A stretch of 64,000 nucleotides of DNA from a virus: positions 26,241 through 90,240 of IMG/VR virus record IMGVR_UViG_3300025362_000005, one strand, 5' to 3'. The translations under genes were made by a program, and so were the position numbers. The notes under the pieces are model-generated. The model was not told where the DNA came from. It made no database searches and worked only from the letters and a program-made list of their open reading frames with translations. Each line of letters starts with the position of its first letter. The stretch's first letter is position 1. This document shows positions 1-64,000 of this stretch, piece by piece.

Positions 1-348
1 CTGAGCCAAATAAGCAGTTTCAGTATCACCACTTACAGCCATAACTTTTTGTTTATAGAACCCCACAAGAATACGACTCACGGCTTCACTCTTATTTTTA
101 TTCCATACCAGCACTCTTTTTCGCAGTAGTAGTGAAGCAGGGTTAATACGGGTAACTTCAGTTATTGAACGTACTGTCCAATCAGCCCTCCATTCATCAC
201 GTATCTCAGCATTTCTTTGAGAAGAAAATGTATATAGTTTTACTGATACTCCACGTCCATCATATTTACCAATTAGTCCTTTATAATAGCCTACAGCCCC
301 GTCACTTACTCTTTTATAAATTTGTCCCGTGAATAGTTTACTACTCAT
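1..348 (-). CDS. hypothetical protein, 3'-truncated by window edge
   Basis: ATG at 348 overlaps the upstream TGA (ATGA); frame open for 116 codons to position 1 (MSSKLFTGQIYKRVSDG...). Confidence 0.6.
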   Translation of the reverse strand, partial: MSSKLFTGQIYKRVSDGAVGYYKGLIGKYDGRGVSVKLYTFSSQRNAEIRDEWRADWTVRSITEVTRINPASLLLRKRVLVWNKNKSEAVSRILVGFYKQKVMAVSGDTETAYLAQ

Positions 349-1439
349 TTTAATGCCTTTATTGCCTCTTGTGCAACTACCACCATTGCTTGAGCATCAA
401 TAAGAGCTTTTTCAGCAATAGCTTTTTCTGGACTTATTACAGGAGTTGTTACAGGAGTTGTTACAGGAGAAGCAAACAACCATTCCTCACCATCAGTATC
501 CGTAAAATAACCCTCAGTAAATGAATGAATATCTTCTACACATTCACAGCTTTCTTCATCAAGAATATTATTTACATCAGATACCCAACAACTAATAACT
601 TCATCACGCGGAATAGCTTTCAACCAATCAGGAAAATCTTCTATTTTTGTGGTAGTATATGATGGGATTAGTTTAATGTTTGGAGGATTTTTCACTTCCA
701 CATACCCTGTGTCATCACGTTTTACCCATACAGTGCTTTTTTCTACTTTTTCAACCACTCCTGTATCTCCTTTACTTCCATTATACCCACCACTATCACC
801 ATCATTAGTGTACACTACTCTATCACCTTTCTTAAACACATCGTCCTCCTCTGTTATTAAATCAATTCTGAATTCATACATATTAAGTACTCGCCCTTTG
901 TCTGTTTTTATGTTCACAAATGGCATACCTTTATTACTACCTGTACCTACATCACCATCGTATTTTACAAATGTAGCCTTTTCACCCGCTTCAATAGCCC
1001 CGTACTTACAATTTATTACTACTCTGTCACCTGCTTTGAACCTCATAATTTCTCCTTTGTTATTAAATATTCTATGCATTAATTTCAATGAATCAAACAT
1101 GTTTTTGCCCACAGCTTTTATTTCTTGGGGTATAGTGCTTTGTACCCCTCCAATAAATTTAGACGCTATTTCACAATTCTTATATATGTCGGGAATAGGT
1201 AGGGGTTCATCTATTACAACATTTGTGTATGATTGTCCTTTCATGAGGGGTACTGCTTCAAACCATGATTCACGCACATGATTTTCATTTAGCCATTTAT
1301 TTGCATATTTTAATGATTCTTGATCGTTTTCACAACCCTTAGACAATGCATATAATGGACAATCATCACAGGCATAGCCATAATTATCACACGTGCCTTC
1401 CCTTGCTTTAATGTCTTCAACTATTTCTCTGTTTGTCAT
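345..1439 (-). CDS. multi-domain hypothetical protein (Cys-rich N-terminus, two SH3/KOW-like repeats)
   Basis: FKAGDRVV and FKKGDRVV repeats; N-terminal Cys cluster; internal AAGGAGAAATT-ATG at 1046. Confidence 0.6.
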   Translation of the reverse strand: MTNREIVEDIKAREGTCDNYGYACDDCPLYALSKGCENDQESLKYANKWLNENHVRESWFEAVPLMKGQSYTNVVIDEPLPIPDIYKNCEIASKFIGGVQSTIPQEIKAVGKNMFDSLKLMHRIFNNKGEIMRFKAGDRVVINCKYGAIEAGEKATFVKYDGDVGTGSNKGMPFVNIKTDKGRVLNMYEFRIDLITEEDDVFKKGDRVVYTNDGDSGGYNGSKGDTGVVEKVEKSTVWVKRDDTGYVEVKNPPNIKLIPSYTTTKIEDFPDWLKAIPRDEVISCWVSDVNNILDEESCECVEDIHSFTEGYFTDTDGEEWLFASPVTTPVTTPVISPEKAIAEKALIDAQAMVVVAQEAIKALK

Positions 1440-1636
1440 ATGTTCTCCCCCATAATATCATCGTAATATTTGGACACTGCTTTTCTTATATTGTAAGAAG
1501 GGTATCTCACCCTTATTGCCTTTGCTATTTTAGTCAGCTCTCTCTTACCTTTATCAGTAGTTAAATGCCCACAAAAGTTCTTAACAAAATCTTCTGTTGC
1601 ACCAACATCCTTATCAAACAATTCTTCTTTAGTCAT
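1436..1636 (-). CDS. hypothetical protein
   Basis: Start moved to ATG 1636 (GGAGAACAT-ATG, MTKEELF); stop overlaps next start. Confidence 0.6.
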   Translation of the reverse strand: MTKEELFDKDVGATEDFVKNFCGHLTTDKGKRELTKIAKAIRVRYPSYNIRKAVSKYYDDIMGENI

Positions 1637-1649
1637 ATGTTCTCCTTGT

Positions 1650-1928
1650 TTAAAGTGGATAATTTCCCACTGTTTTTGGAATATGTAATGATTCTTTGAT
1701 TGAATAATGTACATAATCAGCATCAGTTACACAAGAAGAAGGTATAGAAGCACTCCTACTTTCAATACAACTCATGTCATTTACATCTTCTTGATAAATT
1801 GGCTTTACATCTGTCATTATTGTCATTATCCCTTTATTTATTTTTGAAAAACAAATATACATTCCTGTAAAATCAGCCCACTCCTGTAATGAGTGTTTTG
1901 TATATCCTAATTCTGGTAGTAATTTCAT
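1650..1928 (-). CDS. hypothetical protein
   Basis: GGAG RBS, co-oriented in operon. Confidence 0.6.
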   Translation of the reverse strand: MKLLPELGYTKHSLQEWADFTGMYICFSKINKGIMTIMTDVKPIYQEDVNDMSCIESRSASIPSSCVTDADYVHYSIKESLHIPKTVGNYPL

Positions 1929-1963
1929 TGGTTCTCCTTGTAATCTAAATCAAGTATACTGTA

Positions 1964-2845
1964 TCAGCCAAACTTTGTCAATAGCTGATTCATGTATTCT
2001 TGAGATTGTTTTTCACTTAGTTCTCCGGGGTCGTTTACGCCACACTCTGCTAGTAGGGTGTTATTGACAGATACTGAGCATCCCATCATGTCCAGCTCGA
2101 TTGCTAGTTTATTTGCTGATCTTTGGGCTGGTTTTTCGTTATCAAAAAGGATGATTGTGTGTTTGTCTAGTCTAGCAATTTCATAAGATTGGGCTTTGGT
2201 ATATGATGTACCGAACGTACATACGCTATTGTCTCCTAAACGCCAGACATCGGTTATACCCTCTACGATTACAATTACATTATTAAAAATATTGTCAATA
2301 TTATATAAAATCTCCTTATTATTCATTATGGCTGACTCTAAAGGACAGTTTTTGTAAAACTTTTGCCTAACGTCTCTTTCCTGAAAGGATACGATTTGAT
2401 GTTGGTAGTACACTGGTATTACTATTTTATAACCATCGCTACGCAAATCGTACTTGGTTTTGATGACCCCTGCATTAAACCCCCTACTTCTCAAGAAATC
2501 TCCGTGACTCTTTTTGATTGGTTTATTAGAAATTTTGAATTCTGATTTCTTTATAGTTTGGGCTTTATCAACATAGACAACGTCATCACTTGAATACTCA
2601 GCAATTATCTTATACGCTTCTTTAGCACTTACATTGAGTATATCTTGTATATAGTTGTTTAGTGAGTGCCACCCCGTTTTCCAGCTTGAAAGGTATCCCT
2701 TGCTTTTGTGAAAACCGAGGTGGTATGAGGTGTCATTTACAGCATAGATGTCCATCAGCCCAACATAGTTTTGAGAGATGTTCTTGCCTGTTAATGAGTA
2801 AAGAATTGAGTGGTCGTCACAGAATTGTACCATATCAAAGGCCAT
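1964..2845 (-). CDS. DNA primase (TOPRIM)
   Basis: IVIPVY..IVSFQER, VIVEGITD, IILFDNE and NDPGEL motifs of phage DnaG-type primases. Confidence 0.85.
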   Translation of the reverse strand: MAFDMVQFCDDHSILYSLTGKNISQNYVGLMDIYAVNDTSYHLGFHKSKGYLSSWKTGWHSLNNYIQDILNVSAKEAYKIIAEYSSDDVVYVDKAQTIKKSEFKISNKPIKKSHGDFLRSRGFNAGVIKTKYDLRSDGYKIVIPVYYQHQIVSFQERDVRQKFYKNCPLESAIMNNKEILYNIDNIFNNVIVIVEGITDVWRLGDNSVCTFGTSYTKAQSYEIARLDKHTIILFDNEKPAQRSANKLAIELDMMGCSVSVNNTLLAECGVNDPGELSEKQSQEYMNQLLTKFG

Positions 2846-3170
2846 AATTGTTCTTCCTATTTGTTTCTATTAGTAGTAACACTAGATGAGTAACTGATTC
2901 TCAACCAACCACACAGTATCTTTTATGATTTAAATTGAAGTAGTAACACTATACTATTGTATATTCATTACTATAGGTGTCCCAACACATAACGTGAATT
3001 AGTTACTTCCACATCCCAACCGTGCACACACAATATCGTTTATTTAACAACACTAGGGTTTTTCTTCTGGTATCTATACTAGCATTTTTATTTCTTAGGG
3101 TTCCCTAGTCTAATTGCCTACCCTATTCCACGTATTTCGTAACTGTGCTTACCCGTAACGATCAGGACAT

Positions 3171-3290
3171 AAAAAAGACTATATATAGCCCCTTTGGGAA
3201 CTACCCCTGTCAACCAATAGTATAAAACTGACAAGAGGCTACATATAATCTCTATGACATACTATTTATTAACACAGGGTAGTTAATTCC
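3171..3290 (-). ncRNA. putative C4/CI-like antisense or attenuator RNA 1
   Basis: Long stem 3177-3250 plus U-tract 3171-3176; loop and side arm complementary to upstream 3259-3266 and 3274-3284. Confidence 0.55.
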
Positions 3291-3300
3291 TGATAACTAT

Positions 3301-3329
3301 ACTATATAACAATTATTAAATTTCATCAA
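3301..3329 (-). promoter_or_regulatory. sigma70-type promoter
   Basis: TTGATG-17bp-TATAGT; context nearly identical to the promoter at 16179-16207. Confidence 0.7.
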
Positions 3330-3336
3330 GGTACCT

Positions 3337-3822
3337 CTAGGGTCTCCACTTTTCACTGTAATCATCACTTTTCCCATCATTACAGCGTTTACATAAAATT
3401 TGCAAATTTTCTATATTATAGGAAAATTCTGATTCGGGGTGAGCACTGCGAGGTACAATGTGGTCTACAGTCAATTTAGCACCATCTTCAACCCCTCTTC
3501 CGCAAAGACAGCATTTACGACCATACTTAATAAACGCCTCCACCCGTAGCTTCTTCCACCTCTTACTTGAATAAAAGTCCGTTTTAGCCTTTGGTTTTGG
3601 CTTTGTCTCTACAGGTTTACACCCTTTAAAATTACTAACACTATTTATATGTGCCCATAAACAACTACACACATTTGATTTAAGCGCATGATTGCCTGTA
3701 AGATGTCTATAAATTTTTATAAGGGTTTTGTTGCTGACATTATTATTAGTTGTACATAACCCCTTCTTGAAAACCCAATTTACTATCATCTGACGCCGTT
3801 CTGCGGTTATTTTATGACTCAC
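3337..3822 (-). CDS. HNH endonuclease
   Basis: FYSSKRWKKLR..CCLCG..VDHIVP..NLQILCKRCN. Confidence 0.9.
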   Translation of the reverse strand: MSHKITAERRQMIVNWVFKKGLCTTNNNVSNKTLIKIYRHLTGNHALKSNVCSCLWAHINSVSNFKGCKPVETKPKPKAKTDFYSSKRWKKLRVEAFIKYGRKCCLCGRGVEDGAKLTVDHIVPRSAHPESEFSYNIENLQILCKRCNDGKSDDYSEKWRP

Positions 3823-3832
3823 ATATACCCCT

Positions 3833-4846
3833 TTAGTTAAATAACGTATCCACTATTTTCTTAGCACTTAACAACCTTTCTAAATATGTGCCTGTAATTA
3901 TATGACAAGGCATATGTCTCCTCGTGTACATATCTTTTAAAGTACGGTTATTTCGTTCTCTCTCAGCAACCTCTCCTTGGAATCTTAACCCATCATCTAC
4001 CCACGGCACATCTGGCTCTAAATATAATATGAGATCAAACTCTTGCTGATCAATAATGTTCTCAACCACCTTAGAGGTTCTGTCATGATACATTCCCAAA
4101 TAGTACTGTGTGATAACTGCATCAGAATCAACAAACAATATTTTATTGCTTTCATACGCTAATTTATTTTGTAGTAGTATATGTTCCATTGCTATTTGTG
4201 GAAACATTTCGGTTGTTAGATTGTTTTTATACCGCTTGCAGTAGTCACGTCCGACTTCATGACAGTAATTAGTGTAGTAAAGATTAGCAAGCTGTTTTGT
4301 TAACGTACTCTTACCACAGCTCTCTGTGCCCACAATAGCTACTTTTTTAGTAAAGAACTGCCGTGCTGATTTTGTTAAATACTCCCAATTACTGTATATA
4401 TCTTTTTTTATTTCCGTAGCACTTATGTTTACCGTGTCGCGCCTGCTATCAATTACAATGTGTTCAGCATTTGGGTAATACTGGGCAAAGAAAGGGGTAT
4501 AACTGTGTTCTGAACTAAATACATGAGTGATGGGTTCAACTATAATATTCCTTACATCCCTAGTACCATTTTCCCAATCGTATTCAGACTCATCAGCACT
4601 ACAGGTATCGACAATTTCCACTACTTCTATGTTTTCAAAATTATTTAGTTCTTCACTTATCCATGATTTTCTCGTACTACCCGAAATATACTTAATACCT
4701 GCTCGTTCACATAATGCCCGATCTCGTTTTATCGAAGAAATCAATACAACATATAGTTTATCCACAAAGTTGCTTGCGTACATTATAGCATATAAATGAC
4801 CAATATGGAAAGGCAGGAATTTACCACCGATAAAACCTGTTTTCAT
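3833..4846 (-). CDS. nadR: NadR-type NMN adenylyltransferase / ribosylnicotinamide kinase
   Basis: GKFLPFHIGH nucleotidyltransferase motif, ISAT motif, P-loop GTESCGKST, PWVDDGLR; no N-terminal HTH. Confidence 0.92.
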   Translation of the reverse strand: MKTGFIGGKFLPFHIGHLYAIMYASNFVDKLYVVLISSIKRDRALCERAGIKYISGSTRKSWISEELNNFENIEVVEIVDTCSADESEYDWENGTRDVRNIIVEPITHVFSSEHSYTPFFAQYYPNAEHIVIDSRRDTVNISATEIKKDIYSNWEYLTKSARQFFTKKVAIVGTESCGKSTLTKQLANLYYTNYCHEVGRDYCKRYKNNLTTEMFPQIAMEHILLQNKLAYESNKILFVDSDAVITQYYLGMYHDRTSKVVENIIDQQEFDLILYLEPDVPWVDDGLRFQGEVAERERNNRTLKDMYTRRHMPCHIITGTYLERLLSAKKIVDTLFN

Positions 4847-5700
4847 TATTTACTCCTCTTTTTATTTTTACTTCTGCCCTGAGTATATTCTATAGGGCAT
4901 TCATATCGCATCACATCTTCTTTGCCGTTAGTAAACCATTTTTTCCCTTTATTTACACATGTTTGTCCTTTTAGAGCATTACTAATCTTTTTCTTGTGTT
5001 CTTCACTGTGTGGCTTACCTTTATTAGCTTTTAATAACGCTTCTTTTACCGAGTCAGGCATTGCATGCCCCTTTAAAGCATTACTTATTTTCTGTCTGAC
5101 ATCTTCTGGGGGGTTATTCCCATAAAGGTGGTGTTCCTTTCCCCTTTTATACTCTCTATTTTTTGCTCTAATTATTAAATTTTTTCTATGCTCTTTAGTA
5201 ATTAACCTTCCTAGAGTAAACCCATTAGGGCACCCTCCCTTAGTATATATATTCGTTATTCCATCATTATAATATTTCTTCCCTAAATTTGGATTGTCAT
5301 TTTCTATATACCAATTTCTTATTTTTTCAGAAGCCCTTTTCAATCTATCAGGGTCTCTATTCTCTTTTAGTCTTGACTTTGAAAACCCTTTTTTAAGACG
5401 CTCATATTCTTTGGAATTCCTTACACAATAATTATTCTGACCATCGTTTGCTAACCACCATAAAGACATAAACATCCCTATTCCCGGATATATTTTATCT
5501 AACAATTGATGACAGATATAGTGCTCTCGTGCTGTTAATAACGTAATATTTCCTTTTCTCTTTGCCCAAAGGGGAAACAATGATTTTGGTAAAATATGGT
5601 GTTTTTCATAGTAATTCCCCTCTTTCTTTTTAACCCCCCTTTCTTTTTTATTTTTAATCGAATTTCTTATTATAGAAATATAAATCTTCCTGTATTCCAT
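4846..5700 (-). CDS. free-standing HNH homing endonuclease with NUMOD3 repeats
   Basis: YEKHHILPKS..LTAREHYICHQLL; HSEEHKKKISNALKG-type repeats; KKWFTNG. Confidence 0.88.
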   Translation of the reverse strand: MEYRKIYISIIRNSIKNKKERGVKKKEGNYYEKHHILPKSLFPLWAKRKGNITLLTAREHYICHQLLDKIYPGIGMFMSLWWLANDGQNNYCVRNSKEYERLKKGFSKSRLKENRDPDRLKRASEKIRNWYIENDNPNLGKKYYNDGITNIYTKGGCPNGFTLGRLITKEHRKNLIIRAKNREYKRGKEHHLYGNNPPEDVRQKISNALKGHAMPDSVKEALLKANKGKPHSEEHKKKISNALKGQTCVNKGKKWFTNGKEDVMRYECPIEYTQGRSKNKKRSK

Positions 5701-5752
5701 TCCCTCTCCTATACAAATTGTTTAGTTTGTATATATAATAATACAAAAACGT

Positions 5753-6514
5753 TTATTTACTAGACCCCTTCAGCCAATTAACATAACCATAGGTAGCATT
5801 TACTAAAAATGCAATCCACATTAATAAGATTCCTATTGCAAAAAGCCCACCTTCGTTTATAACTATGTTAGCCCACATATATACCGTTACCAAATCCACA
5901 ATTATCCACAAAATCCATTGCTCGGCATATAAATAAGCCATTAATATCATTGCAATAACAGATAACACGGTACTCATGGAGTCAAAATAAGGAGTTAGTC
6001 CCCCCATGGCTTTTAATATAACACCATACCCTATTACACCAATAATAGATACTATTCCCCATGTTACTGCACCACGTATACTCAGTCGCTTCATTACTAC
6101 CGTGTCTTTAGCTTCTACATTCTTTGGAGAAACCCACAAATACCATCCATAAAACTGCATAGGTAGAAAATAGAATGCGTTAAGCATAGCATCCCCATAT
6201 AATCGCCATAAATAAGCAGAATATGCATACGCAATTACATTTATTAACCCAAACACGTAATTACTTATACGTCCTTTGGCGACAAGTATTACACACCATA
6301 TACCTGTTATGCTTGAAACCAGTGCTACCCATGACGCAAGTGCATTTGTGGTATCCCATGTGAAAATAGATGCCACGAGTATAACTACTGTTGAAACACT
6401 TATCCACAGTTTTTCCCATAGTGTCCAATCACGGAAATAGTCTGCAACAGTTACCCCTTTCTGTGCACGGAAATAATTCTTGCTATTGTCTATAAAATTC
6501 CTACATACTTTCAT
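5753..6514 (-). CDS. pnuC: nicotinamide riboside transporter PnuC
   Basis: Multi-TM; KGRISNYVFG, MQFYGWYLW, PYFDS, EQWILWIIVD, NATYGYVNW; neighbour of nadR. Confidence 0.92.
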   Translation of the reverse strand: MKVCRNFIDNSKNYFRAQKGVTVADYFRDWTLWEKLWISVSTVVILVASIFTWDTTNALASWVALVSSITGIWCVILVAKGRISNYVFGLINVIAYAYSAYLWRLYGDAMLNAFYFLPMQFYGWYLWVSPKNVEAKDTVVMKRLSIRGAVTWGIVSIIGVIGYGVILKAMGGLTPYFDSMSTVLSVIAMILMAYLYAEQWILWIIVDLVTVYMWANIVINEGGLFAIGILLMWIAFLVNATYGYVNWLKGSSK

Positions 6515-6532
6515 AATTTCTCCTATTATATT

Positions 6533-6841
6533 CTATCTAACAAAGTAAAACCCTATCCACGCCAATCCCCAAACTATAAATGGTTTCATTATTGCTTGTG
6601 CAAGTTTTTGCAAGTTTTCCTCTGTAGATTCATCAACATGTATTGCCTCTAGTTTACTAAACATCATTTGTATAGCCATGATAAAGAAAGTCACACCTAC
6701 TGCATACCAATATGTTATAAGAGGTGTGTTCACCCACAACACTATATAGTGATTGTATACCCACATTATAGGTAATGCCCATAACAGATATATAGAAAAT
6801 GCAAACAACGCCCCTACTACAAATTTACCAATTATTTTCAT
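6533..6841 (-). CDS. small membrane protein
   Basis: Three hydrophobic segments. Confidence 0.65.
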   Translation of the reverse strand: MKIIGKFVVGALFAFSIYLLWALPIMWVYNHYIVLWVNTPLITYWYAVGVTFFIMAIQMMFSKLEAIHVDESTEENLQKLAQAIMKPFIVWGLAWIGFYFVR

Positions 6842-7170
6842 TTTGTCTCCTTATTTAACAACTTTAATGCACTATTTAGACAATTTCTACACACTTTTAT
6901 TACTTTCTTACCGCCTCTTAACGCCACTAATGCGTCTGCATCTTTATGACACTCATCACAAAGGTAGTCTGTCCAACTATGGTTTCCAATAATGTCGTCT
7001 ATTTGTTTTCTATTAGGGGTTGCTCCTAATGCCACTAATTTATTATACACTGCTTCATCAGTTTTGATTATCCACCCCTCCCCTGTAAAATACATTGATT
7101 CCCATTGTTGTTTTTTAAACGTTTTTGCAATTATATTCAGCACACCTTCTTGCCTTGTTATTACATGCAT
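6838..7170 (-). CDS. hypothetical protein with C-terminal CxxC..CxxC
   Basis: CDEC..CRNC; ATGA coupling. Confidence 0.65.
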   Translation of the reverse strand: MHVITRQEGVLNIIAKTFKKQQWESMYFTGEGWIIKTDEAVYNKLVALGATPNRKQIDDIIGNHSWTDYLCDECHKDADALVALRGGKKVIKVCRNCLNSALKLLNKETK

Positions 7171-7171
7171 T

Positions 7172-7453
7172 TCAATCGTCCTTTTGATTATCAGACACTA
7201 CAAGGCATTCACCTTCTTCAAGAATACGTACATTTCCACAAACATCATTTTTATGTTCTGCAACAAACGCTTGATCTGCCCATTCGCCTATTTCAATCCA
7301 TCTGTATTTATCCCCTTTGTTTATAGGGGCTACATATTGTACTACCGTACCGCTGGGCATTCCACCTAGGGTTAATACCTCTGCTAACTGCCCATCTTTC
7401 ATTTCACTTAATGACACAATTTTGCTTTCTATTGATCTTTTCAATACTATCAT
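7172..7453 (-). CDS. hypothetical protein
   Basis: GGAGG RBS. Confidence 0.6.
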   Translation of the reverse strand: MIVLKRSIESKIVSLSEMKDGQLAEVLTLGGMPSGTVVQYVAPINKGDKYRWIEIGEWADQAFVAEHKNDVCGNVRILEEGECLVVSDNQKDD

Positions 7454-7481
7454 CTCGTCCTCCTATTTCTTTCAGTGTATA

Positions 7482-9035
7482 CTATTTTCTATTTTTAGTC
7501 AAGTCCTTTACCAATTCTTTTAAGAAATTAATTTCATCTACTTCTTTACCGTCTATTATTTGCTCAACCATCTTTCTACTACGATCTAGTAAAGTCATTA
7601 TTCGTTGCTCAATAGAATTCCTTGCCATAAAAACAAACACGTTTACATTTGCTTCTTGTCCAATTCTCCACAACCTGTCTGTTGCTTGATCAAAAGTAGT
7701 GCTTGTCCAAGGCAATTGTACAAATCCCACATTTGAACAAACCGCTTGAAAACCATCTAAACCCGTTGCCATTGCCGCCGTATTCCCAATGATTAACTGC
7801 TTATCTCCTAGAAACTGTGCTTTGGCTTCGTCCTTCTGCTTTTGGCTCATGCCCCCATAGTATTTTACAGCAACATCTTTAAATGTTTCTTGTATATTTA
7901 CAACAATTTTCCTGTGATTAGCAAACAATACTAGCTTTTCACCAGTACTTAAAAAATCTGTTATCCAAGCAATCATAGCATCTCGTTTACCTAAATATGC
8001 AAGATACTGTAAATATGTCATAGATGCTTTGCTTTGTAGATAATTACCCTCTCCAAACACTTCCTTTATCGCTCGTTGTTTCTCTGTGTTATATTCTTCT
8101 AACACGGCTTTATCCATATCAAATAACAATGGAATCACTACTTTTGATGGCATGTCCATAGAATCTTCTTTTGTACGCCTTATCATAATATTAGCTAAAT
8201 GCTCACGTAGCTCCTCTACATTTGACAACCCCGTCACATCCCAGCCATTGCGACCTATCTTTCTATCGCAGTAACGTGCAGTAAAATGAAAATAATCAGT
8301 AAAAACTACAGGATTTAAAATATGGAGAATTGGGTAAAATTGCGCCGTGTGAGATGCTATGGGAGTTCCTGATAGCCCTAGTGTTCTGCCTATATTCATA
8401 GCTATAGCAGTGAAAGCCTTTGTACGCTGTGCTTTTGTATTACTTACAAACTGCACCTCATCCCCTACTAAAATGCTAGCATTTAATGTCTTCAGCACCT
8501 TTTCATGATAACTTAGTATTTCGTAGTTTATAATAATATACTTACAACGTGGGATGTTATAAGGCTTTTGTCCATAAACTATATGATAATCTGTGGAATC
8601 AACCCATTTAGTTATTTGATCACCCCACTGAGATTTTATCGAAGCTTGACAAACAATAATAGTGCATTCAGCTTTTAGAAAGTGTTTTACATACAACAAA
8701 GCAATAGCAGTCTTTCCCATGCCCATCGAAAAACTCAATAAGCAATTGCCCTCAGTATTATACAAAAACCGCAATGCCTCTAATTGTGCATTATACAAAT
8801 TAGGAGGCAAAGTCTTCAATATCTTATCAGGAATTGGTTTGATTTCTAACCTTTTTATCTGTTGTACAAACCCACGTTTTTGCAATACCAACCTATTCAT
8901 CTCAGTTTTTGGTATATTCCACGTCTTTGTTTTTGCCAGATATTTAGCATCTTCTAAAAAGTGAATGAGTTTCCCTATATCAGCCTTACGATGAACGGGT
9001 ACAAAATACCCATTAGTGTGTTCAATAAAACGCAC
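7482..9035 (-). CDS. SNF2-family helicase/ATPase
   Basis: MGMGKT, INYE, GDEVQ, LSGTP, MIRRTK, QATDRLWRIGQ. Confidence 0.9.
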   Translation of the reverse strand: MRFIEHTNGYFVPVHRKADIGKLIHFLEDAKYLAKTKTWNIPKTEMNRLVLQKRGFVQQIKRLEIKPIPDKILKTLPPNLYNAQLEALRFLYNTEGNCLLSFSMGMGKTAIALLYVKHFLKAECTIIVCQASIKSQWGDQITKWVDSTDYHIVYGQKPYNIPRCKYIIINYEILSYHEKVLKTLNASILVGDEVQFVSNTKAQRTKAFTAIAMNIGRTLGLSGTPIASHTAQFYPILHILNPVVFTDYFHFTARYCDRKIGRNGWDVTGLSNVEELREHLANIMIRRTKEDSMDMPSKVVIPLLFDMDKAVLEEYNTEKQRAIKEVFGEGNYLQSKASMTYLQYLAYLGKRDAMIAWITDFLSTGEKLVLFANHRKIVVNIQETFKDVAVKYYGGMSQKQKDEAKAQFLGDKQLIIGNTAAMATGLDGFQAVCSNVGFVQLPWTSTTFDQATDRLWRIGQEANVNVFVFMARNSIEQRIMTLLDRSRKMVEQIIDGKEVDEINFLKELVKDLTKNRK

Positions 9036-9427
9036 TAAGTGTTCTCTATAATAGTTTTCAACATATTCACAACAGTGTATGCATTGCAGTCATAGTTCTC
9101 ACTGTACTGTGTAATAATGTCATCTAAGGTTTTCTGGTTTTGTTCCTTACTAGCTACTGCTATTGTTGAACCCAACACAGCTATAGCAGTTTCCATATGC
9201 TGTTTAGACACATACCCTATAGTTATAGAAGGGGCGTCTGTAAACCTGTACGTGTAACTACTAAAGTTATCAATAGTATCCACATCAATAACCACATCTT
9301 TCATTTGTTTAGCAAACCAATCAACACTAGCTTTTATTGCACGGTCATCAAATGACGTATATACATCTGTGCTTTTTAACAAAAACTCTATGTATCGCTT
9401 TAGCACTACACTACCTCTTTTAAACAA
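9035..9427 (-). CDS. hypothetical protein
   Basis: Translationally coupled ORF. Confidence 0.55.
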   Translation of the reverse strand: MFKRGSVVLKRYIEFLLKSTDVYTSFDDRAIKASVDWFAKQMKDVVIDVDTIDNFSSYTYRFTDAPSITIGYVSKQHMETAIAVLGSTIAVASKEQNQKTLDDIITQYSENYDCNAYTVVNMLKTIIENT

Positions 9428-9591
9428 GTGTCTATAAATTCATAACACTCTTTACGGGTATCAAAACTCCCAAAATAATCTTTGCTTCGCCATATCTCCC
9501 ACTTGCTGTTCACCGGGTTTTTAAATACACGAAATCCATTGTGTGTATACTTCGTAAATGTTTGAATTTTAAAATCGTTTGAACCAATCAT
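9406..9591 (-). CDS. hypothetical protein
   Basis: Start at ATG 9591 (GAGGAG RBS, ATGA overlap). Confidence 0.55.
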   Translation of the reverse strand: MIGSNDFKIQTFTKYTHNGFRVFKNPVNSKWEIWRSKDYFGSFDTRKECYEFIDTCLKEVV

Positions 9592-9962
9592 GTTGTCTCC
9601 TCTGGTATAGGTAGCCATTTAATAACATTTGTAGGTGAACCAAACTGAAAACTTGTGGGCTCAAAATAGCGTAGCCCCACCCATTCAATTATCTCATCAC
9701 TGTCTTCATCCTGACTGACACCACGCATTATGGCTATTACGTTACCCTTTACCTCTGGTTTATTTTCAACACTTCGCCATGTAACCATACCAAGCAATTC
9801 ATTTCGTTGGTTCTCATACAACTTACATCGTTTTGCCTTAGATATTCCCCAACGTTTTGTTATTGATAACATATCCTCATCACCACTTAGTTCTCGATAC
9901 TCTTTAAGTAGTTCTGCATCCAATGCTTCTTCTTGCACTTTAAATCGTTTTTGTGTATTCAT
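9588..9962 (-). CDS. hypothetical protein with DUF551-like C-terminus
   Basis: WRSVENKP ... VIKWLPIPE. Confidence 0.6.
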   Translation of the reverse strand: MNTQKRFKVQEEALDAELLKEYRELSGDEDMLSITKRWGISKAKRCKLYENQRNELLGMVTWRSVENKPEVKGNVIAIMRGVSQDEDSDEIIEWVGLRYFEPTSFQFGSPTNVIKWLPIPEETT

Positions 9963-10102
9963 GAGGTCTCCTTATACTTCTTTTTATCTTTATACGGTAT
10001 TGCTTTCCAATCACTGCAACCATGCCCGCAATCATCATTGTGGAGTCCGTCATATCCGTGGTACTTTAACCATTGAACTAAAATACTTTTTGCTGTTATC
10101 AT
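9959..10102 (-). CDS. small hypothetical protein (47 aa, not in ORF track)
   Basis: MITAKSILVQWLKYHGYDGLHNDDC...; ATGA overlaps at both ends. Confidence 0.55.
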   Translation of the reverse strand: MITAKSILVQWLKYHGYDGLHNDDCGHGCSDWKAIPYKDKKKYKETS

Positions 10103-10404
10103 ACCGGTTCTCCTTGTATGGCTTCTGCTATTATTATATCTATATCATCTTCCGAAATACCCTGCTCATTTTTATAGTAAGATAGTACGGATACAATCTT
10201 ATTCAACGCTGTCAGTAGTGCTTGATTTTCTGATCTTAACTCTTTTATCTGCCTTCTTAATGATGTTTCTACTGTTTTGAATAGAACTAAATCATTAGCC
10301 ATTGTTTCGCCAGTATGTACATATCTAGGTTTACAAAATCCGCAATATTCATGCTCAGCTAAATTAAGGTTTACTCCACATCCTAAACAATATTTCTCAC
10401 TCAT
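10099..10404 (-). CDS. hypothetical Zn-finger plus coiled-coil protein
   Basis: Start MSEKYCLGCG at 10404; CxxC..CxxC. Confidence 0.6.
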   Translation of the reverse strand: MSEKYCLGCGVNLNLAEHEYCGFCKPRYVHTGETMANDLVLFKTVETSLRRQIKELRSENQALLTALNKIVSVLSYYKNEQGISEDDIDIIIAEAIQGEPV

Positions 10405-10655
10405 TCCATCCCCTCCAATGCTAAATATTCCGGTGTATAACAATGGTTTGTTTTTATCGGTTTGCCATCTTCGGTAATGCCCTTGTCATATTCTTTTGCT
10501 CTTAGTACTCTGATGTCGGCATAATCAACATTTGTATAACACGCATCAAGTGCAGTTATCCTTGTTATATGTCGTGCCTTGCTTGCTGTTTCTGCGTAAA
10601 CTATAGATACAACATCATCTAATTCTGTTCTAAATGCTCTTATCATCACATCCAC
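10401..10655 (-). CDS. hypothetical protein
   Basis: IVYAETASKAR motif common in small phage proteins. Confidence 0.6.
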   Translation of the reverse strand: MDVMIRAFRTELDDVVSIVYAETASKARHITRITALDACYTNVDYADIRVLRAKEYDKGITEDGKPIKTNHCYTPEYLALEGME

Positions 10656-10661
10656 TCCTTT

Positions 10662-10841
10662 TTATGGGTGTACCGACAAAACCGTTTTAATATCTTTTAC
10701 TTCGCCATCTTCCCAACATAGTTCATCGTGAGTCTCTTCAACCTCTTCAATAGTTCCCTCTTTATCTAGTAATACAATTGCAATTTCTGTAACGGTTCTT
10801 GTTATCTTTGCTTTTACTCTTCTTGGTTTCGGTTCATTCAT
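10662..10841 (-). CDS. small hypothetical protein (59 aa, not in ORF track)
   Basis: MNEPKPRRVKAKITRTV...; GGAG RBS, ATGA overlap. Confidence 0.55.
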   Translation of the reverse strand: MNEPKPRRVKAKITRTVTEIAIVLLDKEGTIEEVEETHDELCWEDGEVKDIKTVLSVHP

Positions 10842-11155
10842 TTTTTATCTCCTTGTATGGCTTTTCTGGCTCGCTTGTTAATACATTTCAAGCATAAGCA
10901 TTTCTGAGATACATCTGCATAATGCATTGAGTCTTGAGACATCCCTTGAATAATTCCAGAGTTTAGATAGTCTTTCAACGCTTCCAGTAGTGCTTTCTCA
11001 ATAGGTCGTGTGTTCCAAACATTTATCGCTTCTTCCTCTGTGTTGAAACAATCGGTTGAAGCATTACACTTTGTGCATTCCATCCAAAAAACCACTATAT
11101 TATTTCTTTTTATTGGTTTACTTCCGCAAAATGGACAATTCTTTAATTCACTCAT
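10838..11155 (-). CDS. Lar-family (restriction alleviation) zinc-binding protein
   Basis: ELKNCPFCGS..CTKCNAST..EEAINVWNTRP. Confidence 0.8.
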   Translation of the reverse strand: MSELKNCPFCGSKPIKRNNIVVFWMECTKCNASTDCFNTEEEAINVWNTRPIEKALLEALKDYLNSGIIQGMSQDSMHYADVSQKCLCLKCINKRARKAIQGDKK

Positions 11156-11436
11156 TCCATCCCCTCCAAATTGGTTGGTTGTATGGCTTTTTCTGCCAAA
11201 GCATACATTTCCATTGCTGTTTCCCTAGTTACACTTGCACAAGTATTTCCACAAATTAACATATAAAAGTTTAGTGCCGTTAGTAGTACTTGCTCTCTGA
11301 TATGTGCTCTTTCAATAATATCGGCTGCTTCATGTAGCTGTTTAAATAGAACCGTGGCCACCGGTTCTGACATTGCTAGAAAAACACATTTTGCAGACCT
11401 TCGCAATTCTTCTGTAACTGTATCACTCATTACCAA
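11152..11436 (-). CDS. hypothetical protein
   Basis: Shares a C-terminal helix with neighbouring ORFs. Confidence 0.55.
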   Translation of the reverse strand: MVMSDTVTEELRRSAKCVFLAMSEPVATVLFKQLHEAADIIERAHIREQVLLTALNFYMLICGNTCASVTRETAMEMYALAEKAIQPTNLEGME

Positions 11437-11660
11437 CTCCCTCTATTATTTATATGAGTGTAATGAAAGTAATCGTCAATCAGTTTTTGCCTTGTATCAT
11501 GTGTTATGTCTGCTCCACGTAATATATACAACCAACTGTTGAAATGTAATATACAACGCTCCATAGTGTGTAATTGCATACATATACATGCCTGTTCTGT
11601 GAATTGACTAATAGATTGACCTGCTTCTGCGTATAATAACGGTGTTGATGTAATTATCAT
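11430..11660 (-). CDS. hypothetical protein
   Basis: Co-oriented ORF. Confidence 0.5.
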   Translation of the reverse strand: MIITSTPLLYAEAGQSISQFTEQACICMQLHTMERCILHFNSWLYILRGADITHDTRQKLIDDYFHYTHINNRGSW

Positions 11661-11661
11661 C

Positions 11662-12411
11662 CTAATTCTCCTCTGTATAATTTGCGTAAAACCCTATAAG
11701 CTCACGTGCTTCGGGAAAGAACAACTCATGGTCAACACACATACCCACTTTATCTACAGGTGTGTACAAATATGTACCGTTTTTCCACTGGGGCTCAAGT
11801 GTGTGCCAATCACTCCCTTTTTCAAAGCACATGTCAATCATTTGTTGTGTGTTTTTCTTATGAAGCTCGCCATGACTGAATAAACTTTGTGCCAACATCT
11901 GAATAGAATTACGCTTCCAGTCAATTTGTCGCCAGTAAAAGTAATTAGCTACTTCTTCACGTGGAATATTAAATACTCGTGCATCAAAAAGAGCAGGTGG
12001 AGGTAAAACGCCCTTTCCTACTATTTCTGGATGTGTTTTTATAAGTTGAGACTCTATATATCTAGTGAATTCAGTACTAGCAATAGCACTTGCTACAGAT
12101 ACCATTTTCTGTACATTGTAGTCAAACCACCCCTGTGACCCAAACTTTGTATAATCGCACAGCAGTAAACTTATTTCATCTGACTGCGTATAAGCTATGC
12201 GTGTGCCCTGTATTTGATTCATTAATACGCGAGTAGTATACGTCATAGCATCTTTTAATAAATCACTATAAGGTTTATCAAATCCACGTGTGTACGTGTG
12301 AAATGCCTTACCATCTAATCTCATGATAACGGGTGTACGTGCGGTTAAAAAGGTTTTAGCACGGTTCTCATAGTTGTTCTTCATTCTATTGCCTATGTCG
12401 TCTTTCTTCAT
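11662..12411 (-). CDS. thg1: tRNA(His) guanylyltransferase Thg1-like 3'-5' polymerase
   Basis: RLDGKAFH, YTQSDEISL, FDARVF, WRQ.D..RNS; start at ATG 12411 (ATGA overlap). Confidence 0.92.
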   Translation of the reverse strand: MKKDDIGNRMKNNYENRAKTFLTARTPVIMRLDGKAFHTYTRGFDKPYSDLLKDAMTYTTRVLMNQIQGTRIAYTQSDEISLLLCDYTKFGSQGWFDYNVQKMVSVASAIASTEFTRYIESQLIKTHPEIVGKGVLPPPALFDARVFNIPREEVANYFYWRQIDWKRNSIQMLAQSLFSHGELHKKNTQQMIDMCFEKGSDWHTLEPQWKNGTYLYTPVDKVGMCVDHELFFPEARELIGFYANYTEEN

Positions 12412-13040
12412 AAAGCTATTCCCAGTGCAATACAAACTGCTAAATATATTGAACCCCCATGTGTGTTGCCCCTATGGTTTTCACTCATTTTGGGCATATC
12501 AGGGTGGTCGTTAAACCCATGCACATGTTCTTTATAAATTGTTGTTGCTTCATCACATTCACCTGTAATACCTTTTTCAGCAAATAAGGTTTTGAAATAC
12601 TCAATAAGCTTAGATGCTTCAACACAGCAAAACAGTTCATAATCTGCACCATCTAAGAAAGCTGGTTTAAATCCACCATGATCTTGTATAATCCTGTTCA
12701 TACGAATTTTAAGAGGAGTAGGTAGATTAGCGATATCAAGTAACCACATTTCTTTCGACAAATTATATTTATCAAGTTTCTGTTGTGCGTACTTGATTTT
12801 CCACTCTTTGCGTTCCCGTGCTATGTCTTCCTCAGTTTTCAGCATAATGATTAGCCCATCAAGCTTTACCCCCACAACATAACTAGCACCTTGAATCGCT
12901 AACTCTACTTCTTGCCCCTCACGCACTTCACCAATAAATTCAACACTAAATCTGGTACTGCTTGTGGTTGTAATACGCCATCTACTTCCTGATTTCGTAG
13001 CTTCTTTTACAAATCCTTCATTTCTCCAATTATATTTCAT
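12408..13040 (-). CDS. hypothetical protein
   Basis: 210 aa ORF with GGAG RBS. Confidence 0.65.
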   Translation of the reverse strand: MKYNWRNEGFVKEATKSGSRWRITTTSSTRFSVEFIGEVREGQEVELAIQGASYVVGVKLDGLIIMLKTEEDIARERKEWKIKYAQQKLDKYNLSKEMWLLDIANLPTPLKIRMNRIIQDHGGFKPAFLDGADYELFCCVEASKLIEYFKTLFAEKGITGECDEATTIYKEHVHGFNDHPDMPKMSENHRGNTHGGSIYLAVCIALGIAL

Positions 13041-13053
13041 ACCATCTCCTATT

Positions 13054-13353
13054 TTACTTAAATACGTGTACTAATTTCCATTTATCCATATAACCAAACA
13101 ATGTTTCAAGCCTTGTTGTGGCTTCATATACCCCATTTTCATCTGCAATAATCCATTCAGATTCCCCTGATGCAAACCTACAGAGTCCCACATAACTAGT
13201 AACAAGCGCTTTAATAATCTTATCATCTTTATCATGGTGTAAACTACGAGTGAAATCACGTTCCACCCAAATACTCGCTACATCATTCGCAATATCAGGT
13301 TCTATATCTGTTTCCCAAGGCCATGGAGTTAATAACCCAAATTTGTATTTCAT
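13054..13353 (-). CDS. hypothetical protein
   Basis: AGGAG RBS. Confidence 0.6.
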   Translation of the reverse strand: MKYKFGLLTPWPWETDIEPDIANDVASIWVERDFTRSLHHDKDDKIIKALVTSYVGLCRFASGESEWIIADENGVYEATTRLETLFGYMDKWKLVHVFK

Positions 13354-13369
13354 AACTTCTCCTACCTAT

Positions 13370-13591
13370 TTATGCCGTGCCTAATGGCATTCCTAGTTTA
13401 ATATAACAATTGGTACACCAAAACTTACCCGTCATTGCATTAAAAGTACCTTCCTCTTTAATAACATATTGACGCGGTGTGCAGTTGTTTTCTACTGCTT
13501 CAAGAATATATTCCATAATCTTATTAGGTGTCTTATCACATCTTTTACATCTAATATCTAATGTTGCTACCCATGCTTCTTTATCTGTCAT
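13370..13591 (-). CDS. small Zn-finger protein
   Basis: CKRC..EEGTFN..FWCTNCY. Confidence 0.65.
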   Translation of the reverse strand: MTDKEAWVATLDIRCKRCDKTPNKIMEYILEAVENNCTPRQYVIKEEGTFNAMTGKFWCTNCYIKLGMPLGTA

Positions 13592-13593
13592 AT

Positions 13594-13848
13594 TTACGCC
13601 ACCTCTACTAATTTATACTTCTTCACAAATGCCTCAAACTCTTCCCATACATACCAACCTGTAAGAGTACAGTTTTGAAAGTCCATTACACAAACAACAG
13701 GGAGAGTGTCGTCATGTATATAACACAAATAAGGAATGTCTACAAAGATTTTCCCGCTTTTATTACTTGCACGAATACTTAAAAACTGATCTTCTTTCTC
13801 TGTAATTAGTAAATCGTATGCCCTCTTTACCTTAGTTATTAAATCCAT
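13594..13848 (-). CDS. hypothetical protein
   Basis: AAGGAG RBS downstream of a promoter. Confidence 0.6.
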   Translation of the reverse strand: MDLITKVKRAYDLLITEKEDQFLSIRASNKSGKIFVDIPYLCYIHDDTLPVVCVMDFQNCTLTGWYVWEEFEAFVKKYKLVEVA

Positions 13849-13865
13849 AATTTCTCCTTGTTAAT

Positions 13866-13894
13866 ACAATACTGCATATAACTAATTTTGTCAA
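13866..13894 (-). promoter_or_regulatory. sigma70-type promoter
   Basis: TTGACA-17bp-TATTGT. Confidence 0.6.
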
Positions 13895-13906
13895 CCCCAA
13901 TACCTA

Positions 13907-15301
13907 TTATTTATACAAATCATCAAAATCATCATCACCATACAGTTCTTCAGCATTATACACCACATGAGCCTCTTCATGTTTCTTTTTAACCACGTAT
14001 TTATCATTTACTCCATGGAGCTGACACACATGATTTACAAAATTGTCAAAAATAGTTCCGGTATCAAAAGAACTAGGATATAGTTCTGGTAAACGCTCTA
14101 TGTATGCTATCCACTGCTTTGTTACTTCCTTCTCACTAGTCGTATAAGGACTGCCACCTTGGGACTTAAATACAGCTATGAGCCTTAGTATCTCCTTTTG
14201 TGTATTAAGGGCTTTTACGTAGATTTGAGACAGTGTGTTGTCACTTGCATGGGGCATCCGTCTGTTAATGAGTTTACTTACAGCCTTTCTCATCACAGGA
14301 CTCAGGTAGTTGAAAAACACTGAGGGCACTACAGCATCACTTTTTGTTATTCCATGACGTGCAAGGTATAAAAATGTGCTATAACCATTTCTATTACAGA
14401 AGAAATCTTTTAAACTTTTAGGTGATTTTGCCTTGTCTCCGGTATGATCAGCATCAAGACTTTTATCAAATAAATCTATTATGTCAGTTATGTATACAAA
14501 ATCTATAGGCGCTTTATAAAGGTTTTTCAAATGATTATCAAGCATAAATGGTTTATTCAATTCAGGTTTATATGTTCCTTCAAGAATTTTATTAATTATT
14601 TCATTTGTTTGTTTATATAGTTTAGTGCTGTGATTCAAGTGCTTTACAACATTATTCTTTTTATTCCAGTATTTAATTATTTTATTATCAATACATATAT
14701 TCTTATTTATATCAAATAGATTTATATTATTTTTATCAGGTTTATCTTTTATTTTATTTTCAGATTTATTATCTTTATTTTCAGATTTATTTATGTTTTT
14801 ATTTAAATCATCCAGAGAGGACACATCTGCGACAGCAGGGTGTGCTATCAGGAAATTACTGTTTCCTGTCTTAAGAGAATCTACGTCAGTAGTATTCGAT
14901 ATAGGATAATCATTATTAATATAGTATTTATTATTCTCTGACAGGTTTTCAGACTTACGGGTTTCTGGTAAGTCGGCTTTCTTGCATGTTAAAGGCTGTG
15001 CAAAATCATATACTACATAATCCCATCCTGTAAACTGTTTAGTATCTTCACTTTTAACAGGGGTTTTTGTAACATAGCCCCTTTCTTCTAATTCCTTAAA
15101 AGCACTTCTTGTTGCTTCTCGTCCTTCTGTTGCACGGTTTTTTAGATCATATAACTTTATATTCCAATTAGGAGGAAGGGACATAAAATAAAAGTACAGT
15201 CCTTTGGCTCTGAATGATATTGTATTGTCTCTTAAGATAAGGTTTGGTGTTAATGTATAGTTTCCTGTAATAGTGATGCTTCTTGTAATGTTTCCACTCA
15301 T
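13907..15301 (-). CDS. replication initiator-like protein with N-terminal winged HTH
   Basis: ISFRAKGLYFYFMSLPPNW..EGREATRSAFKELEERGYV; low-complexity N/K linker. Confidence 0.7.
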   Translation of the reverse strand: MSGNITRSITITGNYTLTPNLILRDNTISFRAKGLYFYFMSLPPNWNIKLYDLKNRATEGREATRSAFKELEERGYVTKTPVKSEDTKQFTGWDYVVYDFAQPLTCKKADLPETRKSENLSENNKYYINNDYPISNTTDVDSLKTGNSNFLIAHPAVADVSSLDDLNKNINKSENKDNKSENKIKDKPDKNNINLFDINKNICIDNKIIKYWNKKNNVVKHLNHSTKLYKQTNEIINKILEGTYKPELNKPFMLDNHLKNLYKAPIDFVYITDIIDLFDKSLDADHTGDKAKSPKSLKDFFCNRNGYSTFLYLARHGITKSDAVVPSVFFNYLSPVMRKAVSKLINRRMPHASDNTLSQIYVKALNTQKEILRLIAVFKSQGGSPYTTSEKEVTKQWIAYIERLPELYPSSFDTGTIFDNFVNHVCQLHGVNDKYVVKKKHEEAHVVYNAEELYGDDDFDDLYK

Positions 15302-15708
15302 GACAAATGCCTCATTCTCTTATTAAGTGTATTTGGTTTTAAGTAGTTTATAGTGTATCGTTTTTGGTCAATAAAAGGGTACACGCCTTTTTCTATATCT
15401 CCTCCATTCGTTATAAACATATCTCTTAAATAAATGAATCTTTTTTTTCTATTTTTATCTGTTTCAAAGGTAACAACACTTATAATAAGATTATGTTCTT
15501 CAAGGGTTCTGAGGCTTCGTTGTACAGTTCGTGTAGATACCCCTAAATTTTCTGCTATGTATTTGTTCGTTTTCCAAGTGTACCCCTCTTTGTAAGACAA
15601 TCCTGCTAAAATACCATAAAGTATTCTATCTGTTAAAGACAACGTGGTGTCGTGCATAACAAAATGGGGTACAACCATATAATAATTTTCCATTGCTGTA
15701 TTACTCAT
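15298..15708 (-). CDS. winged HTH protein (HTH_36-like)
   Basis: VPHFVMHDTTLS..LYG..EGYTWKTNKYIAENLGVSTRTVQRSL. Confidence 0.8.
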   Translation of the reverse strand: MSNTAMENYYMVVPHFVMHDTTLSLTDRILYGILAGLSYKEGYTWKTNKYIAENLGVSTRTVQRSLRTLEEHNLIISVVTFETDKNRKKRFIYLRDMFITNGGDIEKGVYPFIDQKRYTINYLKPNTLNKRMRHLS

Positions 15709-16030
15709 GGTGTACCCTCATATATTGTGTAAATTCATTAGTAAATGCATACCATTTTGTTTTATCTAGTGGGTGTTTATTATAATTATGTGCTAATAAT
15801 ATTTTGTCAGTAGATACTAACTCTTGTATAAGTCTACTTATTTTTTTAATGGACATATAGGGTATTAATCCAGACAGGGCTTTATATGTTGTCGCTGTCC
15901 AATACCGCCCATCATGAAGATTTTCTTTGTGTAACCTGTCTATTTGTAGACACAACTCAAATGTATTTATAATTACTGCTTTTTCTACTCCGTACTTTTC
16001 TGCTAGTTTTGTTGAGAAATAATGTATCAT
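15701..16030 (-). CDS. winged HTH protein, replication-organizer N-terminal type
   Basis: FSTKLAEKYGVEKAVII..HDGRYW..DKTKWY; start at ATG 16030 just after the leader hairpin. Confidence 0.7.
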   Translation of the reverse strand: MIHYFSTKLAEKYGVEKAVIINTFELCLQIDRLHKENLHDGRYWTATTYKALSGLIPYMSIKKISRLIQELVSTDKILLAHNYNKHPLDKTKWYAFTNEFTQYMRVHHE

Positions 16031-16045
16031 GAAAATTTTCCTTGC

Positions 16046-16170
16046 AAAAGAAAAGGGATAATGTATGCAGTGATCAAACCACACAATTTATAAGCTGTCC
16101 AACACAACAAGCTTCTTATAAATATTCATTATCCCTCTTCGTTTGTGTTGTATTTGCTGTTGATCAGTCA
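16046..16170 (-). ncRNA. putative C4/CI-like antisense or attenuator RNA 2
   Basis: Stem GAAGAGGGAUAAUG/CAUUAUCCCUUUUC plus U-tract; loop and side arm complementary to upstream CAACACAA and UGAUCAA. Confidence 0.55.
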
Positions 16171-16178
16171 GTAACTAT

Positions 16179-16207
16179 ACTCTATACCAATTATTAGTTT
16201 TTGTCAA
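16179..16207 (-). promoter_or_regulatory. sigma70-type promoter
   Basis: TTGACA-17bp-TAGAGT. Confidence 0.75.
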
Positions 16208-16214
16208 GGTACTG

Positions 16215-16694
16215 TTATTCGTAGTTTCTTGTTCGTTTAAAAAACCGTTGAACCCTATAAGCTATGGTGTCAGTGAGGCCATATAACCCGTCAATATTAA
16301 AGTAGTTAAGGCGTTGCCAGTATAGTATATCACTATCATCATCCAATATTACATAGTCGTTAAATTCTGATGGAGTACACGGTAACATATCAGCATTATC
16401 ATGTAACCATTTATAGATAAGGTTGCCTCGTAGTACATGGAAAGGGATATTGTGTTTATCCGTCATTCCCACTATTTCACCGGTAAATCCTTTTGTCTCT
16501 AGTAACGCTTGTATTTCAATAATGGTGTCAAAACTCATTCTCCATGTAGATGTAATTACTACTTTTGCTTGTGTTACATCCATAAGTTTATTTAGTGTTG
16601 TCATACATCTAGGCAATATGGGGCGTACTTCTCTAGGGGTCTCAGTTGTACATGTGTTGAGTACCCCATCTATGTCTAAAAATATAAGTTTCAT
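16215..16694 (-). CDS. HAD-family phosphatase (Swiss Army Knife RNA-repair-like)
   Basis: IFLDIDGVLN, ITSTWR, YVILDDD, GLT. Confidence 0.85.
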   Translation of the reverse strand: MKLIFLDIDGVLNTCTTETPREVRPILPRCMTTLNKLMDVTQAKVVITSTWRMSFDTIIEIQALLETKGFTGEIVGMTDKHNIPFHVLRGNLIYKWLHDNADMLPCTPSEFNDYVILDDDSDILYWQRLNYFNIDGLYGLTDTIAYRVQRFFKRTRNYE

Positions 16695-16834
16695 CCTTTA
16701 CTCCTGTTTGCAATAAATGCTTCTAAATTCTCATAAAATGATTTACTGTCTTTTGAAATACCAACAATACGTATTACTTCATCATATTCCATATCATAAT
16801 CATTTGCTGTTTGCCATATATTAAATTCTGCCAT
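16691..16834 (-). CDS. small hypothetical protein (47 aa, not in ORF track)
   Basis: MAEFNIWQTANDY...; GGAG RBS, ATGA overlap. Confidence 0.5.
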   Translation of the reverse strand: MAEFNIWQTANDYDMEYDEVIRIVGISKDSKSFYENLEAFIANRSKG

Positions 16835-16835
16835 T

Positions 16836-17060
16836 TTAGTTCTCCTGTAAGCCAACAATAGTTTGTGCTAGTCGCAATGCTTGTCTTTTATTGGGGAACT
16901 CATTTAATTCATCTGCCAAGTCGTTAGCACGTTCAACATCTTCAAACTGTATTTGTATAAACTTACGTGTTTCAGCTATACGTGCGACTTCAAACCAACT
17001 AAACCCAATTACTACAAATTTATCATCCTGTAATTTTACTGCATATTTACGGTCACTCAT
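16836..17060 (-). CDS. hypothetical protein
   Basis: GGAG RBS. Confidence 0.55.
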   Translation of the reverse strand: MSDRKYAVKLQDDKFVVIGFSWFEVARIAETRKFIQIQFEDVERANDLADELNEFPNKRQALRLAQTIVGLQEN

Positions 17061-17496
17061 TTATTTCTCCTGTGTATTGATATTTGTATGCTCTATCTAC
17101 TTCACGTTGTTCCTCTAATATAGCTATTTTTATTTGCTTAATGATAAAGATAACAAGAGTCACAAGTAAATATATAATAAGCGATGCAACAGTGAGTAAA
17201 ATCACTAATGCAATTCCTAAATTTGTTTCATCTGCTAATGATGCAGAGCTGTATATAAAACCAGTGCTCCATGGCACAAAACTATTAGAAAGTAATTGTA
17301 CAAAGGTAATAGGGGTGTCTACAGCCCAAAAACTACCTCCAAAAGACGCTACTACCATACCTATTGAACCCAACAGGAAAGCGACTATCATCCCTACTAT
17401 AAGTATAACTATAATGAGTACTGCTATGGATAATAACACTACTACAAGTTTTTTTGTCAGATTCCATACTATTCTCGCAATTAATTTTAATCCCAT
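17053..17496 (-). CDS. membrane protein
   Basis: Two long hydrophobic helices. Confidence 0.65.
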   Translation of the reverse strand: MGLKLIARIVWNLTKKLVVVLLSIAVLIIVILIVGMIVAFLLGSIGMVVASFGGSFWAVDTPITFVQLLSNSFVPWSTGFIYSSASLADETNLGIALVILLTVASLIIYLLVTLVIFIIKQIKIAILEEQREVDRAYKYQYTGEINE

Positions 17497-17744
17497 AACA
17501 TTTCCTCTCCCTTTTTATCAAAACAATGCCAAAAGGATTTCCCTAGTCTCGATATACTCCAAGTAAACATACTGCTAAAACTACCATCTAGCATATATTC
17601 TATGTAGCTCATAGTTCTTTTTTGTGCTATCATCTCATCAAACGCGTGTCCAAACAGCTTATAAGCATACCCACCATACCGTTTTACATATAATGCTCCT
17701 AAATCTGATACACTATACTTTTCAATAAATTCTTGTTTGTTCAT
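17487..17744 (-). CDS. hypothetical protein
   Basis: AATAGGAGAAATT-ATG start cassette. Confidence 0.6.
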   Translation of the reverse strand: MNKQEFIEKYSVSDLGALYVKRYGGYAYKLFGHAFDEMIAQKRTMSYIEYMLDGSFSSMFTWSISRLGKSFWHCFDKKGEEMLWD

Positions 17745-17779
17745 AATTTCTCCTATTGTATATTACATTCTATGGTTCT

Positions 17780-17807
17780 ATTATACTGATATTTAAAAGT
17801 ATTACAA
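17780..17807 (-). promoter_or_regulatory. sigma70-type promoter
   Basis: TTGTAA-16bp-TATAAT. Confidence 0.5.
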
Positions 17808-17855
17808 GTACTACAGTATAAAATTTGTCCTTCAGTTCGACTACTGCCACATAAT

Positions 17856-18011
17856 CTATACAGGGTGTCGCACGTGGTGCAAATACTCTTCTTGTCGGGC
17901 TTTGGCTTTTTCGTGATCACGAACCCCCTTTACATAATCTAATCGTATGTATACACAATATCCGAGTGGTACTCCAAAAACTGCTAATAATACTATGGTG
18001 ATTGCTATCAA
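17856..18011 (-). CDS. small membrane protein
   Basis: Probable TTG start at 18011; one hydrophobic helix. Confidence 0.4.
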   Translation of the reverse strand: MIAITIVLLAVFGVPLGYCVYIRLDYVKGVRDHEKAKARQEEYLHHVRHPV

Positions 18012-18027
18012 ATTTCTTCCTTTTTCA

Positions 18028-18792
18028 TTAATAACTCTCTGCTTCTGCTTTTGTAAGGAAAAAATGTATACCGCTTGAACACTCGTTCCACCTGTTTTTG
18101 TCAAAATCTTTTACCTCTACCGTTTCACCTTTTTTATAGGTAAAATTACTATTGTAATTTGATATGCCGACATCTGCACCAATTACTTCTAATACTTTTG
18201 CTTTTGAACATCTACATTTTCTTGACGTACCACTGCTTCTTTTTGCACTTGATGGTATTCTCAATTTTACGAGTACATTAGATGTACATTTTTTCCACGC
18301 ATCAAAGCTACCTGTTTCTGGACATTGTAATGCATAATGAGATGTACATTCATTTACTTTAATATTACTGAGATCAGCATACCTGAGATCAGCATACCTG
18401 AGATTAGCATACCTGAGATCAGCATCACTGAGATTAGCATACTTGAGATTAGCATCACTGAGATTAGCACCACTGAGATCAGCATACCTGAGATTAGCAT
18501 CACTGAGATTAGCACCACTGAGATCAGCATACCTGAGATCAGCATTACTGAGATTAGCATACCTGAGATCAGCATACCTGAGATTAGCATCACTGAGATT
18601 AGCACCACTGAGATCAGCATACCTGAGATCAGCATTACTGAGATTAGCATACCTGAGATTAGTATCACTGAGATTAGCACCACTGAGATTAGCATCACTG
18701 AGATCAGCACGTTTACCACTACTTCTATTTATTAGCCACATTTCGTGTTGTTTTAAAATAAGACTTAATTCTTTTTCTGTATACGTTTTCAT
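18028..18792 (-). CDS. pentapeptide-repeat protein with DUF5758-like C-terminal domain
   Basis: About 22 A(D/N)Lxx repeats (15-bp period, ~18365-18710); CPETGSF..RKCRCSKAKV..ECSSGIHFF. Confidence 0.9.
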   Translation of the reverse strand: MKTYTEKELSLILKQHEMWLINRSSGKRADLSDANLSGANLSDTNLRYANLSNADLRYADLSGANLSDANLRYADLRYANLSNADLRYADLSGANLSDANLRYADLSGANLSDANLKYANLSDADLRYANLRYADLRYADLSNIKVNECTSHYALQCPETGSFDAWKKCTSNVLVKLRIPSSAKRSSGTSRKCRCSKAKVLEVIGADVGISNYNSNFTYKKGETVEVKDFDKNRWNECSSGIHFFLTKAEAESY

Positions 18793-18840
18793 AATTTCTC
18801 CTATTTCATATAGTTATAATTAACTATTACTAGCTTTAAT

Positions 18841-19005
18841 CTACTTTAAACCCTGTTCCTGTGCGAGAGTTGTTAGCCCATAATCAGTATAATTTCCATA
18901 AAATGTATATGCTCTGAAATTCTCCTCATACTGGAACACTTTTCATGTCCCATTATTGTACTCTACTCTAAACCCATTTTCTTCTAATAACTCAACTGTT
19001 TTCAT
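18841..19005 (-). pseudogene. small ORF interrupted by an in-frame TGA
   Basis: MKTVELLEENGFRVEYNNGT*KVFQYEENF...LK*; TGA at 18943-18945. Confidence 0.4.
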
Positions 19006-19507
19006 TTTGTTACCTCTTTTAGTGTCACTTCAAGATTATAATATTCTCTGCGTAGTGCTTCAGCACGTTCATGTGCATCATACAATCCAATAATTGTAGC
19101 CACTTTCTTATTATCTAAATAAATGTCATATGTTTTATTCATAATCATTACCCCTTTCTAGCTCATGTACTTTGTCCTCTAATACATCATTACTCCCCCA
19201 TACTGTAGTATGGCCATCAACACAATGGCGTTCAACCCACTTTGCTAAAATGTTTATTGCAAGTTCATCCATTACCAACCACTCCCCTCTAAATCCTCTA
19301 TACATTCTTGTAGATAATCTACTTTTTCTTCTAACCCTTTAATCTCTTTTTCATATGCTTCATGAATTTCCATAGCAAGCATTTCCAGATCAACAACTCT
19401 AACTTATTTTAAGTTTAACACATCACAGCTACCCCACGTTACACTACTGCCATTATATGCGTTCCACTGTATCCACTGTCTTACACGTTTTACTGCTTTG
19501 TTTAAAA

Positions 19508-19708
19508 TCATTTCGTTTTCTCCAAATAGTTTTTTGCAATTTTTACACATTCTGCATCCGTTTCTGAAGTATAAAGGGTAACATCACAATAAGCAGAGCA
19601 TGGACATTCATTCAGTGTGTCTTCTTCACACATCAAACCCGTTACTATCCCACTAAAACAATTACCATTTAATTCAATTAATAATTCTGCCTTTTCTTTT
19701 TTATTCAT
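19508..19708 (-). CDS. small Cys-rich protein
   Basis: Resembles the N-terminus of 345..1439. Confidence 0.6.
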   Translation of the reverse strand: MNKKEKAELLIELNGNCFSGIVTGLMCEEDTLNECPCSAYCDVTLYTSETDAECVKIAKNYLEKTK

Positions 19709-19725
19709 TAATTACTCCTTACTAC

Positions 19726-19754
19726 ATAGTATCTTACTTTGCGATTATTGTCAA
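19726..19754 (-). promoter_or_regulatory. sigma70-type promoter
   Basis: TTGACA-17bp-TACTAT. Confidence 0.65.
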
Positions 19755-19876
19755 ACATAACTCGTGCAATTACTTTGTTTTCACTATTTATATGCAGTAG
19801 CAGGTCGTGAGTAGCTTGTACGGGTTTATTAAAACAGTTACAGATGAAGGTTTGATAAGTTTTTTTGTTTACTTGT

Positions 19877-20164
19877 TTAAGACTCATTTTGTACCTCTAA
19901 ATTTAATACAGTGATTAATGATCTGTGCTGTCCCACTGTGTATTGACTAAAACCTGTCGGTACTGGTTTATCCCATCCATTTCTTCGTGCTTCGCTTACT
20001 GAGCTAAACAAATTAGCGCGGTGCATTAAATGAGCTAGTACAAGTTTGTCAAAGGGATTATACACCATTGTTACTTGCCCATTGTCTACAGGAGATAAAA
20101 ACAAGTCTATGTCTGCTTGATTTGTACCCGTTTTAATAAAATTAATATCTATTCTACCATTCAT
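19877..20164 (-). CDS. protein with S4-like RNA-binding motif
   Basis: LAHLMHRANLFSSVSEARRNG..TVG; start at ATG 20164. Confidence 0.55.
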   Translation of the reverse strand: MNGRIDINFIKTGTNQADIDLFLSPVDNGQVTMVYNPFDKLVLAHLMHRANLFSSVSEARRNGWDKPVPTGFSQYTVGQHRSLITVLNLEVQNES

Positions 20165-20397
20165 GATTGTTTCTCCAATAAAGCTATAAGCCAAGTGACA
20201 AACTCCGGTTTATAAAATACGTGGTGTGCTTCACATATCCATACAGTTTGCGTAGCACTTTTATTTGTAGCTTCAAGATATTGTTGTGTATAAGATTCCA
20301 TATTATTAAAATCTCTGTCTTCTGTGTAAATCTCATAATCATTTTTGTTTAATGCTCTCATCAGTTCAATTACTTTGTTTTCCTGTTCTTTTGTCAT
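20161..20397 (-). CDS. hypothetical protein
   Basis: AGGAG RBS. Confidence 0.55.
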   Translation of the reverse strand: MTKEQENKVIELMRALNKNDYEIYTEDRDFNNMESYTQQYLEATNKSATQTVWICEAHHVFYKPEFVTWLIALLEKQS

Positions 20398-20406
20398 GAT
20401 AAACTC

Positions 20407-20631
20407 CTATATAACTTCTAATACATACCCAATTGATAATAATTCATTGTATAAACTATAATATTCTCGTGGTGATACGGTTTCTAGCTCAGTTATTAAA
20501 TTTACATCTGCACCTCCGTGTTGCCCTACGTGCTGATATGATTCTATAAAAATGTTATTAGTAATAACTTCTGGAAATAATGCTATGACATCACCTTCTG
20601 GAAATTTACGGAAACATACTTTTGTTTTCAT
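20407..20631 (-). CDS. conserved small phage early protein
   Basis: FRKFPEGDVIALFPE..SYQHVGQHG; start at ATG 20631. Confidence 0.65.
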   Translation of the reverse strand: MKTKVCFRKFPEGDVIALFPEVITNNIFIESYQHVGQHGGADVNLITELETVSPREYYSLYNELLSIGYVLEVI

Positions 20632-20810
20632 AATTCTCTCCCACACATAGGACAATAATTAATAGCAACTTTTACTTGTATGCTCCTATTAGAATTCAAT
20701 AACAACAAAGTAGAATCTAAGGTTATATTATAGCCACAGATATTTTCAAAGCTACTTAATATATCTTTATCTGCTACTGTTATTTCTGTACTATTACAAT
20801 ATTTACACAT
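20628..20810 (-). CDS. small Zn-ribbon protein
   Basis: MCKYC...INYCPMCGREL. Confidence 0.7.
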   Translation of the reverse strand: MCKYCNSTEITVADKDILSSFENICGYNITLDSTLLLLNSNRSIQVKVAINYCPMCGREL

Positions 20811-20812
20811 AA

Positions 20813-21043
20813 TTATATCCTTTTTAAGTTGTTAAAATCTCTGATATTACCCTTACACCATTTTTCAGCAACACGCTCAATACTAGCTCTAATTATAGTT
20901 GACTTGCTCTCGTTGCCTATGTCAACTGCACCGCTAAGATATATATGGTTTAATTCTTCAATAATTTCATCACCTATATTTTTTAATCGTGCTGTATAAA
21001 TTTTCTGATCTTCTTCACAAATTCTGTCTGTAAATTTTGTCAT
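20813..21043 (-). CDS. hypothetical protein
   Basis: GAGGAG RBS. Confidence 0.55.
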   Translation of the reverse strand: MTKFTDRICEEDQKIYTARLKNIGDEIIEELNHIYLSGAVDIGNESKSTIIRASIERVAEKWCKGNIRDFNNLKRI

Positions 21044-21222
21044 GATAAACTCCTCTGTTAATTTAATTAAAATATCCGTATAGTTACACTGTGCTAAGTT
21101 ATTAACACAGTGTATTAATATAGTTATTCAAACGGTAAATTAGGGCATGATAGCACCTCCTATTTAAATCACTTTGCAATCTATTTAGCATCATGTATTC
21201 AAATTTCTGCATAATATACCCC

Positions 21223-21657
21223 TTAATTATCGTAACTTAATACAATTGCTTTGGCTTCTCTCAATGCACTAAGCATCAACGGGTTTTTATTTACTTCTTC
21301 AATACTTATTCCCAAGCTATCAAGCGTGTCTGTCAAGTCATAAGTAACACAAAATTCGTGATTAGCTAATTCGTATGTGAACATATCCAACATATAACCT
21401 GTTCCAGTTTTATCATTTTCAATAGCTTGTGATTTTTCAGTGTGAAAACGTTCAAAAGTATCATGTATTACTTTGCTGTCGGTTTTTAAATAGAAACTTC
21501 CTGCAATACCACGTACCAATTTATCTTTGCAGTTTTCTGTTGTTAAATTCATTTCAGCAAGTGCTTTTTTGAATTGGTCATTATTAAAAGCGAAGTGCAT
21601 TGGTAGGGCGTTCATTTCTTTTTCTTGTCTGTTTCTTAATTCACTGTATTTATTCAT
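21223..21657 (-). CDS. conserved phage protein
   Basis: FAFNNDQF..YELANHE..DTLDSLG. Confidence 0.7.
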   Translation of the reverse strand: MNKYSELRNRQEKEMNALPMHFAFNNDQFKKALAEMNLTTENCKDKLVRGIAGSFYLKTDSKVIHDTFERFHTEKSQAIENDKTGTGYMLDMFTYELANHEFCVTYDLTDTLDSLGISIEEVNKNPLMLSALREAKAIVLSYDN

Positions 21658-21687
21658 TTGTTACTCCCTTAAATTTGTTTATACTCT

Positions 21688-21715
21688 ATTATAACATACT
21701 GACAACTGGTGTCAA
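21688..21715 (-). promoter_or_regulatory. sigma70-type promoter
   Basis: TTGACA-16bp-TATAAT with extended -10 TG. Confidence 0.7.
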
Positions 21716-21720
21716 GCTTT

Positions 21721-22059
21721 TTATTCTCCAATATGCCATATCCTATAACTATCTTCATAATCGTGTAATTCAAGAGCTAAATTATAGTCAGTATAGTGTA
21801 CACCATGTAAGTCATTTTCAGCATAATCTGGTAGATTCACCCAACTACTATTAGTCATTATAAAATCACCTAAATAATATATGCTATGACTAGTTTTTAT
21901 AAACTTACCACATATTAATTCTGTGTCATCATCATCATAATCATAATTAGCAAACTCCTGTTGATAAATTTGCTCTGATTTTGTTAAGTCATCCCATGTA
22001 TAAAACTCAACAAATTTCCCGTTGCTAGTAGCTGATAAGTTATTAATATTTTTCTTCAT
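21721..22059 (-). CDS. acidic early protein
   Basis: WDDLTKSEQ..YDYDDDD. Confidence 0.6.
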   Translation of the reverse strand: MKKNINNLSATSNGKFVEFYTWDDLTKSEQIYQQEFANYDYDDDDTELICGKFIKTSHSIYYLGDFIMTNSSWVNLPDYAENDLHGVHYTDYNLALELHDYEDSYRIWHIGE

Positions 22060-22411
22060 TTTCTGTGTCCTCTATATAATTCATCCATAATAAAGCTTGT
22101 AATGCTGTTTTATCACTAAGCATAACGGCCTTTCCAGCACTATCATCTTCATTCATAGCGCGTGAAGCTTCCCAAAAATCAATATATATTGACTTGTTAT
22201 CATCGTTATTTAATCCACTTTCAATAAGTTTATTACGGTATAAGTTACCAAGATAATCAGCAATGGCATATTTACTATGAGTAAACTCTAGCCATTCAAT
22301 TTCCCATGCTGTTAATTCATAATGACAATAACCACTTTCAAATTGTAAGTTATACATTTTTTCATCATCATGAAACATTTCTAATACTTCTTTACTTGTG
22401 TAAATTCTCAT
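22043..22411 (-). CDS. hypothetical early protein
   Basis: GGGAG RBS. Confidence 0.6.
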   Translation of the reverse strand: MRIYTSKEVLEMFHDDEKMYNLQFESGYCHYELTAWEIEWLEFTHSKYAIADYLGNLYRNKLIESGLNNDDNKSIYIDFWEASRAMNEDDSAGKAVMLSDKTALQALLWMNYIEDTENEEKY

Positions 22412-22512
22412 TACATACTCCCTTTTAAATTTGTTTCTAAGCCATGAGGATTGCGTGTAAGCTCATAACTTTAGAAAGCTATAGAACTATACCACTAACT
22501 TGTTTAAATAGC

Positions 22513-22713
22513 TTACAGTTCGTTTATATAAAAATCTTCAGGTTTCTCATTCATAGTAACGTTATCAGCCCACGTCAGAAAACAACAACAACTATTATTG
22601 GGAGTACACTTAATCATGTAACCTGCTTTTCCGAGTATTACTTGATAGTTGTCATTTTTCCAGTGTACAATCATACCTTTATTTACTGCATCTTTAATTT
22701 CTTGTAAGTTCAT
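22513..22713 (-). CDS. conserved small phage early protein
   Basis: MNLQEIKDAV..VHWKNDNYQVI..EDFY. Confidence 0.65.
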   Translation of the reverse strand: MNLQEIKDAVNKGMIVHWKNDNYQVILGKAGYMIKCTPNNSCCCFLTWADNVTMNEKPEDFYINEL

Positions 22714-22739
22714 TTGTTACTCCTCTAAATGTTTAAGTA

Positions 22740-22768
22740 ATTATAACATAGCACTAGGTACTAATCAA
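22740..22768 (-). promoter_or_regulatory. sigma70-type promoter
   Basis: TTGATT-17bp-TATAAT. Confidence 0.65.
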
Positions 22769-23024
22769 GAATTATTTCAATATTTTTATGGATTTGTTTC
22801 CATGTTATATGAGACTGCCAGTAATCGCGTAATGATGAGATATGAATAATTACAAAATTAGGGAATCCGCGTTTACTCATGCACTCTATAGTTGATTGCA
22901 TATGCTTTTGTATGTTTTCACGGCCATCTAATTGTAATATGTGACAACTACCGCATGGTGCAATATAAAAATGTTCTCCAGTTGTGTCTATTCTTTCATC
23001 TAATCCTACTGCGTAAGTTTTCAT
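22761..23024 (-). CDS. hypothetical early protein
   Basis: AAGGAG RBS. Confidence 0.55.
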   Translation of the reverse strand: MKTYAVGLDERIDTTGEHFYIAPCGSCHILQLDGRENIQKHMQSTIECMSKRGFPNFVIIHISSLRDYWQSHITWKQIHKNIEIILD

Positions 23025-23036
23025 TATTTACTCCTT

Positions 23037-23237
23037 TTATTTACATGCGTATGCTAGGATTGACGCATCAACCCCACAAAAAACACTTATTGAACCATCT
23101 GCGTATTCGAAACTAGTTGTTTCGTTTTCATAATCTTGTTTATAAGCATCAGCAATTTCAGAAGTTTCAATCAGTAATTCCGTGAAACTCATTCTTTTTT
23201 GACTGTATGCCAGTGTTGTCTGTTCTGCTCTGTTCAT
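23037..23237 (-). CDS. hypothetical early protein
   Basis: AAGGAG RBS. Confidence 0.55.
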   Translation of the reverse strand: MNRAEQTTLAYSQKRMSFTELLIETSEIADAYKQDYENETTSFEYADGSISVFCGVDASILAYACK

Positions 23238-23238
23238 T

Positions 23239-23430
23239 TTATACGCTCCTTATTAGTGTAGTAATATTTATATGACCATTGTTGTAATCTTCTATTAAGT
23301 GTTGATGTTTTAAAGCAGTAATTATTTCATTAGGAGTCATAGCCATATTAAATAAGACATAACATTCATTCAATTTCAATTGATCATTTGCAATTGCATA
23401 CAAGTCATTAGCACTTTTATTTTCTTTCAT
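23239..23430 (-). CDS. hypothetical early protein
   Basis: AGGGG RBS. Confidence 0.55.
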   Translation of the reverse strand: MKENKSANDLYAIANDQLKLNECYVLFNMAMTPNEIITALKHQHLIEDYNNGHINITTLIRSV

Positions 23431-23442
23431 TTTGTAACCCCT

Positions 23443-23661
23443 TTATATATCATATTCGCAAGTAAATACTAGTAATACATATTTGTGTATAACCTCTTTA
23501 GGAATATCAACACAATAACTTTGTTTTATATTTGATACTATGCAAGGTATTAAATATTCTTTTAGCCATATGTCTTTAATTTCACTTGTTACATCTAGAA
23601 ATGCCTTTTTCATTTTCTCTATTGTTTCCATTGTAAACTCCTTATTAATTAAGTATATCAC
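23443..23661 (-). CDS. hypothetical early protein (probable start at METIEK)
   Basis: AAGGAG RBS precedes the internal ATG. Confidence 0.5.
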   Translation of the reverse strand: MIYLINKEFTMETIEKMKKAFLDVTSEIKDIWLKEYLIPCIVSNIKQSYCVDIPKEVIHKYVLLVFTCEYDI

Positions 23662-23680
23662 AGTACTATGTACTATGCAA
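23652..23680 (-). promoter_or_regulatory. sigma70-type promoter
   Basis: TTGCAT-17bp-TATACT. Confidence 0.6.
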
Positions 23681-24110
23681 GCTTTAAATCTTTTTTAGTT
23701 TTAATCTTTTTATAACCATGCTTATTTTCTATGTCAATAAGTGTGCATTTACTATAAGTATTTCTTTTACGTGTTCCAGTATATACCCAAGCTTTATGCT
23801 TAGAACTAAACCAAAAACCTAAAGTCTTTAAATAGTCTTTGTCATTATATGCATTGAAACAGTAAACCCATGTTCCAATAATTTCTATAGTTATATCTAG
23901 CTTGATAATTTTAGAAAGTATAATCATGTAAGTGTCAGTAAATTCAGTAAAATGTTCATAAGAGTAGTTTTTTATAGCCGTTTCATATTGATTATTGAGT
24001 GTTTTAAAGTCTTCTGCATTCCCGCCAGTGTCGGGGTGCAGTTTTATGGATAGTGTTCTATAAGTTTTTTTAATATCCTCTATAGTACGGCAATTGCTAA
24101 AATAATTCAT
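23673..24110 (-). CDS. J-domain (DnaJ-like) protein
   Basis: IKKTYRTLSIKLHPDTGG..FKTLNNQYE; C-terminal KDYLKTLGFWF..KAW domain. Confidence 0.85.
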   Translation of the reverse strand: MNYFSNCRTIEDIKKTYRTLSIKLHPDTGGNAEDFKTLNNQYETAIKNYSYEHFTEFTDTYMIILSKIIKLDITIEIIGTWVYCFNAYNDKDYLKTLGFWFSSKHKAWVYTGTRKRNTYSKCTLIDIENKHGYKKIKTKKDLKLA

Positions 24111-24329
24111 AATAAACCCCTTAAATTGTTATAAGTAATTATTGTGTTACTTTATTAAAAATGTATTGCTCATGTTCTGGTGTCAGTTTATAGCCATAAT
24201 CCTGTAAGTTATCGCTACAAGTAGTTATAAAACTTAATCCAAAACACAATGCGGTATCTATAGAATCGTCAATAATTATTTGCTCTTGTTTAGTCATAAT
24301 AAACCCCTTAAATTGTTATAAGTAATTAT
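24107..24329. repeat. 36-bp direct repeat pair (24107-24142, 24294-24329)
   Basis: tcataataaaccccttaaattgttataagtaattat twice, flanking one small ORF. Confidence 0.9.
24139..24297 (-). CDS. small hypothetical protein (52 aa, not in ORF track)
   Basis: MTKQEQIIIDDSIDTALCFG...; start and stop lie in the flanking repeats. Confidence 0.6.
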   Translation of the reverse strand: MTKQEQIIIDDSIDTALCFGLSFITTCSDNLQDYGYKLTPEHEQYIFNKVTQ

Positions 24330-24353
24330 AAACCCTAGTAGTTGGGTTGTCAA
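24325..24353 (-). promoter_or_regulatory. consensus sigma70 promoter
   Basis: TTGACA-17bp-TATAAT. Confidence 0.85.
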
Positions 24354-24397
24354 GTAAAATGTACTGTATATAGTAAAATAAATAAAATAATGTAAGT

Positions 24398-24680
24398 AGT
24401 AAGTTTGTGCATATAAGTAAACCAGTAAGTTTTTATGTATTACTTACACTATGTAAGTATGATAAGTAACAGAAATAAATAATAAGAAATAAGGCAATAA
24501 GTAAGTTTTTATGTATTACTTACACTATGTAAGTATGATAAGTAACAGAAATAAATAATAAGAAATAAGGCAATAAGTAAGTTTTTGCGTGTATAATGGT
24601 CAATAAGTAAGTTTTTGCGTGTGCTTAAAATTATAAAGGTATACTATATAAGCAATAAGCTTTTGAGCGTGTAAGTTTTT
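24398..24680. repeat. tandem repeats: 2x76 bp (24424, 24500), 30-bp period (24576, 24606), recurring GTAAGTTT
   Basis: Direct reading of the sequence. Confidence 0.9.
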
Positions 24681-24691
24681 GGGTAGCCTGC

Positions 24692-24817
24692 CAACCGTAC
24701 GTAATAGCGTACGGTTGCTTAAAATTGCCCTTTTTGGGAGTATAGTCCTACTTTTAGCCTATTTATAGCACTATTCTGTCAATTATGTGTAATAGTTTTA
24801 TTGACAGAATAGTGCTA
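24692..24817. terminator. two perfect inverted repeats (10 bp 24692-24717; 18 bp 24766-24817)
   Basis: caaccgtacg/cgtacggttg; tagcactattctgtcaat/attgacagaatagtgcta just after the stop of 24823..25083. Confidence 0.55.
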
Positions 24818-24822
24818 GTTTT

Positions 24823-25083
24823 TTAATCTTCAATAAAATCTATAATATCCATATATGGATAGAGTGCCAAAAGCATGCAATCATCATAGCAGAAATTATC
24901 CTGGTTATATAATATTGTTACTTCCTGCATTAAATGTAAATATTCGTAGTCTTGCATAATAAAATTACTGTTGGTTACTGCTAAATAGTCAGCAGTAAAA
25001 TTGTTGTCAATTCTTTGGTTATTCTCTGCTAAGCTTAAACTCACATAAGTAATCATGGGTTGTTGTGCTTCTTTTAATGTCAT
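24823..25083 (-). CDS. hypothetical early protein
   Basis: AGAAGGAGC RBS shared with neighbours. Confidence 0.6.
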   Translation of the reverse strand: MTLKEAQQPMITYVSLSLAENNQRIDNNFTADYLAVTNSNFIMQDYEYLHLMQEVTILYNQDNFCYDDCMLLALYPYMDIIDFIED

Positions 25084-25098
25084 AATAATACGCTCCTT

Positions 25099-25473
25099 CT
25101 AAAATGTTTTTATAATAAACTCAGTTATTTGCTGTTTATGTACCTCATTCAAACACAACCTATATTTATTTACAGGGCTATTACAGTATGTTCTATCCAT
25201 ACTTGTTATAAACCAATCAGAGAAGTATTCCACCGTGAATTGTGTTGATTCAGGAATCCCACTATAGCGGTTAGGAAAGTGTTGTGCATGTACATCAACA
25301 ATTACTTTTATACCTTTCCAAGTACTTTTAGGTAGTAGTTTTGTAAGTTTTGACTCAATAGCTTCTATTGCAGATTGAATACTCATGGAATCAATTGTTC
25401 TGACTCTAGATTTTTTTTGAATTAAAGCAAGTTTTTCATTAATTTCTTGTGAGTTTGTTTTATTAATCTTCAT
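25099..25473 (-). CDS. conserved phage early protein
   Basis: Q..SRVRTI..AQHFPNRYSGIPESTQF. Confidence 0.7.
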   Translation of the reverse strand: MKINKTNSQEINEKLALIQKKSRVRTIDSMSIQSAIEAIESKLTKLLPKSTWKGIKVIVDVHAQHFPNRYSGIPESTQFTVEYFSDWFITSMDRTYCNSPVNKYRLCLNEVHKQQITEFIIKTF

Positions 25474-26090
25474 AATAATATGCTCCTTCTGGGAAAGTTT
25501 TTTAAAGCTATAATATAGCTGTACAACCCCACTATAGCGGTTATAATGGGGTAATATAGATATACTATAATAACAACATTAGTTTTTTTAGTACTTTCAT
25601 TGACGGCATGCCAAATGGATTCACATATAAGCGGGTTTTGTGTTGATGTATTATATCATTATTAAGTGTGTTTCTAAAATATGTCGTAAAATCACTTCTA
25701 TAGCCGTCAAGCTCAAGTGTGCTTTCAATAAATAGTATCTTATTCTCTTTATCGGGTGCATAGATGTTCATTACTGTAATATGTAAGTTATACCCAGTTT
25801 TGTTATTATGGGACAATAAACTAAAGAATTGCCGTTGCTCAATCCCTGTATCGTTATTAGGGGTGAATAAGTCGTCAAACATCGCAAGTATTTTTTTCTG
25901 TTTTTCTGTACAGAATTCAGTAAAAACCTCTTTACTACTGTGGTATAATTTTAAGCTGTTTACACTGTACTCCACTTTTAATTTAACATTTTTCATAATA
26001 ATATGCTCCTTCTGGGAAAGTTTTTAAAGCTATAATATAGCTGTACAACCCCACTATAGCGGTTATAATGGGGTAATATAGATATACTAT
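25469..26090. repeat. ~97-bp intergenic direct repeat pair (25469-25568, 25992-26090)
   Basis: Identical except one T; each runs from a stop codon to the next ATG. Confidence 0.92.
25565..25996 (-). CDS. hypothetical early protein
   Basis: Bounded by the 97-bp repeats. Confidence 0.65.
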   Translation of the reverse strand: MKNVKLKVEYSVNSLKLYHSSKEVFTEFCTEKQKKILAMFDDLFTPNNDTGIEQRQFFSLLSHNNKTGYNLHITVMNIYAPDKENKILFIESTLELDGYRSDFTTYFRNTLNNDIIHQHKTRLYVNPFGMPSMKVLKKLMLLL

Positions 26091-26494
26091 TTTATACACT
26101 TGTCAATTATCTGTTTCAGTTTATTACATGTTAGAGCACAAGTAGTGTCTTTAAATAAAGTTGTTGACATATCTTGATTGTTGTCTTTAATGTCAGAAAC
26201 TACCCGTATAGTGTGGATTAATCGTGTACGGTCTTTTGAAACGTGTAGCCAGTATTCTATGTATACTCTATCTCCATTATTTACGTAATCATAGTTGATA
26301 GAAATATCCACTCCATGCACTTTAGGAATATCATCATATGATAGCTTGGGAGTAATATGCACTTCTCTATTCTCAGTATCATAATAAGAAGTAAAACACT
26401 CAACTAACTTAATGTACTTTGCTGATAATATCGTATACATAGTACCTTTACTGACTTTATCCATACTAATATAATAAGTAATATTTTTTTCCAT
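26087..26494 (-). CDS. hypothetical early protein
   Basis: GGAG RBS. Confidence 0.6.
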   Translation of the reverse strand: MEKNITYYISMDKVSKGTMYTILSAKYIKLVECFTSYYDTENREVHITPKLSYDDIPKVHGVDISINYDYVNNGDRVYIEYWLHVSKDRTRLIHTIRVVSDIKDNNQDMSTTLFKDTTCALTCNKLKQIIDKCIK

Positions 26495-26684
26495 TTTTTC
26501 ACTCCATTTGTTGAGGTAAACCTCAATTTGTATAAATGCTTATTAAGCATTTAGTTATCACAAGTTTATAAAATTATACACCATAGTTGGTACTGATAAT
26601 TTTATAAGCTGTTGCGTTATACCTCAAAATAGGGTTGCTAAATTGAGGTATACATCGATATAGGTTATTTCTTGTTTAATCTAT

Positions 26685-26843
26685 TCATTTTATAGCCTCA
26701 ATTCTTTGCAATTCTACAAGCTCTTTTTTCCACTCAAGTAATAAATCATCTGCGTGGTACCCCGGGTGCGCATTATTAATTGTCGTCGTCAATTCTGCAA
26801 TACTTTTTTTCTTGTTATCGATTGCTCTTTTTATATCGTACAT
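26685..26843 (-). CDS. small hypothetical protein (52 aa, not in ORF track)
   Basis: MYDIKRAIDNKKKSIAEL...; ATG lies in the 60-bp repeat. Confidence 0.6.
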   Translation of the reverse strand: MYDIKRAIDNKKKSIAELTTTINNAHPGYHADDLLLEWKKELVELQRIEAIK

Positions 26844-27236
26844 ATTATCACTCCATTAATTGAAATATAGGCCGATTATACACCGGCCGTTATAGTTATA
26901 GTACTTCCCATGCTCCAGCGTTAAAATACTGAATGCTTGTCACTCCCAGATCGTACATGTAAAAATTAAGAGGCTGAAACGCGCGTTCGTTATTATAGTG
27001 ACTACACAAGCCGTACAGATAGACGTGGCCATCGTCATCTAATAACCTGAATCTATATATACATTGTTTCCTCATTTTAGCAGTCAATTCTTTTAATTCA
27101 GTACCCGTTTTACTCGTTCGTAGAAAAGTAAAACCATTGAATTCGCCATTGCAGATTACATCTTTCGTTATTATAAACATATTATCACTCCATTAATTGA
27201 AATATGGCCGATTATACACCGGCCGTTATAGTTATA
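26840..27236. repeat. ~60-bp intergenic direct repeat pair (26840-26900, 27177-27236)
   Basis: One-base indel only; contains ggccg/cggcc hairpin, stop codon, RBS and ATG. Confidence 0.92.
26896..27180 (-). CDS. conserved phage early protein
   Basis: FRLLDDDGHVYLYG..FQPL..GVTSIQY..WEVL. Confidence 0.7.
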   Translation of the reverse strand: MFIITKDVICNGEFNGFTFLRTSKTGTELKELTAKMRKQCIYRFRLLDDDGHVYLYGLCSHYNNERAFQPLNFYMYDLGVTSIQYFNAGAWEVL

Positions 27237-27390
27237 ACCAATTAACAGCATAGGAACTGTTTCTATGTAGAATTCTGTCAATTTCTGTATTGACATTTTC
27301 TATTGTTGATAGTGTGCAGCTATAGTGGTTATTTATAAAAATACTATAACCTTTTCCGAATCGCGCAGAATCCTTGTAAATGTTTATCAT
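27232..27390 (-). CDS. first leftward early protein
   Basis: GGGAG RBS, ATG 27390 (MINIYKDS). Confidence 0.55.
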   Translation of the reverse strand: MINIYKDSARFGKGYSIFINNHYSCTLSTIENVNTEIDRILHRNSSYAVNWL

Positions 27391-27483
27391 GGTATCACTC
27401 CCTAAAATAAAATAAATATACTGTACAGTATATAGAGTAGTACACAAATGTATACTTGTGTACTACTCAATAAACTGGTTTAT

Positions 27484-27614
27484 AAAATCCACTCCAATGA
27501 TGCCATGCACGGCTGAAACCGCTGGCCTAGGCGGTGGATTCTGATGAACCCGCGAGCGATATACACGCTCGACTATGAACCGCACGGATAATTTAATATT
27601 TCCGTTACCCACCC
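27484..27614 (-). ncRNA. putative structured RNA
   Basis: GC-rich island with three hairpins and a 31-nt periodic motif, just downstream of TGTTATAAT (27649-27657). Confidence 0.5.
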
Positions 27615-27750
27615 TAAACTATCAAAAAACATTGACACTCGTCTATTAATTATAACATACATATGGTAAAAATAGGTAAAAAACTTTATTTATTTTACGA
27701 TAGATATGTATAAAATTAGCCAGTAACAACAGTATTCTATTGTATTTTAT

Positions 27751-27967
27751 TGTATACAAAATATGGGAAATTGTATATATCAGTAGTTTATTGCATGGCG
27801 GGGTATACCGGGGTTACTCAGTGTATACAATGGTATACAAAATATGGGAAATTGTATATGATGGTATACAATGGTATACAAACAGAACCGGGTTGATGCG
27901 TGTACTAGTTGGGTAGTACACTAGTTGGGTAGTACACTAGTTGGGTAGTACACTAGTTGGGTAGTAC
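27751..27967. repeat. repeat cluster: gtatacaaaatatgggaaattgtatat x2, ggtatacaa units, 16-bp actagttgggtagtac x4 (27904-27967)
   Basis: Direct reading of the sequence. Confidence 0.9.
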
Positions 27968-28172
27968 AGTGGAACAGCCCCCCTACATAGACGTGAGTAC
28001 ACAACCACCCCCCTGTCCCTAGCCTAGCCCCCCCAAACTGTCTCCATATTATTGTTCTTTACACCCCACTGTGGTATATATTTTTTTACACTTTTACCCA
28101 TAAGGTTCATTAAACCCATAGCCACATAAACGCTGTCATTCGCACGTAAATAAACTTGTTATACATTTATAC

Positions 28173-28336
28173 TACTTTCAATACTTATTGCACTACACCG
28201 CGTTCTCATGCGTCTCACAGTAATATGGAATACCTGTACTCCTTGGGTTCTTTACGCTACTATATAAATTTCCTCTACTACACGTAAAAGAAATAGATAA
28301 CGTATTACCCCACTTTCAATACTTATTGCACTACAC
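28173..28336. repeat. 25-bp direct repeat actttcaatacttattgcactacac x2
   Basis: Copies near 28173 and 28312. Confidence 0.85.
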
Positions 28337-28404
28337 GTAATCCTCGTGTGTCTCATCAAGTTCTACAGCCTTATCTAACACTATATATTATCAATACTAG
28401 TATC

Positions 28405-28433
28405 TTGTAAAGAAGTTGGTAAAGAGGTAGTAT
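28405..28433 (+). promoter_or_regulatory. rightward promoter
   Basis: TTGTAA-17bp-TAGTAT before AGGAGG RBS. Confidence 0.55.
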
Positions 28434-28449
28434 AAGGCAGGAGGAAACA

Positions 28450-28686
28450 ATGACAGAAGCAAAAAACACGAGCACAGATTACAATGAATGGTATAGCAAG
28501 GTTGAGAGCATAAATGAAAAGTTTACCTGTGATAAATGCGGTAAAAAGTGGCGTATGGTGGAATTAAGCCGAGTAGCTATTAATTGGGCAACACCTGAGA
28601 ATTGTGTAGACAGGGTGTATGAGTTATGTCCTAATTGTCAAAAAGCTGTATTTAATTTTATAGAGGTAAATTATGAAAATAAATGA
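28450..28686 (+). CDS. small Zn-finger protein
   Basis: CDKCG..ELCPNC. Confidence 0.7.
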   Translation: MTEAKNTSTDYNEWYSKVESINEKFTCDKCGKKWRMVELSRVAINWATPENCVDRVYELCPNCQKAVFNFIEVNYENK

Positions 28687-28951
28687 ATCAAACAAAGCTC
28701 CACAGCGATCACCATCATTGTTAGCAAACGAAGCCAAGTGGAAAACTATTTTTAAGAAACACATGGGGCATAGCTTAAGTGTAGACATACCACGAGTAGG
28801 TATTGACCCCTATCTTGATAACGGTACACTTATGTGCCTTACCTGTGATAAGGTGGGAAATGCAGAGATTGTGGTTGATGAAGTAATAGAAAGCAGTATT
28901 GCTTTTAAAACCCTGCCTATATACAGGTACAGCTTATGGAATGTGGTTTAA
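28673..28951 (+). CDS. hypothetical protein
   Basis: GAGG RBS. Confidence 0.55.
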   Translation: MKINESNKAPQRSPSLLANEAKWKTIFKKHMGHSLSVDIPRVGIDPYLDNGTLMCLTCDKVGNAEIVVDEVIESSIAFKTLPIYRYSLWNVV

Positions 28952-29019
28952 TACCACTCAAATGAAAGCACTACGATCAGTGCTTGACACGATTATAGAA
29001 AATTCGGAAGGAGAAACAA

Positions 29020-29229
29020 ATGGCTAAAAGCACACAACCACGTATAGAAGTGGTTCAGCACGAGGAATTCGTGGTAAAGATTGGAGAGGATAAATTAAGG
29101 TTAAGTCGAGATGAAGCACTAAAGCTTTATAACGAGCTACAAACCGTATTGGCAATAGAAATAAAATGTGAAGAGGTAGAAATTACGCTAGACCCCGTTT
29201 GCCCTTGTATACCTTGGTATAGGCCATAA
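29020..29229 (+). CDS. hypothetical protein
   Basis: AAGGAG RBS. Confidence 0.55.
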   Translation: MAKSTQPRIEVVQHEEFVVKIGEDKLRLSRDEALKLYNELQTVLAIEIKCEEVEITLDPVCPCIPWYRP

Positions 29230-29364
29230 AACCCATATATAACTGTGTAAAAACAGGTGACATCAAACAGCATTTAAACCACCTGTATTGCAGTTATTGT
29301 CGGGGTACAAGTGAGAAAAGTAGTGACACCCACTTTTATGGGTATTACTGTGTAAGGAGAAAGA

Positions 29365-29721
29365 ATGAATTTCAGAATAAAGCTACCAATATTTAATGTA
29401 GACTGTGAATTTTATATAGGGGTTGAAAACATACCCACGTATTATAAAGCACTTGTTAAAGAAGGATATAAAGGTACACAGCCTGAAAACGTTGATAGCA
29501 AGGGACTCGCATGGGGCAGTTATGTTTACTTGAAAGACATGACTGATGACAGCAATATAGCACATGAGCTCGTGCATTTAGTGACAAATATACTAGAGGA
29601 CAGAGGAGTTGAGTGTGATGAAACTCGTGCATATATCACAGGATATATAACAGGAAAGTTTTATAAGAAAGCTAAAGAATTAAAAGAAAAGGAGAAGAAC
29701 GATGCCTACGTACAGTTATAA
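29365..29721 (+). CDS. HExxH metallopeptidase-like phage protein
   Basis: AHELVH..DETRAY. Confidence 0.7.
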   Translation: MNFRIKLPIFNVDCEFYIGVENIPTYYKALVKEGYKGTQPENVDSKGLAWGSYVYLKDMTDDSNIAHELVHLVTNILEDRGVECDETRAYITGYITGKFYKKAKELKEKEKNDAYVQL

Positions 29722-29887
29722 ATGCCCAAATTGTGGCAAGATAATAGAAGAGTTTCACGCTATGAGTGACACCCCGGTTTTTGTTTGTGACACCTGTGGA
29801 AATAAATTTGTGAGAGTAGTCAGTGGAGGCACCGCTACACTCTATAAATCGAGTGGTTTTACAAAATACAATGGACGAAGCAATTAA
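29702..29887 (+). CDS. FmdB-family zinc ribbon protein
   Basis: MPTYSYKCPNCG..CDTCG..KSSGF. Confidence 0.85.
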   Translation: MPTYSYKCPNCGKIIEEFHAMSDTPVFVCDTCGNKFVRVVSGGTATLYKSSGFTKYNGRSN

Positions 29888-29959
29888 CAGGACATGAATA
29901 GGACAGCAAATCATGTATTTAGGCGTATAAAACAGCGTTAACAGGACATGAATAGGACA
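29884..29959. repeat. 22-bp direct repeat ttaacaggacatgaataggaca x2
   Basis: 29884-29905 and 29938-29959. Confidence 0.85.
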
Positions 29960-30027
29960 ATAAACAGAAATGAGACAGATGACTCATTAAGTGGGTTAGT
30001 GAGCATATATGGGGCAAAGGGGAAACA

Positions 30028-30759
30028 GTGGAAACAAGTCTTACAAAAGAAATAAAATACAAATTACTTGAACACTATAGAACCAAGCGTGATATGCGTG
30101 TGGCACAAGAATGTGGAAACATGGATGTACTCGCTATTAGCAAAGAAGGAATTAGTTATGAGTTTGAAGTAAAAATCAGTAAGAGTGATTTAGTAGCTGA
30201 TAAGAAAAAGACAAAACATAAACGAAGACACATGACACATTTCTTCTATTACGTGGTTACACAAGAGCTAGGGGAAACAGCGTTATTACAAGCAAGTGCA
30301 TTAAGCGATTCCTATGGAGTCATGACATATAACGGCACGGGGTTTGAAACGCTTAAACGGGCTAAAAAACGCAAGACAAGCGTAGATTTAGAGAATCTGT
30401 TATATGGACATATTAGTTATGCTTATTTACGTAACTACAAGAAGGTTTGCTTATATGAAACCGATAGAGAATTGTTTATTCCACACGGGGTTTCTAAAAG
30501 AGCGGAAACCGTTTACAGGAACTTATTGAAAACTTACTCCATAGACATTGTAGAGCTATTTCTCTATAATGTAGATAAAGATGTTATTACATACAACAAC
30601 AAATACACTATAGTGTTTAAAGAGAAATCATGCTATGTGGCACAAAAACTAGTACACTACAAAAAACCTGTGTATGGTGATAGTTGGGTGGAGACAGTAT
30701 TACAGGGGGTAGATAAATGGATAAACGACTCAAAAAAAGACATAGTATTCACGATGTAG
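30028..30759 (+). CDS. PD-(D/E)XK nuclease-fold protein (MmcB-like)
   Basis: MDVLAI..EFEVKISKSDL.AD..K..FYYVV. Confidence 0.75.
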   Translation: METSLTKEIKYKLLEHYRTKRDMRVAQECGNMDVLAISKEGISYEFEVKISKSDLVADKKKTKHKRRHMTHFFYYVVTQELGETALLQASALSDSYGVMTYNGTGFETLKRAKKRKTSVDLENLLYGHISYAYLRNYKKVCLYETDRELFIPHGVSKRAETVYRNLLKTYSIDIVELFLYNVDKDVITYNNKYTIVFKEKSCYVAQKLVHYKKPVYGDSWVETVLQGVDKWINDSKKDIVFTM

Positions 30760-31016
30760 CAGTGTTATGTAGAGTACAGGACTATATCGTTCGCGACTAT
30801 GAGCAAGGCGTTATAGACTCATTAGATTTTACTACATGGATGTCATTAGCGTCCTACTATGGCAGAGATATGCTACTCATTCCATTTTATATTCACAGTT
30901 TGGAAAGGGATTTGAGTGATATATATTTTATGCACTTACGGGCTGGTGAGCCGATACAGTTCAGTTGCCTACAGACTATGAAGGAAATGAAACAAATGAA
31001 GGAGACAGAATGTTAG
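30717..31016 (+). CDS. hypothetical protein
   Basis: GGGG RBS, coupled ORF. Confidence 0.5.
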   Translation: MDKRLKKRHSIHDVAVLCRVQDYIVRDYEQGVIDSLDFTTWMSLASYYGRDMLLIPFYIHSLERDLSDIYFMHLRAGEPIQFSCLQTMKEMKQMKETEC

Positions 31017-32251
31017 AAAATATTCCAAATTCAAGATTAAAAGAAGTGAGCGAGTATACAGAGACTTTTGGCATAGAGAAAGCTGAAATTTTCTTTGGTA
31101 TACTGCGTGATACTATTAAGCGATACATTAGATTGTATAAGAAGAGAATGGAAGAAGGAGAAAAAGTGGAAGGAATAGATGGAGTCAAAGAAGAGGTTGT
31201 TGAAAAAAACACTATTAAACAAACAGTGTTGTCATCAACCAAATTCACAAATGCTGAACAACTAGCAGAGTTTTGTAATATAGATTTGAGTATTTGGGAA
31301 GCATCTAAAATTGTAACCAATCAATGGGGTAAAACAGATCAACCTATGTGGCAGTTCAAGGTCATATGGAATAGAATCAAGGGACTCAGCCCACTGAATG
31401 TTGTTGAGTTACTGGAAAAAAACTTAGAGAAATATGATGCACCCGTACTTCCTGTGTATGAGCAAAAACAGGGAAATGTTACAATTGAGGTGGAAATTCC
31501 GGACATACATTTGGGGCGTTTATCGTGGCATCGCGAGACAGATCACGACTACAACTCAGAAATTGCGTATAACGAATGGATAAAAGCTCATCAGTATTTT
31601 TATAATCAAACATCCCATTTAGCAGTAGAGAAAATGGTGTGCGTTATTGGTTCAGATTTTTTTAATTGTGAAGGAGCATCGGGAGAGACTACAAAAGGTA
31701 CACGTCAAGTAGAAGATGGGAGATGGCAACGTAGTTTTGAAATAGGCTGTAGAGCCTCTGTAGATGCAATAGAGTTTTGGCGTTCAAAAGGGATGGCTGT
31801 AGAAATAAAGATTATTCCCGGAAATCACGATATGGAACGAATATATTATCTAGGAGCTTACTTAGTGGCTTGGTACAAAGACGTTGCTGAAGTTACAATA
31901 GACAACGCACCAACAGTAAGAAAGTATTTTGTATATGGACGTAACATGATCGGGTTCTCGCACGGACAAGCAGATTATAAACGATTACGTACTGTGTATC
32001 AATCAGAAATGAGAGAACATTTGTCCACATGTGACTGTATTGAATTTCATGTAGGGCATACACATCAAGAAAAAGTGGTAGAGGATTTTGGTAGTGTAAT
32101 TATACGTACTATTCCGTCATTGGCACAACATGGAAATTGGGAATATGAAATGGGGTATACAGGTAATAGACGAGCACAAGCATTTATATGGCATAAAACC
32201 AAGGGATTGATGAACATAGAGTATTACACGCCTGATTTTTTAGATAAATAG
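31010..32251 (+). CDS. calcineurin-like metallophosphoesterase/nuclease
   Basis: DIHLG, GSDFFN, GNHD, SHG, GHTH; start at ATG 31010 after AAGGAG. Confidence 0.85.
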   Translation: MLENIPNSRLKEVSEYTETFGIEKAEIFFGILRDTIKRYIRLYKKRMEEGEKVEGIDGVKEEVVEKNTIKQTVLSSTKFTNAEQLAEFCNIDLSIWEASKIVTNQWGKTDQPMWQFKVIWNRIKGLSPLNVVELLEKNLEKYDAPVLPVYEQKQGNVTIEVEIPDIHLGRLSWHRETDHDYNSEIAYNEWIKAHQYFYNQTSHLAVEKMVCVIGSDFFNCEGASGETTKGTRQVEDGRWQRSFEIGCRASVDAIEFWRSKGMAVEIKIIPGNHDMERIYYLGAYLVAWYKDVAEVTIDNAPTVRKYFVYGRNMIGFSHGQADYKRLRTVYQSEMREHLSTCDCIEFHVGHTHQEKVVEDFGSVIIRTIPSLAQHGNWEYEMGYTGNRRAQAFIWHKTKGLMNIEYYTPDFLDK

Positions 32252-32259
32252 GAGAAGAA

Positions 32260-33153
32260 ATGAATGTACTGAGTTTATTTGATGGGATGAGTTGTGGGCA
32301 AATTGCGTTGGAAAGAGCAGGGGTTAAAGTAGATAATTATTATGCGAGTGAGATAAAAGCTCATGCGATTAAAGTAGCACAATATAACTACCCAAGTACG
32401 ATACAATTAGGGGATGTAACAAAACTAAATACTAGTCAGTTACCTAAAATTGATTTACTAATTGGGGGCAGCCCTTGCCAAGATTTTTCAAGGCTAAAAG
32501 TAGGGGATGATAGAAGTGGTTTACGCGGTAGTAAAAGTAATTTATTTTATGAGTATTTACGTATTTTAAAAGAAGTGCATCCTACATACTTTTTGTTGGA
32601 AAATGTGAAGATGAAAAGGGAACATAAAGAGGAGCTTGATAACTATTTAGGTGTACGTGGAATTAATATTAATAGTAATATGTTTTCGTTCCAAAACAGA
32701 GATAGATTTTATTGGACAAACATATCTATAGCACCTTATATAGATAAAAACATAAATTTTCAAGATTATAAGGACACTGATACGACTTATTGTTTTAATT
32801 TTAAAGCAAATAAAACTCCGAGTAGGGTGAGGATGTATGAGAAGCAGTGTCCAAATGTTACTTATAGAAAGAAGATAAATTGTGTAACATGTAAGCAGGA
32901 TAGGTGGAGTAATTCAGGATTAATTGATTTTGATGGATTTTGTAGGTATTTGACTACAAGGGAATTGGAATTAGCGCAAACAGTGCCTATAGGGTACACA
33001 AAATGTTTAAGTATGAGACAAGCGGAAAATGTATTGGGGGATGGATGGACAGTGGATGTCATAGCACATATTTTAAAAGGAATTGAACATCCTTATGAAT
33101 TGACAGATGAGGAAGAACAAAACAAGCCTTTATTCGATTTAGGGGACAAATAA
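32260..33153 (+). CDS. DNA (cytosine-5) methyltransferase
   Basis: LSLFDG, GGSPCQ, ENV, QNRDR, LGDGW; no adjacent restriction enzyme. Confidence 0.92.
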   Translation: MNVLSLFDGMSCGQIALERAGVKVDNYYASEIKAHAIKVAQYNYPSTIQLGDVTKLNTSQLPKIDLLIGGSPCQDFSRLKVGDDRSGLRGSKSNLFYEYLRILKEVHPTYFLLENVKMKREHKEELDNYLGVRGININSNMFSFQNRDRFYWTNISIAPYIDKNINFQDYKDTDTTYCFNFKANKTPSRVRMYEKQCPNVTYRKKINCVTCKQDRWSNSGLIDFDGFCRYLTTRELELAQTVPIGYTKCLSMRQAENVLGDGWTVDVIAHILKGIEHPYELTDEEEQNKPLFDLGDK

Positions 33154-33162
33154 TCACCTACA

Positions 33163-33191
33163 TTGCATTTAATTAATTTATAAGATAGAGT
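33163..33191 (+). promoter_or_regulatory. promoter for the packaging/structural operon
   Basis: TTGCAT-17bp-TAGAGT followed by ATAGT, as in the promoters at 3301 and 16179. Confidence 0.6.
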
Positions 33192-33219
33192 ATAGTAAAT
33201 AACAAGAAAGGAGAACAAA

Positions 33220-33507
33220 GTGATAGTAAAAATAGTAGGAAAAGTAAATGGTACTTATACAGAGAGGGTTGAGGACGATGTAAAACGGTATTTATTTGAA
33301 AATAGGTGTGACGAATTAGAGACCCTAGTATTCACTGGGCCGAGAGATGTTCCTTATTCACGTGTAACACTTATATTTAAGGATAAGGATGAAGACAAGG
33401 GAGACCCTCCTATTAGCATTTCTTTCAATGACAAAGTATTTTGTATGGAGGGCTCTAACGGGCGTACAATAGACATACTCAAATATGATGCTCGAAAGGA
33501 TTACTAA
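33220..33507 (+). CDS. hypothetical protein
   Basis: AAGGAG RBS, GTG start. Confidence 0.6.
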   Translation: MIVKIVGKVNGTYTERVEDDVKRYLFENRCDELETLVFTGPRDVPYSRVTLIFKDKDEDKGDPPISISFNDKVFCMEGSNGRTIDILKYDARKDY

Positions 33508-34148
33508 TGTCTGATGGGCAAGAAGTAATAACCAAATTAGAAAAAGACTCGACATGGTTTAAGACATTAAAGCCACAGGAAAAGCTGTATGTAGCATATG
33601 TATGCACAAATGGTGGGAGTGCTTTAAAGGCGGCGAAGAAAGCAGGTCGTAAAAGTGTGGGTGCATTGGCATCTAGTGAAGCAATCATGGAAGCCAAAAA
33701 GGAATTTATGACCGCGGTACTTGCTGACAGAGTTTCGGAACTAGAGTCAAAGATAACGCATGTACTATGGACACGAGCATTTTATAATCCATTTGATTTG
33801 ATTGATGAAATGGGACAGCCACTGACTGCGGATGGTTTCCCCTATGATTCTGATACCTTTAGTTTAAAAGAGTACAAAGAACGTATTGGGGATTTGGCGG
33901 TATGTATTGAAGGCGTGAAACGATTAATAAACCCACGGAGTCCTGATTCGATTATTATAACATTAGAACTAGCAGATAGACGACAGGCACTAAAAGAGCT
34001 AACAAATTACATTGGTATGAGCCATGAGGACACTGCTGAAAAAGGTAGTTCATTTGTGGTTAATGTAACTGTTGATACAGAGCATGTGAAAAAAGAGGCT
34101 TATAAAATAGCTGAGTATAAACCTGACCCTAAAGTTAAGGTTTTGTAG
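33507..34148 (+). CDS. terS: terminase small subunit
   Basis: N-terminal HTH (ALKAAKKAG), LADRRQALKEL..YIG; directly upstream of terL. Confidence 0.75.
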   Translation: MSDGQEVITKLEKDSTWFKTLKPQEKLYVAYVCTNGGSALKAAKKAGRKSVGALASSEAIMEAKKEFMTAVLADRVSELESKITHVLWTRAFYNPFDLIDEMGQPLTADGFPYDSDTFSLKEYKERIGDLAVCIEGVKRLINPRSPDSIIITLELADRRQALKELTNYIGMSHEDTAEKGSSFVVNVTVDTEHVKKEAYKIAEYKPDPKVKVL

Positions 34149-34166
34149 AATATAAGGAATGAATGA

Positions 34167-37100
34167 ATGGCATTAGATATAAAATTACACCCAAAGCAAC
34201 TACTCGCACTCAACACACCTGCAACAGAAGTGTTATATGGCGGAGCTGTAGGCGGTGGAAAAGCATTAGATGTACATACACCTATACTCACTACGTGTGG
34301 TTGGAAAACTATGGAGACACTTGTTGTAGGGGACAGGGTATTTGATGAGTTGGGACTTCCTTGTAATGTAGTAGCTAAATCCAAAGTAGATAAAAAAAGT
34401 GCTACGTATGAAGTTGAGTTTGATGGCAACAAAGACAAAGTTGTGGCATGTGATGGACGACATCAGTGGAGCACGTTGACACGCACAGATAGAACAGCAA
34501 AGATTGAAAGGTTTCCCACTCCTAAAACCACGAATGAAATACGTCATAGTCTAACAGCAGAACGTGGTAAACGAAACAATCATTCTATACAGGTGACAGA
34601 ACCCCTACAGTTTGTGGAGAAATTACTTGACATAGACCCTTATATTTTAGGGGTATTTCTTGGTGGGGGCATGTATGATCGTAAAGCAAAGAAAGGTATG
34701 GTTATTACAAGCAAGTGTGCTTCAACAACAACCAATTTAGCTACGTATAAAGGTGGAAAATATTACGACAAAGAGCATTGGAAAGACTTACTAAAGATTG
34801 TGGGGTTATATGGATTAGAACCACGTGACCATTTTATACCCATAGATTATCAACTTGGTTCAGTAGCCCAACGCACAGAGTTACTTAAAGGTATGTTAGA
34901 TGTACGGGGCACTATTTACAGTGATAGTTTTAAGTATAAGCGTTCAGCGGGACAAGTAGAGATGTATACCGATGGGCAACAGCTCTGTAAAGATGTTCAT
35001 TTCATGTTGTTGTCACTGGGGCAAAAATCATGGATGTATGAACGAGAAGAGAATAATCGTAAAAGAAGACCAAGTTGTGCATGGCGTGTACGTGTATATG
35101 CTGATATGATATTGTTTAATAGTCGTGATAGGGCCACACAACAACGCCATAGCATGGGTAGTATTAGAACAGCTCGTCAACGACATTATATTTCTGATGT
35201 ACGTAAAGTAGAAAAACGTGCGGTACAATGTATACAGGTTGACAGTCCTTCTAATTGTTATCTTGCCGGTGAATATTTAATACCTACTCACAATAGTTAT
35301 TTAATGCGAGTAGCATCTATTGTTTGGGCTATGGAGGTACCGGGCATACAAATATATTTATTTAGATTAACACAGAAAGAATTGGATGACAATCACATGG
35401 TAGGTAGCGGTGGATATTACACCCTACTTCTTGATGCAGTTCATTCCAAATATGTGAAGATAAACAGCTCTAAAAACATTATACAATTTAGGAATGGAAA
35501 GCACAATAGTTTTATGGGTGGTTCTATAATTCATTTATGCCATTGTCAGCATGAGGATGATAAATACTTATACAAAGGTGCGGAGATGGATGTGCTGATG
35601 ATTGATGAAGCCACTCACTTTACCCATACAAAATATGAGTATTTGCGAACACGTGTTAGACGCCCCAAAGACAATCCACTTCCCGATGCAGTAATAAAAA
35701 AATACGGGGAAAAATACTTCCCACGTATATTGCTTGGAACTAATCCGGGCGGTATTTCACATTGTGTAAGATTTGGTAATGTATTGACAACAAAAGGGTT
35801 TGTACCTATACAAGATGTTGTTGTTGGTGATATGGTGTTATCTATGAACGCAGACACATTTGATATTGAACGAAACAAAGTAACAGAAACGTTTGAATAT
35901 GATTACACAGGAAACATTGTTCATATAGATAATAAAAAGATTAATATAGAGTGTACGCCGAATCATAGTATTGCTTACATACCTGACCCAAAGAAGAACA
36001 AGTATTTTAAGATGAAACCTTTTACTGAACTACCGAATCAAGCAAATGTTGTGAGAGCAGGGAACAAAATAAAAGGGGGGAGTAGGCGTAGAGTATTTAA
36101 AATTGCTGATGAATATCATTTAAAACAACAGAGGGCAAATCAGCCATTAAAGATAAAGTATAGAGACTACGCTGAATTAATGGGATGGGTATTATCAGAA
36201 GGATTCTTTGTTGCTGATAAAAAGTATGGGTCTCCACGATTTGCTATAGCGCAGAGTAAGAAGAATACACGGCTTATTATTGAGGACTTGCTAGATAGGT
36301 GTGGGTTTACTTATAATTATCATTCACAGGCGTACACAATGTACTCTTATGAGTGGGCACATTATATTAAGCAGTTTGGTAAATGTGAGGACAAATTTAT
36401 ACCACGTGAGTTACTTAATTCCACGGATATTGATGCTGTTTTTACATCGTTGATGTTAGGTGATGGTCATTGGATAACGGATGAAAGCGGAAATTACTCT
36501 ACTTACAGCACTAGGCTACGAGACGATGTTATGGAGCTGTGTGTTAAATTAGGATACACAGTACATTATACAATTCGTCAGCAAGAGGATAGAAGACTTC
36601 CTACACAAGTGGTACATTTTCACAAAACGAAACAACCTGTTACTGAAATATTTACGGGGAACAAACGATACAAAAATAGAAAAGAAGTTACAGTACATGA
36701 TAGTAACTGTTCTGAAGAGTACGTAGAAAACGAAAAGATTTATTGTATTGAAGTAGAAAATAACCATAACTTCTTCTTAGAACAGAATGGGCATGTATGG
36801 TTATCTGGCAATTCGTTTTGGAGACGAGAATTTGTAAAAATAGCTGAACCAATGACGATTACGCAGATGCCAAACACGAAAGGCGGTATGTTACGACAGT
36901 TTATACCCGCACAATTATCTGACAATCCTTCAATAGACAAAGAAGAGTATGAGGGCAAGGTAATGGGTGTCGGTAATGAAGCCACGGTACGTATGTTGCT
37001 TGAAGGTGATTGGGACGCAGTTGCAGGTGGAATGTTTGATGATGTATGGGATGAAACCGTGCATATGATACCGCCATTTGAAATTCCTTATACATGGTAT

Positions 37101-37793
37101 TGTGACCGATCTTTTGATTGGGGACACACAGACCCGTTTAGTGTTGGTTGGTGGGCTCAGTCAGATGGTAGTTCAGTAAAATTGGCTGACACCGTAGCAG
37201 AAGATGGTACAGTAGTAAAAGGAGAAACAGTAGTATTTCCAAAAGGTAGTTTATTTCGTATAGCAGAATGGTATGGATGGACAGGTGAAGAAAATATCGG
37301 CATAGGACTTACTGCCTATGAGATTGGGCAAGGTATTGCTAAAATGGAAAGAACAAATGATGTATTGAAAAACATTGAGAAGATAGTGCCGGGCCCCGGA
37401 GATCATCAGGTATGGAATAACAGCCCCAAGCAGGACTCTAGTTACCGTTCACTTATTCATGAATTAAACTCAGGGTATTATGGAAATGACCACTATATGC
37501 TGTTTGATATATTCACAAAAGCAGATCAAACAGCGGGTAGTCGTCCACGAGGATGGGACATATTAAGGACTCACTTGAAAAATTCTGTAAATTATCCTAA
37601 GATAGATAGACCATGTTTATTTGTGTTCAACACATGCCCTACACCAAATAGGATATTACCGACATTAATCAGACATGATAAGAAGATTGAGGATATCGCA
37701 GACCATCTTGAAGATCACGTTGCGGATGAAATAAGATATCGAGTACAGCACTCTGTACATGAAACAAAACGAATACCAACAAGGGTGGGTTAA
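34167..37793 (+). CDS. terL: terminase large subunit with two inteins (about 514 aa after splicing)
   Basis: YGGAVGGGK|S Walker A, IDEATHF Walker B, TNPGG, FDWG, EDHVADEIRY. Confidence 0.95.
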   Translation: MALDIKLHPKQLLALNTPATEVLYGGAVGGGKALDVHTPILTTCGWKTMETLVVGDRVFDELGLPCNVVAKSKVDKKSATYEVEFDGNKDKVVACDGRHQWSTLTRTDRTAKIERFPTPKTTNEIRHSLTAERGKRNNHSIQVTEPLQFVEKLLDIDPYILGVFLGGGMYDRKAKKGMVITSKCASTTTNLATYKGGKYYDKEHWKDLLKIVGLYGLEPRDHFIPIDYQLGSVAQRTELLKGMLDVRGTIYSDSFKYKRSAGQVEMYTDGQQLCKDVHFMLLSLGQKSWMYEREENNRKRRPSCAWRVRVYADMILFNSRDRATQQRHSMGSIRTARQRHYISDVRKVEKRAVQCIQVDSPSNCYLAGEYLIPTHNSYLMRVASIVWAMEVPGIQIYLFRLTQKELDDNHMVGSGGYYTLLLDAVHSKYVKINSSKNIIQFRNGKHNSFMGGSIIHLCHCQHEDDKYLYKGAEMDVLMIDEATHFTHTKYEYLRTRVRRPKDNPLPDAVIKKYGEKYFPRILLGTNPGGISHCVRFGNVLTTKGFVPIQDVVVGDMVLSMNADTFDIERNKVTETFEYDYTGNIVHIDNKKINIECTPNHSIAYIPDPKKNKYFKMKPFTELPNQANVVRAGNKIKGGSRRRVFKIADEYHLKQQRANQPLKIKYRDYAELMGWVLSEGFFVADKKYGSPRFAIAQSKKNTRLIIEDLLDRCGFTYNYHSQAYTMYSYEWAHYIKQFGKCEDKFIPRELLNSTDIDAVFTSLMLGDGHWITDESGNYSTYSTRLRDDVMELCVKLGYTVHYTIRQQEDRRLPTQVVHFHKTKQPVTEIFTGNKRYKNRKEVTVHDSNCSEEYVENEKIYCIEVENNHNFFLEQNGHVWLSGNSFWRREFVKIAEPMTITQMPNTKGGMLRQFIPAQLSDNPSIDKEEYEGKVMGVGNEATVRMLLEGDWDAVAGGMFDDVWDETVHMIPPFEIPYTWYCDRSFDWGHTDPFSVGWWAQSDGSSVKLADTVAEDGTVVKGETVVFPKGSLFRIAEWYGWTGEENIGIGLTAYEIGQGIAKMERTNDVLKNIEKIVPGPGDHQVWNNSPKQDSSYRSLIHELNSGYYGNDHYMLFDIFTKADQTAGSRPRGWDILRTHLKNSVNYPKIDRPCLFVFNTCPTPNRILPTLIRHDKKIEDIADHLEDHVADEIRYRVQHSVHETKRIPTRVG
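34263..35294 (+). mobile_element. class 3 (Ala1, WCT) intein, 344 aa, degenerate LAGLIDADG
   Basis: GK|ALDVHTP...HQW...VQCIQV...PTHN|S. Confidence 0.9.
35763..36812 (+). mobile_element. class 1 intein, 350 aa, LAGLIDADG
   Basis: SH|CVRFG...TPNH...LMGWVLSEG...LMLGDG...SGN|S. Confidence 0.9.
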
Positions 37794-37798
37794 TTATA

Positions 37799-39448
37799 GT
37801 GTTAGAATATACAAAAATTATAAATGATAAAGACGGAAATGAGTTTACCTATATAGATGGTATTGAAACCACGCATCCTGATTATGATGTATTTTCTCCT
37901 AGATGGAAAAAGGCGAGAGATGTTATTGCAGGTGAAGAGACGCTAAAAGGTACGGGTAATAGAGAGTACTATTTACCTCGTTTAAATGGGCACACAAATA
38001 CTACGCAAGGCAACGCTGACTACACATCATTTGTTGAATACGCGGAGTTGTTTAATGCAACAGGTAGATCGGTTGAAGCTTATCGTGGATTACTTAATCG
38101 TAAACTCCCTTTTATAAAACTTCCTTCAAAGGTAAAGGATTTAATAAAAGCATTTACTATTAAAGATGAATCAATATACACCTTTATGGAACAAATAGAA
38201 GTGGAAACTATTGTTACAAATCGTGTAGGGCTTTTTATAGATCATCCCTATGTAGACACTGAGAGAAAGCTGACAAAACATGAAGCACAATTTATGAACA
38301 TGAGCCCTTATGGCACTATGTATACAGCAGAGTCTATTATAAATTGGGAAGAGAAACGAGTGAACAACAGAATCATGACGAGTTTGGTTGTGTTGAAAGA
38401 AGAGGAATATGTACGAGTAGATTCTTTTGTGCCTGAGATAAAAATAACATACAGGGTATTAGAGCTTGATGCACAGGGATACTATAGACAGGTTATTATT
38501 GAGCCCTCAGTGATTGTTACTGATTTACAGAAACAGGGAATGACGAAGAATGTAATAAAAGACGTTATATACCCAAAGCAAGACGGGAAACTTATGACGT
38601 TTATTCCATTTTATCCCGTAACAGCACAAGGCGTGACATGGGAATTAAGCAAATCAGTTATTAGCGATTTAGTAAATGTAAATATAGCGCACTTTAGAAA
38701 TACAGCTTTTCATGAAAAGGCTATTATGTGGACAGCGAGCCCAACAGCGGTTTTTAGTGGATTACCTACAGATACTCAGAGTATTGGTATAGGTTCTACA
38801 GAGGCAGTTATTATAGCTCCCGGAGGCACAGCAAAGTATTTGGAGTATGAAGGACGTGGACTCGATGACATAAAGATAGCACTTGATAAGAAAGAACAGC
38901 AGATGGCTATACTTGGTGCGAAGATATTGGCAAATGAAGTGAATGGCATTGAGAGTGGTGAAGCCGCAATGATACATCGTGCAGGAGAGCAGGGTATATT
39001 AGCGGATATAGCAACCACTATTGGCACTGCAATGGAGAAACTTATTGAAGTCATTTGCGCTTGGCGTAAAGTAGATTTCACAGAAAACTCTATTGTTGTT
39101 GAAATCACCAAAGATTACACACCTGCTGTTATTGATGCAAACACTGTTATAGCACTTGGTAAAGAAGTAGCAGAAGGACGTTTGAGTTACGAGTCTTATG
39201 TGGGTGCAATGCAGAGAGGTGAAATTATACCGGCAACACGTGACGCAAAAGCAGAATTGAAATTAATAGCAAAGACGCATGAAGGAACAATACTTACGAA
39301 CACAGAACGTATTGAGTATTTGGAGAAGAAAGGTATGACGGGTATAATAAAAAGGGCAGAAGAGCTTGAAGAACAAGCTAATCCTGAACCCATAGAAGTA
39401 GCAGAACCGAAAGTAGAAGAAAGCGATGATAAAACTATGGAACTATAA
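37799..39448 (+). CDS. portal protein (DUF4055-like)
   Basis: Position after terL; THPDY..W, YLPRL, AESIINW, IPF, NIAHFR. Confidence 0.88.
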   Translation: MLEYTKIINDKDGNEFTYIDGIETTHPDYDVFSPRWKKARDVIAGEETLKGTGNREYYLPRLNGHTNTTQGNADYTSFVEYAELFNATGRSVEAYRGLLNRKLPFIKLPSKVKDLIKAFTIKDESIYTFMEQIEVETIVTNRVGLFIDHPYVDTERKLTKHEAQFMNMSPYGTMYTAESIINWEEKRVNNRIMTSLVVLKEEEYVRVDSFVPEIKITYRVLELDAQGYYRQVIIEPSVIVTDLQKQGMTKNVIKDVIYPKQDGKLMTFIPFYPVTAQGVTWELSKSVISDLVNVNIAHFRNTAFHEKAIMWTASPTAVFSGLPTDTQSIGIGSTEAVIIAPGGTAKYLEYEGRGLDDIKIALDKKEQQMAILGAKILANEVNGIESGEAAMIHRAGEQGILADIATTIGTAMEKLIEVICAWRKVDFTENSIVVEITKDYTPAVIDANTVIALGKEVAEGRLSYESYVGAMQRGEIIPATRDAKAELKLIAKTHEGTILTNTERIEYLEKKGMTGIIKRAEELEEQANPEPIEVAEPKVEESDDKTMEL

Positions 39449-39497
39449 ACCTATGGAATAGGCGAGTTTCAAGTAGAAGAAACCTTGAGGGTATAGA

Positions 39498-40376
39498 ATG
39501 AGTGATAATAGCGAAGTACAGAGTGTAGTAAAGTTTTTAATGAATGCCAAGACAATGTTTGACATAGCAAATACAAAACTACCTGAAGATGCAACCAAGA
39601 TTGATTTTGATCAGTTTGAAACCGATTTTTATAAGGCAAATGAAGGATTGCAGAAAAACAGAGATCAATTGAAGGCGGAGAAGCTAAAATTAGTAGATGA
39701 AGCAGATACAAACAAGACAGCAATGGATGCATTGACTAAAAAGTATAGCTCCATTGACGAAAACCTTCCCGACAAGTATAATAAGGCAATTGATGAATTA
39801 AGTGCACTAAAAGCTACCATGAAAGATGGTTCTTTTGATGTTGATGTCTTTAATCGCACGAAACAATCAGAGATTGATGGATTAAAAGCAGAGCATGAAA
39901 AGGCTTTAAGAGATGGTTTAGCGGAAAAGAATACAGAACTTAATTCTTTTAAGACTTCTTCAGATACGTTTAAAGGGTTGTACACAGAAACCTTGCGTAA
40001 AGAGGGTCTTATGGGTGAATTAGAGAGAATTAATGTGAATCCAGAGGACAGACCATTAATACAGAGGGCATATTTAGGCAGAGCCGAGGTGTCGAATGAA
40101 GGTGAAGACAAAAATAAATTTGATGTCTTCTATAAAAACGATAAAGGCGAATTACAATCAGGTGTAGAGTTTTGGGATAAATGGGCAACTGAAGAGAGCA
40201 ATCAGAAATATGTTTTGGCTGACGATAACAAGGGTGGGGGTGCTAATCCGAATAAAAGAACCTCTGTTGTCAATAGCACAGATAAATATGGAAAGACTCT
40301 TACAGAAGAAAATGCAACACTATCAACCAAAGACAAATTAACACTGATGGAGAAAATGTCGCCTGCAAAGAAATAA
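39498..40376 (+). CDS. capsid scaffolding protein
   Basis: Coiled-coil, acidic, C-terminal GGGA; between portal and capsid. Confidence 0.75.
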   Translation: MSDNSEVQSVVKFLMNAKTMFDIANTKLPEDATKIDFDQFETDFYKANEGLQKNRDQLKAEKLKLVDEADTNKTAMDALTKKYSSIDENLPDKYNKAIDELSALKATMKDGSFDVDVFNRTKQSEIDGLKAEHEKALRDGLAEKNTELNSFKTSSDTFKGLYTETLRKEGLMGELERINVNPEDRPLIQRAYLGRAEVSNEGEDKNKFDVFYKNDKGELQSGVEFWDKWATEESNQKYVLADDNKGGGANPNKRTSVVNSTDKYGKTLTEENATLSTKDKLTLMEKMSPAKK

Positions 40377-40392
40377 TTTGGAGGAATAAATT

Positions 40393-41403
40393 ATGTCACA
40401 AGTAAGTGGAGTATCCCAAACGTGGAACAGTCCTCAGTATGAGGGACTTTTATGGACAGCAGATCAAGTACCGGGAAGAGCAAACAACTTGCCTTTCATG
40501 GGGATTCTTGGTGGATTAACAGGAGCAGATTACAGGATAGTACCTGATTTTGATTATGCAATGACGGCAGTATATGACTTTGCCGCCGCCGCACAGCCAG
40601 ATATTGATGAGACCGATTCGTTGACAGCAATTGCCGCTTCGTCTCCTGTTTTATCTCAGGTAAGAAATAGTTGTGGTATTGTACAGGAATCAGTAAACAT
40701 TTCGTACAAGAAACTATCAACGATGAGCAGAATTGCTACTGATATAGTAGCTAGTTCAGTAGGTTATTGGGCGAAAGAAAATACCCCAATTGAAGACGCA
40801 ATACAGTCAAGAAAATCTTATGTATTGAAAAAAATAGCTAGAGACTTGAATTATACATTTATGAATGGTGTATTTCAGGAATCAACAGGAGTAGATGTTT
40901 CAGGTATGACCGGTGGTGTAGTAGCCGCAACAAGTACTAATGCAACAGCCGCAGGTAGCATCGAATTAAATGAATCACTATTGCAGGCAATGTTTGCAGA
41001 CTGTGCAACTAATTCAGGTGGACAGACTTTTAATAGTTATCCCGTAATGTTTGTAACAGCTATTCAGAAATATAATATTTCAAAGATTTTTGGTTATCAG
41101 CCAACAAGTTGGAACATGGGTGGGGTTGCAATAGACACTATCTTAACTGACTTTGGCCCCGTAGGTGTTGTTTTTGAGTCAATGGTTCCCGCAGGTACTG
41201 TTGCACTTGTAGCAATGGATGCAGTTAGACCTGTATTCAACCCTGTTGTAACTGAAGATGGTAGTCAAGGACTAATGGTTTATAAAGATATGGCAGTACT
41301 CGGTGGTGGGTATCAGGGATTCTTTCAGGCACATATTGGAATCGACTATGCAAATGAATTGATGCATGGTAAGGTTACTGGTATTGCTCAGAGCAGAATA
41401 TAG
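40393..41403 (+). CDS. major capsid protein (SU10/DUF5309-like)
   Basis: N.CGIVQESV, TDFG, IGIDY..E..HGKVTG; followed by a terminator. Confidence 0.85.
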   Translation: MSQVSGVSQTWNSPQYEGLLWTADQVPGRANNLPFMGILGGLTGADYRIVPDFDYAMTAVYDFAAAAQPDIDETDSLTAIAASSPVLSQVRNSCGIVQESVNISYKKLSTMSRIATDIVASSVGYWAKENTPIEDAIQSRKSYVLKKIARDLNYTFMNGVFQESTGVDVSGMTGGVVAATSTNATAAGSIELNESLLQAMFADCATNSGGQTFNSYPVMFVTAIQKYNISKIFGYQPTSWNMGGVAIDTILTDFGPVGVVFESMVPAGTVALVAMDAVRPVFNPVVTEDGSQGLMVYKDMAVLGGGYQGFFQAHIGIDYANELMHGKVTGIAQSRI

Positions 41404-41425
41404 CAACTAGTTAGATGGAACTAAC

Positions 41426-41450
41426 GTGGGGCGTTTGCCCCACTTCATTT
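41426..41450 (+). terminator. intrinsic terminator
   Basis: gtggggc-gttt-gccccac then ttcattt. Confidence 0.65.
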
Positions 41451-41463
41451 AAAGGAGACAATT

Positions 41464-42417
41464 ATGTATAAATCATATAGGGTAAAAAATGTTGCCCTCG
41501 GAACAGAATTAAAAAATAAATTTGGCGTTCGCACACAAGCGGATGGAACCATACCGAAAAACAGACTTATAGAGGAAGATGCAAGTGGTGATATTGTAGT
41601 AGGGGTATTAGACTCTATTAGAGCATTTGCGGCTAATGAAGATGTTGAACGTAGTGCTAATGATTTCTTTTTAGCAGAAATTGGGCCTGTTAATTTAACA
41701 GCGGGAACAGACCTCACCGCAGGGCAACGTTTCAAATGTGGAACAGCAGGAAAGGCGATAGCACTTCTTGATGCTCGATTAATTGACACCACTATAAAGA
41801 CACAGATTGGGGTAGCTTTTACAAACCAACCTGCAACGGATAACGTTGAGGTAGAGAGTTCAAGTGCATCAGACGTCACACAAACAGTCACGTTATATGG
41901 AACAGATTCATCTGATGCCTATATTACTGAGACATTGACACTAACAGGTACAACTCCTGTAGCAACTGCAAGTGCATTATGGAAAGCAGTATGCGGGATT
42001 TTATTGAGTGCAGCTTGTGTTGGTACAGTAACAGTTACTGAAGCTAGTGGTAGTGCAACTATTAAAGCGATTGCAATTGGGGATACATCAGCAGGTATTT
42101 ATGATATTACTGACGGGTATACTTACAACAAGAAAGCTGAGGTAAAAGGCAGTGGAGCAACAACGGGTCAGATAGTGTCATTTATAGAAGCAACAGATGG
42201 AGCAACAGCAAGTGGATTAGCGATACAGCTAAATGGTGCAACAGAAGTGTTGTATGGTACAGCAAGCTATAAAGTTACGAATTGGATGGTAGGAAATGTA
42301 GGGGCAGGGGTTACTCTTACGGTAGCGACTTCAAGTACTGAAGATGACCGTAAACTTTCTATTGGTACAGTATTGACGGGAGCAGATGCAGGGGATGACG
42401 CAGTCTGTTTTATATAA
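41464..42417 (+). CDS. capsid decoration/cement-like protein with inserted beta-rich domain
   Basis: DUF2190-like N-part (AG..L.AG..G.A) and C-part (IG..L.GA..GD) split by about 190 aa. Confidence 0.55.
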   Translation: MYKSYRVKNVALGTELKNKFGVRTQADGTIPKNRLIEEDASGDIVVGVLDSIRAFAANEDVERSANDFFLAEIGPVNLTAGTDLTAGQRFKCGTAGKAIALLDARLIDTTIKTQIGVAFTNQPATDNVEVESSSASDVTQTVTLYGTDSSDAYITETLTLTGTTPVATASALWKAVCGILLSAACVGTVTVTEASGSATIKAIAIGDTSAGIYDITDGYTYNKKAEVKGSGATTGQIVSFIEATDGATASGLAIQLNGATEVLYGTASYKVTNWMVGNVGAGVTLTVATSSTEDDRKLSIGTVLTGADAGDDAVCFI

Positions 42418-42438
42418 AAGAAATAAGGAGAACTAGGT

Positions 42439-42984
42439 ATGATGTTTATTGGAGTAGGGAAAGTTTGGGACAGCAAGAGGAATGTTAATTTATGTAGTTT
42501 TGGGGTAAAAGGTGTATTAAACACTGAAGACCCTTATGTGATTCGGCGTTTACATGAACTAGGGTACGATGAAGCAAAAGAAGATGACATGGTTAATATT
42601 GAAATCTGTAATGGTATTCATGTGGATTGGAAAAACAAATATGATCTTGTTGTAGAAACGAACAGGGGATTGAAATCGGAAATGGTTGCTTTAAAGCAAG
42701 AGTATGCGGTGATGGAAAAACGCATAGCCGCTTTTGCAGAAGTAGTCGAAGTTCGGGCTGAAGAAAAACCAGACAAAGTTATTGCGGATTGGAGAGCTGA
42801 TTTTTATGATATTGGTGGCAACTATGTGACGCGGGATTATTTGAATACAAGTGGGGTGAGTGCATTAAACAAACTCAAAACTTTTATCAAATCGCAAACA
42901 GGTGATGCCGATTTAAGGGCGATGAAAAAAGATGAGGCTATCACTGAGGTAACAAAAATCCTTAAAGAAAAGGAATTAATTTAA
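42439..42984 (+). CDS. hypothetical head-module protein
   Basis: Coiled coil; C-terminal HeH/Rho-N-like MKKDEAI. Confidence 0.6.
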   Translation: MMFIGVGKVWDSKRNVNLCSFGVKGVLNTEDPYVIRRLHELGYDEAKEDDMVNIEICNGIHVDWKNKYDLVVETNRGLKSEMVALKQEYAVMEKRIAAFAEVVEVRAEEKPDKVIADWRADFYDIGGNYVTRDYLNTSGVSALNKLKTFIKSQTGDADLRAMKKDEAITEVTKILKEKELI

Positions 42985-42992
42985 TAATACAT

Positions 42993-43019
42993 AGGGGGAT
43001 GATTCATCCTCCTTTTTTT
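42993..43019 (+). terminator. intrinsic terminator
   Basis: agggggatg-att-catcctcct then T-tract. Confidence 0.75.
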
Positions 43020-43036
43020 ATAACAGGAGATAATAA

Positions 43037-43348
43037 ATGATGTACACACTACGTGAGAAAACGCTGTTAAATGCAGTGGTAGCAAATACAACAGGAACAG
43101 AAATAAATGTCAGTTTATATGGGGCATTAACGTTTCAGGTAATAGCAACAGGCGGAACAGTAGGTGGAGTGGTAACTGTTGAGTGTTCACTTGATGGAGA
43201 AAATTGGGTAACATATAAGACATGGACACTTGCATCAGCAGGGACAGAAATATACGGTATGGATGGGCAACCAATGAAATATGTAAGGGCTAGTGTTAGT
43301 AGTTTTACTGACGGGGCTTTTAGTGTATTGATGTTAGCACGAGAGTAA
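43037..43348 (+). CDS. small beta-sandwich virion protein
   Basis: VECSLDGENW..YVR. Confidence 0.6.
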   Translation: MMYTLREKTLLNAVVANTTGTEINVSLYGALTFQVIATGGTVGGVVTVECSLDGENWVTYKTWTLASAGTEIYGMDGQPMKYVRASVSSFTDGAFSVLMLARE

Positions 43349-43360
43349 AAGGAGCCTATA

Positions 43361-43885
43361 ATGAGTTTTTTGCCAGATGACGGTACAGGAAAAGTTGATA
43401 GTACATCTTATGTTTCTTTAGCGTACGCAAATACGTACGCGGACTCTTTTTTCGATGAAACGAGTTGGCTTCTATGGGACGCACTTGCTGATAGTAGCAA
43501 AGAAAGGTACTTGAATAGAGCTACCCTTTATATTAATACCACATACACATTTGTAGGTGATAGAAGTAGTTCTACACAGAGTTTGGAGTGGCCACGGGAC
43601 GATGCGTTCGACTCTGAGGGTGATGCAGTAACGGGTATTCCTTCAGCTATTAAACAAGCTACGGTTTTAGCTTCAAAAAGATTGTTAAACAGCACAGAAT
43701 TGAGTCCCGACTTAGAACGTGGTGGAAATATTATAAGTGAGAAGGTAGACGTGATCACGATTGTATACTCACAAGGAGCATCAAGTTACACCAAGTTTAC
43801 TGAGATAGAGAATTTACTTCGTACATCGGGGCTGATTGAGGCTAATAGAAATTCTATAGTCAATGCTCGCTTAACACTGAGGTAG
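43361..43885 (+). CDS. head-tail adaptor (DnaT-like family)
   Basis: DGTG..SYVS..QSLEWPR..IP.AIKQA..EKVDVI. Confidence 0.85.
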   Translation: MSFLPDDGTGKVDSTSYVSLAYANTYADSFFDETSWLLWDALADSSKERYLNRATLYINTTYTFVGDRSSSTQSLEWPRDDAFDSEGDAVTGIPSAIKQATVLASKRLLNSTELSPDLERGGNIISEKVDVITIVYSQGASSYTKFTEIENLLRTSGLIEANRNSIVNARLTLR

Positions 43886-43887
43886 CC

Positions 43888-44280
43888 ATGGATTATGATG
43901 CACTAAAAACAAGAGTAAACAACTTAATAAAACGAAACACTAGTTTAACAATTAGTTTTACTAGACCTGCGTCTACTACGGCTGTGAAACAATATGACCC
44001 TGCTTCCGATACTTTTAAATGGTACACTAGTGGGGTAGAGGTGTCAGAGCCTACAGACACTACTTACACAGGGTACGTAATTGAAACTTATACGAGTGAG
44101 TATTTCAAAGCCAAGGGTTATGTACGTGAATCAGATCGTACATTTATTACTAATGGCGTACCGCGTATAAATAGAAATGAGGTTGTTACTATTGATGGCA
44201 TTACATATACGGCTTATAGAGTAGCAACAGTGAATCCCGGTGGCACAGATGTATTATATAGAATTAGTGTGAGGGTATAA
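43888..44280 (+). CDS. head closure protein
   Basis: Synteny; YDP, NPGG..VLY. Confidence 0.7.
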   Translation: MDYDALKTRVNNLIKRNTSLTISFTRPASTTAVKQYDPASDTFKWYTSGVEVSEPTDTTYTGYVIETYTSEYFKAKGYVRESDRTFITNGVPRINRNEVVTIDGITYTAYRVATVNPGGTDVLYRISVRV

Positions 44281-44283
44281 TTT

Positions 44284-44829
44284 ATGGGTAGTTTTAGGCA
44301 TCCCGGAAGCAAGGGAGAAGCGTTTAGTAAACAGGCAACACTCAGTGTTGAAGGTATGCTAGGCACCATGAATAAGGTTATACAAGAAACTACTATTGAG
44401 TTATATGCTAGGGCAGTAATAAAGACACCTATTAAAGAAACTGATGCAATTAATTCATGGGGGGTTTCAGTTAATACTCCTGATGGGGCTAATAAATTAA
44501 TGGTGTTGGACAACAATGAAAAAGAAAGTGTTATTCAGCAGATTAGTTCAGTGATTAAAGACACTAAATTAAGGGATAATTACTTTTTGAAAAATGATAT
44601 TTATTATATACTTTTATTAGAAAATGGTGGCTATGATGGTATACCTATTCATAGAAATGACCCTTATCCCCCTTGGTATCCTGAGAGCAGGTATCCACGA
44701 CCTTTTACACTATTGACATCAGGTAGAGGGGGCCCAATATCTAAAAAGGCACCAAAGGGTATGGTTAAAGTGACAATGTTAGAATCTGATGATGTTTTTA
44801 GAGACATGAGTACAAAATACGGGGAGTAA
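44284..44829 (+). CDS. neck/tail completion protein (HK97 gp10-like)
   Basis: KTP..NSW..N..YY..LE.G..SKKAPKGMV. Confidence 0.8.
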   Translation: MGSFRHPGSKGEAFSKQATLSVEGMLGTMNKVIQETTIELYARAVIKTPIKETDAINSWGVSVNTPDGANKLMVLDNNEKESVIQQISSVIKDTKLRDNYFLKNDIYYILLLENGGYDGIPIHRNDPYPPWYPESRYPRPFTLLTSGRGGPISKKAPKGMVKVTMLESDDVFRDMSTKYGE

Positions 44830-44832
44830 ATA

Positions 44833-45255
44833 GTGGCAAATACGGCACAGAATGATATAATTACGGTAATGCAGACACCACTCGCATCGCTATCTACAAT
44901 TAGTGCAAGTGATGTAGCATATATAAATGATGAGTACTCTCCGACAAGAGGCACGGCGTGGTTACAGACGTGGATGTTTTTCACTGAATCAACACAGGCA
45001 TCATTAGGGACAACAGGACAGCAACGGTATGATGGATATATGCAGATAGATGTGAGTGTGCCTGTAGGAAATGGTCGCACTGATGTGAACCCAATACTAG
45101 CAGAGTTGATGACAGCGTATAAAAGAGGCACTACATTGACAAATGTTAATATAAGTGTAGAATGTAAACGTGCTTGGGAGAGTACGCCATATAGTGGTGA
45201 AGGTTGGTATGTCGTGCCCCTCAATGTTAGGTGGTACGCCTACACTAGTATTTAG
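44833..45255 (+). CDS. tail terminator (DUF4128-like)
   Basis: G..QIDV..P.G.G..WYVVP..V.W; synteny. Confidence 0.8.
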   Translation: MANTAQNDIITVMQTPLASLSTISASDVAYINDEYSPTRGTAWLQTWMFFTESTQASLGTTGQQRYDGYMQIDVSVPVGNGRTDVNPILAELMTAYKRGTTLTNVNISVECKRAWESTPYSGEGWYVVPLNVRWYAYTSI

Positions 45256-45272
45256 TTAAGGAGTTTGAGGTA

Positions 45273-46490
45273 ATGAATAAAGGGTACAGAGTTAGATTAT
45301 ACCCAAACAAACAACAAGAATCTCAAATAAACATAAATACAAACTGTTCTAGGTTTATATACAATGCTATGTTAGCAGAGCATATTGAGGTATACAACCA
45401 ATTACAGGATGACAAAGAAGAATTGTATGCCTATAAGTATAAAAAAGCAAGTGAATATAAAGTAGATTTTCCTTGGTTAAAAGAAGCATCCTCATGGGCA
45501 TTAAGTGAGTCGTGTAGGAATTTAAGTAGAGCATATGCAAACTTTTATCGTAATATAAAACAAGGAAAGAAAGGCGGGTTCCCTAAATTTAAAAGCAAAA
45601 AGGCAGTAAAGTGGAGTTATACAGAAGCCCAACAGAGAGGTGGTATTCGTATTTTAAATAATAAAATTCATTTACTTAAAATGGGGTGGGTAACTTTCAG
45701 GGGATTATCCAAAGACTTCCAAGGAATAATAAAATCTGTTACCGTTACTAAAACAAGAACTAATAAATATTTTGCTTCTATTTTAGTCGAGTGTGGTGAT
45801 GTAAAAAGAGAAAGAGTTTCTGATAATGTTGTAGGAATTGATTTAGGGCTAAAAGAATTGGCAGTTTGTAGTAATGGAGAATTTATCACTGGCATAAAAG
45901 ACAGAATGGCAGAGATAGAGAATAAAATAAAACAACAAAATCGCCATTTATCAAGAAAGAAATTAGGTAGTAATAGGTATGAAAAATGTAAATTACAATT
46001 AAATAAATTGTGGGAATATAGAAACAATTATTTGAGTCATTTTCAATGGCATTTAGTGAATAAACTTTGTAGTGAAAACCAAGCTATAGGGTTAGAGACT
46101 TTGAATGTTATAGGAATGAGAAAGAATAGAAAATTATCACATGCTATTCAAAATATTAATTGGGGGAGTCTAGTTAGCAAATTGGAAGAAAAGGCTAAAG
46201 AGTATAATACTGTTGTGTATAAAATTGACAGATGGTTTCCATCAACTAAATTATGTAGTAGTTGTGGTGCATTGCATGAAATGCGTTTAAGTGATAGAAT
46301 ATACTCATGTGGTTGCGGTAATGAAATAGACAGGGATTTGAATGCGGGTATTAACATTCGTAATGAAATGTTAGATAATATATCGTTGAAGAACAGCGAT
46401 TACAGACGTGGAGAGACAGTAAAACCAGTGAGACTAGATTATGAAAGCGATGGTAGTTTTGTTGAAGCGTTAACTATGAAAATTGCATAA
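45273..46490 (+). CDS. tnpB: TnpB RNA-guided endonuclease (IS200/IS605 family), no tnpA
   Basis: YRVRLYPN..RFIYN, GFPKFKSK, RuvC GIDLG / GLETL / DRDLNA, Zn finger CSSC..CGC. Confidence 0.95.
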   Translation: MNKGYRVRLYPNKQQESQININTNCSRFIYNAMLAEHIEVYNQLQDDKEELYAYKYKKASEYKVDFPWLKEASSWALSESCRNLSRAYANFYRNIKQGKKGGFPKFKSKKAVKWSYTEAQQRGGIRILNNKIHLLKMGWVTFRGLSKDFQGIIKSVTVTKTRTNKYFASILVECGDVKRERVSDNVVGIDLGLKELAVCSNGEFITGIKDRMAEIENKIKQQNRHLSRKKLGSNRYEKCKLQLNKLWEYRNNYLSHFQWHLVNKLCSENQAIGLETLNVIGMRKNRKLSHAIQNINWGSLVSKLEEKAKEYNTVVYKIDRWFPSTKLCSSCGALHEMRLSDRIYSCGCGNEIDRDLNAGINIRNEMLDNISLKNSDYRRGETVKPVRLDYESDGSFVEALTMKIA

Positions 46491-46536
46491 AGTATTTAGG
46501 CAATAAGAATGGATTTTGTAAGAGGGCGTGGGAAAG
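46395..46536 (+). ncRNA. predicted omegaRNA (scaffold plus guide); boundaries approximate
   Basis: Overlaps the tnpB 3' end; gacgtggag..gaagcgtt and aaaacca/tggtagtttt pairings, hairpin 46482-46504, then the duplicated gene end. Confidence 0.65.
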
Positions 46537-46633
46537 TACACCATATAGTGGTGAAGGTTGGTATGTTGTGCCGCTCAATGTTAGGTGGTACGCATATACA
46601 TCAATATAAAAATTTTAGCTTTGGAGGCATAAA

Positions 46634-47602
46634 ATGAGTGAGTTTAGTTCAGGGTCACAGAGAGACCTATATTATAAAGAAGAGACAGTATATGGTGTAG
46701 TTGAAGGTGGAGTAGCTACAGGATTTACTGAAATACGAAATACTGAGGATTCTATCAGTTTAGTGCGTGATAATTTCGTATCAGATGAGAGACGCGGTGA
46801 CAGAGGTATCCACGACATGAGGTTGGGAAATAAACAGCCCGCAGGGGATATCGGGTTTGAGTTTAGTTATGAGGCATTTGATGACTTTTTAGAAGGTGCA
46901 CTTTGTAGTGATTGGGGGGCAACTACTGCTAATGTATTGGAGAAGGGTGTTGTTTTTCATTCTTATTCAGTGGTAAAAGCTTTTTCTGATATTTTAGAGT
47001 ATCAGTTGTATCCCGGTGGTGTAGTAAACACTATGTCTTTGGATATTAATCCAAATGCGATGGTAACGGGTTCATTTGGCATGATTTTTCAAGATATGTC
47101 TAATGGTACGGGGGTTTATGTAGATACCCCTGCGGCTTCAACTACCAACACACCTTTCGATGGTTTCACAGGTACAATAGAAGAGGGTACAGAAGCAGGG
47201 ACAACAATAGCAGTTGTTTCTTCACTGAGTCTGAGTTTAGACAATGGATTTGAACGAAATTTTGTATTAATGAGTAATAAGAATCCACAGGTCACATGGG
47301 GAAAATCAAATGTAACAGGCAGTATGGTATTATATTTTGAAGACACCGATGAGTATGATAAATTTGTAAATGAAACAGAATCAGGCTTAACAATTACTTT
47401 AGAGGATTTACATACAGGAACATCAGGTAATAAATATAAAATTAGGCTTCCACGTATCAAATATACGAGTGCAGATGCTCCGGTAAACAGTGATGGTTCA
47501 GTTATGATTACTATGAATTTTCAAGCACTTGATGATGAATCAGTAGCTGACGGTGGGATAGCAACAAACATACAGATTACACGTATTGTTGCAGTAGCAT
47601 AG
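46634..47602 (+). CDS. tail tube protein 1
   Basis: SDE.R.DR..G.K..AGD, LDNG, G.S.V.GS, LPRIKY. Confidence 0.85.
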   Translation: MSEFSSGSQRDLYYKEETVYGVVEGGVATGFTEIRNTEDSISLVRDNFVSDERRGDRGIHDMRLGNKQPAGDIGFEFSYEAFDDFLEGALCSDWGATTANVLEKGVVFHSYSVVKAFSDILEYQLYPGGVVNTMSLDINPNAMVTGSFGMIFQDMSNGTGVYVDTPAASTTNTPFDGFTGTIEEGTEAGTTIAVVSSLSLSLDNGFERNFVLMSNKNPQVTWGKSNVTGSMVLYFEDTDEYDKFVNETESGLTITLEDLHTGTSGNKYKIRLPRIKYTSADAPVNSDGSVMITMNFQALDDESVADGGIATNIQITRIVAVA

Positions 47603-47612
47603 GGGGTAGAGC

Positions 47613-49049
47613 ATGAGCGATTTTAGTTCAGGGTCACAAAGAGACCTATTTTACACATTAGAAGATAGCTTTGGTTCAGGGCCTAGTGTTCTGAATATGG
47701 CTGAGATAAGGAATACTGAAGACTCCATTAGTTTAGTACGAGACAATTTTGTTTCTGATGAACGGCGTGGTGACAGAGGTATTCATGATATGCGGTTAGG
47801 CAATAAACAGCCTGCCGGTGACATGGGATTTGAATTAAGTTTTGATGAATATGATAGATTGATGCCATTAGCACTTTGTAGCGATTTATCTGCAAATGGT
47901 ATTACTACTACGAATATGACAGCAACGTATATAGATGCACCTACAGGAGTTATGACTTCAACAGGTGAAACATTTGTAACAAAGGGATTTGAAGTAGGGG
48001 ATAAAGTAGTTACAACGGGTTGGAGTGATGGTGGAAACAATGGCACATTTACTATAAATGCAGTTACTGAAGAGACTATGACGCTTTCACCTATTACCGG
48101 TTTAGTAACAGTGGCAGTAGGAGATGCAGAAGCAACAGTAGATTTAGCGGCATGGAGTCCATGGACAGCACCTTATACTGATTTATCGGTATCGGTAGTA
48201 GCTACGATAACAGTAAATACATTTGTAAGAGCAAGTGGTAGTTGGATAACAGACGGCGTAAGAGTTGGGGATGCAATAACAACCACAACTTTTGATGTTG
48301 AAGCAGGAAACAATTTAACTACTTATGTAACTGCTTTATCAGCATTGACTATGACGGTAGCAGGAGCACTTACAACTGCTATTGCAGATGTAGGGGTTTT
48401 CAACACAACTGCAAGAGAAATCAAGAAAGGAACAACGGTAAGAAGTTTAGTTCTTGAAAAGGCCTTTACAGACATAGCGGAATATCAGAAATACACGGGT
48501 GGGATTGTAAACACGTTGTCATTAGACATCAATCCAAACGCAATTGTAACAGGCTCCTTTGGGATGCTTTTCAAAGATGCGGTAAACAGTACATCAGCAT
48601 ACCATAGTGGAACCCCTGTAGCAACAAGCACCAACAGACCTTTTGATGGATTTAGTGGGTATATAAATGAAGCAAATGCCGCAAACGCACTTGCAAGTGG
48701 ATTAAGCATTAGTTTAGACAATGGATTTGAACGAAACTTTGTATTAATGGCAAATACTTGTCCACAAATGACAAGTGGTAAATCAAACGTAACAGGGAGT
48801 ATAACTTATTACTTTCCTGATCAGACGCTTTACAACAAGTTTGTTAATGAAACAGAATCTAGTTTAGAGGTACGACTAGTAGATGATGACTTAGAAGGAT
48901 TTATTGTTACATTACCAAGAATCAAATACACCAGTGCGGATACACCAATCAACAGTGATGGAGCTGTTATAAACACAATGAATTTTCAAGCACTTGATGA
49001 CTCAACAGAAGCATCAAACATAATTATTAGGAGACAACCTACGGCATAG
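47613..49049 (+). CDS. tail tube protein 2 (paralog with inserted beta domains)
   Basis: Long blocks identical to tube 1 plus about 155 extra aa. Confidence 0.85.
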   Translation: MSDFSSGSQRDLFYTLEDSFGSGPSVLNMAEIRNTEDSISLVRDNFVSDERRGDRGIHDMRLGNKQPAGDMGFELSFDEYDRLMPLALCSDLSANGITTTNMTATYIDAPTGVMTSTGETFVTKGFEVGDKVVTTGWSDGGNNGTFTINAVTEETMTLSPITGLVTVAVGDAEATVDLAAWSPWTAPYTDLSVSVVATITVNTFVRASGSWITDGVRVGDAITTTTFDVEAGNNLTTYVTALSALTMTVAGALTTAIADVGVFNTTAREIKKGTTVRSLVLEKAFTDIAEYQKYTGGIVNTLSLDINPNAIVTGSFGMLFKDAVNSTSAYHSGTPVATSTNRPFDGFSGYINEANAANALASGLSISLDNGFERNFVLMANTCPQMTSGKSNVTGSITYYFPDQTLYNKFVNETESSLEVRLVDDDLEGFIVTLPRIKYTSADTPINSDGAVINTMNFQALDDSTEASNIIIRRQPTA

Positions 49050-49085
49050 TTTGTGGGTATAGATATTAAACAATAGGAGAAACAG

Positions 49086-49478
49086 ATGGTAGATTTAAGT
49101 GGATTTTCGGTAAAAGAATTATCGAACGAAGGCGTAGAATTTAAACTTATGGACGACTTTGGCATAATTGTCGAAGCAGGTGAAGAGGTTCCAATTGACT
49201 TCGTTCTATATGGAGCTGATGCAAAGAAAGTTTCAAAAGCACGAGCTGTATACAATGCTGTGTTAGAGATTAAGAATGTCAAACCACACAAGAAAGAAGC
49301 GGCATCGATGGTATTTATCGGCGCATGTGTAAAATCATGGACTGATTTCAAATATGCAGGTGGAGATGTGGTAAATGGTGATGTGAATGCGTTAACAGCA
49401 TTTTTAGAAGATTGCCCGATGTTCAGAGATCAGATTATCGAATTTGTATTTGAGCGTGAACATTTTTTAGCTCGCTGA
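49086..49478 (+). CDS. tail assembly chaperone (G)
   Basis: Between tube and tape measure; ends in slippery T TTT TTA. Confidence 0.8.
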   Translation: MVDLSGFSVKELSNEGVEFKLMDDFGIIVEAGEEVPIDFVLYGADAKKVSKARAVYNAVLEIKNVKPHKKEAASMVFIGACVKSWTDFKYAGGDVVNGDVNALTAFLEDCPMFRDQIIEFVFEREHFLAR

Positions 49479-49810
49479 GACAGCAATTACACGAGGCTGT
49501 CGATGCAAAAATAGAACTAACGTACCCAAGAAAAGACGGTACTATAGCATATGATCATCTTATACAGGTAGAAAAATCAACAGGGAAACGGGATACTTTA
49601 TTAGATAAGGTATCCCCTCCTATATGCTATGCAGATATTTGGGAAATGTATTGGAGAATTAGGAGAGGGGAGGCTTTGCAATGTAGTGAAATACTTGCAT
49701 ATAGAACCTTAACGGATGAAGAAATAGGAAGGTATGAGACAAATTTGTTGTTGATGATAGATGGTTTCGTTGCTTCTAAAATAGAAGAGAAACGAAAATC
49801 CTCTAGTTAA
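49463..49810 (+). CDS. tail assembly chaperone -1 frameshift extension (GT)
   Basis: TTTTTTA at 49463-49469; -1 frame open for 113 codons (SSLRQQLHEAV..DG..HL.QV..EILAY..) to TAA 49810. Confidence 0.85.
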   Translation, partial: FFSSLRQQLHEAVDAKIELTYPRKDGTIAYDHLIQVEKSTGKRDTLLDKVSPPICYADIWEMYWRIRRGEALQCSEILAYRTLTDEEIGRYETNLLLMIDGFVASKIEEKRKSSS

Positions 49811-49824
49811 ATAAAGGGTAGGTT

Positions 49825-52800
49825 ATGGCTGAAGAGAGAAATGTTCTCATATTTGAGATAAAAAAAGTTGGTGTTGACGCCGCCAATAAAGCTTTAAAAG
49901 AATACGTAAAACTCTCTAAAGAAGCAGATGCTGTTAAGAACAAATCTTCTGATGGTGGTAAGACTCCTTTTACTAAAGCCGCTTCAGAAGCAGGACAATA
50001 CGGTTCTGCACTAGAAAAATTAAATTCAATTCAAAAAACCTCTATGAGCATTGAAGAAAAGCTTGCAGGTGTAAAAGCTTCATATATTTCTAAGATACAT
50101 GAATATAATGCGGCAATAAAGAAAGGTGTTGGTGTTGCAGAGAGTCAGCTCATACAATCACAAAAACACAATGAGCATTTAAAAGGGCAAGTTGCGAGAA
50201 TAGATAATGTACGTTCAGCAGAGATACTATTGCAGAATACTTTCAAAGCAGGACTTCAGGTATTCCAAGAACATAGTGATGCTATTACTCTAATGAATCA
50301 GCGTATTGACAGTTTAAATCCCGGTGTAAAACGGCTTACTGAAGTGTGGCATGCAAAAACAGCAAATGAGCTATTAGGGGCTAAAGCTACACGAGAAGCA
50401 GATATGGCAATTGGTATGCTTGAAAAGACACTCAAAGGGACTACCGATGCGTTAAAACGTCAAGAGATTCAAGAAAAGATAGCTATATTAACACAAAAGA
50501 AAGCAACCGCAGGGGTGTTACAGAACGTACAGGCACAAAAACTGTGGAGAGATCAAGAAGCTAGTAAAACTCGTATTATTACACAGGCTAATGATGTATT
50601 GAAGAAATACAACTTAACCCTGAGAACAATGGATAAAGAGTTAAAAGTAGCTAAAGATGGTGTTGCTAAACTCACAGTTATGTTTCGACAAGAGAATAGT
50701 ATTATTGATGGAGCTAGTAGTGTTTTAGCAACATATGATAAGCGCTTGATAAAAGTACGTACTGCTATTAGTAAAAGCACTGATGCACTTAAAACAGAGG
50801 CACTAGCATTAAGAGAAAAGGCACTTGTTGAAGCACGTGGGAACACAGTATTAGCTAAAAGAACAGCACTAATGAAACTCGCAAACACAAAGGAAAAACA
50901 AAGTGAGCTTTTGTTAAAAGATGCTAGTGTAGCTATTGTTACTTATAATGATAAAATAAAGAAACTTGTCAAAAGTATCCAAGACGAGCATAATGTGATA
51001 AAGAAAGTCACAACCGCTAACAAGGCATTAAGACAAGCTCGTATTGAAGGGGCAAATTTAGCTAAATACTATGCTACTGAGCTTGATAAAGTTGAGAAAG
51101 AATTAAAACAGAACATGAGCGCGGAAAAACGTTTGGCAGTGGAAATGAGGCAACGAGCACTTCAGGAAGCTAAACTAAATGCAGGAGTAGCAAGTACTAG
51201 TGGGTTGTTAAAGATAAAACGTATGCGACTTGATGCACTGTCTAAGAGTTTTAATACCGCTAGTCAGGCAATGAGGCGTTTTGGGCGAATTATGATACGA
51301 TATGTGACAACTACTATGGTAGCGGCATTGGCTCAAGGGGTAAGGTTTGCGGCAAACATTGAAGCACAAACAGTACGATTTGGTGTATTGACAGGTAGTT
51401 TGGAAAAAGGTTCTCGATTGTTCCAAGAGATAATAGCATTTAGTGCAAAGACACCATTTTTGTTACCTCAGTTAGATCAAGCCGCACAGGTATTGTTAGC
51501 GTTTGGTTCACCGTTAAAAGATGTAATGAATGAATTGCGGATGTTAGGTGATGTAGCACAGGGTGATGCTCAGAAACTAGAGCGTATCGCCACATCTTTT
51601 GGTAAAGTACGAGCTCGTGGAACCGCACATATGAGAGAGTTAAATCGTTTCATCATGAGTGGTGTACCTATTATTAGTGAGTTGAATAAGCAGTTTGGTT
51701 TAACTGGAAATACATTATTCACTATGATACAAAAGAATCAAATTAGTTTTGATAATATCAATAAAGCTTTTAAGAGTATGACCGCAGAGGGTGGTAAATT
51801 TTATAAGATGACTGAAAATGTGGCTAAAACATTGGAAGGTCGTTTTAGCACCGCCGTGGATAATATGAATTTGAATCTAGCACGACTTGTTGAAGACTTC
51901 ACTCCTAAATTAAAGAGATTACTTGAACAGTTTATCGATTGGTCACAGGCGTTTAGAACGTTGGATAAAGATGCACGTAAAGCACTTGTAACTACTATGG
52001 CAATAACTGCGGCTATAGGGCCTGCGTCAATAGCAATAGCGGGTGCGGTTAAACTAATCGGTAATGCTATGGCGGGAAATTGGGCGGGAGTAGTCATTGC
52101 AGGTATAGCTCTAATCGCCTCTTTTGTTGGTTGGGCGGTACTGAGTAAGAAAATGGGGGATATAAGTGCCAAGGCACTTGCTCTCAAAGAAAGCACAGAA
52201 AAACTAGCAAAGGCACAAGGATTCCAAACGAATATGATTCCCGGATTAACTGAGGAAATGTATGATTTGGCAAAAGCTTATGACGCTTATGGAATGGCGA
52301 TGGCACAAGCGAATGAAAGAGTAGCAATAAAGAAAAAGATAGACTCAGGGGATGTACTTACTACGCAATTGAGGGGTGCCTTTAATTTAATTCGAGACAT
52401 GGAAGATTTTAATATAACTGTTGGTATAAACTATAAGTGGTATGATTTTAATGCAAAAGGGTACTTAGCAGGCTCTCTAAAGAAATATTTAGGGGAACTA
52501 CAAGAAACTATTCCTGAATCAGAAACTATAATTTCACAAGCAATTAGCGAGGTATTGGGAACAAATAGAAGTCTTGAGTCTCTGAGTACATCTGACTTAG
52601 AGATGTTTACTATAGCAGATTGGAAGGCTTTGGGTGCTAAACTCTCTACAATAGTGGGCAAAGACTTAGATGAATTTAAGGGAATTATTGAAAAGAATTT
52701 AAAAGCGAGATTTGATTATATTGGTACAGATGCTTGGATGAGAGAACTACTTGGTATTTCTCCTGAAGACGCACTAAATGATTGGGGATTAGCAGTCTCT

Positions 52801-55800
52801 GAGGGGCTTTCAAAGATAACAGGGGATGTAGATACTGGTCTTATAGATTTAGCCTCAGGGATTAGTAGGACACAACAGTTACTTACTTCCTTACCTGAGA
52901 TGTTAAAAGCAACTATTAAAGGGTTAAGAAGTGGGGAAATAAAAGAGTCTGTTTGGAAAACCGATTTTGTGGGGGCATTAAGTATTGAAGACGCGGTTTA
53001 CCAAGCAAAACAGGCTACAGAAAAAGCAGTAACAGATTACAGTAATTACTTACGTGACATATTTTCTATGCGTTTATTTCAAATACAAGATGAGAGCATG
53101 ATTGACAATTATATATCTTCTATATTAGGGATTACTGATGAGAAAGATATAAAGAAACAGTTACAAACACAGCTAGATGGATATGCAGATGAATTTAAGA
53201 ATATTGGGTTAACCACGCAGGAATTAATGGTTCTTGATACAGGGGGCAAGTTAGAAAATGAGTTAAAGCAAGACCTTGTAGATAAAGTTATGGCTTCTGC
53301 TAAAGTAGCTAACGATGAATTAAAGACGTTGTTAAAAGCAGAAGAAAAGATAGATTTGTTCAAAGCTTTCTTTGATAATGATATAGATTCATTTATTAAC
53401 AATATGCAGATCGATGCTCTTGCAGAGGAGTTATATAAGGAACTTAGCTCTATGGATTTTGTAAATGCTGACCCACTTAGTGAGGGCTTTGCAGAGGCAA
53501 TTACTATGGGATTTGAGAACATGGATTTGACATCAGCACAACAGAAACTTGTGGATAGAATAGATACCTTATACAAAGAGGCTCAGTTTGATACTAATGC
53601 ATTATTTGAAAATATTTTTGGGACATCCAAGGATTGGGACACATATTTAGATGAAATAGCATATGAGGCAACACTACAGGATTTTAAAACACAGTTTATG
53701 AAGGTATCTAGGATGCTTCAAATATCTCCGCTAACACTCATGACGAGTATTAAAACAGAGGGTGGGGTAGATGTAGAATCTTTGTTAAAGAACAATCCCG
53801 TACTTACAGTAGATACAGAGGGGACTGCTGAGATAGGAAATACCCTTGGGGCTTTTGTGCTTGAGGCAGGGGATGTTATTGCTAACGCTAGTATAGAAGC
53901 GGGTAATACGATTGCTACTGCTATCATGACCGCTGTGAATGGAACACAAAAGACGAGTAACTATGCAGTTGACGAATCTAAGATGATACAAGTGGCAGGT
54001 GCAGGGGATATGGCATGGCTACCTGATTACTTTGCAGAAGGTAATAATAGTACTTCTGATATCTCTCTTGATACGCTGTTTCCTACTGATGTTCTTGATG
54101 AAGAAGTAACAACAGCAATCGAAGAAGCAATGGGAGGTACTTCTACGTTTTTGTCAAAGGTTGTAGATAAAGTAGTTTCTTTCTTTTTAGGAATCAAGAA
54201 TAAAGTAGAAGCTTTAGATTTATCAAGTTTTGATATTGATAAACAACTTGCGGAGCAAGGTGATGGCTTATTTAGTGATTGGAGTGCATGGAGTATAGGG
54301 TACAGGGATAATTTCTTTAAAAAGATAAAAGATTTCTTTTTAGGAATCAAGACTAAATTAGAATCTATGAAGATAACAGAAGCAGATATTTCTCTTGATA
54401 CAATGATTCCTACGGATGTTTCTGAGAAAGAGTTAACAACAGCAATTGACGAAGCAATGGGAGGTACTTCTGCGGTTTTGTCAAAGGTTGTAGATAAGGT
54501 AATCACTTTCTTTTCAGGGATCGAGACTGAAGTAGAAGATATAGATTTATCGGGATTTGATATTGACAAGCAACTTGCGGAGCAAGGTGATGGCTTATTT
54601 AGTGATTGGAGTGCATGGAGTATAGGGTACAGAGATGATTTCTTTAAAAAGATAAAAGATTTCTTTTTAGGAGCAAGGACTGTAGTAGAAGATATAGATT
54701 TATCAGGATATGATACGGTTTCTGATGAAGAGTTAACAACAGCAATTGACGAAGCAATGGGAGGTATTTCTGTACCTGACGGAATATTAGCGTTTATCAC
54801 TGCAAGTTACGAGAAGATTAGTGGTATTAATAAGAGACTAGAGAACACCGCAACTGCTGTTGACAGTATTGATACAATTGCTTTAGATAATCAGGTAGAG
54901 ATGCTAGGTGCTACATCGACTAAATTGTATGACGCTATGCAAGTGGCTATGGATAGTGCAGTTATTGCCTCAGACGGAAGTCTTGGTTTTGTTGAGGATG
55001 TCGGGTTATTGTTTGGTACTATGGGTGATGATGTGTTAGAGTTACGTCAGAAGACATTAGATGTACTTACTTCATCTGCACAGTTACTTGCAGACGCTAT
55101 TAAGGCTGTAGAACTTGCCACAGGGATTGATTTAGGAATGACCGCCCTTGATTTTTCGGGAATTAACATAACTGATATTGACTTTGCTGATAAGATTAAT
55201 ACTTTATTGGAAGAGGTTAATACCGGATTTACTACACTTAGTGTTAAAATTAGTGAAATGGATGAGGAAAAGCAACAACTCGCATATACGGCATTAGCTG
55301 GGTTTGTTGACCAATACAATGCAATAATGACACAGATAAGTGAATTGCAAAATGAATTTCCTGATGTGGTAAAGGTTCCTATGGCGGGGGCACTCCCTGC
55401 TACAGAGACTACTGCGTTAGCTGAAATAGCAACTAGCATGGGAGACCTTCTTTCCCCTAGTATAACCCCACTAATTACTGCAATAGAAGAGAATACAGCG
55501 GCTCTATTAGGAAATGGGACAGGTGGGGGTGGAGCAACAGTTACTCCTCTTACTCCTGAGCAAATACTAGAACAATTAGCCATCGCAGAAGATTTACTTC
55601 TACAGTCTCGTGTAGCGACATTAGGGGACTTTGGTAAAGGGGCTTATGAATGGTTAGAAAAGTTAAATGTAAGTGAAAAGGAAGCTCTTGCAGGGGCTGA
55701 ACTACTCCAAGGTGTATATGAAGACATAGGTCAGGTACTTGCACAAAGCCTAACTCCTGCGTTAGAAGAGATGGGGCAAGCGTGGGCAGAGGGAAATGGA

Positions 55801-56319
55801 GGATTGGGTGATAGTTTATCTAGTGTTATGTCGGCAATGACAGACGCCCTCCCCGGATTACTTATCAATGCAGGATTAAGAGGGCTGATAGATAGCGGTT
55901 GGACTAATCCTGTTGCATGGTCGATGTTAGCCGTAGGGGGAATTGGTGCAATTATTTCAGGAGCTGTAAGTGGAGCCGGTGGAGAAACCCCAATAACAGG
56001 CGGCGCATCAACAATAGGGCTGGCAAAAGGTGGAATAGTAAACAGCCCACAACTTGCTATGATAGGCGAAGGCGGAGAACCTGAAGCAGTTGTACCATTA
56101 AGCAGAGCAAATGATTTTGGATTTGGTGGTGGAAATGTAAACATAGTAGTGAATAACAACTCGAATGTTGAAGTAGAAACACAAGAAACAACCGGTGCTG
56201 ATGGGTCTAGACAGATAGAATTTATGATATATGACACAATGAAAAAGGGCATGAATAGTGGAGAACTTGACAGCTCTATGGGTAGTAATTTTGGTATTAG
56301 TAGACAGGGTAGGAGATAA
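49825..56319 (+). CDS. tape measure protein
   Basis: 2164 aa helical; tape-measure domain FSAKTPF..LGDVA..TLEGRFST..DN; C-terminal AKGGIV..GEGGEPEAVVPL. Confidence 0.95.
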   Translation: MAEERNVLIFEIKKVGVDAANKALKEYVKLSKEADAVKNKSSDGGKTPFTKAASEAGQYGSALEKLNSIQKTSMSIEEKLAGVKASYISKIHEYNAAIKKGVGVAESQLIQSQKHNEHLKGQVARIDNVRSAEILLQNTFKAGLQVFQEHSDAITLMNQRIDSLNPGVKRLTEVWHAKTANELLGAKATREADMAIGMLEKTLKGTTDALKRQEIQEKIAILTQKKATAGVLQNVQAQKLWRDQEASKTRIITQANDVLKKYNLTLRTMDKELKVAKDGVAKLTVMFRQENSIIDGASSVLATYDKRLIKVRTAISKSTDALKTEALALREKALVEARGNTVLAKRTALMKLANTKEKQSELLLKDASVAIVTYNDKIKKLVKSIQDEHNVIKKVTTANKALRQARIEGANLAKYYATELDKVEKELKQNMSAEKRLAVEMRQRALQEAKLNAGVASTSGLLKIKRMRLDALSKSFNTASQAMRRFGRIMIRYVTTTMVAALAQGVRFAANIEAQTVRFGVLTGSLEKGSRLFQEIIAFSAKTPFLLPQLDQAAQVLLAFGSPLKDVMNELRMLGDVAQGDAQKLERIATSFGKVRARGTAHMRELNRFIMSGVPIISELNKQFGLTGNTLFTMIQKNQISFDNINKAFKSMTAEGGKFYKMTENVAKTLEGRFSTAVDNMNLNLARLVEDFTPKLKRLLEQFIDWSQAFRTLDKDARKALVTTMAITAAIGPASIAIAGAVKLIGNAMAGNWAGVVIAGIALIASFVGWAVLSKKMGDISAKALALKESTEKLAKAQGFQTNMIPGLTEEMYDLAKAYDAYGMAMAQANERVAIKKKIDSGDVLTTQLRGAFNLIRDMEDFNITVGINYKWYDFNAKGYLAGSLKKYLGELQETIPESETIISQAISEVLGTNRSLESLSTSDLEMFTIADWKALGAKLSTIVGKDLDEFKGIIEKNLKARFDYIGTDAWMRELLGISPEDALNDWGLAVSEGLSKITGDVDTGLIDLASGISRTQQLLTSLPEMLKATIKGLRSGEIKESVWKTDFVGALSIEDAVYQAKQATEKAVTDYSNYLRDIFSMRLFQIQDESMIDNYISSILGITDEKDIKKQLQTQLDGYADEFKNIGLTTQELMVLDTGGKLENELKQDLVDKVMASAKVANDELKTLLKAEEKIDLFKAFFDNDIDSFINNMQIDALAEELYKELSSMDFVNADPLSEGFAEAITMGFENMDLTSAQQKLVDRIDTLYKEAQFDTNALFENIFGTSKDWDTYLDEIAYEATLQDFKTQFMKVSRMLQISPLTLMTSIKTEGGVDVESLLKNNPVLTVDTEGTAEIGNTLGAFVLEAGDVIANASIEAGNTIATAIMTAVNGTQKTSNYAVDESKMIQVAGAGDMAWLPDYFAEGNNSTSDISLDTLFPTDVLDEEVTTAIEEAMGGTSTFLSKVVDKVVSFFLGIKNKVEALDLSSFDIDKQLAEQGDGLFSDWSAWSIGYRDNFFKKIKDFFLGIKTKLESMKITEADISLDTMIPTDVSEKELTTAIDEAMGGTSAVLSKVVDKVITFFSGIETEVEDIDLSGFDIDKQLAEQGDGLFSDWSAWSIGYRDDFFKKIKDFFLGARTVVEDIDLSGYDTVSDEELTTAIDEAMGGISVPDGILAFITASYEKISGINKRLENTATAVDSIDTIALDNQVEMLGATSTKLYDAMQVAMDSAVIASDGSLGFVEDVGLLFGTMGDDVLELRQKTLDVLTSSAQLLADAIKAVELATGIDLGMTALDFSGINITDIDFADKINTLLEEVNTGFTTLSVKISEMDEEKQQLAYTALAGFVDQYNAIMTQISELQNEFPDVVKVPMAGALPATETTALAEIATSMGDLLSPSITPLITAIEENTAALLGNGTGGGGATVTPLTPEQILEQLAIAEDLLLQSRVATLGDFGKGAYEWLEKLNVSEKEALAGAELLQGVYEDIGQVLAQSLTPALEEMGQAWAEGNGGLGDSLSSVMSAMTDALPGLLINAGLRGLIDSGWTNPVAWSMLAVGGIGAIISGAVSGAGGETPITGGASTIGLAKGGIVNSPQLAMIGEGGEPEAVVPLSRANDFGFGGGNVNIVVNNNSNVEVETQETTGADGSRQIEFMIYDTMKKGMNSGELDSSMGSNFGISRQGRR
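54058..54766 (+). repeat. 327-bp tandem duplication within the tape measure gene (2 copies plus a partial third)
   Basis: DISLDT...DKQLAEQGDGLFSDWSAWSIGYRD.FFKKIKDFFLG twice, units at 54058 and 54385. Confidence 0.9.
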
Positions 56320-56321
56320 AT

Positions 56322-56678
56322 ATGAGTGCATGGCCAGCAACATTACCACAGTATGTTAATCAAGGTGGGTACAGTGAGATAAGAGCAAAGGCAAAATTAG
56401 AAACAGAGATGGATAGCGGACCTGTTGTTATGAGGAACTTATTCAATGCAGTACCTACTACATTTAATATAGTGATGACAATGAGTACGGCGCAAGTAGC
56501 AACATTAGAGGATTTCTACGGTGCTACTACATATAATGGTACAGCACAGTTTACTTGGATACACCCTCGTACAGGGGTATACCCAACTACTATGCGATTT
56601 ATAGGCAATCCTCCTAAGATTAGTTATAAATCATATGATTATTATAATGTGAGTTTTACAGTGGAGATAACCGCATGA
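56322..56678 (+). CDS. distal tail protein
   Basis: WPATLP..TEMDSGP..R..F.W.HP. Confidence 0.8.
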   Translation: MSAWPATLPQYVNQGGYSEIRAKAKLETEMDSGPVVMRNLFNAVPTTFNIVMTMSTAQVATLEDFYGATTYNGTAQFTWIHPRTGVYPTTMRFIGNPPKISYKSYDYYNVSFTVEITA

Positions 56679-57373
56679 GAACTTTAAGCACTGATTTTAA
56701 AACAGATGCAAATGGACAACAGATTTCCACAGTATTTTTCACATTACTTACTATAGGATATGTAACAGGTACAGGCAGTGCTAGTTGCTCAGTAGATGAT
56801 AGTACAAAGGTTGTTACCACAACTACAGCCAATTGGGTTACACTAGGAATAGTAGCGGGAGACACTATTACTTTTACGGGGTTTAGCAACGCGGCAAACA
56901 ACGATACATTTGTAGTAACGCTTGTTACAGCAACAGAGCTTACATTAGGGAATTCTACTACGCTTGTTACCGAGGGGTCAGCCACGATTGGGTATTCCTT
57001 TAAAACAATATTAAGGATAGTGAATAACCACGCATCAGTAACTTCAAACAGCAATGTATTTAGTGCTTTTGCATTTCAGTTTACTATGCCACAGGAAGGC
57101 GAAGGACGGCGTTCAGCTAAACTAGTAATAGACAATGTAGATCGTAGTCTATCTGCTTTTGTGTTAGATGCAGGACTTGTTGACATGACGGTAACAGAAC
57201 AACTTATACGTTCAAGCGCGTTAGACACCATAGAGATTGAACGTTCATACATATTACGTGATGTAACAATTACTCGTAAGGTTATCAGTGGTGAACTTAT
57301 TTACCAACAGTATTTACATGATGCATTTCCTAAATTAGTGAAAACACCTGCATTATTTCCCGGTGTATTCTAG
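56675..57373 (+). CDS. tail tip protein (DUF1833-like) with inserted beta domain
   Basis: LRIVNN..F.F..P..L.IDNV..TP..FPG.F. Confidence 0.75.
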   Translation: MRTLSTDFKTDANGQQISTVFFTLLTIGYVTGTGSASCSVDDSTKVVTTTTANWVTLGIVAGDTITFTGFSNAANNDTFVVTLVTATELTLGNSTTLVTEGSATIGYSFKTILRIVNNHASVTSNSNVFSAFAFQFTMPQEGEGRRSAKLVIDNVDRSLSAFVLDAGLVDMTVTEQLIRSSALDTIEIERSYILRDVTITRKVISGELIYQQYLHDAFPKLVKTPALFPGVF

Positions 57374-57768
57374 TGGATTTCATAAAATATATAGGTATCC
57401 CATATAAACTAGGTGGGCGTAGTTTTGAAGCATGTGATTGCTATGGACTCGTATACTTGTTTTTATTGTCTCAGGGGTATACATTGCCTTTATATGACAT
57501 AAGCTATACAATGGATGATAGAGAACATTTAATAGATGTGAACCAACCATTATTATGTGGCAAACAAGTGGACATACCTACTAGTAATGCCGTGTGTTTA
57601 TTTTATAGAGGGCTACATCCTGTACATATGGGTGTTTGTACCAATAACGGAATATTACATACTACAGAAAGTTACAATAGTGTGTTTGAGCCATTAACAT
57701 CTATGTATTTATCAAGATATAGGAAGAAAGAATTTTACTTGATAGATGACGTGTACAGAGGAGCATAG
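57373..57768 (+). CDS. NlpC/P60 tail-tip protein
   Basis: YIGIPY..GR..DCYGLV..HMGV..ILH. Confidence 0.85.
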   Translation: MDFIKYIGIPYKLGGRSFEACDCYGLVYLFLLSQGYTLPLYDISYTMDDREHLIDVNQPLLCGKQVDIPTSNAVCLFYRGLHPVHMGVCTNNGILHTTESYNSVFEPLTSMYLSRYRKKEFYLIDDVYRGA

Positions 57769-57769
57769 C

Positions 57770-60700
57770 GTGATAACAGTTACTATACAGCCAAATCCCT
57801 TTAAACAAGAAAAGTTTGTACGACAGTATGATGTGGGGCAATCTATTGCTGAAATCTATGATGCACAGAATATGGATGTATGTATAGCGTCTTGTCTTAT
57901 TTTTATTAATGACATTTCTATTATCGATTACACACTTATACCAAAAGATGGGGATATTGTTGTTATAAAAGCGTTGCCTGAAGGTGAGGGAGATGGTGCT
58001 TTTATAGGTGGGCTTGCAGGAGCAGGGGCTATCCTTGGTATCGCCGCTACAGTACTTACTGGTGGTGCGGCACTATTTTGGATAGGGGGTATGGCACTAG
58101 TTGGTGGGCTTATCGGATTGGGTATAACTGCGGTTATACCTGATGAAGTTATAAAAGAGTACTCACTTACTGCAAAAACAAATGATAGTGAGCAACATAA
58201 AATTGTACCAGTATTATATGGAAAAAGTAAATTCACTCCGAGCTATGGGGGTAATGACTACACCACTAAGGTAGATACTGATGTGATTGTAGACGAAAAA
58301 GCGGTACAGGATACTTATTTACATCAGCTCTATGTATTAGGGTATCATCCCACTGTTATTGAAAACATAAAAATAGATGACAATGTGCTCGCGGAAACAA
58401 CTACTATCAGTGCAAGTGTTGCTTTTAATTCAGGTGGTACTATGACGGCTGTAGGTGCGTTTGACACAGCTTCTAAAATGTATGACAATGCTTATATATC
58501 TGTAGTAGGTAGTGTTGAGAACGACAGACAATACACCGTAGATTCTTTTACTGATGACGTATTAACCGTGACTCCGATTGAAGGGGCATCAATGTCTACT
58601 GAAGGGGCTGTAGCAGTTGTTATATCCTTTCTTATAGTAGATGGTGCTAATTGTGTATATGATGATGTAAATGTACAACTAGTAGCTGATGGTGTTTTAG
58701 GTACTGCCATCAATCCCACTAAAACAAATTATCCTTTTCAAACACGACAAACAAGCATAAATAAAGTATGTAGATATAATTCTTATCAGTACTACACTAC
58801 TCCTGACAATATAGCAAGTATTGATTTAGACATGGGTTTTCTGAGTGGGTTGGGGCGATTAAAAAGCAGTAGTAATGACAAACTGTTTAAAGTCAAGGTA
58901 CGGTTCACTATCGAAGCCAAACGTGCGGGGGATGATGATACTGCGTGGGTAGAAATATTACGTACAAAAAACTACAAAGGCGCAACAACAGAGCCTTACA
59001 CATTTACAGAAACCCTTGCTCTTGCTGACAAGTTTGGTGAAACTCGTGGGCAATATAGTATTCGTATAAATAAATTTAAAGTACAGTCTCAGTACATTAC
59101 TTGGTTGGGTGCAAAAAGTTGGAAAGAACTGAGCACAGGTAGCGAGGATGTAAAAGCAGGACTAGTGTTAGACACGCTTACCTTAATTTCTGCTAAAACC
59201 AACATGGTGGATGAAGATGGAGTTAAGATTTCTCCTATAGACACTACTATAGGTGCAGACTTATTGTTATTAGTATTGAAAATAAGAGCTACGAACCAAC
59301 TCAGCGGTGCAATAAACACATTAACGGTAGAAGGAAATCGTTGGATTAGTGATTATGATGCTGGCACCTCTACATGGATAGTACGTGAAACAAGCAATCC
59401 CGCATCTATATTTGTAGATGTACTTACCAACACTAAACTAGCACAGCATCCCACAACATACAACAGTATTTATTTTGATACCACAAGCATAGAAACGTGG
59501 CATGATTGGTGTGATGCCTCTTATGAAGCAACATACGGCACAACTACTCGTGATTTTCAATACATGTGCAATGGAGTACTTTTTGACAGCACTACGGTTG
59601 CAGACGAACTACAAAGAATAACAAGTGTAGGGCAGTCAACATATGGCTTAATTGATGGACGTTACCAAATACAGCAGTTAGTTGCTAAACCCACTCCTGT
59701 ACAAATGTTTACATCTCGTAATATAGTCAAAGACAGTTACAGTGCTACCCGTACTTTTAATGATATACCCGACAATGTACAAGTGAGTTTTGTAAATGAA
59801 TCCACAGGGTATTTAATTGATACCGTAAACACAAATAGCAGTCCCACCACAACACAGAGTATAAATTATCAATACGTGACAGATTATGGACAAGCATACG
59901 CTCTTGCTAAATTTGTAGAAAACAGCTTCCAAGCCCAAGTAGTGGGTTATCGTTTCAGTGCAGGTATAGATGCGTTAGTGGCTACAAAAGGTGATAGGGT
60001 GCTATTACAGCATGACGCTACCTTAACAGCCCTCAGTAGTGGACGCATTACTGCTTTAATAACAGATGCAGGTGGACTGCTTACAAGTATTACTGTGGAT
60101 GAACCCGTGTTAATGACAACCGGCACAGATTATGGAATCACTATTAGAACCCCTAGTAATTTATTAGATTATGATGTGGTTACAGATGACGGATACCAAA
60201 CTACTATAGATATTAAAGCGCCTTCTGATTACTCATCTTACACACCTCATGGAATAGCAGTAGGGGATTTATTCTCATACGGATTGACAGGTAGTGAAAC
60301 CGAAGACCTAGTTATTACAGATATTCAATATGATAGTCGTATGCAAGCAAATATTACCTGTGCGGCGTATATAGCATCTATTTATGATATAGCCTCAATA
60401 ACGGTTTACGAGTCAAAAACTACAAAAGCTAGTAGTGATCAAAGCAGATCGTTGAGTGTGCTTAATGATGTACACGCGAATGTAGATGAAACACTAGATA
60501 AAATAATAGCTGTACAAAACACACCTGATAAACAAATGTTTCAAACACGTCCATCCACTCCTTATAGCCAAGGAGATGTTTGGCTTCAAGGTGCGGGGAT
60601 GTATGACTGTGTTGTTGATAAAATAGATTCAGAGGTTTTTGCTCAATCTGATTGGCGAGCCCGTGCTACAAACACTTTTGAGGTGTTGAACAAAGATACT

Positions 60701-61717
60701 TTCAATGAACCCACACCGAGTCACAGATGGGCTATGGTGCCCGGTGATGCACTGCCTTATAATTTATTGACAACAACTACGCATTCAGTGACTTCCGGTG
60801 ATGGAACCAAGGCTAATTTCTTAATTGATGCCACTCCGGCTACAGCTTGGGATGGCACTACTACGCTAGAGGCAGTTACTGTTGAGGCTACGGGTGCATC
60901 GAATATTGTTACTAAAGGGAATTTTACAAGTGCCTACGCTGTTGGCAGGTACGCTTTGTCAGGTTACATGGGAATCACGTATACAAATTTGGTTGATACC
61001 CCAAGCGTACCCGTTACTCAAGATATCAATTTAACAGATACTGAAGTGTATGTCATTGCCTGCCATCGTGGAACTATTTCTGCCGCAGGATATGCGGGTA
61101 CAGCTAGTGAAGGTAGCCCTCTAACAATAACAGCTACTGCTACAGCGACGGTAGAATTCACAATATCCGCTGATTGCCTATTTCCAAGCGTAACGAACAC
61201 GTTATTTTTAGTACCGTATGTAGATGGAGTATTTGCAAATCATAGTGATAGTAGTATAACAGTATCGGGTACAACCCTGACTGTTACGACAAATATAGTA
61301 AATATTCCAAGTGATGCGTCCTACGGTGGCGTGTTTGCGGTTGTCGGCGACATTAATAATTATATTAGCGTTTATATGGCCTATAATGAGATTTACATTG
61401 ATATAATGGCTGATGGAAATCAAATTATAGATACTATAGCTACGGCAACAACAGGTACAGTTGTGTTTGAACTAGACTGGACAACAGGGGTAATCATTTC
61501 AGTTAATTATTCGCCCGCCGAATTCTTGGAGTACGGAGATATTTACGGCTGGGATGAGGGAGATGGGTCTATAAACGGCTATGGTTTCGATGATAGCTAC
61601 ATTGGTTATGGAGATGGAAATTTGAATTTTACAACTTTGCTTACAGCTCTCACGCTGGGCTTAGATTATGCAGGTACTAAATATTTTAATAATGTTGTTA
61701 GTGAAGTCGAGAACTAG
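57770..61717 (+). CDS. central tail/host-specificity protein (gpJ-like)
   Basis: VPVLYG, IRATNQLSG, SNPA, QMFT.RNI, GD.V..QHD; GTG 57770 after GAGGAG. Confidence 0.85.
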   Translation: MITVTIQPNPFKQEKFVRQYDVGQSIAEIYDAQNMDVCIASCLIFINDISIIDYTLIPKDGDIVVIKALPEGEGDGAFIGGLAGAGAILGIAATVLTGGAALFWIGGMALVGGLIGLGITAVIPDEVIKEYSLTAKTNDSEQHKIVPVLYGKSKFTPSYGGNDYTTKVDTDVIVDEKAVQDTYLHQLYVLGYHPTVIENIKIDDNVLAETTTISASVAFNSGGTMTAVGAFDTASKMYDNAYISVVGSVENDRQYTVDSFTDDVLTVTPIEGASMSTEGAVAVVISFLIVDGANCVYDDVNVQLVADGVLGTAINPTKTNYPFQTRQTSINKVCRYNSYQYYTTPDNIASIDLDMGFLSGLGRLKSSSNDKLFKVKVRFTIEAKRAGDDDTAWVEILRTKNYKGATTEPYTFTETLALADKFGETRGQYSIRINKFKVQSQYITWLGAKSWKELSTGSEDVKAGLVLDTLTLISAKTNMVDEDGVKISPIDTTIGADLLLLVLKIRATNQLSGAINTLTVEGNRWISDYDAGTSTWIVRETSNPASIFVDVLTNTKLAQHPTTYNSIYFDTTSIETWHDWCDASYEATYGTTTRDFQYMCNGVLFDSTTVADELQRITSVGQSTYGLIDGRYQIQQLVAKPTPVQMFTSRNIVKDSYSATRTFNDIPDNVQVSFVNESTGYLIDTVNTNSSPTTTQSINYQYVTDYGQAYALAKFVENSFQAQVVGYRFSAGIDALVATKGDRVLLQHDATLTALSSGRITALITDAGGLLTSITVDEPVLMTTGTDYGITIRTPSNLLDYDVVTDDGYQTTIDIKAPSDYSSYTPHGIAVGDLFSYGLTGSETEDLVITDIQYDSRMQANITCAAYIASIYDIASITVYESKTTKASSDQSRSLSVLNDVHANVDETLDKIIAVQNTPDKQMFQTRPSTPYSQGDVWLQGAGMYDCVVDKIDSEVFAQSDWRARATNTFEVLNKDTFNEPTPSHRWAMVPGDALPYNLLTTTTHSVTSGDGTKANFLIDATPATAWDGTTTLEAVTVEATGASNIVTKGNFTSAYAVGRYALSGYMGITYTNLVDTPSVPVTQDINLTDTEVYVIACHRGTISAAGYAGTASEGSPLTITATATATVEFTISADCLFPSVTNTLFLVPYVDGVFANHSDSSITVSGTTLTVTTNIVNIPSDASYGGVFAVVGDINNYISVYMAYNEIYIDIMADGNQIIDTIATATTGTVVFELDWTTGVIISVNYSPAEFLEYGDIYGWDEGDGSINGYGFDDSYIGYGDGNLNFTTLLTALTLGLDYAGTKYFNNVVSEVEN

Positions 61718-61725
61718 GAGATAAT

Positions 61726-62742
61726 ATGCATAAACTAGAACAAAGAATTCCTTTTGAAGTGGCTAAAAAACATGTTGATGACTTATTTTCTGCTACTGAA
61801 TTAGCGTGTATGTATCATGTTTCTGCACAGTATATTAGAACATTATTTGTGGGGTATGGGTTACGATTTAATCGTATGACAGATAAGAAACAGACTATAG
61901 CTCTTATGGGACGGCGATTTGGTAAATTACTTGTACTTAAACGTACAAAAACAGATAGTCCGTGTCTCTATTATGAGTGTATTTGTGATTGTGGTACTGT
62001 AAAGGCAATTAAATCATATCATTTACTAAATGGTAGTGTTACACATTGTGGCTGTAGTAGGGAGCCAAAACTCAAGCCACTTTTAGTGGAGGCGTATAGG
62101 AAGAGGGCACTAGTACATGTGGGAGAGAAATTAGGTAGACTTACTATTACTGGTATAGAACATGCTACTAATAAGGATGGGACAGGTAAGTGGAGTATGG
62201 TATGTCTGTGTGATTGTGGAGGTACTGTTTCTGTTGAGTATTATAAATTGAAATCAGGGTGGACTTCATCATGTGGTTGTATATTAAAAGAAATTATGAG
62301 TAAAAAAGGAGCACCTCCTTTAAGTATGTATGGGAATAAACGCAAATGGTATTTTATCCAAGATGGCAGAGAAGTGCGTTGTAGAAGTGGTTTTGAGGTG
62401 TTGTATGCAAATTATTTATCAGAAAATAATATTCCTTTTTTGTATGAGCCCACCACCTTTAAAATTACACCCACTTCTCGCTATACTCCTGATTTTTATA
62501 GAATAAAAGATAATACTTATGTTGAAATAAAAGGGGCGTTTTTAATAGGTAAAAACGGTATGGGACAAAAAGAAAAAATAGCTATTTTTAGAAAAACACA
62601 TAAGCTTGAATTGCTATTTTGGGATGACATTGTGTCTGTTTGTGAATTAAACCACAGATGCTATAAAACTTATTTCTGCCATGCAAAGAAAGCCAATATA
62701 TCAATAGAGCACTACCTAGCAAAGAAATTATATATATGTTAG
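61726..62742 (+). CDS. putative homing endonuclease: tandem Cys-rich DNA-binding repeats plus PD-(D/E)XK domain
   Basis: G.RFGKL..C.CDCG..L..G...CGC twice; RSGFE..YEP..YTPDF..VEIKG. Confidence 0.8.
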   Translation: MHKLEQRIPFEVAKKHVDDLFSATELACMYHVSAQYIRTLFVGYGLRFNRMTDKKQTIALMGRRFGKLLVLKRTKTDSPCLYYECICDCGTVKAIKSYHLLNGSVTHCGCSREPKLKPLLVEAYRKRALVHVGEKLGRLTITGIEHATNKDGTGKWSMVCLCDCGGTVSVEYYKLKSGWTSSCGCILKEIMSKKGAPPLSMYGNKRKWYFIQDGREVRCRSGFEVLYANYLSENNIPFLYEPTTFKITPTSRYTPDFYRIKDNTYVEIKGAFLIGKNGMGQKEKIAIFRKTHKLELLFWDDIVSVCELNHRCYKTYFCHAKKANISIEHYLAKKLYIC

Positions 62743-62761
62743 TGTACAGAGAGGTGATACA

Positions 62762-62947
62762 ATGAGCACAGTAGTGAGAAGTATAACAACAGAAAGTGTA
62801 TCTGTAGCAGGTATTACTTTTGATAATATGAGTACAATTTTTGGAACGGAACAAACCTACGGGTGGGACACGAGCGAATATGGTGTGGACAGTATAGCAT
62901 ACGGTTTCGTGTCATATGAACTTTCTGAGGGAGAACCAACAGTATGA
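62762..62947 (+). CDS. small tail-module protein
   Basis: GAGG RBS; YGWD..YGF motif. Confidence 0.6.
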   Translation: MSTVVRSITTESVSVAGITFDNMSTIFGTEQTYGWDTSEYGVDSIAYGFVSYELSEGEPTV

Positions 62948-63267
62948 TAAGCGATTTTACGAGAAAAACAACGGTCACTTTTGATGGAACGGTAACAGTA
63001 GATGGTGTAGCCACGGCTCTCTCAGTTCTCGATGTTGTTACCCTCATCGTAAAGACTAATTATGATGACACAGACGCAGAGGCTATAATAACAAAGGTAG
63101 CAACGCACTTAGAGGCAACAGGTGGTGTGAGGTTTTCATTAACAGTAGCTGATACTACAGTGGATGCAGGTGATTTTCATTCACAGATAAAATGGGTTCA
63201 TAATGAAACTGATGTGTATATATTAGAGACGACAAGAATCACCATTAGTAAAAGAATTTTTGATTAA
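62944..63267 (+). CDS. BppU-like fibre/baseplate adaptor
   Basis: VK...D.DA.A.I.K..G...F.LT..DT...G. Confidence 0.6.
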   Translation: MISDFTRKTTVTFDGTVTVDGVATALSVLDVVTLIVKTNYDDTDAEAIITKVATHLEATGGVRFSLTVADTTVDAGDFHSQIKWVHNETDVYILETTRITISKRIFD

Positions 63268-63310
63268 TATAAATAAGAACAGTAATTCGTTACTGTATAA
63301 GGAGCTATAG

Positions 63311-64000
63311 ATGATAAAAAAATATTCGGAGAACCCAACCGAGACTACAGTACCTACCCTAGCATCAACAGAATATATGGGGTATGAGACTGCCGCTGAT
63401 GGAATGACTAAAATAAAGGCATCTGTAATTGGTGCAAAGATAGTGCTAGATAATCTAATAAACAATGTAACCGCAGGTGGGACTAGTAAGGCACTTACAG
63501 CCGAGATGGGGTTGCAACTCGAAACAGAAACAATAGCACTCGCCACAGAACTAATCCGTGTATACGACAACACGCTAACACTTGTATCATTAGCAGTTAC
63601 AACTACTGACCCCGGTGGGCACTCCGCAAATCGAGCATGGATAGCCACAGAAGCTGGAACATATACTGATTTTGGTTCACTTGTATGTACTGTTGGTCAA
63701 ATCATAGTAGATGATGGAGCGGCTTATACAGCAAATGATGTAGACGCTAGGATTGTTGTTAATGAAGCAAATGTTGATATTCTCAAAGGGGTTGGCTGGA
63801 CGGATGAAACAGTCAAAGGGAATGCAGATGATATTTTAGACCTCGAAACACGCATAACAGCAATAGAACAAACACTGCCGACACTTGGTATAAAATTTGA
63901 GTCACTTCCTGCTGTTACATCCGGCACTCGAATGGCAGGTGCATCAAGTTTGACATTCAGAGTTAACTCAGGCTCAATGGATTTAGACGCTTACCCTGCA
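63311..64000 (+). CDS. tail fibre-like protein, truncated by window edge
   Basis: AAGGAG RBS, MIKKYSENP...INNVTAGGTSKALTAEMG fibre repeat; frame runs to the window end. Confidence 0.65.
   Translation, partial: MIKKYSENPTETTVPTLASTEYMGYETAADGMTKIKASVIGAKIVLDNLINNVTAGGTSKALTAEMGLQLETETIALATELIRVYDNTLTLVSLAVTTTDPGGHSANRAWIATEAGTYTDFGSLVCTVGQIIVDDGAAYTANDVDARIVVNEANVDILKGVGWTDETVKGNADDILDLETRITAIEQTLPTLGIKFESLPAVTSGTRMAGASSLTFRVNSGSMDLDAYPA

Follow-up and report, generated by a model that had tools for sequence, protein, structure and literature searches.

A transposase-less IS607-type TnpB cassette in a phage tail gene as a candidate RNA-guided home-and-rescue element

In the 64-kb stretch of viral DNA analyzed here (the window), a tnpB gene lies between two copies of the last 30 codons and the stop codon of the phage tail-terminator gene. 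This raises the question of how an essential tail gene can hold a nuclease gene and remain whole, and of what the second copy of the gene end may be for. The answer developed below, to which we assign a probability of about 0.6, is that the locus carries a transposase-less derivative of an IS607-type TnpB element, which may act as an RNA-guided home-and-rescue cassette. The observed and predicted features of the locus are listed in Table 1.

Table 1. Features of the tnpB cassette and its flanks, with positions in the window.
Feature	Position	Strand	Basis
Tail-terminator gene, functional hybrid (native body and cassette-borne last 30 codons)	44833–45255	+	Pfam Phage_tail_terminator_5, E 2.8e-13
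GAATG, predicted TAM; core dinucleotide TG at 45163–45164	45160–45164	+	IS607 rule and junctions
Upstream copy, cassette-borne, re-spelled gene end including the stop TAG	45163–45255	+	Copy-to-copy comparison
RBS of tnpB, AAGGAG, 9 nt before the ATG	45258–45263	+	Sequence; ATG at 45273
tnpB, 405 aa, RuvC D190/E275/D355 triad and zinc finger intact	45273–46490	+	Pfam, alignment, structure match
Predicted omegaRNA scaffold, last 45 tnpB codons and 28 nt, ending GGATTTTG	46353–46518	+	Synonymous drop, shared end motif
Displaced native gene end, untranslated, without in-frame start	46517–46609	+	Copy comparison and start-codon scan
Predicted guide, TAAGAGGGCGTGGGAAAGTA	46519–46538	+	Location immediately after the predicted scaffold end
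Tail-tube gene with its RBS (GGAGG), proposed right homology arm	46623–47602	+	Pfam Phage_tube_2, E 1.5e-45

Each copy of the gene end is 93 nt long, and both translate to CKRAWESTPYSGEGWYVVPLNVRWYAYTSI followed by a stop codon. A recount reproduced the figures given in an earlier first-pass annotation of this DNA: the copies differ at 16 positions in 13 codons, all 16 differences are synonymous, and they fall into groups of 6, 2 and 8 along the copy (positions 6, 7, 9, 12, 18, 24, 51, 57, 78, 81, 84–87, 90 and 93). As 58 of the 279 single substitutions possible in the copy are synonymous, an all-silent outcome for 16 random changes has P ~1e-11, and it was obtained in 0 of 200,000 simulations. 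Because the copies differ only silently, which is so improbable by chance, both evolved as working genes in different lineages. A local duplication followed by drift was rejected on the basis of the all-silent differences and of the last 18 nt, which are linked to the cassette. An assembly artefact was also rejected, as the junctions are also present in Logan contigs of several runs and in an IMG/VR contig (L005/L260) independent of the window.

The upstream copy completes the tail-terminator gene and leads into the RBS of tnpB. The downstream copy has no in-frame ATG, GTG or TTG after the nearest upstream stop, and it is followed by the tail-tube RBS and then by an ATG at 46634; both descriptions had been given in the first-pass annotation and were confirmed by the domain match and the start scan. 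The tail-tube protein is 100% identical in the contig of the sister phage L004. A sigma-70-like match at 45136–45163 scored no better than shuffles.

The comparison with cassette-free relatives indicates which of the two copies is native. The tail-terminator gene is syntenic with that of the cassette-free relatives L002, L003 and L171. In L002 and L003, GAATG is followed by a gene end which, in its first 20 nt, has one mismatch to the downstream copy and five to the upstream copy, so that the expectation that cassette-free relatives would match the downstream copy held over the guide region. At nt 1–24, the upstream copy is the outlier, with 5–7 differences to the downstream copy, the L004 copy and the cassette-free L002, which show only 2–3 differences from one another. 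At nt 76–93, the upstream copy groups with the L004 cassette copy. In both alleles, the silent cluster in the last 18 nt goes with the cassette, and it may also reflect a sister cassette with a guide starting 8 codons before the stop.

The nuclease encoded between the two copies has kept the residues of an active TnpB, as had been noted from the sequence before. Pfam reports HTH_OrfB_IS605, OrfB_IS605 (RuvC) and the Cas12f-like zinc-ribbon TNB domain (E 2.9e-13, 4.6e-21 and 1.9e-18, respectively), and the full-length protein aligns with the ISDra2 TnpB structures (PDB 8bf8 and 8h1j, E 2.6e-59). In an alignment of 34 homologous sequences, D190, E275 and D355 are invariant, as are C328, C331, C346 and C348 of the CxxC..CxC zinc finger. 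Between tnpB and its L004 allele, the divergence is 0.05–0.22 per non-synonymous site versus 0.3–0.64 per synonymous site, which indicates that purifying selection is acting on the gene. Among the relatives of the protein, P0003 is 78% identical, and P0002, on a 19-kb contig, is the L004-type TnpB. The matches listed in a metagenome TnpB scan included the L004 contig, as the one close relative among them, and two relatives at 50–58% identity, and two IMG/VR scans with TnpB alignments yielded no added member of the immediate subclade.

The first-pass annotation had named canonical IS200/IS605 ends as what might otherwise explain the insertion. The lineage is IS607-type, not IS200/IS605 Y1-type, because the relatives L088 and L173 encode a serine recombinase, namely a Resolvase-domain tnpA overlapping the tnpB start (E 5.5e-17 and 1.9e-21). 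The absence of tnpA that had been noted for the cassette extends to the 90-kb virus record (76% complete), in which neither a Y1 transposase nor a serine recombinase was found. No left end is present upstream of tnpB: tail-gene coding sequence is followed, after the terminator stop, by only 17 nt, which include the RBS and are too few to accommodate a left end or a tnpA, and then by the ATG; L004 has the same stop-RBS-ATG junction. A search of Rfam with E up to 1, over 44000–47500 on both strands, returned no family and thus no group I intron, and the gene is completed by the duplicated end instead of by splicing out an intron as in an IStron.

The last 45 codons of tnpB were assigned to the putative guide-RNA scaffold because synonymous change collapses there: the synonymous divergence from L004 is 0.11 in this part of the gene versus 0.30–0.64 elsewhere, which is consistent with an overlapping functional RNA at the 3' end of tnpB. 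The motif GAAT(A/G)GATTTT at the scaffold end is common to the window, to L004 and to the complete IS607-type relative L173, and three cassette variants have a common sequence through 46518 and diverge beyond this point. The single-sequence fold of the scaffold has a z-score of −0.18, and the consensus fold, from three sequences only, contains 5 compensatory pairs; neither fold is informative.

According to the rule for IS607 elements, the last two nucleotides of the scaffold are the last two nucleotides of the TAM (PMC10690162). At this locus, the left flank ends in GAATG and the scaffold in TTTTG, which share the core dinucleotide TG. All three right junctions with a readable native site, the one in the window and two in metagenome contigs that read AGGTG and ATAGTG, are at TG, with a purine at −3. 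Because the placeable junctions sit at a TG dinucleotide, 46519 is the probable first position of the guide, and the TAM can be approximated as RTG, a motif derived from three sites, two of which are on short Logan contigs with 27–72 nt on the shorter side. The first-pass annotation had put the guide at about 46517–46536 and the TAM around gtagaa/tgt; the former was shifted because, by the IS607 rule, the TG at 46517–46518 closes the scaffold, and the latter was replaced by the motif in Table 1.

The sole match to the 19-mer at 46518–46536 with up to 3 mismatches in the 64-kb window is this 19-mer itself, and the upstream copy has 4 mismatches in guide positions 1–10. Phage-encoded transcription factors derived from TnpB exist (PMC10705468), and the protein could in principle be a domesticated TldR-type RNA-guided regulator that binds the gene end and tunes late-gene expression. 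This explanation is barely credible for a protein with an intact, invariant catalytic triad, and the window contains no matching site besides the guide template, in front of which the predicted TAM is missing.

The junctions also bear on ordinary IS607 transposition in trans, in which a serine recombinase of the host or of a phage moved a non-autonomous tnpB element and TnpB provides restorative homing only after excision. The IS607-type clade and the several junction positions within one gene can be accounted for in this way, and so can the TG junctions, where the purine regularly found upstream would belong to the target motif of a recombinase. However, the left end is missing from the short stop-to-ATG gap, the incomplete virus record encodes no recombinase, an essential gene would be lost if the element had simply inserted 31 codons ahead of its stop, and tnpB is accompanied in both alleles by the copy of the gene end; together, these points make transposition in trans very improbable.

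The history of the cassette can be followed by comparing the window with L004. From about 46581 rightwards, the two sequences are 99.9% identical over 2.7 kb, and 29 of the 30 nt before 45163 agree; the mismatch count in an L004-type contig reaching 45030 is consistent with little divergence to the left of 45133. Between the two flanks, the identity is only 67–94%, and the cassette is about 80% identical overall. Because the flanks are near-identical and the interior is diverged, two cassette alleles occur in one backbone, and because the backbone is 99.9% identical versus about 80% for the cassette, the cassette moves independently of the backbone. Both cassette alleles are present in salt-lake metagenomes, and the two occur together in the metagenome run X2; one marine run contains a diverged cassette-free allele. 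In the GenBank phage collection (INPHARED), a blastn search with 43800–48000 found no match.

The two alleles differ in the relation between the guide and the gene end. In the window, the guide matches the gene end, and only this cassette has an upstream copy that is re-spelled over nt 1–24. The L004 cassette carries a different guide, and its upstream copy is native-like over nt 1–24 but has a GAA>GAC change that converts AATG to ACTG; neither the window nor the 90-kb record contains a match to the 20-mer after the L004 scaffold when up to 3 mismatches are allowed. The left junction, consisting of the gene end, the RBS and tnpB, is constant in the three cassettes where it is readable. The displaced copy is decaying in sister cassettes, having lost about 41 nt in L004 and 73 nt in an X11 contig. 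An exact search of IMG/VR with the guide 20-mer returned only a window-identical fragment, with no perfect empty target in the same backbone, and in the closest cassette-free relatives, which are 89% identical in protein, position 7 of the guide, within the seed, is mismatched.

The layout is not unique to this phage. A search of phage loci for synonymous gene-end duplications around tnpB, which had been suggested in the first-pass annotation, found the same order of flank, diverged copy, tnpB, scaffold and displaced copy at L180 (in an integrase-like gene), at L216 (in an RNA ligase), at L230 and in the L236 group. Most of the approximately 226 phage and metagenome TnpB loci scanned are without such a duplication. 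The cassette-free relatives of the L180 integrase gene are at most 78% identical, which is too diverged to tell the native copy. We found no published description of this arrangement.

These comparisons also bear on the possibility that a passive IS607 remnant, reduced to tnpB, is surrounded here by a scar of recombination. The duplication would then have come about as a side effect of an illegitimate or one-ended exchange between phages related to each other, the displaced end would be a fragment of a recent pseudogene that has had no time to decay, and TnpB would no longer have any driving role. The decay of the displaced copy in sister cassettes, the failure to find a perfect empty target in IMG/VR and the absence of duplicates at most phage TnpB loci are what a scar would leave. 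A passive remnant, however, does not readily account for an intact tnpB under purifying selection in both alleles with a scaffold more conserved than the gene, for a re-spelling that tracks the guide carried, for two diverged cassette alleles in one backbone, or for the fact that the layout recurs across TnpB lineages that are unrelated, each time with the guide position occupied by the displaced copy. We therefore regard the scar as unlikely, although its probability is appreciable.

The home-and-rescue reading can be described as the following process. The mobile unit would extend from about 45165 to 46518 and comprise the re-spelled last 30 codons with the stop, the RBS, tnpB and the omegaRNA scaffold. 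This cassette would have entered the tail-terminator gene at a TG dinucleotide located 31 codons from the end, and the gene remains complete because the cassette brings the codons that would otherwise be lacking. The displaced native end, now 3' of the scaffold, would serve as the guide template from about 46519. During co-infection, TnpB with its omegaRNA would recognize RTG followed by the native sequence in cassette-free relatives and cut it. Repair of the break would use the cassette-bearing genome as template, with the gene body as the left arm and the displaced end and the tube gene as the right arm, so that the cassette would be copied in, or the rival would simply be removed. The carrier itself would be protected, as the copy adjacent to the TAM has its 4 mismatches within the first 10 guide positions and the guide DNA is preceded by TTTG, not AATG. 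We infer the ends of the guide RNA, the TAM, cleavage, immunity and copying from the sequence. The arrangement may have originated in a one-ended crossover, mediated by a serine recombinase, that joined the right end of an intergenic tnpB to an RTG site in a co-infecting relative; the duplication would then have arisen in a single step. All the testable comparative predictions of the homing interpretation in the first-pass annotation came out positive; the lineage, the guide start and TAM, and the account of the last-18-nt cluster had to be revised.

The evidence for targeting is identical for an interference weapon, in which TnpB cuts cassette-free competitors during co-infection and so excludes their markers or kills them, the cassette being copied at best inefficiently; the benefit would go to the carrier phage and not to the cassette. 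Intron-borne and free-standing homing endonucleases have been reported in phage-phage competition (PMC11620839; PMC13565253). As the separate histories of cassette and backbone imply transfer between near-identical genomes, which killing alone does not explain, interference as the only function has a small probability. The weapon and homing roles are not mutually exclusive.

Beyond this locus, transposase-free phage TnpB cassettes may form a recurrent class of RNA-guided home-and-rescue drives in essential genes, which would be retargeted by shifting only the right junction to new RTG sites and would escape self-cutting by a re-spelled seed, as in the window, or by a changed TAM, as in L004. 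This generalization is tentative and somewhat doubtful. There may be up to four different scaffold-guide junctions in and beside the 423-bp gene, and three junction variants come from short Logan contigs alone.

The cassette shares the protein family and the catalytic residues with the IS607 TnpB/omegaRNA of the Clostridium botulinum IStron (PMC10690162) and with ISDra2. In all of them, the scaffold overlaps the 3' end of tnpB, the guide lies just past the right end and the TAM is at the left, as predicted here for the cassette; the last two bases shared by scaffold and TAM are TG in the cassette and GG in the Clostridium element. The principle that an empty site is cut and an occupied site serves as the repair source would also be common to them. 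Unlike the IS607 elements and the IStron, the cassette has no tnpA, left end or intron, and it lies inside an essential coding sequence and carries a replacement gene end. We propose that it targets the homologous site in the genomes of other phages, whereas an IS607 element targets a sister chromosome after excision.

An identical layout is found in the mORFs of fungal mitochondria, in atp6 of Allomyces macrogynus and in atp6, atp9, cox2 and nad3 of Glomus (PMC3630166). In mORFs and in the cassette, the gene core is followed by a foreign in-frame C-terminus, an endonuclease gene and, finally, the native C-terminus that was displaced. The native copy is the one that agrees with close relatives, and the inserted copy is diverged in DNA and nearly or fully identical in protein. 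The mORF endonucleases are of the LAGLIDADG or GIY-YIG type and read DNA directly, whereas the nuclease of the cassette is TnpB with a proposed guide RNA. Because this guide is proposed to be templated on the displaced end, the target specificity of the cassette would be written in the scar.

The free-standing homing endonucleases SegF, SegB and MobE of T-even phages (PMC13565253) are transferred from phage to phage during co-infection with co-conversion of the flanks, as proposed for the cassette; unlike the cassette, these elements are intergenic, duplicate no part of a gene and are guided by protein. Engineered HomeR and cleave-and-rescue CRISPR drives (PMC7968924, PMC10592828) resemble the cassette as proposed here, in that an essential gene is the target of an RNA-guided nuclease and that the drive brings along a re-coded, cleavage-resistant version of the disrupted 3' part. 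They are synthetic, use Cas9 and operate in diploid animals or plants, whereas the cassette is natural, uses TnpB and resides in a phage, so that the likeness is one of function and not of membership. The spread of insertion sequences through plasmid populations driven by TnpB has been demonstrated experimentally (10.1101/2025.02.20.638934) and is read as TnpA-independent in a review (PMC13565253). There, empty homologous sites on other copies are invaded, as in our proposal; in contrast to the cassette, complete insertion sequences spread into non-essential sites without a replacement gene segment.

If the home-and-rescue reading is correct, no transposase is needed for TnpB, from which Cas12 descends, to spread as an RNA-guided homing element, and the invasion of essential viral genes with a cleavage-resistant rescue copy would be a natural counterpart of the home-and-rescue gene-drive design. 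Such a cassette would join transposon-encoded guide RNAs, homing endonucleases and phage-phage competition, and would represent a plausible step from transposon maintenance to the targeting of foreign genomes. Guides, targets and TAMs would then be readable from sequence, because the target allele is preserved beside the scaffold.

Two further observations concern the composition and the stability of the locus. The GC content of tnpB is 31.5%, compared with about 39% in the flanks. The two 93-nt repeats could recombine with each other and delete the cassette, a point that weighs against the home-and-rescue reading.

The two 93-nt copies of the gene end that enclose tnpB differ at 16 positions in 13 codons, all synonymous and distributed 6/2/8 along the copies, as the first-pass annotation had described. 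Silent changes make up 21% of the single substitutions in this stretch; therefore, 16 silent changes out of 16 have a probability of ~1e-11, and 0 of 200,000 simulations reached this value. As shown in the table, the differences are very uneven relative to the silent sites available. No in-frame start codon was found for the downstream copy. The duplicated-gene-end layout is genuine and not an artefact. The virus record including the window comprises 90 kb in IMG/VR with an estimated completeness of 76%, and the sequence occurs in runs from salt-lake metagenomes and in one marine run.

Coordinates of the cassette, its surroundings and comparable loci
Feature	Position	Details
Upstream copy	45163-45255	completes the Phage_tail_terminator_5 gene
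TnpB ORF	45273-46490	full-length
Downstream copy	46517-46609	followed by a Phage_tube_2 gene
Copies, first part	nt 1-24	6 differences, ~4.0 silent sites
Copies, middle part	nt 25-75	2 differences, 10.7 silent sites
Copies, last part	nt 76-93	8 differences, 4.7 silent sites
Sigma-70-like match	45136-45163	TTGACA, 16 nt, TAGAAT; 11/12
Phage_tube_2 paralogue 1	46634-47602	
Phage_tube_2 paralogue 2	47613-49049	~150-aa insertion
X2/X9 related tnpB cassette	window 44830-44840, 46496-46503	~88% identical at 5' end; short contigs only
L173	1-260, 1792-1990	complete IS607-type relative, tnpA and tnpB
L180	3860-3928, 5237-5305	integrase-family gene, last 22 codons; identical 48/69 nt, 18/22 aa
L216	3315-3476, 4864-5025	N-terminal part of T4-type RNA ligase gene, opposite strand
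L230	3823-3879, 5243-5299	interrupted gene of unknown type
L236 group	L236 3757-3849, 5202-5294	interrupted gene of unknown type

In the cassette-free loci L002, L003 (syntenic, 89% protein identity) and L171, the tube gene directly follows the terminator gene. In L002, GAATG is followed by the gene end, the first 20 nt of which show 1 mismatch to the downstream copy and 5 to the upstream copy; the main prediction made beforehand, that a cassette-free gene end would resemble the downstream copy, thus held in relatives that are themselves diverged. An exact search of IMG/VR with the guide 20-mer did not find a perfect empty target. In a Logan contig of the metagenome run X11, 45212 is directly connected to 46580, with 13 letters substituted; this is a further, diverged, cassette-free allele. 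The tandem Phage_tube_2 paralogues, whose DNA segments are 67-72% identical, are also paired in L002.

In the encoded TnpB, D190, E275, D355 and the zinc finger are unchanged in an alignment of 34 homologues, and the protein matches ISDra2 TnpB structures (E 2.6e-59). The gene is present once in the 90-kb record, in which, at 76% estimated completeness, neither a Y1 transposase nor a resolvase-type recombinase is encoded. The GC content of 45273-46516 is 31.5% compared with ~39% in the flanking tail genes, which is consistent with a foreign origin. Among ~90 TnpB homologues at 45-81% identity, two (L088 and L173) have a tnpB start that is overlapped by the end of a Resolvase-domain gene; therefore, the clade is of the IS607 type and not of the Y1 type. 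The right ends finish with GAATAGATTTTT in L173, GAATGGATTTTG in the window and GAATAGATTTTG in L004, a sister phage with its own cassette. At the window cassette, 17 nt containing AAGGAG separate the tail-gene stop codon from the tnpB ATG, and neither a left end nor tnpA is present there. The L173 right-end motif gives the next gene its ATG and first codons, the start reading MNRFFIADTHFNH, and a degenerate second copy of the tnpB 3' end and scaffold lies upstream of its tnpA.

The synonymous divergence from the 81%-identical L004 allele is 0.30-0.64 along tnpB and drops to 0.11 over the last 45 codons, which fits a putative functional RNA overlapping 46353-46490. The amino-acid-changing divergence stays well under the synonymous rate all along the gene, which fits purifying selection on the protein. 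The cassette variants of the window, L004 and an X11 contig, three in all, have a common sequence through G at 46518 and diverge immediately beyond it. In an IS607-family element, the TAM is the recombinase target motif, its last two bases are the last two scaffold bases, and a base further upstream tells target from self (PMC10690162). By this rule, the left flank ending in GAATG (45160-45164) and the scaffold ending in TTTTG (46514-46518) place the predicted guide from 46519 onward, with a TAM of approximately RTG. Rfam and thermodynamic folding gave no useful signal on the scaffold. The sigma-70-like match, which ends exactly at the predicted TAM, is kept in L002 as TTGACT...TAGAAT, and matches of this kind are no more numerous across the region than in shuffles.

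L004 has the same arrangement as the window and is 99.9% identical to it over 2.7 kb right of ~46581, whereas the identity is only 67-94% from ~45162 to 46580. In the 30 nt left of 45163, the two differ at 45162 only. In an L004-type contig that extends to 45030, 60 mismatches were counted over 45030-45521, compared with ~63 over 45133-45521 for L004 alone; these counts, given as totals per interval, suggest little divergence left of 45133. Window-type and L004-type alleles occur together in run X2. Two diverged alleles that share one backbone and are bounded at the predicted insertion point match the expectation for copying by recombination. That the duplication is a scar of passive recombination is considered unlikely.

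Over nt 1-24, the upstream copy of the window is the outlier, with 5-7 differences from the downstream copy, the L004 upstream copy and L002, which are only 2-3 apart mutually. The sequence after the L004 scaffold is unlike that of the window: it reads as codons A-V-E-C-R from a more divergent allele, beginning three codons earlier, and a deletion comes next. The L004 upstream copy is native-like over nt 1-24, and its flank is GACTG, not GAATG, which makes position -3 a pyrimidine, the same class of base as at the scaffold ends. The re-spelling tracks the predicted guide. Over nt 76-93, the two cassette-borne copies are 4 differences apart and each is 8 from the native copy; therefore, the last 18 nt and the RBS travel with tnpB.

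All available comparative tests favour a putative RNA-guided cut-and-rescue homing cassette of IS607 ancestry, in which TnpB would cut cassette-free alleles and the re-spelled gene end would rescue the carrier; we assign this reading a probability of about 0.6. An interference-only role, transposition in trans and regulation jointly take up the remainder left beside homing and the passive scar. Full-text literature searches on TnpB revealed no account of a TnpB cassette with a replacement gene end. TnpB-driven spread of insertion sequences on plasmids has been described in a preprint (10.1101/2025.02.20.638934), and a review interprets this spread as TnpA-independent and proposes that 'non-restorative homing' into phages sharing a host cell is theoretically possible (PMC13565253). 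In structure, the closest analogue is the mORF of fungal mitochondria, in which an inserted C-terminus precedes an endonuclease gene and the native C-terminus (PMC3630166); in function, it is the engineered home-and-rescue drive (PMC7968924).

Further junctions were read from short Logan contigs of X11, X2 and X9 and carry less weight. The scaffold TG of X11 continues as ATAT and then as the sequence from 46592 onward; allowing for two substitutions, this corresponds to the native TG (AGGTG) at 46586-46587, which lies 8 codons ahead of the stop. In this variant (46518/46592), 73 nt of the displaced copy are missing and the last 7 gene codons follow the scaffold TG, with Trp changed to TGA; it may represent either decay of the copy or a guide position that is older or alternative. 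The heavy re-spelling of the cassette-borne last 18 nt would also be explained if a guide began 8 codons ahead of the stop. Contigs of X2 and X9 have a related scaffold that runs into 44834 onward, the TG of the GTG start codon (ATAGTG), and at the matching junction on the left, 44840 is connected with the tnpB RBS; this cassette appears to be located where the terminator gene begins. Its AAGGAG-containing scaffold end would be the RBS of a CTG-initiated terminator gene. This cassette has TGGCAAA on either side, and an 11-codon ORF runs into the tnpB ATG. All right junctions with a readable native site (3/3) lie at TG with a purine at -3.

When ~226 phage and metagenome TnpB loci were scanned for similarity between upstream and downstream flanks, four further independent cases (L180, L216, L230 and the L236 group) had the interrupted part of a gene in two versions, a diverged one on the left side and the displaced one immediately behind tnpB. 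At L039, L148, L234 and L142, identical or nearly identical direct repeats of 20-45 nt occur in both TnpB flanks and are candidate element ends, target copies or self-matching guides.
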